Source: a virus | Taxonomy: Duplodnaviria; Caudoviricetes | IMG/VR virus record: IMGVR_UViG_3300021961_000002 | Location: 1-60,295 of that record | Direction: 5' to 3' (one strand) | DNA length: 60,295 nucleotides | Shown: one piece after another, positions 1-60,295 of the stretch | Layout: each line of letters starts with the position of its first letter | Position numbering within the stretch: position 1 is the first letter of the stretch | Made by a program: the position numbers and the translations under genes | Notes under the pieces: generated by a model | What the model was told of the DNA's origin: nothing | Database searches by the model: none | What the model saw: the letters and a program-made list of their open reading frames with translations, nothing else

Positions 1-827
1 TAACAGTCCAGACTACCGCAAATGTAAGCGTAAACGTAACTGGAGTTGCTGGCTCAGGGGAAGTCGGCTCAGTAACAGTCCAGACTACCGCAAATGTAAG
101 CGTAAACGTAACTGGAGTTGCTGGCTCAGGGGAAGTCGGCTCAGTAACAGTCCAGACTACCGCAAATGTAAGCGTAAACGTAACTGGAGAAGCTGGCCTA
201 GGGGAAGTCGGCTCAGTAACAGTCCAGACTACCGCAAATGTAAGCGTAACTGGAGAAGCTGGCACAGGGGAAGTCGGCTCAGTAACGGTCCAGACCCCTA
301 CAAGTGTAAGCGTAGCTGGAGAAGCTGGCACAGGGGAAGTCGGCTCAGTAACGGTCCAGACCCCTGGAAGCGTAAACGTAACTGGAGTTGCTGGCTCAGG
401 GGAAGTCGGCTCAGTAACAGTCCAGACTACCGCAAATGTAAGCGTAACTGGAGTTGCTGGCTCAGGGGAAGTCGGCTCAGTAACAGTCCAGACTACCGCA
501 AATGTAAGCGTAACTGGAGAAGCTGGCACAGGGGAAGTCGGCTCAGTAACAGTCCAGACTACCGCAAATGTAAGCGTAACTGGAGTTGCTGGCTCAGGGG
601 AAGTCGGCTCAGTAACAGTCCAGACTACCGCAAATGTAAGCGTAACTGGAGTTGCTGGCACAGGGGAAGTCGGCTCAGTAACGGTCCAGGTCCCTACAAG
701 TGTAAGCGTAAACGTAACTGGAGTTGCTGGCTCAGGGGAAGTCGGCTCAGTAACAGTCCAGACTACCGCAAATGTAAGCGTAACTGGAGAAGCTGGCACA
801 GGGGAAGTCGGCTCAGTAACGGTTAGT
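1..827 (+). repeat. Coding tandem repeat, 12 units of 66/72 bp (22/24 aa)
   Basis: Core GGGGAAGTCGGCTCAG recurs at about 57,129,201,267,333,399,465,531,597,663,735,801, and also at about 59157, 60132, 60198, 60270. Confidence 0.95.
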
Positions 828-1076
828 TTGCCCAAATCTGTAGTTGTTTCGGGGGTAGCCGGAACGGGTCAAACTGGCTCTGTAAGTGTAGACACACAGA
901 CAGTCGTTACGGTTACAGGGGTGTCAGCAATAGGCTATGTATCTGGAGTACTAATTTGGAGTATTATACCTACAGGGCAGACACCTAACTGGACAGGGGT
1001 CAATGACAGCAATTCGGTTACCTGGACCGCAGTAAACACAACAAACTCAGTCACTTGGACAGACATACCGAATTAA
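1..1076 (+). CDS. 3' part of a large repeat-containing virion fibre/spike protein (continues from 58203 across the window end)
   Basis: The frame starting at nt 3 is open and reads (VTGxAGxGEVGSVTVQTTANVS[VN])n. It is in frame with ORF 828..1076 and with the unterminated ORF starting at 58203. The C-terminus has Trp-spaced repeats (PNWTGV..VTWTAV..VTWTDIPN). Confidence 0.8.
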   Translation, partial: TVQTTANVSVNVTGVAGSGEVGSVTVQTTANVSVNVTGVAGSGEVGSVTVQTTANVSVNVTGEAGLGEVGSVTVQTTANVSVTGEAGTGEVGSVTVQTPTSVSVAGEAGTGEVGSVTVQTPGSVNVTGVAGSGEVGSVTVQTTANVSVTGVAGSGEVGSVTVQTTANVSVTGEAGTGEVGSVTVQTTANVSVTGVAGSGEVGSVTVQTTANVSVTGVAGTGEVGSVTVQVPTSVSVNVTGVAGSGEVGSVTVQTTANVSVTGEAGTGEVGSVTVSLPKSVVVSGVAGTGQTGSVSVDTQTVVTVTGVSAIGYVSGVLIWSIIPTGQTPNWTGVNDSNSVTWTAVNTTNSVTWTDIPN

Positions 1077-1085
1077 GAGGACAAC

Positions 1086-2312
1086 ATGGCTAGCACCTAC
1101 AGCAACCTAAAAATCCAGCTTATGGCTACGGGGGAAAACAGCGGCACATGGGGGACCATAACTAACACCAACTTAGGAACCGCCGTCGAAGAAGCTATAG
1201 CTGGTTCGGCGGATGTAGCGTTTTCCAGCGCCAATGTTACGCTTACGTTGACAGACACAAACGCTAGTCAGACCGCTAGGAATATGCGGCTTAACCTTAC
1301 GGGTACGGCCACAGCAGGTTACGATTTAACAGTCCCGAATATCGAAAAAGCCTACATTATAAATAACGGCACCGACGGGACTATTACGGTTAAAAGCGGA
1401 ACGGGCGCGGGCAGTAACGTCTCTATACCAGCGGGCAAAACTAATTGGGTCTTTAGCACTGGTAGCAATGCTATTGTTGATGCTGTAACGCATCTGTCTT
1501 CGTTAACCCTTGGCGCTGCCCTTCCGGTTGCTTCAGGTGGTACGGGGCAGACATCTTACACCGACGGTCAACTCCTCATTGGTAACTCTTCGGGTAATAC
1601 GCTCGACAAAGCCACGCTTACGGCTGGTTCGGGGATCACAATCACTAATGGCGGCGGAGCTATTACGGTTAGCGCTACGGGCAGCGGGGGTACTGTTACT
1701 AGCGTTGATGTTAATGGAGGGACTACCGGCCTTACAACCAGCGGGGGTCCTGTCACAACTTCAGGTACCGTAACGATAGCAGGCACTTTAGTTGTAGCTA
1801 ACGGCGGCACGGGGGCTACGAGTGCTTCTGACGCACGTACAAACCTCGGCGTCCCAACAGGAACAAGCGGGACTGTTCTTGGGTTTCTAGACGGAGTTAA
1901 TACTTGGTCTGGCCCACAAACATTTTCTGCTCTGGCTACTGTTTCTGCCGGTGCGAATTTGACCCCGGCAGCTACGCCTGCCACAACGTCAGTTGGTTAT
2001 CTCGGAACTCCGGTTAATTCTCAGAGCGGGGCGTCTTATGGCCTTGTAATGACGGACGCGGGGAAGACTATTTATTTCACTGGGACGACATCGACTTTTA
2101 CAATACCTGCCAACTCCAGCGTAGCTTTCCCAGTTGGGACTATTATCTGTATAGATAATGGTGGGAGTGGAAACATAACCCTTTCGATTACTACAGATAC
2201 CTTGAAATGGACCACCTTAACAGGTAGTCGCACTATCGGGACCAATGGAAGTGTAGCCATTAAAAAACTTTCCTCTACCGTTTGGCGGCTAGTTGGAACG
2301 GACATTAGCTAA
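1086..2312 (+). CDS. Tail fibre-like virion protein (Thr/Gly/Ser-rich)
   Basis: N-terminal MASTYSNLKIQLMATGENSGTWG..TNTNL type; LPVASGGTG / VANGGTGATSASDARTNLG fibre motifs; RBS GAGGA upstream. Confidence 0.7.
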   Translation: MASTYSNLKIQLMATGENSGTWGTITNTNLGTAVEEAIAGSADVAFSSANVTLTLTDTNASQTARNMRLNLTGTATAGYDLTVPNIEKAYIINNGTDGTITVKSGTGAGSNVSIPAGKTNWVFSTGSNAIVDAVTHLSSLTLGAALPVASGGTGQTSYTDGQLLIGNSSGNTLDKATLTAGSGITITNGGGAITVSATGSGGTVTSVDVNGGTTGLTTSGGPVTTSGTVTIAGTLVVANGGTGATSASDARTNLGVPTGTSGTVLGFLDGVNTWSGPQTFSALATVSAGANLTPAATPATTSVGYLGTPVNSQSGASYGLVMTDAGKTIYFTGTTSTFTIPANSSVAFPVGTIICIDNGGSGNITLSITTDTLKWTTLTGSRTIGTNGSVAIKKLSSTVWRLVGTDIS

Positions 2313-2887
2313 TGGCTGGTGCGCTCGACGCTTACTACATGGCTCTCGGCGGTGGTATAGATTTTACCCCCGTTACCAATACCTACACTTCTGGCTCTGG
2401 TAATGAGACTGTCCCCATAGGTGCTTCTTCAGTCACTATTTACGTTGGTGGCGCAGGTGGTGGCGGGGGTGGTGGTGAGACGGGGGGGAGCGGAGGCTTT
2501 GGAGGAGGGGGTGGGGAGGCTAAAAGCACTTACTCCATAGCCCCCGGAGATTGGAGCAAAGCTCTTACTTATACTGTAGGTAGTGGTGGGGCTGGTGGCG
2601 CTCCAATTAGTGATGGTGGTGACGGTACGGATAGTTCGGTAACCCAAGGTACACTGGTTACGTCTGTATCCACAATGACAGGTAACGGCGGCACTGGGGG
2701 AGGCGGGGGTGAATCTGGCTCCCCTGGAACTAACGGTTCTGGTGGGGGTGCTACCGGGGGTAACGTCTCTAACTTGACGGGTAGCGCTCCAAGTGGGGCT
2801 GGGACTTACGGCGGGAACGGCGGAAGCGGCACTACATCTACAGGCGGTAACGGTGGTGACGGAACTGTTAGATTTGAATGGACATAA
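2312..2887 (+). CDS. Glycine-rich virion/tail-associated protein
   Basis: Gly-rich domain with TVP..A.SVT..VGGAGGGG and terminal GGDGTVRFEW, the same style as the Gly-rich domains of 58203. Confidence 0.6.
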   Translation: MAGALDAYYMALGGGIDFTPVTNTYTSGSGNETVPIGASSVTIYVGGAGGGGGGGETGGSGGFGGGGGEAKSTYSIAPGDWSKALTYTVGSGGAGGAPISDGGDGTDSSVTQGTLVTSVSTMTGNGGTGGGGGESGSPGTNGSGGGATGGNVSNLTGSAPSGAGTYGGNGGSGTTSTGGNGGDGTVRFEWT

Positions 2888-2890
2888 GTT

Positions 2891-4831
2891 ATGGCGTTTA
2901 TAAAGCTGCAGTTTAAGTCCGGTATTAATCGCGATCAGACTAACTACTCCGGAGAAGGTGGTTGGTGGGACGGGGATAAAGTCCGTTTCAACTCTGGGTT
3001 TCCGGAGAAGATAGGCGGTTGGGCTAAAGTAACTGTAGAAACTTTTTACGGCACGTGCCGCCAGATGTGGGCATGGATCACCACGTTTTTTGACGACTTC
3101 CTTGCGCTCGGCACTAACAATAAACTCTATATTCAGTCAGGCACCACGTTCTACGACATAACTCCACTGAGGGCTCTAAACCCAACATTAAGCTCTCCGA
3201 CGACAGATAACTGTATTGAAACTACAGATACTAGCACTACGGTTATCGCCAACATAACCAGCCACGATGCTATTACTGGTTCTTTTGTAACTATAGCAGG
3301 CGTTACTGGCACTGTTGGTGGAGTGCCCGATTCTGAAATAAACGCTAACCACCAAATTACAGTTATAGATGCTAACTCGTTTTCTTTTGAAGTAACTACT
3401 GCCGCAACGTCTACTGTGGCTGCTGGTGGCGGTACGAGTATCACCGTAAGTTTTGAAATCGAACCGGGGTATGCGACTAGAACAGCGGGGTATGGCTGGG
3501 GAACTAGCACTTGGGGGCGCAGTGCTTGGGGGAGTGGTTCTTCCAGCCCTGTCTATCTGGAGCAGCGCGATTGGTTCCTAGATAACTTTGATAATGACTT
3601 TGTAGCTAACATCCGTAACGGGGAGGTATATTACTGGGAGAGGGGGAGTAGTTCTGACCCTTCTGCTGCACTAGCTACACGGGCTACGCTGTTATCTTCT
3701 TTTGCTACGAGCAACGGCTATGATGCCAATGCTGTGCCTGTAAAAGTTATGCAGATTCTTTTATCGCAGCAAGATAAGCATCTACTGGCGTTTGGGGCGG
3801 TCCCATACGGAAGCACTGCTGCAACGGACTTTGACCCTCTTCTTATACGTTGGGCAAGCCAGGACAGCCCGTTTGAGTGGGCTCCCACCACAACTAACTC
3901 TGCTGGTTTCTTGAGGGTGTCTCGCGGGTCGCGTATTGTAAGGGCGTTGCCCACACGCCAAGAGATACTAGTTTGGTCCGACACTAATTTATATGCACTA
4001 CAGTTCCTGGGGACCACCGATGTATTTGGCGTTCAAGAATACGCCGACAATATCTCCATAGCATCTCCTAGGGCGTGCATCTCGTCTGGCAACATCACGT
4101 ACTGGATGGGTAAAGACAAGTTCTATGTGTACACAGGCCGTGTAGATACGTTGCCATGTACGCTGCGCAACTATGTTTTTAACGACATAAACCTAGATCA
4201 AGCAGCTCAAATCATATGCGGCACCAGCGAAGAGTGGGATGAAATCTGGTGGTTCTATCCAAGCGCAGCGTCTAACTGGAACGATAGGTACGTTGTGTTC
4301 AACTATGTAGAGCAGTCTTGGTACTACGGGCAGCTAGAGCGTACAGCGTGGCTCGACACCCCTTTACGCGACAACCCTCAAGCGGCGACCACTGGGTTCG
4401 ACACTGAGACTCAAACGGCTAACGCTACAGGTAATCTATATAACCATGAGTACGGTGTGGATGCTGACGGTGAAGCGATGGTTGCTTACGTCCAATCGAA
4501 CGATTTTGATATCGGGGACGGGGACAAGTTCATGCTGTGCCGCCGTATGATTCCCGACGTTAACTTCAACGGTTCGGAGTACGGCGAAGGTACCCCTGAC
4601 CCGCAAGTTACTTTGCAGATTCGCCCTAGGTCTTTTCCGGGCACCACGTATCAGTCAGACCCTGCTGATTCGCAGAACGTAGTTGAGACTTCTGTTGGCG
4701 TGTATACAGGCCAAGTGTTTATGCGAGCTAGAGCTAGGCAGATGGCTCTTAAGGTGACTTCTGACACTCTTGGTGTGCAGTGGCAGTTAGGTTCTCCACG
4801 CCTGGATGTCAGGGAAGACGGTAAGCGTTAA
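2891..4831 (+). CDS. Tail tubular/nozzle (stabilisation)-type protein
   Basis: 646 aa, beta-rich, located between fibre genes and internal virion proteins as in podoviruses; LIRWASQD and RARARQMALKV motifs. Confidence 0.6.
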   Translation: MAFIKLQFKSGINRDQTNYSGEGGWWDGDKVRFNSGFPEKIGGWAKVTVETFYGTCRQMWAWITTFFDDFLALGTNNKLYIQSGTTFYDITPLRALNPTLSSPTTDNCIETTDTSTTVIANITSHDAITGSFVTIAGVTGTVGGVPDSEINANHQITVIDANSFSFEVTTAATSTVAAGGGTSITVSFEIEPGYATRTAGYGWGTSTWGRSAWGSGSSSPVYLEQRDWFLDNFDNDFVANIRNGEVYYWERGSSSDPSAALATRATLLSSFATSNGYDANAVPVKVMQILLSQQDKHLLAFGAVPYGSTAATDFDPLLIRWASQDSPFEWAPTTTNSAGFLRVSRGSRIVRALPTRQEILVWSDTNLYALQFLGTTDVFGVQEYADNISIASPRACISSGNITYWMGKDKFYVYTGRVDTLPCTLRNYVFNDINLDQAAQIICGTSEEWDEIWWFYPSAASNWNDRYVVFNYVEQSWYYGQLERTAWLDTPLRDNPQAATTGFDTETQTANATGNLYNHEYGVDADGEAMVAYVQSNDFDIGDGDKFMLCRRMIPDVNFNGSEYGEGTPDPQVTLQIRPRSFPGTTYQSDPADSQNVVETSVGVYTGQVFMRARARQMALKVTSDTLGVQWQLGSPRLDVREDGKR

Positions 4832-5778
4832 TGGCGTTAGAGAAATTTAAGGCCCCGCCCCTACCACAAGCTCCAGATGTTTACCGTCCGGAGTTCTTTA
4901 GCCAGCTTGTCCGTGCCGTAGAACTGTATTTTTCTCAACTTGACTCTTTAACCCCTAATCAAGCGCAGTCTTATAGGGCAGACAATTTCTATGGCGGGGC
5001 GTTTACTGGTTCCAATGTAACGGCAAGCGGTACAGTTACGGCAGTGGCTGTAAACGCAACCAATATTAGTGCTTCGGAAGCCTTTATAGCCCGTCAATAT
5101 TCTAGATATTTAGACGCGGAGTCGTTCCACAACCATAACATGTTAACCCAAACACTTATGGCCTCCGACGTATACGCAGACGAGTTTTATGGCAGCGGGA
5201 CATACATAGTGACCCCGTACAATCTTATTACCGATTTTAACGACCAGACTGCTTCAGCCATAGACGTAGCTACCGCCGTTACCTATGACACTGACAATTT
5301 TCCCAATGGAATATACATAGGGAGCCCTGCGTCTAGGATTTATGTATCTGCGGGCGGTATCTATAGGTTTGAATTCAGTATTCAGTTTCAGAACTCCACA
5401 AACGATACCCAGTCTGTGGATATATGGTTTCGTAAGAATGGCACTGATGTCAGCGCCTCCAATAGCCAGTTTGGCCTACCTGCACGGAAAAGCTCTGGGG
5501 ACCCCAGCTCTCTCATAGCCGTCACCCCTTTTCTAATAGACCTAGCCGCAGGCGACTATGTGGAGATTATGTGGCGGCCCTCAGATACCGGGGTTACCAT
5601 CCAAACCATTCCAGCAGCTACATATTCTGCGGGCGTTACCCCTGACATCCCCTCTACCCCTTCTATTATTCTTACTGTATCATTCGTATCCGCAGCGCAC
5701 CCCCCTGTTACTTACGTTGCACCATTGCCCGTTATAGGGATTGGTAGTGTGGGCACTGTTACCATTTCTACCCCATAA
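4831..5778 (+). CDS. Virion protein with C-terminal beta-sandwich (C1q/TNF-like) region
   Basis: Translationally coupled to the upstream gene; GIYRFEFSIQF..DIWFRKNG..LAAGDYVEI pattern. Confidence 0.5.
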   Translation: MALEKFKAPPLPQAPDVYRPEFFSQLVRAVELYFSQLDSLTPNQAQSYRADNFYGGAFTGSNVTASGTVTAVAVNATNISASEAFIARQYSRYLDAESFHNHNMLTQTLMASDVYADEFYGSGTYIVTPYNLITDFNDQTASAIDVATAVTYDTDNFPNGIYIGSPASRIYVSAGGIYRFEFSIQFQNSTNDTQSVDIWFRKNGTDVSASNSQFGLPARKSSGDPSSLIAVTPFLIDLAAGDYVEIMWRPSDTGVTIQTIPAATYSAGVTPDIPSTPSIILTVSFVSAAHPPVTYVAPLPVIGIGSVGTVTISTP

Positions 5779-5790
5779 AGAGGTTTTGCT

Positions 5791-7149
5791 ATGCAAGAGT
5801 TAGCTAGACAAATACAGGCCCAAGGGCGGGGAGAGGACTCCATCCTTGTCCATATGACCCCGAAAGAGGTGGGGGGCCTGCAAGCTCTGGCTCTGGCCCA
5901 TGGTGGTTCTTTGACCATTAACCCAGTGACTGGCCTTCCTGAAGCTGGGTTTCTGAGCAAGATTTTGCCCACCCTTCTGGGTGTGGGGCTTAGTTTTATT
6001 TCTGGAGGTGCGTTAACCCCCCTTATGAGTGCAGCCCTAGTTGGTGGCGGAACCGGGATTGCCACGGGCAGTCTGGAAAAGGGCCTTATGGCTGGACTTG
6101 GAGCTTTCGGCGGTGCTTCGCTGGGTACGGCTCTGGGAGCTGGGACTGGACAGGGCTTCTTAGGGAGTATGTTTGGGGGCGGTACTCCGGCGGCGGTACC
6201 AGGAGCATCGACATCTGTGGCGGGAACGGCGGGAACGGCTGCGGTACCAGGAGCATCGACATCTGTGGCGGGAACGGCGGGAACGGCTGCTAGCCCCTAT
6301 GCGGTGGGCTCAGCTCAAATTGCTTCGGATATTGCGCTCCCCGGAGAACTAGCAGCAAGTGGGACAGGGGCGGTTAATTCCAGTATTTTACCGGAATCTC
6401 CTTCGTTCCTTCAGAGCTTTGGTGAAGCCACAAGTAGGTCTATGTTTGGGGCGCAACCTACGGTTGCAGAAGCGACTACATCGGCGTTGGGGCGTGAGGC
6501 TGGACTGAGCGGTCTTGGCTTGCGTGGATACGCCGGTCTTGGTGGGCTAGCACTTCCTTTTCTCCAGCAAGATCAGACTGTTGAGGCCCTAGAAGAAGAC
6601 GACTATAACCCTATAGCTGAGTACCGCCCGCTCCCACAAAGGAAGTTTGTAGCTTTCGATTCTTCTGATCCCGAGGCGGCTAGGAGGCGTCGTCTAGGTT
6701 TCGAGCGGCTGTCGATTGTTCCAACTAACTGGCCCTATCCCGCCTCTTCCACTGCTTATGCTGCTGCTGGCGGAGCTGTTTCGCGTACCGAGGCCCCTCT
6801 TAACTTGCGGGACGGGTCGTTTGTTTTGGATGCCCGCACCGTTTCAGAGGTTGGCAACGGCAGTAGCAGCGCCGGTCAAGAGCGGTTAGCTGGGCTTGGT
6901 GGTGCGCCTGTTATGGGCGGTGGCGACGGGGTGAGTGACTCTATCCCTGCTACTATTGACGGTGAACAGGCAGCGCGGGTAGCCCGCGATGAGGTTATCT
7001 TTGGCCCCCAAGCAGTCGCACGTATCGGTGGGGGTGACCGCAGGCGCGGTGCGGATCGTTTGTACGACCTTATGGACAAGGCTCACCGGGAAAGAAGGGC
7101 CGTTAAGCGCGGCGAGCCTAATAAAGGTTTGGGGGCACTGATTAAATGA
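5791..7149 (+). CDS. Internal virion/ejection protein
   Basis: GRGEDSILVHMTPKEV..LTINPVTGLPEA N-terminus, hydrophobic Gly/Ala segment, GDGVSDSIPA C-terminal motif. Confidence 0.55.
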   Translation: MQELARQIQAQGRGEDSILVHMTPKEVGGLQALALAHGGSLTINPVTGLPEAGFLSKILPTLLGVGLSFISGGALTPLMSAALVGGGTGIATGSLEKGLMAGLGAFGGASLGTALGAGTGQGFLGSMFGGGTPAAVPGASTSVAGTAGTAAVPGASTSVAGTAGTAASPYAVGSAQIASDIALPGELAASGTGAVNSSILPESPSFLQSFGEATSRSMFGAQPTVAEATTSALGREAGLSGLGLRGYAGLGGLALPFLQQDQTVEALEEDDYNPIAEYRPLPQRKFVAFDSSDPEAARRRRLGFERLSIVPTNWPYPASSTAYAAAGGAVSRTEAPLNLRDGSFVLDARTVSEVGNGSSSAGQERLAGLGGAPVMGGGDGVSDSIPATIDGEQAARVARDEVIFGPQAVARIGGGDRRRGADRLYDLMDKAHRERRAVKRGEPNKGLGALIK

Positions 7150-7589
7150 GCAACGTGCAGGCAAGTTTGGTACCGACTGAATTTGTAAATAACGTGTGGG
7201 AGGATATTATCCCCTACGTTGAGAAAGCTGCTGAATACTCCTACGGGAGGTATCTAGTCGAAGATATATTGGACTGTTTAATACAGTATAATCATCATCT
7301 GTGGATTGTTTTTGACGAGACCAAGATACATGCAATGGTGGTCACAGCGTTCAAGGACTATCCGCGAAAGCGTTTTTTAGACTTGGTTTTTGTAGGTGGT
7401 GAAACTGGGTCGCTAGCGTGGAAAGAACCTATACTTACCCTTCTTCAACATTGGGCCTTCGACAACGATTGCGATGGGATAGAATCTTCAGGGCGCTTAG
7501 GGTGGGGAAAAGCCTTCAAAAAAGACGGATATAAACCTCTATGGCAGACCTACGAGCTGCCCGTAGCGGACTGCGGACTAGGAGAATAA
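7146..7589 (+). CDS. Acetyltransferase-like head/internal protein
   Basis: 147 aa with C.GIESSGRLGW motif, lying directly before ejection-type genes. Confidence 0.45.
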   Translation: MSNVQASLVPTEFVNNVWEDIIPYVEKAAEYSYGRYLVEDILDCLIQYNHHLWIVFDETKIHAMVVTAFKDYPRKRFLDLVFVGGETGSLAWKEPILTLLQHWAFDNDCDGIESSGRLGWGKAFKKDGYKPLWQTYELPVADCGLGE

Positions 7590-7590
7590 T

Positions 7591-8670
7591 ATGGGCGGCA
7601 GCAGCACACCTTCAAAAACAAGCCAAACCGTAACTACATCTAATATCCCGGCATACGCTAAACCGTATTTCACGGATGTCCTTAACCGCGCCAAAGGTCT
7701 GGCGGGACAGGATTATGTTCCTTACGAAGACCAAAGAGTTGCTGACTTCACCCCTGAACAGCGGGCATTGCAGGAGCAGCTTTACGGTATGCAGGCCCCG
7801 TCCCAATTCGGGCAGGCCACAGAAATGGCTCAACAGGCCGGGCAATACACCCCTGCGGACTTTACTACGCAAGCAGTCACACCCGACCAACTGCAGTACT
7901 TTCAGTTAAACGCCCCGGAAACTTTCGGTGCCGCGCAGGCTCAACAGTACATGTCCCCATACATGCAGGAAGTGGTGGACATTCAAAAACGCTCAGCACT
8001 TCAAGATGCAAAACAGGCTCAACTTCTGCAGAATTTAGGGGCCGCGAGAACAGGTACGTATGGTGGGGCAAGACAGCTTCTTGCTGGCACGCAAAGAGAA
8101 TCTGCACTGGCTAGACAATTAGGGGATATTCAGGCTCAAGGTTTGCAGGCGGCTTATGAAAATGCTCAGCAACAGTTTGAGCGGGATCGTGCTGCGCAGT
8201 TAGGAATATCTCAGGAGAATCTTCGTGCAGCTCTTGGTATACAGGAGTTGGGTTCGGGTCAGAGCTTGCAAGCTGCGTTGGCTAATCAAGAAGCCCAGAT
8301 GGAAGCTCAAAAGCTTGCTGAACAATCCAGACAATTTGGGTCGTCTCAGGGTCTGGCTGGCGCGGAGCTTCTTGGGAGATTGGGTGCTGAACAACAGGCA
8401 TCAGAACTGGGGCTTTTGGACGCCCAGCAGAAGACGGCTGCGCAAGAGCAGGCGTTGCAGCAACAAGGTCTTGACATAGCTTACGCCGATTTCTTACGTG
8501 AACGCGATTATCCGCTGGAGATGCTTAGCTATTACAGCAACATACTTCGCGGGCTCGATGTGAAGCCTTCGTCCACTGCGACAACATATGCCCCCTCTAT
8601 AAGCCCTCTTGAGAGATTAGCTAGCCAGGGACTTGGGGCTGCAAGCGTATACAAACTAGCGACTGGGTAG
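7591..8670 (+). CDS. DNA-ejection/pilot-type internal virion protein
   Basis: MGGSS start; Gln/Ala-rich helical body with YMSPYMQEVVD and GTYGGARQ motifs. Confidence 0.6.
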   Translation: MGGSSTPSKTSQTVTTSNIPAYAKPYFTDVLNRAKGLAGQDYVPYEDQRVADFTPEQRALQEQLYGMQAPSQFGQATEMAQQAGQYTPADFTTQAVTPDQLQYFQLNAPETFGAAQAQQYMSPYMQEVVDIQKRSALQDAKQAQLLQNLGAARTGTYGGARQLLAGTQRESALARQLGDIQAQGLQAAYENAQQQFERDRAAQLGISQENLRAALGIQELGSGQSLQAALANQEAQMEAQKLAEQSRQFGSSQGLAGAELLGRLGAEQQASELGLLDAQQKTAAQEQALQQQGLDIAYADFLRERDYPLEMLSYYSNILRGLDVKPSSTATTYAPSISPLERLASQGLGAASVYKLATG

Positions 8671-8679
8671 AGGTTTGCC

Positions 8680-10818
8680 ATGGGTTACGGACTGATAGGA
8701 TTCAACACTCCGGCACAGGTGGCCGAGTCGTATGGGTACAACAAGCAGCGCATTGCTGCGGCTGTGCAGGCTGGCGTTATAGACCCAACCGTTGGGCTTA
8801 TGGCTGGTATGCTAATAGATAAAGCCCGCAGTGCGGCAGCGGAAGAACAAGCTCCGCAAACCACCGTGGCGCAGGATATTATGGCTCCTGTTGCACCAGC
8901 TATGCCCCCTATGCCTGGGGCGATTCCGCAGCAGGGAGTGTCGCCGGTAGCTTCGGCTGCTCCCCCTCAAGCAGTGGCGGCTCCGATGTCGGCCCCTGCT
9001 GCACCTACCGCGCAACCTGTAATGAGAGCCGCAGCCGGTGGGTTAGCTGAACTTTCCGTACCTGACTACATGTTCGATGAAAACGCTTACCGTGGGGGTG
9101 GTATCGTTGCGTTTTCAGGAGGAGGAGGCCCAACGTCTTCCACCGCTACCGTATCACGCGGTCTGTATGATGGCGCGTATGACGACATTAGGTACCTTAT
9201 GCAGAAACATAATGTACCAGAGCATATTGCTATCGGGATTATAGCAAATGTCCATAGGGAGAGTTCAGGAAACCCCAGAGAAGTAGGAGATAGCGGACAG
9301 GCGTATGGGCTGTTCCAATACCATCCTGACAGGCAAGCGAAGTTTGAGCCAATGTTTGGGAAGCCTATACAAGACTCTACTCGCACAGAACAACTTGATT
9401 TTATGATGGATGAGATACAGAACGATCCATATGAGCGCGGATACAAGAAAACTTGGGATATGCTTTTAGAGACTGAAACGCCAGCAGAAGCTGCCGGTAT
9501 ATTTGCGCTCGGATATGAGCGCCCTGACAACAAGGAAGTTGAAGCAACCCTTCGCTCGAACCTAGCAAGGGCCTACCAACCTCCGGTTATTTCTGGTGAT
9601 CAGGGCTCCACACTTCCTGAACGGCGCGGTGCGGACATGTCTCCTACCCCCGGTGTAACGGGAGGCCCTCCTATGGTTATTTCTGGTGATCAGGGCTCCA
9701 CACTTCCTGAACGGCCCGGTACGGACATGTCTCCTATCCCCGGTGTAACGGGAGGTCCTCCTATAAGTATTAGCAGACTTAGAGATCAGTTGGCTCCTAG
9801 TCTGACGTTAGAGCAACTCATACCTTTCGGCCAAGGAGAAGCGTCTCCTATAGACGCAGGGCATGATTTTAGAGCGCGGGCTCAGGGGCTTGTTAACGCC
9901 CCAACATATTTTGATGCTTACGAAGGGGAAAGAACTCCTGAAGCGCTTATGGACGTAGCCGCACAGTGGAAGCCTTATGCTTCTGGAGACCCACTATACG
10001 ATTTAACTGGCGAGGAACTAAGTTTCGCTAGACAGCAAGAACGCAGGTTTACAGAAGCCGCACAAGCAGAAGCGCTTAGAAATCTCCCTAGACAGTCTTT
10101 CAGTGATATATTTATGCCTGATTATTTCCGCCGCCCTTCTGACTTAGCTGCTAAACAGGAGCGTGAGGAGCAAGTAAGGGCTATAGAAGAAACATATTCT
10201 TTACCTTCCACAGCCCCAGCAGCTCCTTACAACATGGGGCCGACTAATTCAGAGGGGCTTCCTGGTTTTCCAATGAGTCTCCCAAAAGAGGAATCAAGGG
10301 CTACAGAAGTGCCTCCGCCCGCGTCTAAAAAGGGCTTATCTAATTTCGAACAAGCTTTGCTACTTGGGGAAGTCGGTAGAAAAATAGGCGAAGAAGGGTT
10401 TACGGGACTATCTGCTGGGGCTGCATCAGCGGCTGAAGCTATAGCCTCTTCGCGAGAAGCAGAAGCAACTCAAGCCTATAGAGAGGAAGCCTTAGAGGCC
10501 CAGACACCTACAGTTCTCCGTATAGCCGACAGGCTTAAAGGTACAGCAGGGTACGAGGGTTTAAGTGAGGGCGATTTGGTGGCGGTGGCGGCGGGTATTG
10601 CTAACCCCGGAACACGGGAAAACGCTATTCTCCGCGAGTATAATAACCTACTAACAAGGCAAGCAGACTTTCTGAACAAGGACCCAGAATTACAGGGCCT
10701 GACGAACTCCCAGCTTCTCGATATGGCGCGGCGAACAGTTGGTAGTGTGTATGGTTCGGGCTTTGAAACAGGTGGAGGTGCCATACCCTTCGACAGGTCT
10801 GGAAATCGGATACAATGA
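8680..10818 (+). CDS. Internal virion protein with phage-tail-type lysozyme domain
   Basis: GIIANVHRESSGNP..GD.G.AYGLFQY..R and AAGIFALGYERP match the tail lysozyme family signature. Confidence 0.7.
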   Translation: MGYGLIGFNTPAQVAESYGYNKQRIAAAVQAGVIDPTVGLMAGMLIDKARSAAAEEQAPQTTVAQDIMAPVAPAMPPMPGAIPQQGVSPVASAAPPQAVAAPMSAPAAPTAQPVMRAAAGGLAELSVPDYMFDENAYRGGGIVAFSGGGGPTSSTATVSRGLYDGAYDDIRYLMQKHNVPEHIAIGIIANVHRESSGNPREVGDSGQAYGLFQYHPDRQAKFEPMFGKPIQDSTRTEQLDFMMDEIQNDPYERGYKKTWDMLLETETPAEAAGIFALGYERPDNKEVEATLRSNLARAYQPPVISGDQGSTLPERRGADMSPTPGVTGGPPMVISGDQGSTLPERPGTDMSPIPGVTGGPPISISRLRDQLAPSLTLEQLIPFGQGEASPIDAGHDFRARAQGLVNAPTYFDAYEGERTPEALMDVAAQWKPYASGDPLYDLTGEELSFARQQERRFTEAAQAEALRNLPRQSFSDIFMPDYFRRPSDLAAKQEREEQVRAIEETYSLPSTAPAAPYNMGPTNSEGLPGFPMSLPKEESRATEVPPPASKKGLSNFEQALLLGEVGRKIGEEGFTGLSAGAASAAEAIASSREAEATQAYREEALEAQTPTVLRIADRLKGTAGYEGLSEGDLVAVAAGIANPGTRENAILREYNNLLTRQADFLNKDPELQGLTNSQLLDMARRTVGSVYGSGFETGGGAIPFDRSGNRIQ

Positions 10819-13800
10819 GAAGAGCGCAGCTCTTTGACGGAACCATTCTTGAGTTCCCTGATGATACCCCCGACGCTGTAATAAACAGAGTCGCTAAAGA
10901 ACAAACTTTAGCGAGGCAACAAACTCAGCAACTGGCTGAACAAGACCCGGAACGGAGTATGTTTGATGTTCCACTAGCGGCAGCTAGAGGTGCGACTTCA
11001 GGCGCTAAGTTTCTTACAGACGTGTTCGGTGCTGAGAATGTGGTATCCCAAGGTCTGGGCAACATTGATGAATGGCTAGCTAGTTTGCAGTCGGCTGGGG
11101 TGCGTCAAGACGAAGCCGAAATTGCTCGTATAATGCAAGCCGCAGAAGATCAAGGTATTGGTGCGCAGCTACGAGCTGCATGGGAAGCACTTACAGTAGC
11201 TCCTGTCACTACGGTAGCCCAGGTTTTAGGTACAGCGCTACCGACAATAGCAGGTGGATACGTTGGCGGAGCCGCTAAATTAGGTGCTGCCGGTGTGCGG
11301 GCTATACAAACGGGTATCGGTGCTGGGATGGGTGCTGGTATCATAAAAAGTGATATATACGGCACCGTTAGACAAGAGCTTTTAGATGCTGGCGTTGATG
11401 CAGAAGCGGCGGAGGGAGCAGCTAGAGAAGCCCAATCATATACAGGTGGTAATTTAGATTTAATAGCCGGTGGGGCTTTTCTTGGCGGTATCGCCGGTCG
11501 GTTTGGTATAGAGCCTGCACTAGCTCGTACCGTAGAGCAAAACGTAGCGCGTAAACTACTGGGGCGTTTTGCGCGGGGGGCTGCAGAAGAAGCGCTGCCT
11601 GAAGCAGCACAAGCGGGGCAGGAACAACTCGCTCAGAATATTGCCCTTCAAAGAGAGGGTTTTGACGTACCAACATGGCGCGGTGTTGCAGGGCAGGCTG
11701 CATTTGAAGGGCTTGCCGGGGCGGGTATTGGTGCAGGTGTAGGGGCTATAAGGCCGGGGCGCGTAGAGGAACCCCCACCGGAGCCGATGCCGGAGCCAGA
11801 GCCGGAACCGACACAAGAGGAAATACGGCGGCTAACATATAGCGGGGACTTAGACCCAAATACGATATATGCTTCGGAGTCAGAGGACAGCGCGAGAGCT
11901 AGAGAGCGCGTAGCAGGGGTTGATGAATACCTTGCTGCTGTAAATGAACCGCCTATTACCCCCGCAGAATTTAGAAACATACCTCCTGATCTGCTTGCAG
12001 CGGACGGTACTGCCGATGGCGTTGCTGCGTTTGTCCTGACACGTAGGAAGAGCGGGGCGAGAGCATCAGACGTAGGAGCACCAGACGTAACAGCACCGAG
12101 CCCTTCCCCGGAGGAGGCTCTTTACGAAGGTCTTACGGGGAATGCACCGCCAGTAGGCCGCCCGCGTCCGCCACCTAAGAAAGCACCTGCTGCTTGGACG
12201 GAAGAAGATGAAACCGCTCTTAGAGAGGCCAGAACTCTAAGAGATACAAACATAGAGGCCCAAGGTAGAGCTGAGTCTGAGGAAGCGTACCAAAACCGCT
12301 TTATGGCTCAAGAAGAAGCCCAGCGTAGTGCTAGAGAAACCGTTACAGAGTTAGAAGCTCGTAAGGAAGCCGCAGCAGCCGCAGCCGCCAGACCATCTAC
12401 GTTAGACTTGCAGCCGTCACAAGCAAGACCAAGAGCGCGTGTGCGCGGGCAAACTATAGAGCAAGAGTTTTCTACGTATATTAAAGCGCTGGGCGGCATA
12501 CGTATAACTAGGGACCCTTCAGGTCGCCTTACTCCAGAAGGCCAAGAACTGCAGGCTCTTAAAGATAAGACCAAGAAACAGGGTGTGCTACGACCGAAGT
12601 CAGATAAGGGTATGTCTCCCGAGGATGCTCTCCGCCGACTGAAGGATGATAGGTGGTTATCGGAAGACGCCGACCTCGATGACATGTATGACCTTATAGA
12701 TAGGTCCCTCAATGTCGAAGAAGGAGTGTACCACCCCGAAAGCTTCAAGGTTGCCGAGGGGGATAGGGGGCGTGGGCTCATACCAGAGGGAGAAGTTGAT
12801 AGGGACTTGGACGAAGTTCTGGCTACGCTGCCAGAAACAGAGCGGGCTGTTACCCCGGCAGAGAGAGCCACACTTCGCACTAAATATGTAGAGCGTGGCT
12901 ACGACGCGGAAAGCGCCGTAGCTGAAATGTTAGAAGCACGGGGGCGGGCGGAAGAAACAGTAGCGGAAAGAAAGCCCACTGCAGAGGCTCCTACACCTGC
13001 GGCCCCTGCAGCTACACCCACACCTGCAGCTACACCCGCACCTGCAGCTACACCCACACCCGCACCTGCAGCTACACCCACACCTGAAGCTCCACCCACA
13101 CTCGACGCTGCTGCAAACGAGCTAGCTGCTGCGCGTAACATAGCAAGCAACCTAGGCATTAAAAACGCCAACAGTATGGATAGGGAGCAACTCAATAACG
13201 CTATAAAAAACGCTAGAAGAAAAATAGATAGTAAAAATGAAGCGGCGCAAAAGTCTCAAGAAACGGATTATAAAGCGGTAGTAAATGCCGGTGGTGCGGG
13301 GCTGGGAAGAGGCACAAGAAAATACCGCAACTCTGCATCGGCGCTTCCGTTCTTCCAAAGTATTTTAGGGGGGATGAAGTCCCCTACGCTAAGGGCAGTT
13401 CTATACTCCCTTACAACAAGCGACATAGTGCGGTGGTTTAGAGGCAAACTACGAGACATAACGGTAGTTGATACGTTTATGAAGCGTATGGACAGCACTC
13501 GTAATAGGCTACTTAAAGAAATCGCAGCCGTGAGTCCGGACTGGGCTTCGTTGATTAGAACAGCTAAGAAGGATGCAGACGCTTTAACAGACCTTCTATA
13601 CGACGCCACCATAAATAATATCGACCCTGAAGTTCGTGTGGTAAACCCTACGGCTACCGAACGGCGTGTGTATGCGCAGTACGACAACCTAGCTAAAAAT
13701 GCAAAAGCGCTAGCTATATTCAAAAGTGTTAAGGAGCAAATGAATAGCGCTATCGACAAGCGTATAAAGCATATGCAAGACACTCTTAGAGCAGGTGGGT

Positions 13801-16163
13801 TTGACCAAGCGCAAATAAAGGCGGCTACTGAGTTTCTAGAAATAATTAAAAAAGAACGAACTAGACTAAAGTTCTATTTCCCGCTGATGCGTTTTGGCCG
13901 CTACTGGGTTAGCTACAATAAGGGGAAAGACTTAGAGTTCCGTATGTTTGAGTCGTGGGCTGAGCGCGAAAGGTTTATGAAGTGGCGTACAGCGGAGGCT
14001 AAAGCTAACAACGAAGTCTTAGAAGAAACTGGGCGAGGGGACGACCCCAGCCAGTTGAGAGACTTGTTTGGTACCAATGTAGTCGATCAGAACTCGGCTA
14101 TAGCTAAAGTTATGAAGGTACTAAACGCCTCGGGTAGAAACCCGAATATAGATGAGCTTAAGGCGGATGTATTCCAGCTATACTTACAAACATTACCAGA
14201 CGGTGATCTTAGAAAGCACCTTAAGCCAAGAAAAAATGTGCGGGGTTATAGCACTGACGCGCTTAGGACTTTTGTGTCTCATCAGGTGAGCGTCTCAAAT
14301 AATCTAGCTGCTCTTGAATACAAGTCCAAAGTCAGGGGTCACATACAGGGTATGTACGACCAGATAAGGGAGGAGTATGCCGGGACACCGGATATGGAGA
14401 AACTTCTCATAGTCGCAGGAGAAATGGCGGCTAGGGTAGAAAGAGCTTTCAGTCCTGCCGAGCTAGATGGTGTTGAGCAGTTTTTTGATAAGTTCGCTCG
14501 CTGGGGGAACCAGGCATCATTCTATTACTTCCTAACTTCTGCAAGGACTGCGTTGATACAGTTAACGCAGGTCCCCATTGTGACGGCCCCTTTGCTGGCT
14601 AGAGAGTTTAAGATTTCTACAGCGCAGGCTAACGCTCTGCTGGCTAAACGAGTGTCTGGGAAGCTATACGATCTAGAGACGCACCTGCGTAGAGTGCCTA
14701 AAGAACTTAGAAAGGCTATAGAGGCTGCTTATAAAGAAGGAGACGATACGGGGGCGTTCGATACGGGGTACATATCCGATCTTACATATATGAAGCGAAC
14801 CCCCTCTACGACATCTGAGTCTAGCTCATACGAGCGGTTAGGTAGGGGCGCTCAGTTTGCGCTTAAAGTTCTTCGAAGCGGGTTTCAGTACACCGAAAGC
14901 AGCTCGAGAAAACTCGCGTATATGACTGCCTTTGAACTTGCGTATAAGCGTCTAATAGACAGGGGGGTGGACGCCGATACCGCTCAGGTACAAGCTCAAG
15001 ACACTGCGGAATCTGTAATGCTTGAGTCCTTGTTTGATTATAGGCAGTGGAATAAGCCCAGACTTATGACTGCTACAGGGGCCAAGCTGGGTACGCAATT
15101 CTTGACGTACCCGTTACAGATGTATTCGTTGCTTGCACGTAACTTTTATAACCAACTAAAACGGTCTGGGTTATCTAAAGAAGAACGTAGAGCCGCCCGT
15201 AGTACGCTGGCCGGTGTTTTGCTGACGACTGGGCTGTTCGGTGGTGTAACTGCTTTGCCGCTCTTCAGTGTAGCCCTAGGCGTGCTGGATATGCTAAGCG
15301 CTGCTACTGAGGATGATGACGACCCAAGAGACCCGCTCAACCATCGTAGTTGGGAGCTTTGGTTCCGTAACGAGTGGCTCCCCCAAACCTTCGGTACAGG
15401 TAGCGGCATAGCTAGAACCTTTGGTCTCGGCGAAGATCAGAGTCGGTTGTTGGAACGAGCGGTTTTATATGGGCCTGTGTCGGCCATAACAGGGCTCGAT
15501 ATTTCTTCGTCCGTGTCGCTGGATAACATCTTCTTTGGTCGGTTTGACGCAGGTTCAATGGATAAAGAAGGTCTGGAAAACTTAGTATACGCAAATGCAC
15601 TTGGGCCTTTCGGGGGTATGCTGGCTAATTGGACTACCGCTGCTTCGGACTTTAGCGACGGGGAATACCTGAGAGGATTTGAAAACATACTGCCTTCCGC
15701 CCTTAAACAACCGCTACGCGCCTATAGATACGGAACCGAGGGCAACCTGACCCGTCGGGGGGATACGGTGCGGAGCCGTGAGTTCTACACTGTTGGGCGG
15801 CTAGCAACCCAAGTCCTAGGCTTTACTCCGACAGAAGTAAAAGAGAAGTACGATGTCGATGAGTTGGTATACACCATTATAGAAGAAGCAAATAGCCGTA
15901 AATATGACGCTCTGGACGCAATAAACAAAGCGCTCGAAGATTACGGGCAGGACAGCCCAGAGTTCGACAGAGCTATACAGGAAGCCCGTGCGTATTCACA
16001 GGCCAACCCTAACGACCCTATAACCTACGAGAGTATACAGACTTCTGTTAACGGGCGGATAAGAAACCGTGTTCTGGCAGAGATGGGCGGCGGCAGGTAC
16101 CAAACCCCGCGATGGTTGCCCCGTACAATGGCTGAGACAGACCGCTACAAAGAAAGAAAATAA
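10815..16163 (+). CDS. Large internal virion (polyvalent-type) protein with PLxRFG motif
   Basis: 1782 aa, last gene of the late operon; YFPLMRFGRYWV motif; PAATPT linker repeat. Confidence 0.65.
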   Translation: MRRAQLFDGTILEFPDDTPDAVINRVAKEQTLARQQTQQLAEQDPERSMFDVPLAAARGATSGAKFLTDVFGAENVVSQGLGNIDEWLASLQSAGVRQDEAEIARIMQAAEDQGIGAQLRAAWEALTVAPVTTVAQVLGTALPTIAGGYVGGAAKLGAAGVRAIQTGIGAGMGAGIIKSDIYGTVRQELLDAGVDAEAAEGAAREAQSYTGGNLDLIAGGAFLGGIAGRFGIEPALARTVEQNVARKLLGRFARGAAEEALPEAAQAGQEQLAQNIALQREGFDVPTWRGVAGQAAFEGLAGAGIGAGVGAIRPGRVEEPPPEPMPEPEPEPTQEEIRRLTYSGDLDPNTIYASESEDSARARERVAGVDEYLAAVNEPPITPAEFRNIPPDLLAADGTADGVAAFVLTRRKSGARASDVGAPDVTAPSPSPEEALYEGLTGNAPPVGRPRPPPKKAPAAWTEEDETALREARTLRDTNIEAQGRAESEEAYQNRFMAQEEAQRSARETVTELEARKEAAAAAAARPSTLDLQPSQARPRARVRGQTIEQEFSTYIKALGGIRITRDPSGRLTPEGQELQALKDKTKKQGVLRPKSDKGMSPEDALRRLKDDRWLSEDADLDDMYDLIDRSLNVEEGVYHPESFKVAEGDRGRGLIPEGEVDRDLDEVLATLPETERAVTPAERATLRTKYVERGYDAESAVAEMLEARGRAEETVAERKPTAEAPTPAAPAATPTPAATPAPAATPTPAPAATPTPEAPPTLDAAANELAAARNIASNLGIKNANSMDREQLNNAIKNARRKIDSKNEAAQKSQETDYKAVVNAGGAGLGRGTRKYRNSASALPFFQSILGGMKSPTLRAVLYSLTTSDIVRWFRGKLRDITVVDTFMKRMDSTRNRLLKEIAAVSPDWASLIRTAKKDADALTDLLYDATINNIDPEVRVVNPTATERRVYAQYDNLAKNAKALAIFKSVKEQMNSAIDKRIKHMQDTLRAGGFDQAQIKAATEFLEIIKKERTRLKFYFPLMRFGRYWVSYNKGKDLEFRMFESWAERERFMKWRTAEAKANNEVLEETGRGDDPSQLRDLFGTNVVDQNSAIAKVMKVLNASGRNPNIDELKADVFQLYLQTLPDGDLRKHLKPRKNVRGYSTDALRTFVSHQVSVSNNLAALEYKSKVRGHIQGMYDQIREEYAGTPDMEKLLIVAGEMAARVERAFSPAELDGVEQFFDKFARWGNQASFYYFLTSARTALIQLTQVPIVTAPLLAREFKISTAQANALLAKRVSGKLYDLETHLRRVPKELRKAIEAAYKEGDDTGAFDTGYISDLTYMKRTPSTTSESSSYERLGRGAQFALKVLRSGFQYTESSSRKLAYMTAFELAYKRLIDRGVDADTAQVQAQDTAESVMLESLFDYRQWNKPRLMTATGAKLGTQFLTYPLQMYSLLARNFYNQLKRSGLSKEERRAARSTLAGVLLTTGLFGGVTALPLFSVALGVLDMLSAATEDDDDPRDPLNHRSWELWFRNEWLPQTFGTGSGIARTFGLGEDQSRLLERAVLYGPVSAITGLDISSSVSLDNIFFGRFDAGSMDKEGLENLVYANALGPFGGMLANWTTAASDFSDGEYLRGFENILPSALKQPLRAYRYGTEGNLTRRGDTVRSREFYTVGRLATQVLGFTPTEVKEKYDVDELVYTIIEEANSRKYDALDAINKALEDYGQDSPEFDRAIQEARAYSQANPNDPITYESIQTSVNGRIRNRVLAEMGGGRYQTPRWLPRTMAETDRYKERK

Positions 16164-16187
16164 GCCCCCCCACCGGGGTGGGGGGCC
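16164..16187. terminator. GC-rich hairpin between convergent late and early blocks
   Basis: GCCCCCCCAC-CGGG-GTGGGGGGC directly after the stop of 10815..16163. Confidence 0.6.
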
Positions 16188-16191
16188 ACAG

Positions 16192-16386
16192 TTATATACG
16201 CCAAGCTCGTATACCTTTAACGCCGTGCTCTATGACTGCCTTTACAAACATAGTGAGTCCTCTTTCACTTGCTTCCTTGGACACCCGTTGTGTAGCGGAG
16301 TCTTGATCTAAGCAAGGTATGAAAAAAGATTCTCCTAGCTTTAGAGCACGCCACTTCAGGCGGTACTTAATTCCCTCCACCAGCAT
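16192..16386 (-). CDS. Small hypothetical protein
   Basis: 64 aa (W..L..GESFFIPC) overlapping the primase stop; last gene of the - strand block. Confidence 0.55.
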   Translation of the reverse strand: MLVEGIKYRLKWRALKLGESFFIPCLDQDSATQRVSKEASERGLTMFVKAVIEHGVKGIRAWRI

Positions 16387-19324
16387 CTGCTACTTTCTCA
16401 TCCGCTAGCGTTTCTGGGTCTGGGCGGACACCATCAAAATACGAAGACTTCATATCCAACACTAAACATTTAGACAGCACAGAGGGGCCGTCCATCCCCT
16501 TGCCCATATGCTTACTGAAGTCCCTCGCTAACAACACTCCCTGCCGCTTAAGCTCTGCAAGAGTATCTTTGTAATTGATCTGTCTAGAGGAGCAGAACCT
16601 TTTGAACTCTCCCGTAGCCACAAACAACTTAAATGTGTCAGGCTCATACCGTAGGAACAACGGGCCTTTAGGTTCGCGAAGCGGCGGGTTGGACATATTG
16701 TGCCTCGCGTTAACCGTACCGTCCACGATCAGGAGGTTCTGAATGTGTCGGTTTATGTAGTCTCCGACTGTTCCAGCGCAAGACATGATGGGGGGAGTAA
16801 CTTCATCTCTCAGTTCTGATACCTGAGACTTCAGCCACTTCATAATAGGAGCGAAATCCCAGTCAATAAGCTCCAACTTTTTAGCAATAAGCCCACCGAC
16901 GAGGTTACAAGCGAAGACATCGGACCAAAACCGTTCACGGGGCGTTAACTCAAGGTGCTTGTCTATGTACGCCTGAGTCCGTTTTAGTTCTTCTTTTATG
17001 CTCTCCACGTTGTCTACTAAGTACTGGATGTACACCGGCCCAGCCAGACCGTAATTCTCCATGAGCTGATGGTCAAACATTTCCTTACCGAGGTCGCGGT
17101 CTATGGCGGTGTTCATCTCGATCTTAGCTTCGATTATCCGCATCTTCTCGCCGTCCGGATCGCTTTTTGCCGTAGACAGCTTTTCATAGAAGGAGGCGTT
17201 TGAACTGCACAGGGTTATGGATTGCCACCTCGTGTTGTTATCACGCAGCTTGTTAGCCCCGTTAGTCATCCGGTCTTTACCAACCCCCTGGGAGGCTGCG
17301 TAGGCAAGCGAAGAAAATTCTTCCGCCGACATATTCGTAATTTCATCCAGTGCATTATGCAGGTGGTTGTTTACACCAAACTTAAAAATAGTAGCGTTGA
17401 GTGTGTCGTCTTTAGAACTACACAAGTCTTTCGGTGCGCCATACACGCTATTAGCCATGTGCAGAATGGTGGTCTTGCCCGTACCTGACCGGGGATGGAT
17501 TAAGTTGATGAGCGCCCCGCTGTGCCCCGTAAACTTAAATAGTGGGGAGCCAAAAGCTGTAAGCATCCCAAACGCCGCCGCTTCCATACCGGAGCGGCCA
17601 TAAAGCTTTGCTACTTCTTTCCACTTGTCCAAAGAGCCCTTCTCGTGGATAAAAGCCGCCCTGGCTTCTGTGGAGGAAGACGGTGGGCTATGGAACACCC
17701 CGTCTTTTGTATATTCCTTATCACCCAGTACAAACTTAGTGTCACTATCCATCCATCCAAATTGCAGTCTCATTTTTTCGGCCTCCTGTTGCCATTGTAG
17801 TGCGCTCAATGACGCAGATAAGTATCTAAATAATCGCTCAAACTCTTTCTTCATCCCGCAAACTACTCCCTGTTCAGCTAGTGAAGTCCGGAGTTTATCT
17901 ATGTTCGCTAAACTAGAGTTGGGCAGTATGAAAGTTCGAACACCGTCTTTTGGTAAATGCAGTCGCATAACAACTACTTCTTTATCCACGGGGTCAAACA
18001 TCCGTTTCACTATGTATAGGTCGTGTGCGTAGACCTCGACTACATCGCCGTCTTCGGTCTCCATGTATATGCCGCCACCCGCACCTCTAACGTACCCTGT
18101 CGGCATCTTAGGGATGAAGTTCTTAGCCACCCAATCTACTGGTATGTCTACAGAGTCTTTCTTAACTTCTTCCGGCTCGTCGTCCGGTTCGTCGCAACGA
18201 AGTATTTTGTGCTGGTCTGGGTCCGCAGCTATTACCCGTTTAGCGAGAGCAATAGGGGAGCCAACTTTATTTTTATAGGGGCACCCTTTGCATCCCCCCG
18301 GATTGTCTGCCTCGAACGTAGCGCAGCGATGCGGCTCCTTAGTGGACGCAGCAATTTTTTCGGTCTCTACTGGATTATAGTCTTTATAACCCTTTGACAG
18401 CGTGTGGATCGCAGTGTCTCTGTCTTCACACTGGGTTGCTATGGATAGGGCGTGCCACCACTGGTTATAAGTTAGTGACTCCCTATTTAGGAACGCCTCC
18501 TTTATTTGCCTACAGCCTGCGTCCTTCAAGCTGCGCTGCATGAGCCCTTTGAAGCTATGGGCTATGGACTCTTGCTGCTTCTTAAACAGGGGGCTTTCAA
18601 CCCTCCTACGAGCGTGCTTATCCTCCTTAGCTTCCTGCTTCTTTATTTTTTTCTGCTTAACCTCTACAGCAACGTCTAAATCTATGCCTAATAAGTCTGC
18701 AAGTTCCTGCGCCGTAATAGGATTTACTTCTTCCTTTAGTACGGTAACCGGAAGCGGGGTCTCCCCTTTATAGTTTAGACTGTTCGGAACACGAAGTATT
18801 CGCGCGGTTTCAAAAACCGCTCTATCGACGTAGAACTGCTGCACCCTGCAGATTTCTGCCAGTTTGTCGGCAATAGTTTCCCATAAAGTTGGCCCTATTG
18901 CTTCTTCTAATATCCAGTAGGCGTGTATGCCGCGCCCAGAGTTAACTATGACTGGTACGGGGAGCCCAACTAATTCACAGAACTCTTCCAGAGCTTCTAG
19001 GGCGGCATCTTGGGTTAAGTAGCCTTGAGGTACACCAGTCTTTGGGTCGGGCGTGCCTTTGTCAGGGCCGCAGTCTACGTCTACCCAGAAGGATTTTAAC
19101 GCTGCTACGTTATCTTTACGTCTATTTTCACCAGACTTGTACTTAGCAACGCCAAAGAACACGTTACGCTTTTGCGCTACAAATCTAGCTATAACCTCGG
19201 CGGCTTCCTCGCGGGTCTGTACTAACTTCTGACTAGTGCTCTGCGTCCCATCACCACTAATACCCACAATGGCAAACCAGCCTTCTTCGGGCTGTACTGC
19301 CTGTAGTAGATCAAATGAGGACAT
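16367..19324 (-). CDS. Primase-helicase (AEP/RepB-like primase + DUF927-type helicase region)
   Basis: FWVDVDC, NSGRGIHAYW and RILRVP primase motifs; Cys cluster C..F..NP..C.GC; Walker A SGTGKTT; LDEITN Walker B. Confidence 0.85.
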   Translation of the reverse strand: MSSFDLLQAVQPEEGWFAIVGISGDGTQSTSQKLVQTREEAAEVIARFVAQKRNVFFGVAKYKSGENRRKDNVAALKSFWVDVDCGPDKGTPDPKTGVPQGYLTQDAALEALEEFCELVGLPVPVIVNSGRGIHAYWILEEAIGPTLWETIADKLAEICRVQQFYVDRAVFETARILRVPNSLNYKGETPLPVTVLKEEVNPITAQELADLLGIDLDVAVEVKQKKIKKQEAKEDKHARRRVESPLFKKQQESIAHSFKGLMQRSLKDAGCRQIKEAFLNRESLTYNQWWHALSIATQCEDRDTAIHTLSKGYKDYNPVETEKIAASTKEPHRCATFEADNPGGCKGCPYKNKVGSPIALAKRVIAADPDQHKILRCDEPDDEPEEVKKDSVDIPVDWVAKNFIPKMPTGYVRGAGGGIYMETEDGDVVEVYAHDLYIVKRMFDPVDKEVVVMRLHLPKDGVRTFILPNSSLANIDKLRTSLAEQGVVCGMKKEFERLFRYLSASLSALQWQQEAEKMRLQFGWMDSDTKFVLGDKEYTKDGVFHSPPSSSTEARAAFIHEKGSLDKWKEVAKLYGRSGMEAAAFGMLTAFGSPLFKFTGHSGALINLIHPRSGTGKTTILHMANSVYGAPKDLCSSKDDTLNATIFKFGVNNHLHNALDEITNMSAEEFSSLAYAASQGVGKDRMTNGANKLRDNNTRWQSITLCSSNASFYEKLSTAKSDPDGEKMRIIEAKIEMNTAIDRDLGKEMFDHQLMENYGLAGPVYIQYLVDNVESIKEELKRTQAYIDKHLELTPRERFWSDVFACNLVGGLIAKKLELIDWDFAPIMKWLKSQVSELRDEVTPPIMSCAGTVGDYINRHIQNLLIVDGTVNARHNMSNPPLREPKGPLFLRYEPDTFKLFVATGEFKRFCSSRQINYKDTLAELKRQGVLLARDFSKHMGKGMDGPSVLSKCLVLDMKSSYFDGVRPDPETLADEKVADAGGGN

Positions 19325-19371
19325 GTGTACCCCTGGGGGCGTAAGCCCCCATTTGAGACAAGATAAAAAAC

Positions 19372-19614
19372 TTAACTAGAGAAAGACGCTATGTACTTCT
19401 CTATAGCCGCCTGAAGAGTAGACCGTGGGCTACCTCTACCGGAAAACCAGTTATAGATAGTCTGGCGGGACACCCCAAACTTTTTGGCTACGTCTATTAC
19501 AGGCACGGAGTTCTTGATGCAGACGCGGCCAAGCTTGACGCCTAACCGCTTCCCGTCCGCAACCCTATTCTCTTCGGCTATCGCAAGAGTATATCCAAGC
19601 ATGACTACTCCCAC
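19372..19614 (-). CDS. HTH DNA-binding protein (Cro/XRE-like)
   Basis: VIDVAKKFGVSRQTIYNWFSG helix-turn-helix. Confidence 0.75.
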   Translation of the reverse strand: MGVVMLGYTLAIAEENRVADGKRLGVKLGRVCIKNSVPVIDVAKKFGVSRQTIYNWFSGRGSPRSTLQAAIEKYIASFSS

Positions 19615-20486
19615 TCATTAAGTGCTGATACGATATCCGAGCTAACATCACCTTTGGAGGGTTCAGCCCCCTTCTTAGCCCGCTTCTTAGGAGCCGCAAC
19701 AGCCTCATCGCTGTCCTCTTCCTCCTCGTCAGGGGTACTATCGAAAGCAGCTACAGGCTTTCTAGTGACCTTATCGGTCTGAGCCGCCGTGAGTTTCGTG
19801 TACATGTCGAACTCAGGTTTCTCCCGTGCAGCCTTCACAAGCTCGTACTCTTCGTCGGTGATAATACGCTCTGCTGAGAAAGTAAGCTCCATCGTGCTAG
19901 CTTCGCTGTCAAAGGCAATAGTGGTCACGATGTTATCCAGAGCCTCGTTGTTCGCTGTTACGTACTTAACGTAGCTTTCGAACGGGTGAGCGGTGCCGGT
20001 ACCTTTCCCAAACAAGGACTTAGCAGGGATATTGAACTGGTAGATGTCGCCGCTTTCATCACCAGCCAATAATACGGCAATACGCCGTTGGTACCGGCAC
20101 GCTCTCCCCCCGTTAGCTCCCGAACCTTTGATGTTCTGCTGACACATTGCACAGTTCGAAGATTGCGGATCAGAAGAAGCGTCTTCGGGGGTCTTTCCGT
20201 CGTTAGACCAACAGTTAGGAAGCGTTGCTTCTTTCGTCGGGTCGTACTTATCTTTGTAATAGATACGGGATGGGTTAGTGAGGGCGTTGAGGATAATGAC
20301 CTTGATATCCCCTCGCACTGCGTTGCCGACCTGCTCTCCGTTGATGATCCGCTTGAACGTGCCGTTGATATTCGACTGGATACGGCGGCTCGTAAAAGAG
20401 CCAGACGAGAATACCCCCTTAAGCTTACTCTCGCGCGGCCCAGATACAGTCACACTGTTGTTTGTAAAAATGGTTACTTCGCCCAT
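19605..20486 (-). CDS. Probable ssDNA-binding protein
   Basis: C..C..N.KGSG..GGRACR motif, acidic C-terminal tail ending in W-E, located in the replication module. Confidence 0.6.
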   Translation of the reverse strand: MGEVTIFTNNSVTVSGPRESKLKGVFSSGSFTSRRIQSNINGTFKRIINGEQVGNAVRGDIKVIILNALTNPSRIYYKDKYDPTKEATLPNCWSNDGKTPEDASSDPQSSNCAMCQQNIKGSGANGGRACRYQRRIAVLLAGDESGDIYQFNIPAKSLFGKGTGTAHPFESYVKYVTANNEALDNIVTTIAFDSEASTMELTFSAERIITDEEYELVKAAREKPEFDMYTKLTAAQTDKVTRKPVAAFDSTPDEEEEDSDEAVAAPKKRAKKGAEPSKGDVSSDIVSALNEWE

Positions 20487-20497
20487 GTCTAGTGCTC

Positions 20498-20914
20498 CTA
20501 TCGTGCTGTTGGTTTACGGACTTGAACTACATACTTGCTTTCAACTTGTAGTCCAGCAGGATGTAAGTCTGGATTATCTTCCAGAAAAGTTTTCATGTTA
20601 CCGTTGTGGATACGCTTCTCTAACAGATAAGGCGCATCGTGTTGCATGACGAAATCGTAGATGCTTTGCCAATCGCTCGCCCAAAAACGAGACTGGATAC
20701 GGCGGGACACAGTACCTGAAGCTGTCTTAATGCTGTCAGCATTTTGATCGTTACAAACATTCAGCAACTGATCGCCAATAACATCAAGCTCACGGCGCAG
20801 TACCTCCATCTCGGCCTTGTGCGCGTCTTCCTTCTCGTAGATTATGTTACGTTGTTTGATATATGCCTCTACCAGATCAGGTGTAGAGACAGTTCTGTTG
20901 TCTTCAGTTTCCAC
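20498..20914 (-). CDS. Hypothetical replication-module protein
   Basis: 138 aa coiled-coil followed by SIKT..GTV and DW..Y.F motifs, between helicase and SSB. Confidence 0.55.
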   Translation of the reverse strand: METEDNRTVSTPDLVEAYIKQRNIIYEKEDAHKAEMEVLRRELDVIGDQLLNVCNDQNADSIKTASGTVSRRIQSRFWASDWQSIYDFVMQHDAPYLLEKRIHNGNMKTFLEDNPDLHPAGLQVESKYVVQVRKPTAR

Positions 20915-20950
20915 TGGTTACTCCCTCAATTACGTTTTAGACTTAGTTAA

Positions 20951-22333
20951 CTAGGCGGCACTCTGAAGCGCGTCGCGGTATAAGTCAACGACTAATTTAT
21001 GGTCCGCCATCTTTTTTCTCAAGACACGATATAGCTTACGCTCTACCTCGCTACCTACTATATGTATGACTGTCATCGCGTTCTTCTGTCCAGGGCGGTC
21101 TATACGTGCATTAGCTTGTAGGTAGGTCTCTACGCTCGTAACTGGAGCGTACCAAATAACGGTGTCTGCAGCAGTGAGTGTGAGCCCATGAGACGCTGCT
21201 TGCGGTTGTATTAGCAGTACCTTCGGGTCTTTTTCTTCTTGGAACCGTCTGACCGCTTCAGACCTTTTATGTAGGCTGACGCGACCGTCGATGACGCTGC
21301 ACGGTATTTTACTTTTGTTCAGAGACTCTTCTAGGATGTCGATAGTGTGGCTAAACGGAACAAACACGAGTGCCTTGTTGTTAGTTTCATTGATGGCTTC
21401 TATAACAGCTTGTATCCTGCTGGACGCATCAAATTCGACCACAGCTCCGTTGTCCGAGTAAACCGCACCGCCCGATATCTGCAAAAGCTTGTTTAGCTTT
21501 GCGGCTGCGTTTATAGCCGTAATACTGTCGCCATCCGCGTCGCGAATGAACTGCTTCTGCATAAGCGTGTAGTACTTCTTTTGTTGCGCAGTAAGTTCTA
21601 CATCTCTGTTCACAAACGTAACGGCGGGTAGGTCCAAACAATCTTTCTTTTCAAACCGAATCGCCGGTTGCAATATGTTATGCACGGTATCTTTCGCGCT
21701 TGGCTTAGGTATCCAGGTGTACTGAGACAGCCTGTACATAACCATGTCGCGGAAAGCGCCTACATACTTGGGGCTGTTATCAGGATTTACCAGCCGTGCC
21801 AGACCGAAAGCATCAATAGGAGACTGCGCAGCGGGAGTGCCTGTCAGCATCCATAACCCGCAGCCCTTACTCACTATATCCCGAAGCGCTTTCCAGCGAT
21901 TGGTCTGCGTGTTCTTGTAAGCATTGGCCTCATCGACCACCACAAGATCGAAGCCACCGTCCATTATCTCTTTTTTAACGATAGCTACGCCATCGTAGTT
22001 GATAATAACGAACTCTGCATTACCGCTAATGGTCTTAGCTCTGGTCTTTGCGTCGCCATATGCCACCATACAACTCCGGTGCATGGCGAAAGTGAACAAA
22101 TCGCGCTGCCAAGCGGACTTCATAATAGATAGCGGGCATATCACAAGGACTCGTTTGATCTTACCTTGTTTCATTAAGTGGTCCGCCGCCCATATGACGG
22201 ACGCGGTTTTGCCCGTACCCTGCTCGTTAAAGCAGAACGCCTTCTTCCTTCTGGACAGGAAGTCAGCAGTAGCCTCTTGGTGTGCAAACGGTTTGTATTT
22301 TCCAGGCCACTCGTAATTCTTTAGTATACTCAT
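20951..22333 (-). CDS. SF2 (SNF2-like) DNA helicase
   Basis: EQGTGKT Walker A, VVVDEA, LTGTP, HGLTLT and QANARIDRPGQ motifs. Confidence 0.9.
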   Translation of the reverse strand: MSILKNYEWPGKYKPFAHQEATADFLSRRKKAFCFNEQGTGKTASVIWAADHLMKQGKIKRVLVICPLSIMKSAWQRDLFTFAMHRSCMVAYGDAKTRAKTISGNAEFVIINYDGVAIVKKEIMDGGFDLVVVDEANAYKNTQTNRWKALRDIVSKGCGLWMLTGTPAAQSPIDAFGLARLVNPDNSPKYVGAFRDMVMYRLSQYTWIPKPSAKDTVHNILQPAIRFEKKDCLDLPAVTFVNRDVELTAQQKKYYTLMQKQFIRDADGDSITAINAAAKLNKLLQISGGAVYSDNGAVVEFDASSRIQAVIEAINETNNKALVFVPFSHTIDILEESLNKSKIPCSVIDGRVSLHKRSEAVRRFQEEKDPKVLLIQPQAASHGLTLTAADTVIWYAPVTSVETYLQANARIDRPGQKNAMTVIHIVGSEVERKLYRVLRKKMADHKLVVDLYRDALQSAA

Positions 22334-22599
22334 CCTTTTACAGAGTGGTCGCTGTTGCGGTTAAAAGAGCGGTTTTTACTTTTCTTTTTAACACGCAAGT
22401 TTTTGCTTCCGTTCCCGCCGCCTTTGGATAAAGGCTTTTTATGGTCAACGTCATTACCGTCACCTTTTGCGACCCGACCCTCCTTCTCTAATTTGTACCT
22501 AGCACGGTTCCTAGCAGCTCTGTTTTTTCTCTGCTCTGGGGTGCCGTGGTATTGCTCGTATTCTTTCCCGTATGGGCGCTCTTTATTGACATAGGGCAT
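22330..22599 (-). CDS. HNH endonuclease-like protein
   Basis: DVDHKKPLSKGG.N..NLRV....NR; start reassigned to ATG 22599 after an RBS (AGGAG). Confidence 0.75.
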   Translation of the reverse strand: MPYVNKERPYGKEYEQYHGTPEQRKNRAARNRARYKLEKEGRVAKGDGNDVDHKKPLSKGGGNGSKNLRVKKKSKNRSFNRNSDHSVKG

Positions 22600-22609
22600 A
22601 AAGTGTCTC

Positions 22610-23272
22610 CTAGCTCTTGTTGAACTCACAACTGGTAACTGGGCAGAACTTGCACAACGGGCCACTCACGGGGTTCCACACTCCGCTTTCGTGCGCCACA
22701 GCTAGCCTCTCCAGTTCGTCGCTAAACACCCCCATATAACTCAGCATGTCTTCCCTCTTGTGAATTTTCTTTATCAGATCGTTTGTAACCACAAACGCTA
22801 AAGCTGATTTAAGCTCTTTAAGTTTTGGGTAGTGGACAAACGTAGCCGCTGCCATCAAGTCTAACTGTTTCGTGTCGGCGTAGCGTGTGTTTCGGCCCGT
22901 TTTATAGTCTATGATGTACCCAGTCTCTCCGTTTTCTATAAGTAGATCGACGATACCACGATACCAAACGTCTCTGTCGAAGAACCCGCAGGGCTCTAAA
23001 TTCTCTCCGACGCGCCGCACCCCCAGTTTCAGTTCGCAGTGTTTCTCGCCGTCTAGTTTTTTGAGCGCGTCAATGAACCTTGTTATGAACCCAAACTTTT
23101 CCGGTACGGGGGTGTCGTTTTTGACGTTAAGCTCAGCCGCCTTATGGACCTCGTTGCCGTATAAGATAGCTGCCGTCTGCGCGTCTTTAACGTCTCGTGC
23201 CACCTTCAAGTGATAATACTTTTTTGGGCACTGATCGAAAGTCTTTATACTGCTGTAACTCCAAGCCGCCAT
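22610..23272 (-). CDS. PD-(D/E)XK (Cas4/RecB-like) exonuclease
   Basis: WSYSSIKTFDQCP, GIVDL, IIDYKTG, QL, C-terminal C..C....C. Confidence 0.85.
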   Translation of the reverse strand: MAAWSYSSIKTFDQCPKKYYHLKVARDVKDAQTAAILYGNEVHKAAELNVKNDTPVPEKFGFITRFIDALKKLDGEKHCELKLGVRRVGENLEPCGFFDRDVWYRGIVDLLIENGETGYIIDYKTGRNTRYADTKQLDLMAAATFVHYPKLKELKSALAFVVTNDLIKKIHKREDMLSYMGVFSDELERLAVAHESGVWNPVSGPLCKFCPVTSCEFNKS

Positions 23273-23420
23273 TTGCTTTCTCCAGTGGCCAACGCCATTT
23301 CGGCCCGTTTTGCGGCGTAGGGTACCTCAACTTCCATACGATATCCACAAAGTTCTCCTGGGTTTTCGCTATGTCTCTCAATGTAACCATAAAGTCTAAT
23401 GCGGTCTCAACTGGTCTCAC
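23187..23420 (-). CDS. Small hypothetical protein
   Basis: Fills the gap in the operon; no recognisable motif. Confidence 0.35.
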   Translation of the reverse strand: MRPVETALDFMVTLRDIAKTQENFVDIVWKLRYPTPQNGPKWRWPLEKANGGLELQQYKDFRSVPKKVLSLEGGTRR

Positions 23421-23572
23421 CCCGTGTCACTCCGTGTTATGTTTCTTCCGTTTATAAAAGCGCCGCCGCCGCTACACATAATAAAAAAGCAAAACCGGGG
23501 TTCGATTCCACCCCCCATACGGCCATGGCAACGCAGTACAGCCCCACAGCCCTGCATAGAAAAACCACAATT

Positions 23573-23938
23573 TTAGCTCCGGGTGAGCGCCTTGATCCGT
23601 GCCCCGGCGGCTCCCGGTTCAGGTCGGTCGTCGATGATGTAGTCACGAGTCACTCCATCTATAATTATACCGAGACAGGCTCTTGCGTGCGCCGCATGAG
23701 ATATCCCACTTTCGGGGTCAACATCTTCACCATCTACGAACGCAGCTATATGTCTCAGCGCTGCGTTGAGGTACACCATCATAGAGACGCTGGTGTCCCG
23801 CCAGTTATAGGCCCCGTATTTCTCAGCCCCCAACTCAAACGCAACTGCCTCTTCAACTAACGCAGCTTGCGGGATGAGAGCGAGAGATGGTTTCTTTGTC
23901 CCGAATGAACTTTTTGGGTTGCTGTCTGGGGCTGTCAT
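23573..23938 (-). CDS. dATP/dGTP diphosphohydrolase domain protein (DUF5664-like)
   Basis: K..LALIP..A....A.AFELGAEKYGAYNWR...YLNAALRH....DGED.DPESGISH.AHA.AC signature; ATG overlaps the GcrA stop. Confidence 0.8.
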   Translation of the reverse strand: MTAPDSNPKSSFGTKKPSLALIPQAALVEEAVAFELGAEKYGAYNWRDTSVSMMVYLNAALRHIAAFVDGEDVDPESGISHAAHARACLGIIIDGVTRDYIIDDRPEPGAAGARIKALTRS

Positions 23939-24393
23939 TTTTCCACCGGCACGTGTGTTTTGTTGTGGTGCTCTACGCAATAAGAGCTGCCTTCTTTAAT
24001 TGACCTACCGCAGAAACGCATGGTGTTGTCACTTGGAAACCCGTATATGTATCTGCACCCATTGTTGCTCAGAACGCTGAACGCCTCGGCAATGGCCAGT
24101 AATGTTGCTTCGTCAACCTCTACAAATGTTTCCGCATCTAACTGCGGTTCTGTTTTTACTTTGGGTTTAGGTTTGACTTGTGGTTGCGGCCTTTGTGCGC
24201 TCTTTATTTGCGGGTATACAACCACGTTTTCAAACCCAGTTACGACACCTTTCTGCAGTCCGAGCCGATGAGCTTTACCTACGACGGCGTTCTTACCACA
24301 ACCTAACTCGCGCCCTATTTCAGCCGCAGACAGCCCCCCATCGCTCCATAGTTGCGTCAAACGTATGATTTTGTCCTGTGTCCAAAAACTCAT
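23935..24393 (-). CDS. gcrA: GcrA-like cell-cycle regulator
   Basis: WT..I.RL..LW..GLSAAEIG.ELG..KNAVVGKAHRLGL N-terminal HTH and C-terminal CRY..G.P...FCG......YC..H. Confidence 0.85.
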   Translation of the reverse strand: MSFWTQDKIIRLTQLWSDGGLSAAEIGRELGCGKNAVVGKAHRLGLQKGVVTGFENVVVYPQIKSAQRPQPQVKPKPKVKTEPQLDAETFVEVDEATLLAIAEAFSVLSNNGCRYIYGFPSDNTMRFCGRSIKEGSSYCVEHHNKTHVPVEK

Positions 24394-25172
24394 TTCACAT
24401 TCCCTCCCGAACGCAAAATGTTTCCTTCGTAAACGTAAGTGCCCACATGCTTCAAATGAATAAACGGGTTAGCAAATATTTTGCCGCCGTGTTTCGCCCA
24501 CAGCTCACAAAAATGGTAGTCCTCCGACAGCAGACAACCGTCCGCGTCAATGCTGGTAGCGAAGAACTCGTGAGTTAAGGGTTTCACGTACTCGTCCGTA
24601 TTTGGAACTTTTGCCCCCGACACTCTATACGTTGGCACATGCGGTATCAGCTTCTCAAATACCTTGCGCTTGATTAGCATAAACCCGGTGCCCCCGTGTC
24701 GGACTGTTACCAACCCCTCTTCGTTGGTCTCTGCATCGTCAACGCCAATAAGATTAAGAACGAACGAACCGCCAAAATCTCGGAGATTTGTCCGTCCCTC
24801 TTTCGCAGCACGTTCAACTTGCTCCCAATCCAATTCTTTCTTTGGGTATATACCGCAAACGATATCCTTATCCGCAGACACCAAAGCTTTTATAGCATCA
24901 TGCCCGAACGCTATGTCTGCATCGACAAACATAAGGTAGTCGTGACCCGCTTCGAGAAATAACCTCACTAGCTCGTTCCGCGCACGAGTAATCAAGCTCT
25001 CATTAGTTATCTGCGCCCAAAAAACATTTACCCCGTCGGCGCGTAACGTAGCCATAGATTGCAGCAGTCCTAATACATACGCACCTGTACACATACCGCC
25101 GTACATCGGCGTGGCAATTAAGAGGCTCTTGGGTTTAGGCTCGGAAACCGACACTTTAATATTATCATCCAC
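24390..25172 (-). CDS. Glycosyltransferase-like protein (GT-A fold)
   Basis: IATPMYGG, SLITRARN, MFVDADI (DxD), GTGFMLIKR, LSEDYHFC, LKHVG. Confidence 0.75.
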   Translation of the reverse strand: MDDNIKVSVSEPKPKSLLIATPMYGGMCTGAYVLGLLQSMATLRADGVNVFWAQITNESLITRARNELVRLFLEAGHDYLMFVDADIAFGHDAIKALVSADKDIVCGIYPKKELDWEQVERAAKEGRTNLRDFGGSFVLNLIGVDDAETNEEGLVTVRHGGTGFMLIKRKVFEKLIPHVPTYRVSGAKVPNTDEYVKPLTHEFFATSIDADGCLLSEDYHFCELWAKHGGKIFANPFIHLKHVGTYVYEGNILRSGGNVK

Positions 25173-25174
25173 GG

Positions 25175-25768
25175 TTAACTCCTCTTCTGAAGTGCAGCTT
25201 GATAGCCCACATGCACCAACGATGCTCGCTCTGCCATTATATTTGTAAAGCTATCTATAGCGAGCTTAGGGCGATGTAACACGTCGCGGGGATTGCCCCA
25301 TAGGTAGTCATCGAACACCATAATCCCACCCACTTTAAGTAACGGCCACGCCATGCACGCATCTTGTAGCACCTGGTCCGCTGTATGCGCTCCGTCGATA
25401 TAAATGAAATCGTATGGTGGAACTCTGTCGTATATAAGTTGCGCCAGCGCGTCCGTGGAGGTCTTCTTTATTTTGAAATAGGTGTGCCGCGTGTTCCTTA
25501 TCGCCAACTGCATATTTTGGGAGAAGCGTTCTTCTGTGCCGCGCATATCGTCGGTAGTATGCTCTTCGCCACCGCCCCAAGTGTCCACGCAGTCTACGTG
25601 ACCGCCCTTCTCGTCCATCATGTTTTCGACGATCCAAGCCGCACTTCGACCTTCGTAACTTCCAATCTCCAGAAAGCGGTTCCGAGCGGGTAGGAGCGGT
25701 ATAAGTTGCTTCCATACATCTGGTGCCCAACTGAACCAATCTTTTGTAAACTCATATGCAGGCTGCAT
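25175..25768 (-). CDS. Class I SAM-dependent methyltransferase (Methyltransf_24-like)
   Basis: LEIGSYEGRSA, CVDTW, DFIYIDGAH, LKVGGIMVFDDY; not a DNA-MTase motif set. Confidence 0.85.
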   Translation of the reverse strand: MQPAYEFTKDWFSWAPDVWKQLIPLLPARNRFLEIGSYEGRSAAWIVENMMDEKGGHVDCVDTWGGGEEHTTDDMRGTEERFSQNMQLAIRNTRHTYFKIKKTSTDALAQLIYDRVPPYDFIYIDGAHTADQVLQDACMAWPLLKVGGIMVFDDYLWGNPRDVLHRPKLAIDSFTNIMAERASLVHVGYQAALQKRS

Positions 25769-26066
25769 TTTGCTCTCCCAACTGTAACAAAGCGTGTTCA
25801 ATAGTATCTATATCTTTCTGTAGACCTTCGTACCGCTGCACGTATGTCGGTATGTTGCGAGCAGCATGGATAACTGTAGTGTGGTCTCTGTTAAACGCAG
25901 CCCCAATTTGAGGGAGGCTTTTATCGGTTAGCTTTCTTGCAAGAAACATAGCCACCATACGTGGGCGAGATACTCTTCTTTTCTTATCGTTTCCGATAAG
26001 TTCTTCGACCGTTAACCCGTAATATATACTTGTAGCTCGTTGTATATCTCTTATTCGCAAACCCAC
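25752..26066 (-). CDS. DnaA C-terminal (domain IV) HTH protein
   Basis: RPRMVAMFLARKLTDKSLPQIGAAFNRDHTTVIHA is the DnaA signature; no AAA+ domain. Confidence 0.85.
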   Translation of the reverse strand: MGLRIRDIQRATSIYYGLTVEELIGNDKKRRVSRPRMVAMFLARKLTDKSLPQIGAAFNRDHTTVIHAARNIPTYVQRYEGLQKDIDTIEHALLQLGEQNAACI

Positions 26067-26077
26067 TTACTGCCCTC

Positions 26078-26302
26078 CTATTCAGCTTTCTCCGTGTCGT
26101 TCGGCGCGGGTCCGGGGTTATCCTGCGGCATCCTCGGACATGACTGAATGCCCATCTCGCATATAAGCCACATAAATAGACCACACCTTCTGCATCGACG
26201 AGTCCATGGGTCAATCTTGTGAATTCGGTGCATTTTCACACCCTCCTGTTCTGGTGTCGCCCCTTGCTTTACACCCCTTTGAGCTATCAACCATCCGTAC
26301 AA
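26078..26302 (-). CDS. Small hypothetical protein
   Basis: Operon position; C..C motif. Confidence 0.35.
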   Translation of the reverse strand: MYGWLIAQRGVKQGATPEQEGVKMHRIHKIDPWTRRCRRCGLFMWLICEMGIQSCPRMPQDNPGPAPNDTEKAE

Positions 26303-26316
26303 ACGTAAGTTTCATA

Positions 26317-28158
26317 TTATTTACAACCCCCGTAGCTTGCTCCAATACCAGCCTCACAGTTCAACGGCAGTCCTTTCGCCCACGCCGGAGCTTCGCGCAT
26401 ACACTGCATAACAAACTCCTTGGCCTCTTCCGCTTCCGCCTCGGGCACCACACAACAAACGGCATCGTGTACCGTCATAACGACCTTGTAGCGGGAAGCG
26501 ATCTTCAACATCTGTTCGCCAATGATGATACGAGCTAGGGCCTGACATAAATTTTCAATGACCTTACCTCCATATATCTTCGTAGCTGTAACAGAAGCTC
26601 CGCGCTTAGTGTCGTACACTAGCTCATCACCCTCGGTTCTTAAGTTGGGGTAACGTATGCTAAGGCCATTCGGAAGCCCTAGCGCTTCTCTATCCGGATC
26701 AGCCACAATGAGGCCCCCCGTCCCCATCGTGAAGACTAAGTTATCTGCGTTAGTAGCTGGGGGTTTACGACGAATTAAAAAATCCAGTGCTTTATTGGCG
26801 ATATTCCACAACTTGGGAATACTGGCATATGAACTCCGATAAGCCTCTACGATGGAGGCAGCTTCTCCTTCTGACACATCCACACCAAAAGAAGCTAGCT
26901 GGTCGCGAAACCGAACAGCGCCCATCCCATATCCGCAACCTAGGATCGTCGTCTTACCGACAAACCTTTCATCTTTGTTTATGTCTTCCTCTGGTTTGTT
27001 GTAAATTTTTGAGGCCATTATTTTGTAGACATCATCGCCATCTGAAAACGCCTTAACGAGGTCTTTCTGATCGGCAAGCCACGCTAGAGTACGCGCTTCG
27101 ATCTGACTGCTATCGCTATCAATAACTACATGGCCCGGAGGAGCTACTAGCGCGTCCTTAAGCACAGAGCCTCGCGGTAAGTTTTGCAAGTTCACCTTAT
27201 CGTCGCCACCCCAGCGGCCTGTGTGCGCGGCGTAGTAGCGGAGCGGGATTGGTATGGGGCCACGCTTCCCTATTTCTATGAACCTAGCGGTTCGTGTTTC
27301 CTCAATCGTGCTCTTTATCTTCAGCCTTGCGCTCACAAGCGTTTGCACTTTCAGATCATCGTGCTCAAGCAGCTCTTTGAAACCCTCATCGGTCTTGGAG
27401 AAAGCGAAAGTTTCCTTACCTGTGGTCTTACTCGTCTTCACAGGTGGCGTGATGTTTAGCTTGCGCAACGCATCCGCAAACTTAGGATTACTCATTAACT
27501 CTTCTTTTGCTATCCCGACCTCTTCCAAAGTCTTGGCTTTGCTCTCCACGATAGATTGGAGATGCTTTTCAAGTAGCGCGGAGTCAATCTCTAGTTCTGG
27601 CTCTGAAAACATACGTATGGTGAGATCAATTAAACGAAGCTCGGTCAAAGGCACCAGCGGGGTAAGCTTTTTTAGCAGCAGGTAAGTTAGCTCAACATCC
27701 TGCTTACAATACGCACCGTACTTGGCTAGCTCTTCCTTCGAAAAGCTAAGCCGCTTTTTCCCGATAGCGTCATGCACCTCCGTGCCTTTCTCACCCAGCT
27801 CGTAGTGTGTAGCCAGCGATGCTAGTGCAGCGCTTATCTCCGTACCGTGAACCGCGCGTGACATAGACATGGTATCTAGTATGCGCTTAGGGCGGATACC
27901 GAAACGCCAGTTAAGAATAGCCATATCGAACGCTGCGTTGTGAGCGAGTGCTGCGCTCTCCCCCCAGTTGAACTGCGCTAGGAACTCCCGAGTACGCTTG
28001 TGCGTTCCTGAAAACCACACAGTAGGCTCGTCGTCACGCTTGACCCCAACCCCAACAACCTCAAACCGCCTGTCACGTATGTAGGCTTCAGTAGTTTGTT
28101 TTTTGAGATTGAAGTCACGCGAGTAGTGCGTCTCGAAATCAATTGTTAGCAGTTCCAA
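26317..28158 (-). CDS. Family A DNA polymerase with 3'-5' exonuclease
   Basis: IDFET, AHNAAFD (Exo I/II); HTGRW; DSSQIEAR (motif A); R..GKTTILGCGYGMG (motif B); TVHDA (motif C). Confidence 0.92.
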   Translation of the reverse strand: MELLTIDFETHYSRDFNLKKQTTEAYIRDRRFEVVGVGVKRDDEPTVWFSGTHKRTREFLAQFNWGESAALAHNAAFDMAILNWRFGIRPKRILDTMSMSRAVHGTEISAALASLATHYELGEKGTEVHDAIGKKRLSFSKEELAKYGAYCKQDVELTYLLLKKLTPLVPLTELRLIDLTIRMFSEPELEIDSALLEKHLQSIVESKAKTLEEVGIAKEELMSNPKFADALRKLNITPPVKTSKTTGKETFAFSKTDEGFKELLEHDDLKVQTLVSARLKIKSTIEETRTARFIEIGKRGPIPIPLRYYAAHTGRWGGDDKVNLQNLPRGSVLKDALVAPPGHVVIDSDSSQIEARTLAWLADQKDLVKAFSDGDDVYKIMASKIYNKPEEDINKDERFVGKTTILGCGYGMGAVRFRDQLASFGVDVSEGEAASIVEAYRSSYASIPKLWNIANKALDFLIRRKPPATNADNLVFTMGTGGLIVADPDREALGLPNGLSIRYPNLRTEGDELVYDTKRGASVTATKIYGGKVIENLCQALARIIIGEQMLKIASRYKVVMTVHDAVCCVVPEAEAEEAKEFVMQCMREAPAWAKGLPLNCEAGIGASYGGCK

Positions 28159-28178
28159 CTCTTTCTCCTTCGTGGGAA

Positions 28179-28544
28179 CTATCCGGTTCTATCTCTGGCA
28201 TCCCCATCAATAGAAAAAATCTGAGAAACTACACGCCGCGAGAACGCTTCACCTTGGATGGTGCAGAGTTTGGCGTACAGCAAATCAATGTCTTCTTTTG
28301 GTATGAAGAAGAGCTGACTGTCAATAGGCACTGACTGCGAGGGGTAAAAGACTGTACGAAGCAACGCATCTACAAACCAGTGCCACTTACAAGATAGCCC
28401 CCCACCGACACCCCACTGGAACTCTTCTGGGTGCGTTTCCATACGCTTCATTATAACTTCGACGCCTAGGTTCTTCTCCATCACTCTAACACCTCTAGGA
28501 GGACCGCCCGTAAAGAAGTCACATCTGAGCCGCATTGCAACCAC
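28179..28544 (-). CDS. Hypothetical protein (probable start MEKNLGV at ~28481)
   Basis: ORF fills the gap between VRR-NUC and PolA. Confidence 0.45.
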   Translation of the reverse strand: MVAMRLRCDFFTGGPPRGVRVMEKNLGVEVIMKRMETHPEEFQWGVGGGLSCKWHWFVDALLRTVFYPSQSVPIDSQLFFIPKEDIDLLYAKLCTIQGEAFSRRVVSQIFSIDGDARDRTG

Positions 28545-28777
28545 GCGAGGCCCCCGGCGTTTTTTATTTGCGTTAATTCTTGCTGTTGCAGAGCGGTCGG
28601 TTTGTTTGTTCCGGCTTTACACTCAATGCCGATAAACCTCCCCCGGGCACAGGCTATAACATCGGGGACGCCTGAGCGACCAAAACCGTGTGTCTGCGGA
28701 AAAAAATAATACACCTCAAGTTCGCGCAGCAACTTAGTTACTGCGTCTTTAACTTTACCTTCCGGTGTTCTTGCCAT
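28481..28777 (-). CDS. VRR-NUC domain nuclease (resolvase-like)
   Basis: TPEGKVK..GVPDVIAC..GRFIGIECKA..PTALQ. Confidence 0.85.
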   Translation of the reverse strand: MARTPEGKVKDAVTKLLRELEVYYFFPQTHGFGRSGVPDVIACARGRFIGIECKAGTNKPTALQQQELTQIKNAGGLAWLQCGSDVTSLRAVLLEVLE

Positions 28778-28793
28778 GATTATCTCCCTCTGC

Positions 28794-28810
28794 TTGTGAC
28801 ACTGTCACAA
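28794..28810. promoter_or_regulatory. Palindromic operator-like site TTGTGACACTGTCACAA
   Basis: Perfect inverted repeat upstream of the VRR-NUC RBS, 14 bp from a TTGACA (-35, - strand, 28824..28829). Confidence 0.7.
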
Positions 28811-28829
28811 ATAGGATTTGCGGTGTCAA

Positions 28830-28865
28830 TAAAAAACCCCCCGGTGAGTGGGACACCGGGGGGCC
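28830..28865 (-). terminator. Rho-independent terminator
   Basis: On the - strand: CCCCCCGGTG-TCCCACT-CACCGGGGGG followed by TTTTTT. Confidence 0.75.
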
Positions 28866-28918
28866 TAGTTAGGCTGGGAAGAAGGAGAAAAAACCCAGCC
28901 GTTATGCACAGTCGTAAG

Positions 28919-29815
28919 TTATAACTCCTGATCCATGTTTGCAATAGTGTAAAAAGTAACTCCGTTCTCGGACCTCCACTTATTGCCGACATCAAGAACA
29001 TGCGCGCTGGGCGACTTTTGCAGCTTGAGCATACCCAGTCCGTACTTCACCCAAGCCGGAAGCTCGGACTCTGTTAAAGGACTAAACTCCTTTGCGTCGG
29101 GTAAAGTTTTTGGAACTTCTTTATGTGTACAAACATAATAAGTGTCTTCCTCTATAACTACCGTGGCAAAAGATTTAGCTGCGGTAAGCATACTACTCCA
29201 CGCTTCGTAGTCAGAAGCCTTCGACTGTAAGACCTCCAGTACCTCCGCTGGTGGAGGGGAGGGAATCTGCCCTAACATTTGCAAGCGTTGCTTAAGGGTC
29301 AGAGATGCAAGATGCTTTTCCAAACTTTGCCTAAAGCTACGGTCGAAATCAGAAAGTTTGTTGAAGCTGTATACGTCGAGCCTTTCAATCGACGCTCTAT
29401 TTATCCGTTCCTGCATATTGAACTGCTTAACGAACTTGCAAATCTTAGCCACAGCAATCTTGTGGTGGGAAGTGCGAATGGCTGCAGTACATTTGTTATG
29501 CTCGCTCGCCAGCGTAGACTCAACCTTGTAGTGCTTGTTGTTGCGGCCCCACCCCTCGCGGTCACTCACATCGCAAGAACCCATCTTTGACCCATTGCTC
29601 CCAAGGAAGTCGATCTGACAGCGCGCCCTATCGCTAAAGCCATAGGGGGTAAACACGATGCTCCAGCCCTTGCGTCGCCTACTTACCGCGACAGCCAAGT
29701 CCCAAGCGCGAGGAAATATAGAGGGTACGGTAGCCGCGTCACCCTTCCACTCGACGCTAAACTTAGGCCGGTCGGGCCATGGGTATGCGACGTTAGTTTT
29801 ATTGTCCGTATTCAT
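28919..29815 (-). CDS. Hypothetical protein
   Basis: 298 aa ORF with RBS AAGGAG; ELPAWVK..LGMLKL..DVG.K near the C-terminus. Confidence 0.6.
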   Translation of the reverse strand: MNTDNKTNVAYPWPDRPKFSVEWKGDAATVPSIFPRAWDLAVAVSRRRKGWSIVFTPYGFSDRARCQIDFLGSNGSKMGSCDVSDREGWGRNNKHYKVESTLASEHNKCTAAIRTSHHKIAVAKICKFVKQFNMQERINRASIERLDVYSFNKLSDFDRSFRQSLEKHLASLTLKQRLQMLGQIPSPPPAEVLEVLQSKASDYEAWSSMLTAAKSFATVVIEEDTYYVCTHKEVPKTLPDAKEFSPLTESELPAWVKYGLGMLKLQKSPSAHVLDVGNKWRSENGVTFYTIANMDQEL

Positions 29816-29851
29816 TTCAGCTCTCCTTTCCGTTGCAATGCAACTCTACCC

Positions 29852-30706
29852 TTACCAATAACCCTTCAGGATATCGTCCACGCGGACCTTAACGTCCGCA
29901 CGTTGTGTCGCGCTGTCCTTGATGTCGTCGATATCTAGGCCAGACAACGCCGCCTCAAGGTCGGCCCGCGCACGCTCAAGCTGCGGGTCTTTCGTTATGT
30001 TGAGGTGACCCAACAGATCGCACAGCTCGCGCGGGTTCTCTAGGAACGTGTCGTAGTAGCGTTTCTCCTGCCCCTCAACATCCGTCAGCTTGTCAGACAT
30101 TGTGGTTAGCATCTTATGCAGACGGTCCCACGCATCCTGAGTCGCTTCCTTCAGCCGCTCGTTGAAGTTGTCCTCGTACCCACGTCGCATGTCGTCCAAG
30201 TCCTCCTGCGGGATATCCAACCGGAAGTCGCCGCTGTCCGGCAGAGGGCTGAACACAAGCCGTACACCGAACCGTCCCCGTATCTCACTAGCGTCGGGGT
30301 AGTCGGACGGGTTGAACATGTAGCCTAAGCCCGTGGACTTAGCTTGGACCTGCTGCACCAAGTCGGGGTAGCGGTTCACGAACTTATCGACCAACGCATT
30401 GAACCCATCTATGCGGTCGTTCATCGCCGCCTTGTAATCGAACACGGCAGACACCGGGAGCAAGCGCGGCCCACGGTCTAACCAGGGTAGCGTCCGCCAG
30501 AGGTGGAATTGCCGCAACGATGCTGAGAACTTGCGGATATCGTCGAGCATCTTAGTGCCCGCCATTAAATCCTTCTGCACACGCGCAGCGTTACGGGTAG
30601 CTTGGTTGTCAGTATTCACCTTGTCTGTCTGACCACGATCTAACTTCGTAGCCGTCCAGCAAGAGATATTGAGTTCGGTCAAAATTGCAGCGTTATTGAT
30701 AGACAT
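29852..30706 (-). CDS. Helical protein associated with the AAA/VWA module (DUF3150-like)
   Basis: LNISCWTATKLD, TLPW..GPRLLP, F..SDYP motifs; strong RBS; located downstream of the AAA-VWA pair. Confidence 0.6.
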   Translation of the reverse strand: MSINNAAILTELNISCWTATKLDRGQTDKVNTDNQATRNAARVQKDLMAGTKMLDDIRKFSASLRQFHLWRTLPWLDRGPRLLPVSAVFDYKAAMNDRIDGFNALVDKFVNRYPDLVQQVQAKSTGLGYMFNPSDYPDASEIRGRFGVRLVFSPLPDSGDFRLDIPQEDLDDMRRGYEDNFNERLKEATQDAWDRLHKMLTTMSDKLTDVEGQEKRYYDTFLENPRELCDLLGHLNITKDPQLERARADLEAALSGLDIDDIKDSATQRADVKVRVDDILKGYW

Positions 30707-30732
30707 AGTTCTTCTCCTTCGTTTCTAATCAG

Positions 30733-30984
30733 TTACTCGGTTGGTTCACCGGCCAACTTGGCCGTTAGGTAAAGCTCATGCGGCACTAACTCGACCGTCA
30801 TAGTATCGGCGCTGTCCTGCCAGACATGATAGGTGGAGTCTCTGCCCGAACGATACTTACGCTCGAACCGCTCGGCCCTGTCTAGGATACTCGTGAGCAG
30901 CGCCGCGTCCTCTATCGGCATGATGTAGTCCTTGTAGCCGATATGCACCACCGCTCGACGGCCTGTCCCTTCTTTAATACTCAT
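30733..30984 (-). CDS. Small hypothetical protein
   Basis: ORF between the VWA and DUF3150-like genes, RBS GGAG. Confidence 0.55.
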   Translation of the reverse strand: MSIKEGTGRRAVVHIGYKDYIMPIEDAALLTSILDRAERFERKYRSGRDSTYHVWQDSADTMTVELVPHELYLTAKLAGEPTE

Positions 30985-30987
30985 TGC

Positions 30988-32334
30988 TTACTCCTCCGTA
31001 TTGACGTGAATGGTCTGACCCGTGGTTGCATTGCAACCCTTGTTGTTGATGATGACCCACAGGACGGGGCACGGCCACATGCCACCCCAGTCATCGCCGA
31101 CTTCACCATCGGTAAACACAACAGCACACGCTGGCTTAATCCGCTTCTCCTCCAGATACTTGGTGACACACGACGGACGTGTACCGCCGCCACCCCTAGG
31201 TCTGCTTTTGGTCGCGAACGTATCCAGTTCATCCTGCTCGTAGGTTTCGTGCCGCTGCACATCGTAGTCCCAGTAGATGAGATCGACCCGCTCCGGACGT
31301 ACCGCTTGCATGGCACCGGACACACCACCCAGTATGAGTTTCATATCCTCAGGGTTACCCCAGATGGAACCGGACAAGTCTGACGCGAACACCACAGGCC
31401 CAAGGCTTATGGCTTCGGAGCCAGCAAAAACACAGTCGTCCGATAGCCCCATCAGGCGACGATTAGGTCTAGCGTAAGTGGACTCGTCCCGGCCAGAGCA
31501 ATTACTGGACATGAACTGGAGCAGAGCATCGCGCCATGCCACCCGTGGGGTGACGAGATCATCAATGAGCCCATTTAGTCCACCAGCACCCTTACCGCAG
31601 AACCGCTTGTGGTTTTGAGCGCCCTTGTTGAGTGCATCTTCAACATCCTCCTTAAGCTTTTCCTTCTCCTCCTCCGACATTTCGGAGGCACCATCCCAGT
31701 CGTGGTCGTCGAACCCATTGGGTTGTTTGGTGCTAGGTGTGCGCGGTCCTTTACCACCTCCACTACCTCCGCCGCCTTCTTCACCTTCCTCACCTTCCTC
31801 ACCTTCCTCACCTTCCTCACCTTCTTCACCTTCCTCCTGCTCTTTGAGTAAGATGTCGAAGATTTGCTTGACGGTAAGGCCGCGATACTTCGTGTCGAAT
31901 AGGCCCATAATGGTTCCGTCTGGATACCGAGGCATCGCTATGAAAGCCTGACGGGGGTCCATGTCGTAGAGCGTGAGGTTAATCCAATAGTCCATCGCAG
32001 AATTCGCTAGGTGAGCGTTACGCTTCATCAAGTTCTTATACACTTGGAGATGTTGACACAGCTTGTGCAAATTCTCGTGTAGTATGACGAACGCGATCTC
32101 CTTTCTATTGTGGGCAGCAATCAAGTGGTAACCATACCGCTCATCTCGTCCATTGGTACACGCTGTCGGATGGTCATCCACCAGCTCACAGGTACCGATA
32201 TGCAGGGACGGCCAAAAGAAACTAGCTCTCTCGTCGCCCTGTAGTTTCAAACGTACCGACAAGAACTTGCGGCTAAGTTCGGCTTTCTCCGCGTCAGTAA
32301 AGGCGGAGGTAGACCTCTTAGGCATGGGTTGCAT
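30988..32334 (-). CDS. Metallopeptidase-like (HExxH) + VWA domain protein (DUF2201-like)
   Basis: PTACTNG, ILHENLH, acidic (EEG)n linker, DLSGS MIDAS motif, GGGGT and VFTDG. Confidence 0.85.
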   Translation of the reverse strand: MQPMPKRSTSAFTDAEKAELSRKFLSVRLKLQGDERASFFWPSLHIGTCELVDDHPTACTNGRDERYGYHLIAAHNRKEIAFVILHENLHKLCQHLQVYKNLMKRNAHLANSAMDYWINLTLYDMDPRQAFIAMPRYPDGTIMGLFDTKYRGLTVKQIFDILLKEQEEGEEGEEGEEGEEGEEGEEGGGGSGGGKGPRTPSTKQPNGFDDHDWDGASEMSEEEKEKLKEDVEDALNKGAQNHKRFCGKGAGGLNGLIDDLVTPRVAWRDALLQFMSSNCSGRDESTYARPNRRLMGLSDDCVFAGSEAISLGPVVFASDLSGSIWGNPEDMKLILGGVSGAMQAVRPERVDLIYWDYDVQRHETYEQDELDTFATKSRPRGGGGTRPSCVTKYLEEKRIKPACAVVFTDGEVGDDWGGMWPCPVLWVIINNKGCNATTGQTIHVNTEE

Positions 32335-32377
32335 AGTAGTTCTCCTTCGTTGTGACAGGTGTCACAGACTGTTATCG

Positions 32378-33484
32378 TTAGATCAGGTCTTGGTTCTCGA
32401 CGAGCCAAGTACGGAACGCGCTGTTCTTGGTCAGTATGGTCTGCTTGCCGCACCGGACAGCGTTGATATAGAACAACGCGAGCTGCTCGTCTGGCATCCG
32501 GCTCATGTAGGTGCAGATAGGAGCGAGGTTATCCGGGTTGAGTACCGCCACCAGCTTGAACGCCATCACCACACAGGCCGCACCATCGTCAGGGATACGT
32601 GCGGTGGAGGGGGAGTTTTGGATTGTCTCCAGCTTAGGCAATTGGTCCTGCAGATTGATCCACGTCACGAGGTCACGCGCCGCTGCCGCACCGATAGTCC
32701 CGGCCAGAACGGGTAACAAAGACGCAGGAGACTGACCAGCCCGTGAATGTACAATTTCGCACGCGGCCTCAATCGACCTTCCGGATACGAAGGGACGGGT
32801 AGGGTGCTTCGGATTAAAGATCATCTCGTTGTTCTCTTGCCCCGGTTCCAGCCACGAGGCGAACGCCTCAGGTGTCTGCTTTAACCAGGCGCAAACCGGA
32901 GGCGTGCCCTCGTACAGGTAAGAGCGGTTATCCAGCAGCCATTTGATCTGAGGGTCTGCGTCTGGCTTACGGATAACAAGTCTTGTGAAGCGGTTGATGC
33001 TATGCGCTTGAAAATCGTCACCCACACCCATCGCCGTGAGGTTACCCGTCAAGAAACGAATGAACCCCTCCGGTGCGTACCACGAGCCTAGGCGCGGCTT
33101 AGTGCGTTCTAGAAGCGGGTGCGTCATATTCCGCACCGCCCGTCCTGCCTTGCTGAACTCATCCATGCAGATGACCGGCTTCATGCCGGGGCGCGGCGGC
33201 GAAAACAGCTCGTTGATATACATCCGAATGGTCTGGTTCTCGTGGTTAAGCGCCGGGACACCGATGTCAGACACATCCTTCGACGCCATGTCCCAGTAGA
33301 TCGGCCAGTATATTTCGTCCCCGGCACGCTCGTTCGCTAGGCGCGTTATGATACCAAGCAGAGTACTCTTGCCGATGCCGCTCTCGCCAACGAGGGAGTA
33401 TACGAGTCCGGGAGTCGCGACTACCCAGTTAGCGGCTTCGTCCAAGGAAACCGTATGGCTACCCTCATTGATAATATTAGTCAT
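32378..33484 (-). CDS. MoxR-like AAA+ ATPase
   Basis: GESGIGKS Walker A, ICMDEF Walker B, TGN, NRF, SGRS; start reassigned to ATG 33484 after the RBS. Confidence 0.8.
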   Translation of the reverse strand: MTNIINEGSHTVSLDEAANWVVATPGLVYSLVGESGIGKSTLLGIITRLANERAGDEIYWPIYWDMASKDVSDIGVPALNHENQTIRMYINELFSPPRPGMKPVICMDEFSKAGRAVRNMTHPLLERTKPRLGSWYAPEGFIRFLTGNLTAMGVGDDFQAHSINRFTRLVIRKPDADPQIKWLLDNRSYLYEGTPPVCAWLKQTPEAFASWLEPGQENNEMIFNPKHPTRPFVSGRSIEAACEIVHSRAGQSPASLLPVLAGTIGAAAARDLVTWINLQDQLPKLETIQNSPSTARIPDDGAACVVMAFKLVAVLNPDNLAPICTYMSRMPDEQLALFYINAVRCGKQTILTKNSAFRTWLVENQDLI

Positions 33485-33574
33485 GGAACTTCTCCTTCTT
33501 TGTGACAGTGTCACAACTGATTTGGTTTTTGGGTTGGCGTCCGTTCGATCAGACGCTCTTCTTATTATGGATAC

Positions 33575-33603
33575 ATAATAGCATATAACTTAAACAATGT
33601 CAA
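33575..33603 (-). promoter_or_regulatory. Sigma70-type early promoter
   Basis: TTGACA-17 bp-TATTAT on the - strand, upstream of the palindrome and the AAA gene. Confidence 0.75.
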
Positions 33604-34006
33604 TAGGTTTAGACGGGTCTGCACCTATAAACATCGCACGTATAGCCTCCGCAGAGATGCGACCCTGCATCTCCTCCAGCTCTGCCTCCTTTCGCTGCTT
33701 CTCCTCCAGCTCCCGCTGCTCCCGCAGCTTCGCCTCTCGCATAGCGTTCACGTTGAGCGCCGCTCGTGTGAAGCCCTCACCCCATATCTCCACGCACCGC
33801 GAGCGAGACATCCCTCGCTTATAGTTGGATATGAGCAGGTCCACGCTCTCCCCTCGGTCGCGCAGCAATGCTTTTTCAAAATCAAGCTCTTGGCTACGCC
33901 GGTACGCTGCCGCAACCATAGCCTCCATAGCTGTCTCCTCTGCCGCCCTACGGGAGCGAAAAGATGCGTCGTACCTACGTCTTGTTTCTCTATCTACTTT
34001 TGGCAT
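33590..34006 (-). CDS. Hypothetical protein
   Basis: 138 aa, charged; RBS AGGAGG. Confidence 0.55.
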   Translation of the reverse strand: MPKVDRETRRRYDASFRSRRAAEETAMEAMVAAAYRRSQELDFEKALLRDRGESVDLLISNYKRGMSRSRCVEIWGEGFTRAALNVNAMREAKLREQRELEEKQRKEAELEEMQGRISAEAIRAMFIGADPSKPIDIV

Positions 34007-34128
34007 TTCATCCTCCTATAAAAATACAGATACCACCGTCACCACAGCCCATGACCCACTCTATGACTACCAACGCATAGATAGCTCCGAGTAGGGCCAT
34101 GACTACAAACATACTGACAGAACGCATT

Positions 34129-34451
34129 TCACTTCTCCTTTTCTAGTTGCATTGCAACCTCTGCTACATAATCGACCACCCCGTGCAGGTCGCCGTGGTA
34201 CACTAAGAAATCAAACAGCCCCTCTTTATCCAGCACCCACTTGCCACCTTGCTTCTCCGGAGCACCCACAGGGGTCACACCCCTTGGCGTTGGTAGTTGC
34301 TTGACCTCTTCGAGTAAGTCGGCGTGACACTTAAGGATAGCTTTGTAGTCGTAGACAGGGGGTCTAACTGATTCTTTTTCTTTCCCCCTACTCTTCCTCG
34401 TATTGAGTAGAGCAGTCCACACTTCATGCCAGTTTGCATCAGTGCAACGCG
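34129..34451 (-). CDS. Hypothetical protein
   Basis: ORF 34129..34509 in the track; probable start near MARCTD (approximate). Confidence 0.4.
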
Positions 34452-34654
34452 CCATCTCCCTCTCCCATGAAAGCTTCGAGGTATTCCAACCGCTCAAGCA
34501 CTGTGCCAATCATGTGCCCGAACAGGCGGATGGTCGGTTGGTCCACGGTTTCAGGGGCTTCGCTCATATGCACGGCCAGCTTATGCAAAAGATCGTAGGT
34601 AGACTTGTCTAGCAAGTATGCCCCGTCGTCGTCTGCGGTTTGCTCGTCACTCAT
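34439..34654 (-). CDS. Small acidic hypothetical protein
   Basis: RBS GGAGGAGG upstream. Confidence 0.55.
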   Translation of the reverse strand: MSDEQTADDDGAYLLDKSTYDLLHKLAVHMSEAPETVDQPTIRLFGHMIGTVLERLEYLEAFMGEGDGALH

Positions 34655-34673
34655 TTCACACCTCCTCCAATGT

Positions 34674-35027
34674 CTAGTCCCGCCACACGTAGCCTTGTTC
34701 CGGCAGCGTTCCTCTACGCTCTTCGGGCTTAATGTCTTTGGCGTAGATCACCATAACCCCATCCGTATCCAACTCCGCACCAAGGTGCGCAGTCGCTTCA
34801 CACAGGCTATCGTGCGTGCTTATAGAATAATCGGCTCCACAGCACGTACAGGTTACACGCTCCGGGCTATGACCAAACCGATTGTAGAAGATCAGCTTGG
34901 CTTCTTCCTCCGGCGCTTCAATAAAGCACACTTCAAAACCTTCTTTCGCTCCCCCACCGGAATGCATATCCCATAGGCGTGTCCACTCAGTTTTCTCACT
35001 CATTTCACTCTCCTTCCCCGGTTGCAT
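34674..35027 (-). CDS. Hypothetical protein (DMHSGGG..K; CTCCG motif)
   Basis: ORF in the early cluster with a Cys motif. Confidence 0.55.
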
Positions 35028-35226
35028 TGCAATCCTTATAAATTACCCATCCCGGTGCAAAAGTTGCTCCGGCTAGGTCCGCTCCCTGTAGGTCCGCTCC
35101 CTGTAGGTTCGCTCCCCGTAGGTCCGTTCCCCGTAGGTCCGCTCCCCATAGGTCCGCTCTCTGTAGGTTCGCTCCCCGTAGGGTGTCGAACTCCTTCTCG
35201 GTGCCGTCTAAAAATTTAACTAACAT
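35005..35226 (-). CDS. Pentapeptide-repeat protein
   Basis: (A[ND]LxG)-type repeats: [39 protein letters not shown]. Confidence 0.85.
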
Positions 35227-35227
35227 C

Positions 35228-35431
35228 TCAATCTCCTATCTTCTTCGGGTTCAGTTGCTTGAGCTGCTCCGGGTGTGTCACCACGAAGAAGCTCGACTTA
35301 TTTAGGTGGGCGACGGTCCACTTGCGTTCCCTCGCCACCGCATCGCCACACTCAAGGCAGAGGCGGTAGCCTAGTTCTGCTCGCCGCTTCGCTATGGCCG
35401 TCCCGCACTTACACACGACCCCAGCGCTCAT
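35228..35431 (-). CDS. Small Zn-finger protein (DksA/TraR C4-like)
   Basis: CKCG..I..RR.ELGY.LCLECG. Confidence 0.6.
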
Positions 35432-36210
35432 TGCATCCCTCCACTTGTGACAGTGTCACGGAGTGCGTACTTGCGCCCCGCGCCGTGCGTGGGGATGGCT
35501 ATACTCTTGGCCTTCACGCTGGCCCCGCCACACAACAGACAGTCCGAACACTTTACACGCCGCCCAGCTTCTTCCGACGCCGGACATAGTATCTCCTGCC
35601 CCTGGACAATTTCGCTCACATCCTGCACTACACGAAACGTCCGCGCACCGGAGGCCCATGCAGCTTGCGCGGCGGCTACGTCATTCACACTAACCATATA
35701 CATAGCCGGGTCAAAGGAAGACTGCGCCACCTCCGACTGGTGGGAATATGCCGTATGCCCCTTTGCTTCGCGCTTGAGCGCATCCCAAACATACCGTGGC
35801 ACAGCAGCGCCATCGCCGTAAGTCCCCACCCGGACAAGCTTGCCCGCACCAAGAGCGGTTAGGTCTTCTAGGCTTGTTGCACGCTGATATCGGCCCCGTT
35901 TGTAGGCACGGTACACGGCAAGCGGCCCCTGCCCGATTTGAACATAGCACCCGCGATGGTCGGCCAGCCCCGTGGGCTTACTCAAATTCGCAACGCCCCG
36001 TAGCGGGCACGTTCCGCAAATGGACACGTCTTCACCCGTCCGGTTCGCATCACGGGGGTCTAGGTCCGCACGCTGAATGTAGGTCTGGACCATGAACCCG
36101 GTTTTTCGGTTACGCCCAGAGACCACACCGACGACCACGATAGGCCTCCCGTCTAAGAGAGACGGACCCTCATACAATATGAGGGCTTGGTGTTTGGCTA
36201 TTGGTTCCAC
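35428..36210 (-). CDS. Cys-rich hypothetical protein (possible metal/Fe-S enzyme)
   Basis: NRKTG, ICGTCPL..CYV, VRVGTYGD, CPAS..C..C.LC, terminal HG; GTG start at 36210 after the RBS. Confidence 0.6.
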   Translation of the reverse strand: MEPIAKHQALILYEGPSLLDGRPIVVVGVVSGRNRKTGFMVQTYIQRADLDPRDANRTGEDVSICGTCPLRGVANLSKPTGLADHRGCYVQIGQGPLAVYRAYKRGRYQRATSLEDLTALGAGKLVRVGTYGDGAAVPRYVWDALKREAKGHTAYSHQSEVAQSSFDPAMYMVSVNDVAAAQAAWASGARTFRVVQDVSEIVQGQEILCPASEEAGRRVKCSDCLLCGGASVKAKSIAIPTHGAGRKYALRDTVTSGGMQ

Positions 36211-36278
36211 TCTACTTCTCCTTCTTTGTGACACTGTCACAAGCCCAGGGGTGTCTGTTTTTTGGGCCTGATTTTACA

Positions 36279-36307
36279 ATAATAGCCTATTGTGTATACA
36301 ATGTCAA
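36279..36307 (-). promoter_or_regulatory. Sigma70-type early promoter
   Basis: TTGACA-17 bp-TATTAT on the - strand. Confidence 0.75.
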
Positions 36308-36356
36308 TAGGTTTTCACCTCTAAAGCCCAAGAACAGTCCGTGTACGGAACTAGAA

Positions 36357-36767
36357 ATTACCGGTAAGTGCTTGAAAATAAACACACCTTACCCAACTTA
36401 CGAAAATTTTTTGACTCGTAATATGTGAATTGGGTGGGTTTGGGTGGTGGCAAAAGCCACTAAGTCCTTATTATTATTATTATTTATAGATTACTTACTT
36501 ACTTACTTACTACCCAACTTACTTTCTAACGGAAATTGGAAGAAATTTAGTACGGCTAGAATTTTTTGAAATTGTGTTTTTGGGTGGTGGTGCATGTGCG
36601 CAGCCCCTCATCTTCTAAAAGAAAAAAATTTCCCAAACCGCTCCAAAACCCCAAAAAACCGTAATATTCGGTATTTGTCTTTAGTTTCAATGGGTTATCA
36701 TATTACCGAGCGAAAAATTTTCGTAATTTCAGTAATGTGTGTTTGTTTTCAATAGCTTAGCGGTAAT
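36357..36767. repeat. 69-bp imperfect inverted repeat (36357..36425 / 36699..36767) flanking an AT-rich core; origin-like
   Basis: Ungapped manual alignment gives 55/69 identity; the core holds (TTA)n and (TTAC)5. Confidence 0.8.
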
Positions 36768-37141
36768 ATGTGGACTGTGGGTGCAAAGCTTGTGACACTG
36801 TCACAACGGAGAAGGCCAGCAGCCTCCTATTTGAAATGCAGCCACCACTTTTTTGCGCGGCACTGCAGCCACCCCTTTGAACAGCAGCCACCTCTTAGAA
36901 CTATCAGCCTGAAACTATCACGCAACTATCAGAGACAGACAAAACAACAAGAAAGCCAGAGAACAAAAGAACAAGAGAACAAGAGAAAAAGAGGAAAAAA
37001 GAATAATGGAAGTTTTTGCTTCGCAAAAAAAGTTTTTGTTAAGTGTGGGTATGAGTATGGGTAGAATTGTAAAGACAATATAATAAATAACTATCACACC
37101 ACCACAGAACTATCAGGGGGATTTTTGCTGCGACGCAGCAA

Positions 37142-37176
37142 AAGGGAAACCCCGGCGCTTGCGCGCCGGGGTGGGG
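37142..37176 (-). terminator. Probable terminator
   Basis: - strand CCCCGGCGC-GCAA-GCGCCGGGG followed by TTTCCCTTT. Confidence 0.6.
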
Positions 37177-37186
37177 CAAGGCGGGC

Positions 37187-37417
37187 TCAAGTATCAGCCT
37201 CGTTGCATTCTATCAGCTCTTCACTTACGAGATATTCTAAAAGCGCTTTTGGCGCTTTCATTATAGAAGTCGTTTCGTTTCCTATCGTGTACACCAGGCG
37301 GCCTTGCCGCATGTGCAGGCAGCCGCGCTGGCCTTCATACATGAAGCTAAGAATAACGTTCTCAAATCCCGGCATTGTTTCCCCCTTTCCTATCTCCGAG
37401 GATGTATCCGAGAGCAA
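37187..37417 (-). CDS. Small early hypothetical protein
   Basis: Probable start MPGFEN after AAAGGGG; followed by a terminator. Confidence 0.4.
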   Translation of the reverse strand: MLSDTSSEIGKGETMPGFENVILSFMYEGQRGCLHMRQGRLVYTIGNETTSIMKAPKALLEYLVSEELIECNEADT

Positions 37418-37508
37418 AGCAGATTGCGAAAAACGGGATATTCGCCGTGAAGATTTCGATGGCCGTTGTGCAAATCATTTGCTTGTTTCCTTCTAAAAGA
37501 TAGGCGGG

Positions 37509-37718
37509 CTATTTTATCGAAATTATAAACCCGTCTTTCGCTATACCCGACGCATACCATTTGTGAGGTTCGGGATAGTGTGGCCCTTCCAGGCTAACGG
37601 TCCCGTCACGAGGTTCATTCCCGCCGAACGGGCCGGGTTGAAAGAATCTGACACGCTCGCCGCGCGCAAGCGCCTCTTTAAGGGCCTTTTTTGTTTTGAA
37701 GTTCGGTGATGTATACAT
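37509..37718 (-). CDS. Small early hypothetical protein
   Basis: NFKTKKALKEA..EGPHYPEPHKWYA; RBS AAGGA. Confidence 0.6.
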   Translation of the reverse strand: MYTSPNFKTKKALKEALARGERVRFFQPGPFGGNEPRDGTVSLEGPHYPEPHKWYASGIAKDGFIISIK

Positions 37719-37775
37719 TTCTTTGATCCTTTTTCGGAAAAACGGGCGGGCGGCACCGCCGCCCGCCCAAGTGGG

Positions 37776-38612
37776 TTAGCCTTCGATTTTCTTCCAGTCT
37801 ACGCCGAGAAGCTCGAGCGCGGGCTCGAGCACGCCAAACGCGGCTTCGAACATTTCGGCGGGGGACGGGCGGTCCTTGAAGCGCTTGGCGATGGCGGGGT
37901 AGGCTTTGATCCCTTCGCCCATAATGCCGCCGAAGTCGCGAATTAGGCGTTTCGCCAAGGTTTGGGCCGCCTCAACGATCAGTTCGTCGTTCGTGCGCGT
38001 CCGCTCACTAGCGCCGCCAGCGCCGCCGTTTGCCTTCTCCCGCGCCTTCTCTGCCGCGCGTTTGACAGGCGTTACCCGCTTCGATTTCGGCGCAGCATCC
38101 AAAGCGGTCAGATCGACCCCGGTGCTAACGCACCATTCGATGCAGTAACCGATGATGCGCTTTTTATGCTGGCGCAGCGACGCCCCTAAGCGGTCGCGCG
38201 AGTCTTTGTCATTGATCGTATCTAGGTGCGCGTTCTGGCTGACATCCCAGTTAGCGGACCATTTAGAAACGGCGACCGGATCGGCGAACAAAGCGATGTT
38301 ACCGTTCGGCATGCCCGCGCCTGCCATGGCGAAGTCTTTTACGATGTGGGCGGCTTCGTCCTGCGTGGCGAATTCTTGCCGCGCTAAGTCGATCATTTCC
38401 CCGATTTTGTCCGTTAGCGCGTTGGTGTCGATGGTCACGGGATTGGCGACCGGGGCCGCGCTGGTCATAAGCGCCGCCGTGACGTTGTCACGGGCGGGGG
38501 TATTGAGGTCGTGCCATTCGATTTTCTTGCCAGCATTTCCGGCGGTGGGGGTATTGAGGTCGTGCCATTCGATTTTCTTGCCAGCATTTCCGGCGGTGGG
38601 CTTCTTAGCCAT
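37776..38612 (-). CDS. Early hypothetical protein with N-terminal 17-aa duplication
   Basis: ATG 38612 after AAGGAG, downstream of a promoter; GC-rich codon usage. Confidence 0.65.
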   Translation of the reverse strand: MAKKPTAGNAGKKIEWHDLNTPTAGNAGKKIEWHDLNTPARDNVTAALMTSAAPVANPVTIDTNALTDKIGEMIDLARQEFATQDEAAHIVKDFAMAGAGMPNGNIALFADPVAVSKWSANWDVSQNAHLDTINDKDSRDRLGASLRQHKKRIIGYCIEWCVSTGVDLTALDAAPKSKRVTPVKRAAEKAREKANGGAGGASERTRTNDELIVEAAQTLAKRLIRDFGGIMGEGIKAYPAIAKRFKDRPSPAEMFEAAFGVLEPALELLGVDWKKIEG

Positions 38613-38666
38613 GGGGTGAGCTCCTTCTTGAGATCGATGCCGCGACAGCCGCGTCATCTGAATAAT

Positions 38667-38694
38667 ATTCTAAGGATTAGTCGGACAATGTCAA
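38667..38694 (-). promoter_or_regulatory. Sigma70-type promoter
   Basis: TTGACA-16 bp-TAGAAT on the - strand. Confidence 0.6.
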
Positions 38695-38766
38695 CTATTA
38701 TAAAGCGCTTGTTTCAATAATTTATTGGGTTAGGGCGAGCGCGGCCCGCTTGTGACAACGTCACAA

Positions 38767-38841
38767 GGATAATCAGCACACGGATAATCAGCACACGGAT
38801 AATCAGCACACGGATAATCAGCACACGGATAATCAGCACAC
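38767..38841 (+). repeat. Five perfect 15-bp tandem repeats (GGATAATCAGCACAC)
   Basis: Directly visible, non-coding. Confidence 0.95.
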
Positions 38842-39311
38842 AGATGGTTGACATATCAACGATTGGCCCCGCTTCGCGGGGGTATTTTATTGGGCTCGCT
38901 TCGCTCGCATCTTTAGAATTTTTATTGGGCTCGCTTCGCTCGCATTTAGAATATTGGATTCGCTGCGCTCAAAGTTATTTTGCTTGCGATGTTCGCTGCG
39001 CTCACCGCTCGCTTCGTTAATCGTAGAGACCGGCACCTGTATAAAGATCGAGATTTACCTGACCCCCACCGTACCCCTACCCCCAAAAAAGTCAGAAATC
39101 GAGGGTGCCCCCCTTACTTACTATTTTGCACATTAGACCCCCCACCCCCCGAATATTATAACAATGTCAAACCCCCACCCCTCAACCTAGCAAACCCCCC
39201 CGTCATCTTTTTCTGGAGTCCCGTTTCCTTTAGGAGTATGTATTCATTTGCAGGTGCTGCGGTCCCCCCCGGACGCAGCGGGGTAGGGGTGGGTATATTA
39301 TAGGAGACGGT

Positions 39312-39458
39312 ATGGCTGGTAAGGGTGCTAAGGGTAAGGGCCACGAAATCGGTTCGCAGCTAGACGATGCGTTCAACTGGGTAAGTAACGTCAAGCGGGC
39401 TTGGATGTTTATCCTTGGAGCCCTGGCTGTTGGGGTCGTAATCGGCCTTTTTTGCTAG
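39312..39458 (+). CDS. Small membrane protein (48 aa)
   Basis: RBS TAGGAG, MAGKGAKGKG...WMFILGALAVGVVIGLFC; below the ORF-track length cut-off. Confidence 0.5.
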   Translation: MAGKGAKGKGHEIGSQLDDAFNWVSNVKRAWMFILGALAVGVVIGLFC

Positions 39459-39700
39459 GGCTCTTCTTCGTCTACCTCATTATCATGCTTTCCTGGGGGC
39501 TTAATGTAGCGTTCTCCCTGCATGATCTTTGACGTAGTAACCCCTAGTTCGTATAGCCAGTTGTCTAGTTGGGTCCCTGATTTACCCCGGCTGGATATAA
39601 ACACTTCGCAGGGACTCCCCGTGTTAGGGTTGAATCCTACTGTGACTACAAATGGACCTACAGTGAAGTGTTCAGCCGGTCTTCTATTCGGTAGCATCAA
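39455..39700 (-). CDS. Stand-alone TSCPD-like domain (class II RNR C-terminal-like)
   Basis: LPNRR...VTVG.....PCEVFI...KSG...L....S..MQ.G pattern. Confidence 0.55.
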   Translation of the reverse strand: MMLPNRRPAEHFTVGPFVVTVGFNPNTGSPCEVFISSRGKSGTQLDNWLYELGVTTSKIMQGERYIKPPGKHDNEVDEEEP

Positions 39701-40010
39701 CGTCCTCTTTTTGTTTTAACCCTACCAAAATTTTCCTCGCCGCCTGCCCCCCGTCCACGCGCATTTCGATCATCCCCCGCATACTTTCGCTGAAGATTAT
39801 TACGCTGTGTTCTTCGATTATGGCCTTTATGTCTCTTTCAGTCATCGAAGTACGCCCCCCTTACATCTCGCACCTGTTTTTCCAGCCAGGCCCCTGTAAC
39901 AAACCCTAGGACCCCTCCCACACTCAACCCCACAAGCCAGGATACAAATATCAGATCGTTAAGGGTCGCCCCCGTAACTTGCAGTAACCACATCACCATC
40001 TATTTCCCCC

Positions 40011-40511
40011 CTACTTCTTAGGTGCCTTTTCTTCCTTAACCGTAATGACTTTAACTGGCGGACTTGAAAAGGAGTCAAAGTGGCAAGCAATCGCCACAGC
40101 ATCCCGAGCGCTCTTCCCCGCCCTCATTGCGCCGAGCGCAAACTGCTCCCCGCTCCCTATTGCAGCCATACCTTCATCAACCTCGTACACCTGCGCATCC
40201 CACTGACAACTAGCTTCCCCGATTTCCCAGACGTAGATATCGACGTAGAACACGGCTCCGTTCTGAAAAGCCAGAATCCCTCGAAAGTCTACTTCTAGCG
40301 CCGCAAGCTCTTTCCTCGTCGGCAGCTTCTTCACAGTACTTTTATTGAGGAGTTCAAGCACGCAGCGAGCGTCAGCGTCACCTGCGGTTCCAAGTAAAGC
40401 TCCATTTGCGAGGCGATACATTTTCGGAGTGCGGCCTATATAGACGCCCGCATCGTCCGTGCAGCGGGAATCGGAAGCCATAACCCCAGCCTTGTATGCT
40501 ACGGTTGTCAT
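40011..40511 (-). CDS. Ntn-hydrolase (HslV/proteasome beta-like) protein
   Basis: N-terminal (M)TTVAY....MASDSR, K, GTAGD, AIGSG..FALGAM..G.SA..AV..A..FD. Confidence 0.75.
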   Translation of the reverse strand: MTTVAYKAGVMASDSRCTDDAGVYIGRTPKMYRLANGALLGTAGDADARCVLELLNKSTVKKLPTRKELAALEVDFRGILAFQNGAVFYVDIYVWEIGEASCQWDAQVYEVDEGMAAIGSGEQFALGAMRAGKSARDAVAIACHFDSFSSPPVKVITVKEEKAPKK

Positions 40512-40514
40512 ACG

Positions 40515-41564
40515 TTAGACCCCTGCCTTCTTTCTCTTCCAAGTAAGGAACTCCGCACCTTCATCAACGTCAGTTATAACAGTAACCAGCCTTGGATCGT
40601 CGTCACCGAACTGCGGGTCTATAATCGTAACGGCAGTGGGGAAGGCGTTCTGGTCTGCCAGCCCAAGGTCTTCAGCGTAGCGGTCATAAGTTTTGTAACC
40701 GGCGCACCGTATCGCCCAAGACAAGAGTCCGTTGGCGGGGTCTTTGAGAGGACCGGCGACAAATGAAGTGTGCTTGTGGCCGCAAGTGAGGATGTGATCG
40801 CGCCAGCCGCCTTGTGCCGCTTTCATTGGGCCGTGCGCTGGATTCCACATAGAATGCCCCTTGAAATCGTGTCTGGCGTTAATCCTGACCTCTTTCTTAT
40901 TCGGAAACCGCAAAGCAAGGCGAGCGCCGTGATACTGGAAGGCCGTGTTCGCGTTCTTCATAATCCACTTTAGTGGATCGCCCTCTCCTGACCATGCGTC
41001 GTGATTACCACCAACTAAATAAAGCCAATCACAACTCTTCAGCATCCACTCGACTAATTGCCACGCTTGAGCGTGACTAGTGCTTTGTTGCGCCCACAAA
41101 CGAGCTAGACGGCCAACCCAATTGTTTTGCAAATCGCCAAGATTGGCAGCAAAGAACCCCGGTGTCTCCCGGCACACTTGCATGTGGTGTTCGAGAAGCC
41201 CAATGTCGGTTCCATCATCGTCGACGTGCGGATCACCAAAATGAGCAATTCCAATAGGGCCGTCTACTTTTACCTTCACATCTAAAAGTTTTATGCTTTC
41301 CTTGTTCCTAGCTTTCCGCTCAAATTGCTTCTTTCGCCACTCGACAAGTTCCTCAGTCGGCATCTTCTCGTCCGGTGGCTGAGTGACTTCAAATTGCGTT
41401 TCGCCGTGTTTTTCCAATATGCGACGAGCGTTTTTTATTCTTTCGGAAAATGTAGTTCTAGGTATACCAAGCGCATCAGCAGCTTTGGTTATGCTCCGGT
41501 CGTTTGCTGCGTAAATAGCAAGCGTTTCCCTATGCTCGTCCAACGTAAAGCTTTTAGCGGCCAT
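40515..41564 (-). CDS. HTH + calcineurin-like metallophosphoesterase
   Basis: SITKAADALGIPRTTF HTH; GDPHVD, LGD, GNHD, RH, GHKH metal-binding motifs. Confidence 0.8.
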   Translation of the reverse strand: MAAKSFTLDEHRETLAIYAANDRSITKAADALGIPRTTFSERIKNARRILEKHGETQFEVTQPPDEKMPTEELVEWRKKQFERKARNKESIKLLDVKVKVDGPIGIAHFGDPHVDDDGTDIGLLEHHMQVCRETPGFFAANLGDLQNNWVGRLARLWAQQSTSHAQAWQLVEWMLKSCDWLYLVGGNHDAWSGEGDPLKWIMKNANTAFQYHGARLALRFPNKKEVRINARHDFKGHSMWNPAHGPMKAAQGGWRDHILTCGHKHTSFVAGPLKDPANGLLSWAIRCAGYKTYDRYAEDLGLADQNAFPTAVTIIDPQFGDDDPRLVTVITDVDEGAEFLTWKRKKAGV

Positions 41565-41594
41565 GATCTTACCCGTTTAAGTACTTTGCTCACC

Positions 41595-41801
41595 TCATTG
41601 CAGCCAGTTGAAGAACCTTCTCAGTAGATACCCGCGTAGGATAGAGAGGCCCAAGAACATAATGGAGATCAAGGTTGTGTCGGCTACGGATGGGTACAGC
41701 CCGAATAGGGGAAGAGCAAAGTAAGTGAATGTCCACGATATGAATAACCCTACTGTAGACTGGGTTACGGCTTCCAGTAGAGACTGGTGCTTCTTTTGCA
41801 T
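41595..41801 (-). CDS. Small membrane protein
   Basis: QSLLEA....VG.FIS.. and S..RGY..RRFFN with two hydrophobic segments. Confidence 0.6.
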   Translation of the reverse strand: MQKKHQSLLEAVTQSTVGLFISWTFTYFALPLFGLYPSVADTTLISIMFLGLSILRGYLLRRFFNWLQ

Positions 41802-41859
41802 CTTACAGGGTCTGTCTTTTCACTAGGCTTGTCTTTTTTTCAAGCTTTATCTATATGTT

Positions 41860-42492
41860 GTGGCACTGAGGCCCCAAACTGTCTCTTACATGCCAACTGT
41901 TGAGATTACCCCCGACAAAGACCACCCGATACCTTATGATGATCGGGATGAAAAACCTTTACATTATATAGAGGAATTAGCTGCCGCTGCCAATACAGCG
42001 GAGCTTCAGCACGACATGGGGGTTGCGCTTGAGTTGGATGAGCGGGACGCAAACAAACAAAAAGCCCTTATAGATCAAGCCATTAAGAACAAGAAAGCCA
42101 CGGAGCTTACGTCGCCCAATACCGCCTTTGCGGCGGCGGCGTTTCTTAAAGCATACGGGCAGGCTTTAGGGCTGGACGTTGCCGCTGCTAGAGCGGCCAT
42201 AACGAACAAATTGATGGAGATTGCTGACTGCGGCGACCCTAAGTACGAGCTTAAGGCATTGGAATTACTAGGGAAACACAGCGATATCGGGCTGTTCACA
42301 GAGCGCAGTGAGGTAACGATAAACTACAAGAGCCCCGAAGACCTTGAAGAAGCTATCAAAGAGCGGGTCAAGAGGCTGCTCAATGCCAACGTCATTGATG
42401 TCACACCTACTTATTTAGACTTGGACGAAGAGCTTCGCTTCGATGAGGGACCTGCGGTTACGCAGGAGGCAGACGGGGAGGAGGAGGCGTGA
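41860..42492 (+). CDS. Probable terminase small subunit
   Basis: Directly upstream of TerL; ELKALELLGKHSDIGLFTE motif; likely start is ATG 41890. Confidence 0.65.
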   Translation: MALRPQTVSYMPTVEITPDKDHPIPYDDRDEKPLHYIEELAAAANTAELQHDMGVALELDERDANKQKALIDQAIKNKKATELTSPNTAFAAAAFLKAYGQALGLDVAAARAAITNKLMEIADCGDPKYELKALELLGKHSDIGLFTERSEVTINYKSPEDLEEAIKERVKRLLNANVIDVTPTYLDLDEELRFDEGPAVTQEADGEEEA

Positions 42493-44054
42493 CGGTTGTT
42501 GGTTCCGTCAAAAAGGATGCTTCGCTGGGCAAAGACTGGGTAAATTCTGTCTCGCTGAAGGACATCCCCTCTATCCTCCCCCTACTGTCTACCCCCGAAC
42601 AAGAGCAGCTTTTAGCCGAATTGGAGCGGCTGGAGGAGCTAAAGTCCCGAAAACTGTGCCAGGAGCGCTTCATTAAGTTTGTAGATGAGGTCTGGCCCAG
42701 CTTTATCAGTGGTAGGCATCACGAGAAGATGGCCGCTGCCTTTGAGCGGGTGGCTAGCGGGGAGCTAAAACGGCTGATTATCAACATGCCGCCCCGCCAT
42801 ACTAAGTCCGAGTTCGCCTCTTACCTCCTCCCGGCATGGTTTTTAGGCAAATACCCAGCAAAAAAGGTGATTCAGACCTCACATACGGCAGAGCTGGCGG
42901 TCGGATTTGGTAGAAAAGTCAGGAACTTAGTCGATCAAGAGGTCTACAAGCGCATATTTCCAGGGGTAGGGCTGCAAGCGGACTCAAAGGCGGCTGGCCG
43001 GTGGAATACTAACCAGATGGGTGACTATTTCGCTATTGGTGTGGGGGGTGCGGTAACGGGTAAGGGCGCGGATTTGCTCATAATTGACGACCCCCACTCG
43101 GAACAAGAGGCCGCATTGGCCGAAATAAACCCCGATATCTACGATAAGACCTATGAGTGGTACACCTCTGGACCTAGGCAGCGTCTCCAGCCGGGGGGTG
43201 CCATCGTCATAGTTATGACTAGGTGGAGTAAGAGGGACCTAACGGGGCAAGTGCTCAAAGCCGCCGCTCAGCGGGGCGGAGAGGACTGGGAGGTCATTGA
43301 GTTCCCGGCCCTATTTGAGACCGGCAAGCCGTTATGGCCGGAATTTTGGAGTTTAGAGGAGCTTACGGCCCTAAAAGAGGAGCTTCCTAACTCCAAATGG
43401 ATGGCTCAGTACCAGCAGAATCCCACATCCGAGACGAGCGCCATCGTCAAGCGGGAGTGGTGGCAGATATGGGAGAAGGAGCGCCCCCCGTCCTGTGAGT
43501 TTGTCCTCATGTCGTGGGATACGGCGTTTGAAAAGAGTCAGCGGGCTGACTATTCGGCACTAACTACGTGGGGGGTCTTCTATAAGGAGGACGACACGGG
43601 TCTACCGCAGGCCAACATCATTCTCCTTAACGCTTTTAGGGAACGCATGGAGTTTCCCCGCCTGAAACAGGTAGCAGTGGAGCAGTTTAAGGATTGGCAA
43701 CCCGACAGCGTGATCATCGAAAAGAAGGCTTCAGGCGCTCCGCTTATCTATGAGATGCGGGCAATGGGCATCCCTGTGCAGGAGTTCACACCTGTTAAGG
43801 GAAATGATAAGATCACACGGTTAAATGCTGTTTCTGATTTATTTGCTAGTGGTAGGGTATGGGCTCCTGCTACGCACTGGGCTGAAGAAGTCATAAACGA
43901 GGTAGCTGAGTTTCCTGCGGGAGAGCACGACGACTACGTGGACTCAGTGACGTTGGCTTTGAGGCGTTTTAGAACGGGCGGGTATATTGGAACGGAATTA
44001 GACGAACCTGACGAGCCCATGTTCTTTAGGCGGCGTAAAGAAGGCTACTACTAA
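42489..44054 (+). CDS. terL: Terminase large subunit
   Basis: MPPRHTKS Walker A, GADLLIIDDP, MTRW, SWDTA..DYSA, FPAGEHDDYVDS nuclease motif. Confidence 0.95.
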   Translation: MTVVGSVKKDASLGKDWVNSVSLKDIPSILPLLSTPEQEQLLAELERLEELKSRKLCQERFIKFVDEVWPSFISGRHHEKMAAAFERVASGELKRLIINMPPRHTKSEFASYLLPAWFLGKYPAKKVIQTSHTAELAVGFGRKVRNLVDQEVYKRIFPGVGLQADSKAAGRWNTNQMGDYFAIGVGGAVTGKGADLLIIDDPHSEQEAALAEINPDIYDKTYEWYTSGPRQRLQPGGAIVIVMTRWSKRDLTGQVLKAAAQRGGEDWEVIEFPALFETGKPLWPEFWSLEELTALKEELPNSKWMAQYQQNPTSETSAIVKREWWQIWEKERPPSCEFVLMSWDTAFEKSQRADYSALTTWGVFYKEDDTGLPQANIILLNAFRERMEFPRLKQVAVEQFKDWQPDSVIIEKKASGAPLIYEMRAMGIPVQEFTPVKGNDKITRLNAVSDLFASGRVWAPATHWAEEVINEVAEFPAGEHDDYVDSVTLALRRFRTGGYIGTELDEPDEPMFFRRRKEGYY

Positions 44055-44062
44055 AGGGAAAA

Positions 44063-46573
44063 ATGATGGCAATCGACAAGGCTCTTAACCAAGCTCCACT
44101 TGGTATTATTGGCGGCTTAGATATGGGTGATGAACCTGCTATCGAAATTGAGATCGAAGACCCGGAGCGGGTAGGTATCACTATGGGTGATATGGAGATC
44201 GAGATTGAGCCTGATGGTGATTCAGAGTTCTCCAGTAATCTTGCGGAAGACATGGATGAAGACGAGCTAGAGAAGCTCGCTGACGAGTTGTTGGGGGATT
44301 TTGAAGAAGACACAAGTTCCCGTAAGGATTGGATTCAGACCTATGTCGATGGGCTTGAACTCCTTGGCATGAAGATCGAAGAGCGCACCGAGCCATGGCC
44401 GGGGGCTTGCGGGGTGTACCACCCCATTCTTTCGGAAACGCTCGTCAAGTTCCAAGCCGAGACCATGATGGAGACGTTCCCTGCCAGTGGTCCCGTGAAA
44501 ACTGAGATTATTGGTAAAGAGACTCGCGAGACGATTGAGGCAGCAGCCCGTGTCCGCGAGGATATGAACTACCAGCTTACTGAGAAGATGATTGAATATC
44601 GGCCAGAGCATGAGCGGATGCTTTGGGGCCTCGGGCTGGCTGGTAACGCCTTTAAGAAAATTTATTACGACCCCAGCTTGGAGCGGCAGACGGCGCTGTT
44701 TGTTCCGGCAGAGGATGTCGTTGTCCCTTACGGGGCCAGTAATATCGAGACTGCGGAGCGCGTGACGCATGTTATGCGCAAGACTAAGAACGAGCTTCGC
44801 AGGCTACAGGTTGCTGGGTTCTATCGTGATGTAGACCTTGGCGAGCCTGTGGATACTTTTGATGAGGTGGAGAGGACTATTGCGGAGAAGATGGGCTTCA
44901 GAGCTTCATCGGACGACCGCTATAAGCTTCTTGAGATGCACGTATACCTGGACTTGCCTGGGTATGAGGATAAAGATGGAAGGAAGAAGACCGGGATAGC
45001 CCTGCCTTACGTAGTGACGATTGAAAAGAGTACTCAGACAGTACTGGCTATCCGGCGCAACTGGGAGCCGTCAGATGATACCAAGCAGAAACGCAATCAT
45101 TTCGTTCATTATTCGTATATCCCCGGTTTTGGTTTTTATGCTTTTGGCCTTATTCACCTTATCGGGGCTTTTGCCAAATCTGGAACATCTCTTATCCGAC
45201 AACTAGTCGATGCCGGTACGCTCTCTAACCTTCCGGGGGGCTTTAAGACTCGTGGGTTGCGTGTAAAGGGAGACGATACACCGATCTCCCCGGCTGAGTT
45301 CAGGGATGTAGATGTTGCTTCTGGAACCCTTAAGGATAACATTTTACCCCTACCCTACAAGGAACCTTCCCAGGTTCTTTATCAGCTTCTCCAGACGATT
45401 GTAGAAGAAGGGCGTCGTTTTGCGGCGGCTACGGACCTGAAAGTGTCCGACATGTCGTCTCAGTCCCCTGTGGGTACAACGCTAGCTATTCTAGAGCGAA
45501 CGATGAAAGTGATGTCGGCTGTTCAGGCCCGCATCCACTACGCCATGAAGCAGGAGTTTCGGCTCCTCAAGACGATCATTCGGGACTACACGCCTGAAGA
45601 TTATACGTATGAACCGGAGGAAGGTCAGCGTAGCGCCAAGCAGTCGGACTACGATCTGGTGGAAGTCATCCCGGTATCCGACCCCAATGCCGCTACCATG
45701 GCGCAGAAGGTTGTACAGTATCAGGCGGTTCTCCAGCTCGCCCAGACAGCGCCTCAACTTTACGATCTTCCCCTGCTCCATAGGCAGATGTTGGAGGTTC
45801 TTGGGATTCAGAACGCTTCTAAGTTGATCCCACTAGAGGATGACTTGAAGCCCCGTGATCCTGTTTCTGAGAACATGAACATTTTGAATAGTAAACCCGT
45901 CAGAGCGTTTATTTACCAAGATCACCAAGCTCACATCACCGTCCACATGACGGCTATGCAGGACCCGAAAATTGCGCAGTTGGTCGGTCAGAGCCCTCAA
46001 GCCCAGACTATAGCGGCTGCAGCTCAAGCCCACATCGCTGAGCATTTGGCCTTTGAATATCGCAGACAGATTGAAGAGAGCCTTGGCGTCCCGTATCCGG
46101 AACCCGATGCAGAGATTCCGGAAGAGATCGAAGTGCAGCTATCGCGGCTTGCAGCGGCGGGGGCGCAGAAGGTGCTCGCTAAGTCTCAAGCCGAAGCCGC
46201 CCAGCAACAGGCTCAGCAGATGGCCCAGGACCCGCTGGTGCAGATGAAGCAGCAAGAGCTGCAGATAAAAGCCCAGGATGTCCAGACGAAACAGGTCAAA
46301 CTGGCGATAGATTCAGCGGCCAAGGCCGACGAGCTGGAGGTACGGCGCGAGCAAATTGCAGCGCAAGAACGTATTGCGGGTATGCAGGTTGGGGCGAAAA
46401 TCGCTACCGACAAGACGGCTGCGGATGACAAGAAGCAGCTAGAGGGTGTTCGTATGGGGATCGAGATTGCCAAAGAGACCTCCAAACAAGCTGCGAACGA
46501 ACGGGCGGCGCAAAGGCAGATGCAAAGCCAGCAACGTGCCCCGAAAGGCACGCCAACTGAGGGGAATAGATGA
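44063..46573 (+). CDS. Portal protein
   Basis: 836 aa after TerL with a Gln-rich coiled-coil C-terminal barrel, as in P22-like portals. Confidence 0.85.
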   Translation: MMAIDKALNQAPLGIIGGLDMGDEPAIEIEIEDPERVGITMGDMEIEIEPDGDSEFSSNLAEDMDEDELEKLADELLGDFEEDTSSRKDWIQTYVDGLELLGMKIEERTEPWPGACGVYHPILSETLVKFQAETMMETFPASGPVKTEIIGKETRETIEAAARVREDMNYQLTEKMIEYRPEHERMLWGLGLAGNAFKKIYYDPSLERQTALFVPAEDVVVPYGASNIETAERVTHVMRKTKNELRRLQVAGFYRDVDLGEPVDTFDEVERTIAEKMGFRASSDDRYKLLEMHVYLDLPGYEDKDGRKKTGIALPYVVTIEKSTQTVLAIRRNWEPSDDTKQKRNHFVHYSYIPGFGFYAFGLIHLIGAFAKSGTSLIRQLVDAGTLSNLPGGFKTRGLRVKGDDTPISPAEFRDVDVASGTLKDNILPLPYKEPSQVLYQLLQTIVEEGRRFAAATDLKVSDMSSQSPVGTTLAILERTMKVMSAVQARIHYAMKQEFRLLKTIIRDYTPEDYTYEPEEGQRSAKQSDYDLVEVIPVSDPNAATMAQKVVQYQAVLQLAQTAPQLYDLPLLHRQMLEVLGIQNASKLIPLEDDLKPRDPVSENMNILNSKPVRAFIYQDHQAHITVHMTAMQDPKIAQLVGQSPQAQTIAAAAQAHIAEHLAFEYRRQIEESLGVPYPEPDAEIPEEIEVQLSRLAAAGAQKVLAKSQAEAAQQQAQQMAQDPLVQMKQQELQIKAQDVQTKQVKLAIDSAAKADELEVRREQIAAQERIAGMQVGAKIATDKTAADDKKQLEGVRMGIEIAKETSKQAANERAAQRQMQSQQRAPKGTPTEGNR

Positions 46574-46764
46574 GCGATGACTTACTAAAGTACCTATCGG
46601 CCAAACTCAAAGACGAGCAGGACGTAATTACTTCTGACTTGTCTATGGGGAAGGCCAAAGACTTCGGGGAATATAAGTTTGCCTGCGGGATTATGAGGGG
46701 GCTGCTTATAGCTAACAATCTAATAGTAGAAATATCTGAAAGGATGGACACAAGCGATGACTGA
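46570..46764 (+). CDS. Small hypothetical protein
   Basis: Coupled between portal and GroES; DF.EYK..CG..RGL. Confidence 0.65.
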   Translation: MSDDLLKYLSAKLKDEQDVITSDLSMGKAKDFGEYKFACGIMRGLLIANNLIVEISERMDTSDD

Positions 46765-47167
46765 ACTTCTAGTCGGCACAAACCCCGACAATATAGAAGA
46801 TTCCACTGTATTGCCGGAAACGCCTGAGAAAAAGGCTAAGCAACTACCGAACCCTTCAGGGTACCGTATTCTGTGCGGAGTCCCTGACGTAGAGGCCAGG
46901 ACTGAGGGTGGCCTTTTTAAGTCTGACATCACTATGCGTAACGAGGAACTCCTAACGACGGTCCTGTTTGTTATTAAATTAGGGCCGGATTGTTACAAGG
47001 ATTCTAAGAGGTTCCCTTCTGGACCTTGGTGTAAGGAGGGCGACTTCATACTGGTACGTCCGCACGCTGGTAGTCGGGTTAAGATTCACGGTCGCGAATT
47101 TAGGTTCATCAATGACGACTCCGTTGAGGGTGTTGTTGAGGACCCGCGCGGCATTTCCAGAGCCTAA
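46757..47167 (+). CDS. groES: GroES-like co-chaperonin
   Basis: P.GYRIL, TEGGL, V.KLGPD, CKEGD..L, G....I.G.EFR.INDD.V.GVV. Confidence 0.8.
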   Translation: MTELLVGTNPDNIEDSTVLPETPEKKAKQLPNPSGYRILCGVPDVEARTEGGLFKSDITMRNEELLTTVLFVIKLGPDCYKDSKRFPSGPWCKEGDFILVRPHAGSRVKIHGREFRFINDDSVEGVVEDPRGISRA

Positions 47168-48189
47168 TGGAGGCACAAATGGCTGGACAAGCTAAGAAAA
47201 TTGAAGCAGACGACGATTTTTCCGTGGAGTTAGAGGGTGAAGAGGTGGAACGGGGGAATCCCGCTAAGCCTGATGCTGCACCGCAACAAAGAGCTGAACC
47301 GGACATCGAGGTTGAAGACGATACCCCTGAAGCAGATAGGGGGCGGACTCCGCTGCCGAAACACCTGGTTGAAGAGTTAGAGGCGGACGAGCTTGAGGAT
47401 TATAGCGATAAGGTAAAGACGCGCCTCAAGCAGATGAAGAAAGTTTGGCATGATGAGCGCAGGGAAAAAGAACGCGCCATGCGTGAACAGCAAGAGGCTG
47501 TTCAGCTTGCCAAGCAGATGCTGGAAGAGAACAATCGGCTCAAGACTACTCTTTCCGATGGAGAGAAGACTCTAATCCAGTCTTACCATACGGCGGCGCA
47601 ACTGGAGTTTGACGCTGCTAAGAGGGCTTACAAAGAGGCTTACGAGTCGGGTGATTCGGACAAGGTGGTAGACGCCCAGAACAAGCTGGCTAACGCCAAC
47701 TACAGGCTTGCTCAGATACAAGCGTATAGGCCCACTTTACAGACCCCCTCTCTTCCCCCTACAATGCAAACCGTAACACCTCAACGTCCCGTTTTGGACG
47801 CCAAGACTCAAGCGTGGCAAGAGCGCAACACTTGGTGGGGAACGGACGAAGAGATGACAGCGAGTGCTCTTGGTCTGCACCAGAAGTTACTCAAACAGCA
47901 CGGCGACTCGTTCGTTGGTACTGATGAATACTGGCGCGCAGTGGACGAAACAATGCAGCGCCGTTTCCCTGAGTACTTCGGGGAGCAAGAGACTCCGCCC
48001 GTTAGCAACGGCAAAGCTAACGGACGCACAGAGACAAAACCAGCCACAGTAGTAGCTCCAGCGTCTAGGAGTACGTCCTCCAAACGGATCGTGCTCAAGC
48101 AATCGCAGGTTAGTCTTGCGAAAAAGTTAGGTTTAACCCCAGAGCAGTATGCTCGTGAAATGCAGAAGCTGCAGAAGTTGGAGAACTAA
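47167..48189 (+). CDS. Probable scaffolding protein
   Basis: Acidic coiled-coil, W..RN.WWG, C-terminal AKKLGLTPEQYA; located before the capsid genes. Confidence 0.65.
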   Translation: MEAQMAGQAKKIEADDDFSVELEGEEVERGNPAKPDAAPQQRAEPDIEVEDDTPEADRGRTPLPKHLVEELEADELEDYSDKVKTRLKQMKKVWHDERREKERAMREQQEAVQLAKQMLEENNRLKTTLSDGEKTLIQSYHTAAQLEFDAAKRAYKEAYESGDSDKVVDAQNKLANANYRLAQIQAYRPTLQTPSLPPTMQTVTPQRPVLDAKTQAWQERNTWWGTDEEMTASALGLHQKLLKQHGDSFVGTDEYWRAVDETMQRRFPEYFGEQETPPVSNGKANGRTETKPATVVAPASRSTSSKRIVLKQSQVSLAKKLGLTPEQYAREMQKLQKLEN

Positions 48190-48190
48190 A

Positions 48191-48646
48191 ATGGCTGAAT
48201 CGAGACTTGCACGCGAACTTGAGAATAGAACCGAAAACGAAAGGCCGAAGAGCTGGCAACCGCCGTCTCTTTTGCCCGAGCCGGATAAACAGCCTGGATA
48301 CGCATATAGGTGGGTCCGCACCGAATTGCTGTCCTCGCCAGACCCTCGGAATGTATCTGCGAAGATGCGTGAAGGGTGGGAGCCGGTGCGGTTAGAGGAA
48401 CAGCCCAAGTTCAAGTATTACATGTCACCGAAGAATGATGGCCCGTTCAAGGACAACATTGAGGTGGCTGGGTTGTTGCTTTGCAAGATTCCTGAAGAGT
48501 TCATTCAGCAGCGTAAAGAATGGTACGCCAAGAAGAACAGCGATCAGATGGAATCTGTGGACAGCAACTTTATGAGAGAGAACGATAGCAGGATGCCGCT
48601 CTTTCGGGAGAAGCGTTCTACTACGTCGTTTGGTAAAGGCAAATAA
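48191..48646 (+). CDS. Head-associated hypothetical protein
   Basis: W.PPS.LP.P...GYAYRWVR..REGWEPV..GLLLCKIP; start reassigned to ATG 48191. Confidence 0.65.
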   Translation: MAESRLARELENRTENERPKSWQPPSLLPEPDKQPGYAYRWVRTELLSSPDPRNVSAKMREGWEPVRLEEQPKFKYYMSPKNDGPFKDNIEVAGLLLCKIPEEFIQQRKEWYAKKNSDQMESVDSNFMRENDSRMPLFREKRSTTSFGKGK

Positions 48647-48662
48647 CTTTTAGGAGCTAAAC

Positions 48663-49256
48663 ATGGCTTATCCCACTGTTGCAGCCCCGTATGGGTTGCG
48701 CCCGATCAATCTGATCGGTGGGCAGGTCTTTGCTGGTTCTACCCGTCAGATTCCGATTGCTACCAATTCAGCGACGGCCATCTATTATGGTGACGTTGTT
48801 AAATTGATTAGCTCCGGTACCATTGAACGGGACACTGGCACGGATGCTGCTACTCCTGTTGGCGTCTTCCTTGGGTGTACCTACACGGACCCCACTTATG
48901 GATTGACGTTCCGGCAGTATTACCCTGGCACCACGAATATCACCGATGTTACGGCGTATGTTTGCGATGACCCGGATGCGTTGTTCAAGGTCGCTGTTGT
49001 TTCTGCAACGACCACGATTGGTGGCGTCACTCAGACGGTTATCGGTAATAACGCGGTTCTCGTTCAAAATGCTGGTTCTACTATTACTGGTAACTCCAAG
49101 GTCGCGGTGGATGACAATACGGGCACGACTAGCACGTTCCCGGTTCGCATCATTGAAGGCGTTGCGGAGACCAAGAATAGCAGCGGTTCGTACACGGAAG
49201 TTGTCGTGAAATGGAACGCCGGTATGCACCAGTATAATAACTCTACTGGCGTATAG
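48663..49256 (+). CDS. Capsid decoration/minor capsid protein
   Basis: APYGLRP, IYYGD.V, GVFLGC.Y, V.DDP..LF; directly before the MCP. Confidence 0.6.
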   Translation: MAYPTVAAPYGLRPINLIGGQVFAGSTRQIPIATNSATAIYYGDVVKLISSGTIERDTGTDAATPVGVFLGCTYTDPTYGLTFRQYYPGTTNITDVTAYVCDDPDALFKVAVVSATTTIGGVTQTVIGNNAVLVQNAGSTITGNSKVAVDDNTGTTSTFPVRIIEGVAETKNSSGSYTEVVVKWNAGMHQYNNSTGV

Positions 49257-49268
49257 GAGGCTAAATAG

Positions 49269-50183
49269 ATGGCTATTTCACGCGCACAACTACTGAAAGA
49301 GCTGCTTCCCGGCCTTAACGCTTTGTTTGGTCTGGAGTATGCTAAGTACGGCGAAGAGCATAAGGAAATCTTTGAGCAGGAATCTTCGGAGCGTTCGTTC
49401 GAAGAAGAAACCAAGCTCTCTGGCTTTTCTGCTGCTCCCGTCAAGGATGAAGGCTCTGCCATTGCATATGACAATGCGCAGGAAGTCTTCACCGCACGCT
49501 ATAACCACGAAACGATTGCCCTTGGGTTCTCGCTCACGGAAGAAGCGATTGAGGATAACCTCTACGACTCGCTCTCCTCGCGGTACACGAAGGCCCTCGC
49601 TCGCGCTATGGCGTACACGAAGCAGACGAAAGCTGCGGCGATTCTGAACAACGGCTTTGATGGCACGAACTACCCCGGTGGTGACGGCCAAGCTCTTTTC
49701 AGCTCGTCGCATCCGCTTGTTTCTGGCGGTACCAACTCCAACCAGCCTTCGGTGGCTGCTGACCTCAACGAGGCTTCTCTTGAGAACGCGGTTATCGACA
49801 TTGCTGCTTGGACGGATGAACGTGGGCTCTTGATTGCGGCTAAACCTCGCAAGCTCATCGTTCCTCCGGCGTTGATGTTTGTCGCGACTCGTTTGCTCGA
49901 AACTGAGCTTCGTGTCGGCACGGCTGATAACGACATCAATGCGCTCAAGTCGAACGGTTCGATTCCGGAAGGTTATTCGGTTAACCACTTCCTGACGGAC
50001 ACGGACGCTTGGTTCCTTAAAACGGATGTTCCGAATGGTCTTAAACACTTTGTCCGTTCGCCCATGGCGAACTCGATGGACGGTGATTTCGACACCGGCA
50101 ATGTCCGCTACAAGGCCCGCGAGCGTTATTCGTTCGGTTGGTCCGACCCCCTTGGAATGTATGGTTCCCAGGGCGCGGCGTAA
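49269..50183 (+). CDS. Major capsid protein (Mu gpT-like, HK97 fold)
   Basis: MAISRAQLLKELLPGL, GGDGQALFS..HPL, P.KLIVP.AL, DFDTGN.RYKARERYSFG; strong RBS; followed by a terminator. Confidence 0.9.
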   Translation: MAISRAQLLKELLPGLNALFGLEYAKYGEEHKEIFEQESSERSFEEETKLSGFSAAPVKDEGSAIAYDNAQEVFTARYNHETIALGFSLTEEAIEDNLYDSLSSRYTKALARAMAYTKQTKAAAILNNGFDGTNYPGGDGQALFSSSHPLVSGGTNSNQPSVAADLNEASLENAVIDIAAWTDERGLLIAAKPRKLIVPPALMFVATRLLETELRVGTADNDINALKSNGSIPEGYSVNHFLTDTDAWFLKTDVPNGLKHFVRSPMANSMDGDFDTGNVRYKARERYSFGWSDPLGMYGSQGAA

Positions 50184-50189
50184 TGTTAT

Positions 50190-50220
50190 GGGGGGAGGGT
50201 TCGCCCTCCCCCTATTTCTT
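50190..50220 (+). terminator. Rho-independent terminator after MCP
   Basis: GGGGGAGGG-TTCG-CCCTCCCCC then TATTTCTT. Confidence 0.75.
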
Positions 50221-50224
50221 AGAA

Positions 50225-50280
50225 TCCGTACTGACTGATTTGCAGACTTAGTAGAGACAGTGCGGAAAGTGCTACTACAC
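50225..50280 (+). ncRNA. Structured RNA element with pseudoknot (candidate Mu-gpT-DE-like motif)
   Basis: P1 50225-33/50258-66 (9 bp); loop TAGTAG 50249-54 complementary to CTACTA 50272-77, just before the SD. Confidence 0.55.
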
Positions 50281-50290
50281 GGAGATAAAA

Positions 50291-50746
50291 ATGGGTACGA
50301 CAACTTTTAGCGGTCCAGTTAAGGCCGGAACTATTCAGAACACGACGGGCACAACGCTTGGTTCCAATGTAGCGAATGTTGGCTACGTTGTTATGGCGCA
50401 GTCGGCGGCTATCACTCAGAGCACGACGGCGGCGGGAACTGGGATTGTCATCCCGGCTAATTCTCAGATTCTTGAGATCACTGTTTTCGTCACGACAGCT
50501 TTTGATAACTCGGCTACCCTGAGCGTCGGCACTAGCTCTTCATCCAATGAATTGGCGACCGGGGTTGCAGTCTCGACGATCAACACGATTAAACTGGCTT
50601 CGCAGGCGACGATTCCGGATGCGGATGCTTGGGAAGATGTCGGTACCACCGATGTTGAAATCTACGTTGATTCGAGCGCCACGACTGCGGATGCGGGTGT
50701 AGCTACTCTGACGGTTACATATATCCAGAACAACAACCTGGCTTAG
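50291..50746 (+). CDS. Virion structural protein
   Basis: TTFSGPVKAG start, IPANSQI..I; Thr/Ser-rich, beta-rich. Confidence 0.6.
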   Translation: MGTTTFSGPVKAGTIQNTTGTTLGSNVANVGYVVMAQSAAITQSTTAAGTGIVIPANSQILEITVFVTTAFDNSATLSVGTSSSSNELATGVAVSTINTIKLASQATIPDADAWEDVGTTDVEIYVDSSATTADAGVATLTVTYIQNNNLA

Positions 50747-50761
50747 TAAAGGGGATACCTG

Positions 50762-51067
50762 ATGGGTATGCAATACGACGTTAAGGCGTCTAAACCCCTT
50801 ACAGCTACAGGTAGTTTTCTAGATCAGTCAGATAACGCTCTCGGTAGGGTGCGCATTAAGGCCATCTATACCGTGAACGGGGCTTCTGCAGGCTCTGTAG
50901 TCATCTCGGATGGTGACGGTGGTACTACGCTTATCACCCTAAACACCCCTGCAGTGGCTAATGATGGCTCGTCTTATCTGCTTCTACCTGGAGAGGGTAT
51001 TTTGGCGTCGAGTGCCGTCTACGGCACAGTCACGAATACTGCGTCAACCGTTGTTATATACGGGTGA
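50762..51067 (+). CDS. Small virion protein
   Basis: MQYDVKA..R.KAI..LPGEGIL..VIYG. Confidence 0.55.
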   Translation: MGMQYDVKASKPLTATGSFLDQSDNALGRVRIKAIYTVNGASAGSVVISDGDGGTTLITLNTPAVANDGSSYLLLPGEGILASSAVYGTVTNTASTVVIYG

Positions 51068-51070
51068 TTT

Positions 51071-51805
51071 ATGCAGGCAGAGAAGGCTTATGATCTAGCG
51101 GGGCGTAGGCTTTTTGTAGCGCTTCCGGCTTACGACTTTAAGGTGTCGCTTAAGTTAGCGATATCTTTAGCTAAGCTTGCGCAAGCTGCTCCGCAGCACG
51201 GTGTGTCGTTACAGATCGGTAGCATTTGCGGATGTTCGGTAGTGTCTCGGGCTAGGAATTTACTGGCTCAAGACCTACTGGACTCCGACTGCACTGACCT
51301 AATCTTTATCGACTCAGACATTAACTTTGAGGCTGACGATGTATTTCGTCTGCTTGCTTGGGCGTCTGACCCTAAGAAGGCAATAGTTGCCGGGGTTCCC
51401 CGTGTTCGTAACGTCGATAAGATTTACATTGCGGATATGGACTACGACGAGAACAACCAGCTTACTATGAATGGTATGGGGCTCGTTCGCGGTAAGCGTG
51501 TCGCTACTGCGTTCATGCTAGTCCGTAGAGAGGTATTCGATACTCTCGCTAAGAAACACCCTGAGTGGCAGTATTACGATAAAAAGTCTGACCGTATGCT
51601 TACGGCTATGTTTGACTTTATGCTCACCGAAGAAGGCTACATGGGTGAGGATTTCTTATTCTGTGATCGTGCTAGAGCCGAAGGGTTCGAAGTCTGGATC
51701 GACCCGTCTATTAAACTGGGGCATATGGGTGTCCAAGAATACCAAGGCTGTTTTGGCAACGACGTTCTTTATCCGATGATTGTGCCGGGGGAGAAGGTCG
51801 CATAA
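51071..51805 (+). CDS. Glycosyltransferase-like protein (paralogue of 24390..25172)
   Basis: ALPAYD, SVVSRARN, FIDSDI (DxD), ATAFMLVRR, GEDFLFC, LGHMG. Confidence 0.75.
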   Translation: MQAEKAYDLAGRRLFVALPAYDFKVSLKLAISLAKLAQAAPQHGVSLQIGSICGCSVVSRARNLLAQDLLDSDCTDLIFIDSDINFEADDVFRLLAWASDPKKAIVAGVPRVRNVDKIYIADMDYDENNQLTMNGMGLVRGKRVATAFMLVRREVFDTLAKKHPEWQYYDKKSDRMLTAMFDFMLTEEGYMGEDFLFCDRARAEGFEVWIDPSIKLGHMGVQEYQGCFGNDVLYPMIVPGEKVA

Positions 51806-52101
51806 TGGCTACTAAACTTATTTCCAAGAAAACTATGCCGTGCAACAAGGCACGGGCTACCCCTACGCATCCTAAGAAGTCGCACGTCGTTAAGGCTTGC
51901 GAGGGGGGCAAAGAAAAGATCATCCGTTTTGGTCAGCAAGGTAAAAAGGTGGGTACTGTCAGCGGTACTGCTGGTAAACCGAAGGCTGGTGAGTCTCAAC
52001 GGATGAAAAACAAACGTAAATCCTTTAAGGCCCGCCACGCTAAGAATATCGCCCGAGGCAAAATGAGTGCTGCCTACTGGGCCGATAAAGTTAAATGGTA
52101 G
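51805..52101 (+). CDS. Small basic protein
   Basis: Lys/Arg-rich; IRFGQQG..RKSFKARH..SAAYWA..KW. Confidence 0.65.
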   Translation: MATKLISKKTMPCNKARATPTHPKKSHVVKACEGGKEKIIRFGQQGKKVGTVSGTAGKPKAGESQRMKNKRKSFKARHAKNIARGKMSAAYWADKVKW

Positions 52102-52105
52102 CGCC

Positions 52106-52351
52106 ATGGAGATGATGGTATGGAACACTATTCTTTCCGGCGTAGTTGCTGTTATGGCCGTGCTACTTAAAGGAAAGTTTGACGAGCTTAATCGTGTAGG
52201 CATCCTCCTTAATAGGACTAGGGAGGAGGTAGCTCGTGATCATGTTACTCGTGCAGAAGTATCGCGTGATCTGGAAAAACTAATGGAGCGTCTCGATACA
52301 GGCATTAACCGCCTGGAGTCTAAAATCGACGCTTTAGCAAAACGGGGTTAG
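52106..52351 (+). CDS. Small TM + coiled-coil protein
   Basis: Hydrophobic N-terminus, LLNRTREEVAR. Confidence 0.55.
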   Translation: MEMMVWNTILSGVVAVMAVLLKGKFDELNRVGILLNRTREEVARDHVTRAEVSRDLEKLMERLDTGINRLESKIDALAKRG

Positions 52352-52355
52352 AGAG

Positions 52356-52721
52356 ATGGCTGAAGACACACCTCCTACTTGGGAAGAAGTTCAAGAGGCG
52401 TTAAGACGGCAGAGAGCAGCTATTAAAAAGCGCCAAGACGAAGTTGACGAAATCGCGGCGGGGGGAGACGACCCTTTTGATGAGGGGATGTCTTTTGTCA
52501 TTGAAGAGCCGGATGAAGAGTCAAGGAAAAACAACAAAGCCGCTGGTGGTCCGATGCACAGGATGCCTGATGGCTCTATGATGCCTGGTAAGCGGCACGG
52601 CATGGCCCATGGCGGCCCAATGCACAAGAAGAAAGCTTCTAAGAAGAAAAAAGTGTCTGCCGCGTCAAAGCGCGGTGATGGCTGTGCTCGTAAGGGCAAG
52701 ACCAAAGGGCGTATGGTTTAA
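52356..52721 (+). CDS. Small protein, acidic N-half and basic C-half
   Basis: HRMPDGSMM.G..H motif; C-terminal RGDGCARKGKTKGRMV. Confidence 0.6.
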   Translation: MAEDTPPTWEEVQEALRRQRAAIKKRQDEVDEIAAGGDDPFDEGMSFVIEEPDEESRKNNKAAGGPMHRMPDGSMMPGKRHGMAHGGPMHKKKASKKKKVSAASKRGDGCARKGKTKGRMV

Positions 52722-52731
52722 CTTATAACTC

Positions 52732-53010
52732 ATGGAGACTGATATGCGTGGTATGCGGGTTAATAGAGATCGTATGGGTATGGCTATGGATCGCAAAGGT
52801 ATGCGCGGTCCTGGTATGACGCGCCCTGCCGGTATGAAGAAGGGCGGTTCAGTTAAGATGGCTAAAGGCGGTTCTGCTTGTAAACCTAGAGGTATGAAGA
52901 AGGGCGGTTCAGTTAAGATGGCTAAAGGCGGTTATGCTTGTAAACCTAGAGGTATGAAGAAGGGCGGTTCCATCGACGGTTGCGCTGTTAAGGGTAAAAC
53001 CAGACCCTAA
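52732..53010 (+). CDS. Small basic protein with M[AK]KGG repeats
   Basis: 60-bp internal tandem repeat; C-terminal DGCAVKGKT. Confidence 0.6.
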   Translation: METDMRGMRVNRDRMGMAMDRKGMRGPGMTRPAGMKKGGSVKMAKGGSACKPRGMKKGGSVKMAKGGYACKPRGMKKGGSIDGCAVKGKTRP

Positions 53011-53198
53011 TGAAGCCTAAAGCTAAAACTAAGTCGCGGGTAAACGAAGCCGGTAACTACACCAAACCGGGGCTACGTAAGCGGCTGTTTGAGCAGATAA
53101 AGGCAGGTAGTAAAGGCGGTAAGCCTGGGCAATGGAGCGCACGTAAGGCGCAAATGCTAGCTTTGAAATATAAGAACGCTGGCGGAGGCTATAAGTGA
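53010..53198 (+). CDS. Small basic protein (N-half of DUF5872-like family)
   Basis: NYTKP.LR.R....IKAG.KGG.PGQWSARKAQ.LA..YK..GGGY. Confidence 0.65.
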   Translation: MKPKAKTKSRVNEAGNYTKPGLRKRLFEQIKAGSKGGKPGQWSARKAQMLALKYKNAGGGYK

Positions 53199-53464
53199 GT
53201 GCGCTCAAAAAACCCCAGAAAAGCTTGAAAGCTTGGACCAGAGAGAAGTGGCGCACTAAAAGTGGCAAGCCGTCTACGCAGGGGCCTAAAGCTACAGGCG
53301 AACGCTATCTACCTGAAAAGGCTATAAAAGCGCTGTCCACTACGGAATACGCTGCGACTACTAAAGCTAAGCGGGAAGGCACTAAGAAGGGTAAGCAGTT
53401 TGTACCGCAACCCAAAAATGTGCGTAATAAAACCAAAAGGTACAGGACTAATGGCAAAGGATAA
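53195..53464 (+). CDS. Small basic protein (C-half of DUF5872-like family)
   Basis: QKSLKAWT...W.T..GERYLP..A...LS..E...T..KR.G...GKQFV. Confidence 0.65.
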   Translation: MSALKKPQKSLKAWTREKWRTKSGKPSTQGPKATGERYLPEKAIKALSTTEYAATTKAKREGTKKGKQFVPQPKNVRNKTKRYRTNGKG

Positions 53465-53648
53465 AAATTGGATTCAGAAGGCTATTAAGAAGCCTGGAGC
53501 CTTGCGTAAAAGCCTAAAGGCTAAGAAGGGCGAGCCTATTCCCGAAGAGAAGTTGAAGGCAGCAGCTAAGAAACCTGGTAAACTTGGGCAGCGAGCCCGG
53601 TTTGCAATGGTGCTCAAAGGTATGAATAAGGAAAAGAAAGGTAAGTAA
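53451..53648 (+). CDS. Small basic protein
   Basis: WIQKAIKKPGALR..L....G..IP..KL..A....G..GQRAR.A..L; start reassigned to 53451. Confidence 0.65.
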   Translation: MAKDKNWIQKAIKKPGALRKSLKAKKGEPIPEEKLKAAAKKPGKLGQRARFAMVLKGMNKEKKGK

Positions 53649-53649
53649 A

Positions 53650-54255
53650 ATGGGCGTAGGATTATCAATTCCATCGCAATCACAGGCTCAGCCGCAAGGT
53701 ATGGGTGGTACAGCAACGGGTTTTCCTACCACCAATGTTTTGCCGCAGTACGCCGCGCAGCTGGGGAGTGCCCCGCTTGCTGTTCCTAATCCGACGCAGC
53801 AGATGTTGCCTAATCAAGCAGCCTCGCTAGCTTCCTTTCAAGGCGCGCCGATGGGCGCTTTCCCCACACCAAACCCTATGGTCGAACGGCCCCCTACGCT
53901 CGGACAGGCGCAAATGACGGAATCTTTACAGCAGATGTTGCCTAATCAAGCCCCGCTAGCTCCCTTTCAAGGCGCACGGGCCCCTACGCTCGGGCAGGCC
54001 ACAGCAATGGCTCAACAGGCCGCTATGCTACAGCCCCAACAGTCTACCTATGGCGGACCGCTTCAACAGCCCCAACCGCCCGCTATGCTACAGAATTTAT
54101 ATGATAGGTTTTTACAGCAACAGCCTCAACAGCTCCCACCGCCCCAACAGCCTATGCGTGGGCTAGGCGGGTTACAGAATTATATGCAGCCTAACATGGC
54201 GAGGTTTTTACAGCGTAGGGCTCGCATGGCACGGGCGCTCCCCCGGAAAGGGTAG
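53650..54255 (+). CDS. Gln/Pro/Met-rich low-complexity protein
   Basis: 201 aa with internal duplications (QQMLPNQA, PTLGQA, AMLQ). Confidence 0.5.
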   Translation: MGVGLSIPSQSQAQPQGMGGTATGFPTTNVLPQYAAQLGSAPLAVPNPTQQMLPNQAASLASFQGAPMGAFPTPNPMVERPPTLGQAQMTESLQQMLPNQAPLAPFQGARAPTLGQATAMAQQAAMLQPQQSTYGGPLQQPQPPAMLQNLYDRFLQQQPQQLPPPQQPMRGLGGLQNYMQPNMARFLQRRARMARALPRKG

Positions 54256-54258
54256 CTT

Positions 54259-54969
54259 ATGACGACTTCAGGCACTGAGACTTTTAACCTAGACCTCAAT
54301 AACCTTGTTGAGGAGGCGTTTGAACGGTGCGGCGCAGAGCTGCGTACCGGCTATGACATGCGCACGGCTAGACGGAGCCTGAACCTGCTGACCATCGAAT
54401 GGGCGAATCGAGGTATTAACCTTTGGACCATAGAGCAGGGGTCCATTGCTCTAACCCAGGGTACTATAGCTTACAATCTACCTATAGATACCATTGACCT
54501 TTTGGATCACGTCGTTCGGACGGGGACAGGGACGAACCAAAGCGATATAAATATCAGTCGTATTAGTGTGGATACCTACGCTACGATTCCAAATAAGAAC
54601 GCCCAAGGCCGTCCGATACAAGTGTGGATAAATAGGCAGTCCGGGGCTACTGACCCTACTGACGGGGTTGTCTATCCTACGATCAATGTTTGGCCTACCC
54701 CGGATCAGGACAACACTTATACCTTTGTCTATTGGAGATTACGGCGTATTCAAGACGCAGGTAACGGGACTAGCACTCAGGATATTCCCTTTCGGCTTCT
54801 TCCCGCTATGGTAGCTGGTTTGGCCTATTACCTGTCTCTCAAGCTTCCCGATGCTTTGGACCGGACGGCGCTTCTCAAGTCGATGTATGATGAGCAGTGG
54901 GACTTGGCTTCTTCGGAAGACAGAGAGAAAGCGCCCCTACGGCTAGCCCCGAGGCAGTCTTTTATCTAG
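54259..54969 (+). CDS. Head-tail connector/adaptor-type protein
   Basis: EEAFER.G..GYD..TARRSLNL...EWANRG.NLW, GRP, VWPTPD. Confidence 0.6.
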   Translation: MTTSGTETFNLDLNNLVEEAFERCGAELRTGYDMRTARRSLNLLTIEWANRGINLWTIEQGSIALTQGTIAYNLPIDTIDLLDHVVRTGTGTNQSDINISRISVDTYATIPNKNAQGRPIQVWINRQSGATDPTDGVVYPTINVWPTPDQDNTYTFVYWRLRRIQDAGNGTSTQDIPFRLLPAMVAGLAYYLSLKLPDALDRTALLKSMYDEQWDLASSEDREKAPLRLAPRQSFI

Positions 54970-54978
54970 GAGCGGACC

Positions 54979-55332
54979 ATGCCCAATAGGTTTGCTTCAG
55001 GCAAACATGCCATTGCAGAGTGTGATAGGTGTGGCTTTCAGTACAAGCTGAAAGAGCTACGAGAACTTATCGTTAAGACTAAGAACATAAACATCTTGGT
55101 CTGCCCTTCCTGTTGGGAGCCTGATCAACCACAGCTACAGTTAGGTATGTATCCAGTAGATGATCCTCAAGCTTTACGTGACCCCAGACCAGATACCAGC
55201 TATAGTCAGAGCCGTGACATACAGTGGGGTTGGGGGCCTGTCGGGCTGAATAATCCGCTAGGGTTGTCAGGATTAAAGGATAATCTGGTGGCTACGGGGC
55301 AAGTAGGCACTGTAACAGTTACAACTAGCTAG
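54979..55332 (+). CDS. Zn-finger virion-associated protein
   Basis: CDRCGF..VCPSCWEP.QPQL..DPQAL..PRPD. Confidence 0.6.
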   Translation: MPNRFASGKHAIAECDRCGFQYKLKELRELIVKTKNINILVCPSCWEPDQPQLQLGMYPVDDPQALRDPRPDTSYSQSRDIQWGWGPVGLNNPLGLSGLKDNLVATGQVGTVTVTTS

Positions 55333-55341
55333 GAGATTAAC

Positions 55342-55494
55342 ATGGCGAGCAAAAAGTACGGTAACCAGCCCCAGAAGGTTCCGGTTCCTGACTGCAATGG
55401 GTACCCCAACAACATCCCTAACACGCAGACCCAGAAGACGAAGGGCGCTGGCGCAGCTACCAAAGGCACTGGTCATTCCAGCAAGATGGGCTAA
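55342..55494 (+). CDS. Small basic protein (50 aa)
   Basis: RBS AGGAG; ends KGAGAATKGT..KMG; below the ORF-track length cut-off. Confidence 0.6.
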   Translation: MASKKYGNQPQKVPVPDCNGYPNNIPNTQTQKTKGAGAATKGTGHSSKMG

Positions 55495-55497
55495 ACA

Positions 55498-56160
55498 GTG
55501 AACTACGCTACTCTTGTAGATACGATAAAAGCGTATTCGGAGAACGACTTCCCCGATACGGCAGGCTCTGGGGACTTAACCTCCACGGAGCAATTAAACA
55601 CGTTCATCCAGCAGGCTGAACAGCGTATCTATAATACAGTCCAAATACTGGACTTACGGAAGAACGTCACTGGTATGACCACTTCCGGCAATAAATATCT
55701 TACGGTTCCCGATGACTGGTTGGCTACTTTTTCTATGGCCTCTGTGGACCCGTCTGACGGAGCGTATGAGTTTATGCTGGATAAGGATGTTAACTTTATC
55801 CGAGAAGCATTTCCTTACCCAGCAACTACGGGCAAGCCCACCCACTACGCAATGTTTGATGAAAATTCGTTCATCCTAGGGCCTACCCCAGACGCTACCT
55901 ACACGATTGAATTGCATTATTTCTACTACCCCGAGTCTATTGTTACCGCTTCGACAACGTGGCTTGGCGATAACTTCGACTCTGCGCTTTTGTATGGGTC
56001 TCTTTTGGAAGCCTATACATATATGAAGGGCGAGCAAGATGTGCTTGCTATGTACCAGAAGCGGTACGACGAGGCGATGGTGCTTTTGAAACAAATGGCA
56101 GAGGGCAAAAATCGTCAGGATATGTATCGCACACAACAAGTGAGGTATCCGGTAAAATGA
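55498..56160 (+). CDS. Head-tail adaptor-type protein
   Basis: FI.QAEQRIY, G.P.HYA, GPTPD..Y.IELHY, LLYGSL.EA. Confidence 0.6.
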   Translation: MNYATLVDTIKAYSENDFPDTAGSGDLTSTEQLNTFIQQAEQRIYNTVQILDLRKNVTGMTTSGNKYLTVPDDWLATFSMASVDPSDGAYEFMLDKDVNFIREAFPYPATTGKPTHYAMFDENSFILGPTPDATYTIELHYFYYPESIVTASTTWLGDNFDSALLYGSLLEAYTYMKGEQDVLAMYQKRYDEAMVLLKQMAEGKNRQDMYRTQQVRYPVK

Positions 56161-56444
56161 ACGGTGAAGTTGCTTCTCTTTTAGGGGGTAGTGTTGAAGT
56201 CAGAACTACCTCCAACAGGGGTTTTACCCCTGAAGAACTGACAGATATGGCGCTAGATAAAATTATCTATGTGGGTAATGACGCCCATCCCGCCATAACT
56301 GACCAGGCACGAGCTTACAGGGCTCGTATCCGTATGGTTTTGCTTCACTATATGAAGGAAGCAGTGCGGTCTCATAATACTACGTTAACCAATAGACTCG
56401 TGGAAGCTGGACACCGCGAGTTGCTACCTATTCTAGAACCTTAA
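56157..56444 (+). CDS. Hypothetical virion protein
   Basis: V.TT.NRGFTPEE..I.DQARA. Confidence 0.55.
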   Translation: MNGEVASLLGGSVEVRTTSNRGFTPEELTDMALDKIIYVGNDAHPAITDQARAYRARIRMVLLHYMKEAVRSHNTTLTNRLVEAGHRELLPILEP

Positions 56445-56454
56445 GGAGGTTATT

Positions 56455-56910
56455 ATGGCTATTACTCAGGCTATGTGTGCTTCGTTCAAAGCGGAAGTTT
56501 TGCTTAGCGTACACGATTTCCGGGCCAGTGGTGATACTTTTAAGCTTGCACTCTACACGTCTGCTGCAACCTTAGGTGAGAGCACCACGACGTATTCAGC
56601 AACCAATGAATCTTCCGGCACGGGCTACAGTGCAGGCGGTGCTGCGCTTACTAATGTCGGCGTGGCTACGGGCTCTAACGCTGGTTGGACGGATTTTAGT
56701 GATCTGACTTTCAGCTCTTCCACAATCACTGCTCGCGGGGCGCTGATCTATAACAACACGCCTTCGGCCACCGATAATAGTGGCGCGGCACTTACAAACG
56801 CTGCGGTGTGCGTGTTAGATTTTGGGTCGGATAAGTCTTCTTCGTCTGGGGATTTCACGATTGTCTTTCCTGCGTCGGCGTATAATACGGCTATTATTCG
56901 TATTGCGTAG
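56455..56910 (+). CDS. Virion structural protein (fibre-associated)
   Basis: AITQAMC.SFK..FKLALYT..GY.AGG..TITARGALIYN..VLDFG.DK..FTI.FP. Confidence 0.65.
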   Translation: MAITQAMCASFKAEVLLSVHDFRASGDTFKLALYTSAATLGESTTTYSATNESSGTGYSAGGAALTNVGVATGSNAGWTDFSDLTFSSSTITARGALIYNNTPSATDNSGAALTNAAVCVLDFGSDKSSSSGDFTIVFPASAYNTAIIRIA

Positions 56911-56919
56911 GGTAGCGCC

Positions 56920-57414
56920 ATGTTTGAGGTGCTGGGCGGTGGAATCTTAGGCAGTTTGTTAGGGGGCCTTTTTAGGCTTGCCCCCGAAGTGTTGAAGTGG
57001 CTGGATAAAAAGAACGAGCGTAGCCATGAGCTAGCTATGTTCCAACAGCAATGCCAACTAGAAGCTGCTAGGGGTGAACAAAAACTTGCTGAGATAGGGG
57101 CACAAAGAGCCGCCGATCTCGATACCGGAGCTATGTCTGCGTTTCAGGCTGCGATTAAGCAGCAGACAGATATGGTTAAGATAGCTGGTGGTTGGACTGC
57201 CGCGCTGTCTGCAAGTGTTCGCCCTGTTATGACCTACTATCTTCTCGTTCTATACGGGGTTGTTAAGTCCTGTTTAGTAGTTAACGAGATGGCGCTCGGT
57301 ACTCCATTTACGGTCGTTATGCCTTCTTTATGGGGGGTAGACGACATGGCGCTTTTATCCGGCGTGGTTAACTATTGGATTCTAGATAGGACGTTAGCCA
57401 AGCGTGGTATTTGA
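56920..57414 (+). CDS. Holin-like membrane protein
   Basis: Hydrophobic N-terminus, ASVRPV.TY, ..YW..DR.L.K; directly upstream of the lysozyme. Confidence 0.55.
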   Translation: MFEVLGGGILGSLLGGLFRLAPEVLKWLDKKNERSHELAMFQQQCQLEAARGEQKLAEIGAQRAADLDTGAMSAFQAAIKQQTDMVKIAGGWTAALSASVRPVMTYYLLVLYGVVKSCLVVNEMALGTPFTVVMPSLWGVDDMALLSGVVNYWILDRTLAKRGI

Positions 57415-57866
57415 TGTTCGATCTAACTATAGCCAAGGAGCTGTGCAAAGAGTTTGAAGGGTTTAGGTCCGCTCCGTATCTCTGTCCAGCGGGGGTTCCC
57501 ACAATAGGGTACGGGGCGACGTATTACACGGGGGGCCGGAAAGTGGCGCTAGCAGACCCTCCTATATCGGAACGAGAGGCGGAGGCGCTTCTGGAGGAAG
57601 AGTTAAATAAAACATACTTACCGGGAGTCTTAAGGTGTTGCCCTATAGTTTTATGCTTTCCAGAGGTGTTGAACGCTCTTGTAGATTTTTCGTTCAATCT
57701 AGGGGTAGGGCGGCTACAGTCCAGCACGTTAAGGCGTAAGGTAAACGAAGAGAAATGGCCGGAAGCCATACATCAAATTAAAAGGTGGGTACGCGGCGGG
57801 GGACGAGTTCTACCAGGGCTTGTACGTAGGAGAGAAGCAGAGGCTGCTTTATTTCCTTTAATATAG
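57411..57866 (+). CDS. Endolysin (GH24 lysozyme)
   Basis: FEG.R..PYLCPAGVPTIGYG, ALVDF.FNLG.G.L..STL, LPGLVRRR.AE. Confidence 0.9.
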   Translation: MMFDLTIAKELCKEFEGFRSAPYLCPAGVPTIGYGATYYTGGRKVALADPPISEREAEALLEEELNKTYLPGVLRCCPIVLCFPEVLNALVDFSFNLGVGRLQSSTLRRKVNEEKWPEAIHQIKRWVRGGGRVLPGLVRRREAEAALFPLI

Positions 57867-58202
57867 GTGGCCGTTGTGAGCTACATTGTCTGCTTCGATA
57901 AAACAGATGCAAAGATACATATGGTTGTATCTAACGCTCGCAATCTGAGCGATCCGGCTTTTCACCCTGGTGATTGCTTTCAAGTCGTCTTCACTAACGA
58001 CGAGTATAATAACGCTGGCGGTCAGTGGTACGCGCTTTGTAAACTAGCTGTTCTGCGAGTCTCTCCAGAAAACGCCCTGGTCCTGAATAAGAGGACTGAT
58101 GACTATGACGCAGAACAAGAGCGCCTTAGAATAGAGCGTGAAGCCATAGTAGTAACTTCTCCGGATACAGAAGAGCCTTATGTAGATGACGCGGTGATCT
58201 AA
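57867..58202 (+). CDS. Hypothetical protein
   Basis: Fills the gap exactly between the lysozyme and the fibre gene. Confidence 0.5.
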   Translation: MAVVSYIVCFDKTDAKIHMVVSNARNLSDPAFHPGDCFQVVFTNDEYNNAGGQWYALCKLAVLRVSPENALVLNKRTDDYDAEQERLRIEREAIVVTSPDTEEPYVDDAVI

Positions 58203-60295
58203 ATGGCCGTCGTCCGCATAGTCCTTACTTCCGGCACGACGTGGAATGTTCCAGCGGATTGGAACAGTTCCAACAACACAATCTACGCTATCGGCGCGGG
58301 CGGTAACGGCGAAGGCGCTGTAGACGATTCTTACGGCGGTGTTGGGGGTGGCGGCGGTGAGTTCCGCGCTGTTCAGAACGTATCTCTTACCCCGTCTTCA
58401 ACGGTTGATATTAACATCGCTGCTGGAGGTGCGGGGTCGGGCGCAGATGGCACTTGGCTCAAAAACAACGCCAGCACTATCGTTTTAGAAGCTAAGAACG
58501 GCGGGAACGGCGCGAGCAGAACTGGCGGAAGTGGCGGAACCGGCGGAACCGGCAGCTACATTGCGTTTGATGGCGGCGCTGGCGGCGCGAACACTGGCAC
58601 AAGTGCTACTGCGGGCGCGGGTGCGGGTGGTGGGTCGTCGGGCGGTCCAAACGGCGCGGGCGAGGTAGGTGGTAGCGCACAAAGCACGGCAGTCCGCGGC
58701 GGTGGCGGCGGAGGTGGCGCGGGCGGGTCATCCAGCACAGCAGGAGGGGACAGCACAGGTTCAACGGGCGGAGCTGGCGGCGACGGACCAGACGGGACGG
58801 GCGGCGGATCAAGCGGAAGCCCCGGCGGTGCTGGAACCGCTGGAACGGGGGGTGGCGGCGGGGGCGCGAATAACGCGACTGGCAGCACAGTAGCCACTGG
58901 AGGTGCGGGCGCGGTTTATTACGAATGGGGCGGCGCGTATGGCCCTTCTGGTGGCGGTGGCGGTGGCGGTTCGGCGTCAGGTACCGGCGGAACGGGCAAT
59001 CGCGACGGTGGCGCGGGAGGCACTTACGGCGGCGGCGGTGGCGGTGGCGCTTTTTCATCAGCTGTTGGGACGGGTGGCGCGGGTGGTCAGGGACTGATCG
59101 TTATTGAGTACGAGGGTCCAAACGCGATTGTAAACGTAACTGGAGAGGCTGGCACAGGGGAAGTCGGCTCAGCAACAGTCAGTTTTGGTGAAGTTTATTT
59201 ATTCCTAACCTCCGGCACGACTTGGACTGTTCCCAGCGATTGGACAGACAGCGGAGCTATAATCGAAGCTATCGGCGCGGGCGGGTCAGGCGGAGACGGA
59301 AACACAACTAACGGGTTTGGCGGGGGCGGTGGCGGCGAATACCGGAAAATTGTCACTCCAGGCCTCACTGCCGGTCAGACTTACGACATTAACATCCCCT
59401 CTGGCGGCGCGGGATCGGCAGCAGATGGCGCTTGGCTAAAGAACGGCGCTGGCGGTGGTGGGACAATCATCCTTGAAGCCAAGAACGGCGGGAACTCAAC
59501 TTTCACGAGTGGGGCTGCGGGCGGCACAGGCGGCACAGGCGCAGGGGGGAATTACGACGGCGGAGCGGGCGGCGATGGAGGTTCCTCTGACGGCGGCGGG
59601 GGCGGCGGTGGCGCTGCTGGGCCATTAGGCACAGGGAAAAGCGGCGGAACGGGCGCAACTGACGGCGGCGCTGGCGGCGGAGGGTCAAACGGCGGTTCTT
59701 CAACCGCTGGCAGTAACGGCACTACCTTTAACGATGGAGGAGATGGCGGTCAGGGGTCAGGCGGGACAGGATCGGGCGCTGGCGCGACGCTAACAACTTC
59801 GGCAGTAGCGGGGTCTTCCGGCGGTGGCGGGGGCGGTGGCGCAAAGAGCGATCCTGCCACCTATCGCGACGGTGCAGACGGCGGCGTTGAGAACTACTGG
59901 GCTACAGGGTATGGCCCCAGCGGCGGTGGCGGTGGGTCTGGAGATCGGGACAGCAGTGCCGCGCAATATGCAGAGGGCGGCTCGGCTTCTTACGGCGGCG
60001 GAGGCGGCGGCGCTGGAAGAAACGGTACCGCAGGGGGCGCTGGCGGCACAGGCGGGCAAGGTATCATTGTAGTTACTTACGTGCCTGCTGGCGGTAATGT
60101 AAATGTAAACGTAACTGGAGAGGCTGGCACAGGGGAAGTTGGCTCAGTAACAGTCCAGACTACCGCAAATGTAAACGTAACTGGAGTTGCTGGCACAGGG
60201 GAAGTCGGCTCAGTAACAGTCCAGACTACCGCAAATGTAAGCGTAAACGTAACTGGAGTTGCTGGCTCAGGGGAAGTCGGCTCAGTAACAGTCCA
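58203..60295 (+). CDS. 5' part of a large Gly-rich/tandem-repeat fibre protein (wraps to 1076; ~1030 aa)
   Basis: ATG 58203 (MAVVRIVLTSGTTWNVPADW); absent from the ORF track, consistent with no stop before the window end; two homologous Gly-rich domains, then VTG.AG.GEVGSVTV repeats. Confidence 0.8.
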   Translation, partial: MAVVRIVLTSGTTWNVPADWNSSNNTIYAIGAGGNGEGAVDDSYGGVGGGGGEFRAVQNVSLTPSSTVDINIAAGGAGSGADGTWLKNNASTIVLEAKNGGNGASRTGGSGGTGGTGSYIAFDGGAGGANTGTSATAGAGAGGGSSGGPNGAGEVGGSAQSTAVRGGGGGGGAGGSSSTAGGDSTGSTGGAGGDGPDGTGGGSSGSPGGAGTAGTGGGGGGANNATGSTVATGGAGAVYYEWGGAYGPSGGGGGGGSASGTGGTGNRDGGAGGTYGGGGGGGAFSSAVGTGGAGGQGLIVIEYEGPNAIVNVTGEAGTGEVGSATVSFGEVYLFLTSGTTWTVPSDWTDSGAIIEAIGAGGSGGDGNTTNGFGGGGGGEYRKIVTPGLTAGQTYDINIPSGGAGSAADGAWLKNGAGGGGTIILEAKNGGNSTFTSGAAGGTGGTGAGGNYDGGAGGDGGSSDGGGGGGGAAGPLGTGKSGGTGATDGGAGGGGSNGGSSTAGSNGTTFNDGGDGGQGSGGTGSGAGATLTTSAVAGSSGGGGGGGAKSDPATYRDGADGGVENYWATGYGPSGGGGGSGDRDSSAAQYAEGGSASYGGGGGGAGRNGTAGGAGGTGGQGIIVVTYVPAGGNVNVNVTGEAGTGEVGSVTVQTTANVNVTGVAGTGEVGSVTVQTTANVSVNVTGVAGSGEVGSVTV
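60214..60295 (+). repeat. Terminal overlap identical to nt 1..82 (circular assembly)
   Basis: Exact 82-nt match, lying within the tandem array. Confidence 0.85.

Follow-up and report, generated by a model that had tools for sequence, protein, structure and literature searches.

The sequence analysed here (the window, one IMG/VR virus record taken over its full length of 60,295 nt) is a complete genome of 60,295 bp with direct terminal repeats. At its capsid locus (Table 1), the upstream open reading frame matched Pfam families PF25209 (E 7.6e-13) and PF10124 (E 2.1e-10) as well as PHROG 371 (major head protein). The gene is followed by a G+C hairpin with the stem GGGGGGAGGG (50190-50199) / CCCTCCCCC (50204-50212) and by an interrupted T tract, TATTTCT, that reaches 50219. 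This combination is the one expected of an intrinsic terminator, and the terminator scan listed it at 50190-50209. The leader element begins 42 nt past the capsid gene stop and is abutted by this terminator. There is no promoter-like spacer between the two, and no sigma-70-like site was found between 50183 and 50291. The 9-bp stem (P1), the small inner hairpin (P2) and the TAGTAG/CTACTA complementarity (strands b and b'), to which a first-pass annotation of the sequence had drawn attention, were all present at the positions claimed, and direct reading confirmed both their letters and the stem coordinates.

Table 1. Features of the capsid locus and of the RNA element in the leader of the downstream gene.
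Feature	Position	Strand	Basis or remark
Major capsid protein gene (Mu-gpT-like / Phage_capsid_4)	49269..50183	+	ORF list; stop TAA at 50181-50183
Intrinsic-terminator-like hairpin	50190..50219	+	10/9-nt G+C arms, TTCG loop; sequence and terminator scan
Place of the relatives' 5' pseudoknot strand a	50218..50224	+	CTTAGAA in the window; CTAGG, CCGGG and others in relatives
P1 5' arm TCCGTACTG	50225..50233	+	Read from sequence; RNAfold; covarying in relatives
Junction A between P1 and P2	50234	+	A in 58/59 distinct sequences
P2 hairpin	50235..50245	+	CTG 50235-37, loop ATTTG 50238-42, CAG 50243-45
Junction AC	50246..50247	+	A in 59/59, C in 58/59 distinct sequences
Pseudoknot strand b, (T)TAGTAG	50248..50254	+	TAGTAG 50249-54; covaries with b'
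Junction AGA	50255..50257	+	A in 54/59, G in 58/59, A in 59/59 distinct sequences
P1 3' arm CAGTGCGGA	50258..50266	+	Pairs with TCCGTACTG: 9 bp, one G-U
Linker AAGTG, P1 to b'	50267..50271	+	Best parses of most relatives give 2-8 nt
Pseudoknot strand b', CTACTA(C)	50272..50278	+	CTACTA 50272-77; 3 nt between CTACTA and GGAG
Shine-Dalgarno GGAG	50281..50284	+	6 nt ahead of the ATG at 50291
Capsid cement-like protein gene, 151 aa	50291..50746	+	ORF; conserved N-terminal MxTTTFSGPV arm, jelly-roll body

The 151-aa product of the downstream gene was 46% identical (E 6e-32) to gp56 of CRP-902, an isolated Roseobacter phage (PMC10149686), and also 46% identical to the annotated 'cement protein' of DSL-LC04, a metagenome-assembled phage (PMC10611076). 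Among 4959 candidates from a protein collection, 4773 were relatives at E<=0.001. A PDB sequence search with this protein and with the capsid protein gave no credible match. An AlphaFold (AF2) model of the 151-aa protein (pLDDT 75.6) was then compared with solved structures using Foldseek. The top match was the cyanophage Pam1 capsid chain 7eel_H (E 1.4e-5, TM 0.58/0.62), and the next ones were capsid chains of Helicobacter phage KHP30 and Ralstonia phage GP4 (7dn2_1; 8h89_J). The KHP40 'trimeric cement protein' (7dou_4) was matched as well. The model has a jelly-roll like that of the solved cement chains and the gene lies beside the capsid gene, as for cement proteins of the Pam1/KHP30/GP4 type. 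Based on this model, the downstream gene is predicted to encode a capsid accessory protein with a cement-like fold.

By itself, the window provides weak evidence for a structured RNA, marginally beyond chance, because both shuffled sequences and other stretches reach its scores. RNAfold finds P1 in the window with a z-score of -2.12, and 4 of 200 shuffles fold equally well or better. An ad hoc motif parser gave the window a score of 50; 3 of 300 shuffles scored at least as high, as did 9 of 200 other 125-nt stretches of the window. The significance of the motif comes from the comparison with relatives.

For this comparison, 80 IMG/VR loci with 85-93% identity were taken among more than 600 matches to the capsid protein. 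The 170 nt past each capsid stop presented the same arrangement in different letters. A model built from 10 near-identical type-1 seeds (R1) was too narrow, with other classes reaching only about 10 bits with filters off, and it was replaced by R2, built from a gapless MAFFT alignment of 21 seeds from three classes that were picked by parser geometry. The window was not among the seeds of either model, and each matched the 60,295-nt record at a single place, R1 scoring 54.4 bits (E 1.4e-11) and R2 scoring 36.5 bits (50218-50279, E 1.8e-6). R2 matched 65 of the 84 capsid-anchored loci, once per locus. The 19 loci without a match were mostly explained by an early locus end, another gene after the capsid gene or classes missed by the filter.

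The 65 R2 matches (59 distinct rows) revealed a strongly covarying structure. Indeed, 93.3% of the cells pair and 22 of the 24 pairs show changes on both sides, in 385 cells, for a covariation score of 0.705 as compared to 0.225 in shuffles. None of 500 shuffles reached the covariation score, the percentage paired or the cell count, while one reached the number of both-side-changed pairs and 21 the number of pair types. When the partners were shifted by one to three columns, only 27-41% of the cells paired. In the gapless alignment of the 21 seeds, 97.0% of the cells pair and 18 of 24 pairs covary, including compensatory changes in all seven b/b' pairs, but this count is not blind to structure since the seeds were chosen by the parser's geometry. 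The corresponding figures for 42 R1 matches were 93.3% and 17 of 24 pairs. The alignments of 42 and 65 matches were fitted to P1 and P2 by the models, and because the pseudoknot strands are outside these models, their counts are, if anything, conservative. Whole-leader MAFFT alignments (A1 and A2) misplaced the flanking pseudoknot strands and were excluded from all counts. The first-pass annotation had proposed a pseudoknotted RNA between the terminator of the Mu-gpT-like capsid gene and the next ribosome-binding site, with conservation and covariation in homologous intergenic regions as its test, and both were found.

Each helix could also be followed separately. All nine P1 pairs have compensatory changes among the relatives, while P2 pairs in 100% of the cells and its middle pair covaries as UA, AU or CG. 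For the b/b' helix, at least 13 complementary versions were counted, with further classes in addition, so that the TAGTAG/CTACTA pairing first noticed in the window is a covarying helix. G-U pairs are frequent in the alignment, which fits an element located on the + strand. Around these freely varying helices, the six junction nucleotides (A, AC and AGA) are nearly invariant in the 59 distinct rows. Furthermore, the relatives have a fourth helix (PK-a), which joins the P2 loop (a') to a strand of 5-7 nt (a) lying 5-10 nt ahead of P1. The a/a' versions include CTAGG/CCTAG, CCGGG/CCCGG, CCAAG/CTTGG, CTGGG/CCCAG and CCTAG/CTAGG, as well as CCGGA/TCCGG, CCGGATT/GATCCGG, CTTGG/CCAAG and ACTATAC/GTATAGT. 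The full element is thus predicted from its pairings to be a double pseudoknot of about 70 nt, in the order a, linker, P1, A, P2 (with a' as its loop), AC, b, AGA, P1', linker, b' and Shine-Dalgarno sequence (SD). The P2 loop has 6 nt in the relatives and 5 nt in the window, where CTTAGAA at the place of strand a forms at most four weak pairs with the loop according to the parser output. PK-a is degenerate or lost in the window. Having no a strand and a 5-nt loop, the window copy is a reduced form in which P1, P2 and b/b' are intact.

This reduced variant is present in contigs from two other studies, both covering 50109-50800. One contig has no difference from the window and the other shows 5 over 688 nt, all outside 50225-50290; five changes are too few for demonstrating selection on the variant. 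Contigs were the only sequences in which the stretch was found, and the single RNA sequencing run identified gave no coverage of it. A 15-nt search for the exact loop variant of the window retrieved 75 IMG/VR stretches, none of which has the motif.

The first-pass annotation had pointed to Mu-gpT-DE (RF03012), which it described as a metagenome-only RNA motif found downstream of such capsid genes, and had named an Rfam search as a check. With Rfam 15, the window gave no match at gathering score, and the 301 nt at 50100-50400 gave none at E<=10. The same search of 20 + 10 capsid-anchored loci returned terminator-like chance matches and nothing else. When RF03012 (gathering score of 49 bits) was searched against the whole record, three weak matches (9-11.7 bits) were obtained elsewhere and none near 50.2 kb, and in the records of five relatives it did not match at the element. 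As a positive control, phage CRP-902 has an RF03012 match of 72.3 bits ending at the gp56 start codon. Mu-gpT-DE is present in an isolated phage, and the description as metagenome-only does not hold.

To relate the two RNAs, the leaders of 80 IMG/VR loci anchored on the window's cement protein were sorted by type. R2 matches accounted for 37 of them and a Mu-gpT-DE leader, recognised by pattern, for 18. Another 21 were assigned by script to an AT-rich class that keeps the architecture but not the letters (a ACTATAC / GTATAGT, P2 CGA/TCG, b CCTAG / b' CTAGG within CTAGGAGG), and the last four had other or truncated leaders. Seven of the 18 Mu-gpT-DE leaders were given to Rfam and all seven passed the gathering score. 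Indeed, the RF03012 positives among the 20 loci searched (7/20, 50.4-69.4 bits) were exactly the seven that show the Mu-gpT-DE sequence. Loci with a cement protein 94% identical to that of the window carry Mu-gpT-DE and share the 5' flank of the window.

The consensus of RF03012, a family that Rfam files as sRNA, consists of an outer stem CCUG/CAGG, an A, an inner hairpin CAG../..CUG and ACAcUAGCCAcGA, followed by the SD and the AUG. The window resembles it in its position, downstream of a Mu-like gpT major head gene, and in its core (outer stem, bulged A, C.G/C.G hairpin and AC...GA strand). It does not have the CAGG running into the SD, the end of the model at the AUG or the conserved UAGCCA. 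Instead, 14 nt (AAGTG, CTACTAC and AC) separate CAGTGCGGA from GGAG in the window, and the junction strand TTAGTAG pairs with b'. In an alignment of six sequences, the terminator and the TTTCTT(A)GAATCC flank were common to the window and the Mu-gpT-DE leaders, while the window matched the type-1 pseudoknot leaders from the end of P2 to GGAG. The window leader appears to combine the two forms, Mu-gpT-DE and pseudoknot, either as an intermediate or through recombination.

Taken more broadly, both RNAs lie in the slot between the terminator of a Mu-gpT-like capsid gene and a homologous cement-like gene that follows directly. They have in common the succession of outer stem, A, C.G/C.G hairpin, AC, a strand of 7-9 nt, GA and outer stem, and their 3' side lies at the ribosome-binding site, with the outer stem of Mu-gpT-DE overlapping the SD and its model ending at the AUG. 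Moreover, both are found with and without an upstream promoter. However, RF03012 scores neither the window nor any of the pseudoknot-type leaders tested. The outer stem has 9 bp in the window as compared to 4 in Mu-gpT-DE; the window's 5' arm is longer by about 4 nt, and about 20 additional nt (3' arm extension, linker and b') precede GGAG. In window-type leaders, a junction strand of variable sequence pairs with b', whereas Mu-gpT-DE has the conserved UAGCCA, and in most pseudoknot-type relatives the hairpin loop also takes part in the 5' pseudoknot. Their alignment, like the slot that they share, suggests that Mu-gpT-DE and the pseudoknot leaders are relatives with one common core. The pointer to Mu-gpT-DE was consequently right about the slot, the homologous genes and the core, although the window is not a member of RF03012. 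A pairing of the Mu-gpT-DE junction strand with AUGGCUA at the start codon was also tried, with a mixed result, and was not used as support.

In the literature searched, the name Mu-gpT-DE appears in two records, both belonging to one work. It is absent from the main text of Weinberg 2017 (PMC5737381), whose supplement may describe the motif. For the pseudoknot form, no description was found in Rfam 15 or in the literature searched, which did not extend to this supplement. The same literature contained nothing joining cement protein, pseudoknot and bacteriophage, and nothing on structured RNA, capsid gene and covariation together.

The gene served by the element was indicated by loci in which other genes are inserted after the capsid gene. 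These inserts code for GIY-YIG/NUMOD3 proteins, endonuclease VII, an unassigned 200-aa family or, on the other strand, a GNAT protein. In such loci (L002, L005, L011, L035, L036, L042, L043, L051/52, L072 and L075), the element is found 0.3-0.9 kb further downstream, still immediately before the gene whose product begins with MAxTTFSGPV. Because it moves with this gene past the inserts, the element is the leader of the downstream gene and does not belong, as a 3' element, to the capsid message. The proteins encoded downstream of the motif form at least four BLAST clusters with little in common beyond their N-terminal arm, and the RNA architecture is kept across all of these clusters. The capsid protein remains 85-93% identical over loci whose leaders differ in every helix.

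The position of the last helix was determined in 85 distinct leaders. Strand b' overlaps the SD by at least 2 nt in 39 leaders and by 1 nt in one, ends 0-3 nt before it in 41 and ends 4-6 nt before it in four. Hence, b' lies within 6 nt of the SD in 85/85 leaders and overlaps it in 40/85, the window belonging to the group with a distance of 3 nt. Several independent classes have CCTC, CTTC or CCTAG in strand b, opposite GAGG or AGGAGG. Pseudoknots that act as translational operators are known from E. coli rpsO (S15), from the alpha operon (S4), where the pseudoknot is double, and from the leader of T4 gene 32. Like the cement leader, they are 5'-leader pseudoknots that include or abut the ribosome-binding site, and the alpha-operon leader has the double pseudoknot in common with it as well, but no relation by sequence or model was found between any of them and the cement leader.

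Taken together, these observations point to a cis-acting element for translational control in the 5' leader of the capsid cement gene, a reading to which we give a probability of roughly 45%. A compact pseudoknotted RNA of about 55-70 nt would form in this leader, with the 9-bp P1 closing a junction that holds the 3-bp P2 hairpin and the 7-nt strand b. Pairing of b with b', just downstream of P1, would generate an H-type pseudoknot ending 3 nt before the SD in the window. In most relatives, but not in the window, a second pseudoknot would tie the 5' strand to the P2 loop. We infer that the pseudoknot, once folded, limits or gates the binding of 30S subunits to the ribosome-binding site of the cement gene, and that an effector contacts the junction nucleotides (A, AC and AGA) to stabilise or open the fold. 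A conserved phage structural protein, either the cement or the capsid protein, would be the most likely candidate for this role, and cement synthesis may thereby be matched to capsid production.

Control of translation initiation is the simplest explanation because the last helix is always at the ribosome-binding site, the element accompanies one particular gene and the junction core is fixed. A phage protein is our first guess as the effector, since the capsid protein is so well conserved across differing leaders and the N-terminal arm of the cement protein is shared. Several points stand against this reading. The gene codes for an abundant virion protein, with no obvious need for repression. 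The sequences of the helices are not conserved, which leaves a sequence-specific protein about six fixed nucleotides and the shape of the RNA. Simple autoregulation by the cement protein is weakened by the large differences among the downstream proteins outside the N-terminal arm. Because the SD itself is unpaired in the window and in 41 + 4 of the 85 leaders, its occlusion could there only be steric. Finally, part of the fold seems dispensable, since the window copy without the 5' pseudoknot is still kept unchanged in the contigs of other studies.

The regions upstream of the element bear on another function, namely that of an mRNA stabiliser or processing element. Of 87 distinct upstream regions, 40 contain a -10-like hexamer ending 4-13 nt ahead of strand a, as compared to 18.6 in shuffles, and in many further regions near-consensus TATAnn variants were rejected by the rule. 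A -35 hexamer located about 17 nt upstream of the -10 was visible by eye in L017, L005, L002, L043, L077 and L046, among others, and a scripted rule (TT start, 4 of 6 positions, spacer of 16-18) retained 5 of the 87 regions. In these promoter-bearing loci, the element would start the transcript, with strand a as its first nucleotides locked in PK-a, and promoter-bearing copies of Mu-gpT-DE start likewise. Pairing of the 5' terminus is known to stabilise bacterial mRNAs, as in the ompA leader. The fold could accordingly shield the cement transcript from 5'-end-dependent RNases without any regulatory input or, where the terminator abuts the leader, define a processing site that lies between the messages for capsid and cement. 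On the other hand, the terminator abuts the element and no promoter was seen in the GTGCAGG class, in L073 and in the window. As the promoter-less GTGCAGG class keeps a PK-a that covaries (CTAGG/CCTAG vs CTTGG/CCAAG), a role limited to protection of the primary 5' end is not general. In addition, a plain hairpin would suffice for this purpose, and the invariant junction and the constant closeness of b' to the SD would have no explanation. We consider this function unlikely, though it fares best among the alternatives to translational control.

A compact pseudoknot with a near-invariant junction, freely covarying helices and a 3' helix that abuts or covers the SD would also suit a riboswitch, whose junction would bind a small molecule or ion in a pocket and thereby stabilise the pseudoknot near the SD. 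SAM-II, SAM-V and preQ1-II/III have a similar build, that is, a small H-type pseudoknot with its 3' strand at the SD and conserved junction nucleotides. The first-pass annotation had likewise been reminded of SAM-II by CUGAUUU after P1. These letters are made up of the P2 stem and a loop peculiar to the lineage of the window; the loop differs in every relative, and in relatives it is the partner in the second pseudoknot. This resemblance does not stand, and Rfam found no SAM-II (RF00521) in the window. No riboswitch model of Rfam 15 matched the window or the loci of 30 relatives, only about six unpaired positions are conserved, and neither the gene context nor the function of a capsid accessory gene suggests an obvious metabolite as signal. 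A riboswitch is thus quite improbable.

We see even less reason to favour a self-cleaving ribozyme that would cut the cement message off a read-through capsid transcript or shorten the former at its 5' end. Small ribozymes of several classes are often met with in phages, and the double-pseudoknot topology, the small invariant core and the position directly after a terminator without a promoter in some clades would all be in keeping with one. However, Rfam found no twister, twister-sister, pistol, hatchet, hammerhead or HDV-like ribozyme in the window and the 30 relatives' loci, and the closeness of b' to the SD would be left unexplained.

Still less probable is an element acting on transcription, in the manner of the put RNAs of HK022, which act on RNA polymerase, so that the long structural operon after the capsid gene would be read through its terminators. 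In many loci the element follows a promoter directly and heads the structural genes that remain, and CRP-901-type relatives lack an RNA polymerase gene of their own (PMC10149686). Such an action would not explain the covarying pairing with the SD region, and promoter-less copies exist. Lastly, that the window holds a chance structure, a decaying remnant without function, is hardly credible even with the weak evidence from the window alone, the loss of PK-a and a loop variant seen in no other motif-bearing IMG/VR locus (0/75 pattern matches), given that P1, P2, b/b' and every junction nucleotide are intact, that the variant is retained unchanged within 50225-50290 in contigs of two further studies and that the record is a complete genome with terminal repeats.

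Beyond these functions, the topology alone recalls the exoribonuclease-resistant RNAs of flaviviruses and plant viruses, in which a 5' strand reaches into a junction closed by a stem and a segment within that junction has its pairing partner beyond the stem on the 3' side. The partners are swapped in the cement leader, where the hairpin loop pairs with the 5' strand and the junction strand with the 3' strand, and the cement leader has a linker of 5-10 nt. In addition, a 5'-3' exonuclease is not known from the hosts. An HDV-like fold was also considered and set aside, as its strand order does not appear to fit.

As for their distribution, the leaders are present in marine, estuarine and freshwater viromes. 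In genome contigs, 12 of 100 pattern loci searched (114 found) hold the true element. All 12 are MAG contigs assigned to many unrelated phyla and are most simply explained as binned phage contigs, and we therefore claim no host.

Mu-gpT-DE, an RNA without a function since 2017, is now placed as the 5' leader of a cement gene, which leads to a testable hypothesis of translational control. It has a pseudoknotted sister form that is larger, is absent from Rfam 15 and has its 3' strand on or beside the ribosome-binding site. With four helices varying freely around six fixed nucleotides, this form offers a good covariation case for structure work, and the isolated phage CRP-902 provides a tractable test system. 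The intermediate or recombinant leader of the window may show how a hairpin within a hairpin grew into a double pseudoknot. A more far-reaching proposal, which we hold as a tentative and somewhat unlikely one, is that the A / C.G-C.G / AC / AGA core shared with Mu-gpT-DE is a specific binding pocket or active site and that both RNAs belong to one large, unrecognised sensing class, whether they report on capsid assembly by binding free cement or capsid protein or represent a riboswitch or ribozyme of a new kind. If this is true, such a class would couple cement synthesis to capsid production in very abundant groups of marine and freshwater phages.

We found Mu-gpT-DE (RF03012), an orphan RNA family that the first-pass annotation had described as metagenome-only, in the isolated Roseobacter phage CRP-902 as well as in IMG/VR loci (table). 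The family is therefore not limited to metagenomes. Each true Mu-gpT-DE element, in CRP-902 and in the IMG/VR loci, ended exactly at the start codon of a cement-like gene, which makes the family a 5' leader and not a free sRNA. The usual gene start, AUG-GCU-A, contains UGGCUA, which is complementary to UAGCCA, the junction strand conserved in Mu-gpT-DE. Covariation between this strand and the start-region codon was checked at one position in the Mu-gpT-DE loci L246-L485, where the outcome was mixed: A occurred with GCT (66) and GCG (6), T with GCA (14), GCT (60) and GCG (1), G with GCT (16), and C with GCG (2) and GCT (7).

Mu-gpT-DE elements and genes inserted upstream of the leader
Feature	Locus	Positions	Strand	Remark
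Mu-gpT-DE (RF03012)	L084, phage CRP-902	2886-2939 (OQ401624 34455-34507)	minus	isolated phage
Mu-gpT-DE (RF03012), true elements	L166, L172-L174, L177, L178, L226			IMG/VR loci
Inserted gene	L014	3499-4107		between capsid terminator and leader
Inserted gene	L031	2990-3799		between capsid terminator and leader
Inserted gene	L011	4057-4308		between capsid terminator and leader
Inserted gene	L002	3199-3633	minus	between capsid terminator and leader
Inserted gene	L005	3526-4119		between capsid terminator and leader
Inserted gene	L035	3515-4117		between capsid terminator and leader

Other forms of the leader were also observed. A reduced leader at L214 (~1400-1500) has an outer stem P1 formed by GCCTGACAG/CTGTCAGGC, together with GCACGC/GCGTGC as its b/b' pair; no inner P2 hairpin is evident. 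Because P1 and b/b' are kept there without an evident P2, this sequence suggests that P1 and the 3' pseudoknot together make up the minimal core. Yet another leader type, the third, stands upstream of a distant cement-gene homologue in Planktothrix phage Pag-Yong1 (OL906435; L082 3404-3510), where the loop of a G+C-rich hairpin contains CCGTCTCC, complementary to GGAGACGG at the SD; on this single sequence, it would be another candidate SD-covering pseudoknot.

With R2, our covariance model of the pseudoknot-type leaders, true elements (E<=3.5e-5) were recovered on MAG-binned contigs (L486, L490, L496, L498, L507, L523, L536, L548, L552, L554, L556 and L561), that of L536 within a 1.1-Mb record. 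The bins belong to unrelated phyla and are labelled Chitinophagales, Ignavibacteria, Microbacteriaceae, SAR86, Chloroflexota, Dehalococcoidia, Neomarinimicrobiota, Alphaproteobacteria and Gammaproteobacteria, and most of these contigs are probably phage sequences that ended up in the bins. As to the wider gene neighborhood, of four related phage records examined, three (DSL-LC04, Pag-Yong1 and HTVC027P; L081-L083, 1-465) have a GroES co-chaperonin annotated four genes 5' of the capsid gene. None is shown in the fetched stretch of CRP-902, and the window ORF at the matching place (46757-47167) had no Pfam match.

An insertion hot spot (table) lies where the capsid terminator meets the leader; it is occupied by GIY-YIG/NUMOD3 homing endonucleases, an endonuclease VII, a GNAT acetyltransferase and a 200-aa, Cys-rich family that has no Pfam match. 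When window positions 49269-50746 were compared with L001-L080 and L166-L172, the nearest relatives of the capsid protein (92-93%) were loci with other cement proteins, and those of the cement protein (94%) were loci with a Mu-gpT-DE leader and a more distant capsid gene end. The window is mosaic, and the join seems to be located within the leader. Conservation in the gene that follows (window 50291-50335 and relatives) is limited to the first ~10-15 residues, MAxTTFSGPV..., an N-terminal arm shared by four or more protein clusters (78-248 aa) that are otherwise unrelated; the structure model of the window protein has low confidence for its N-terminal 30 residues. A conserved N-terminus followed by a variable remainder fits a capsid-anchoring arm with swappable surface domains.
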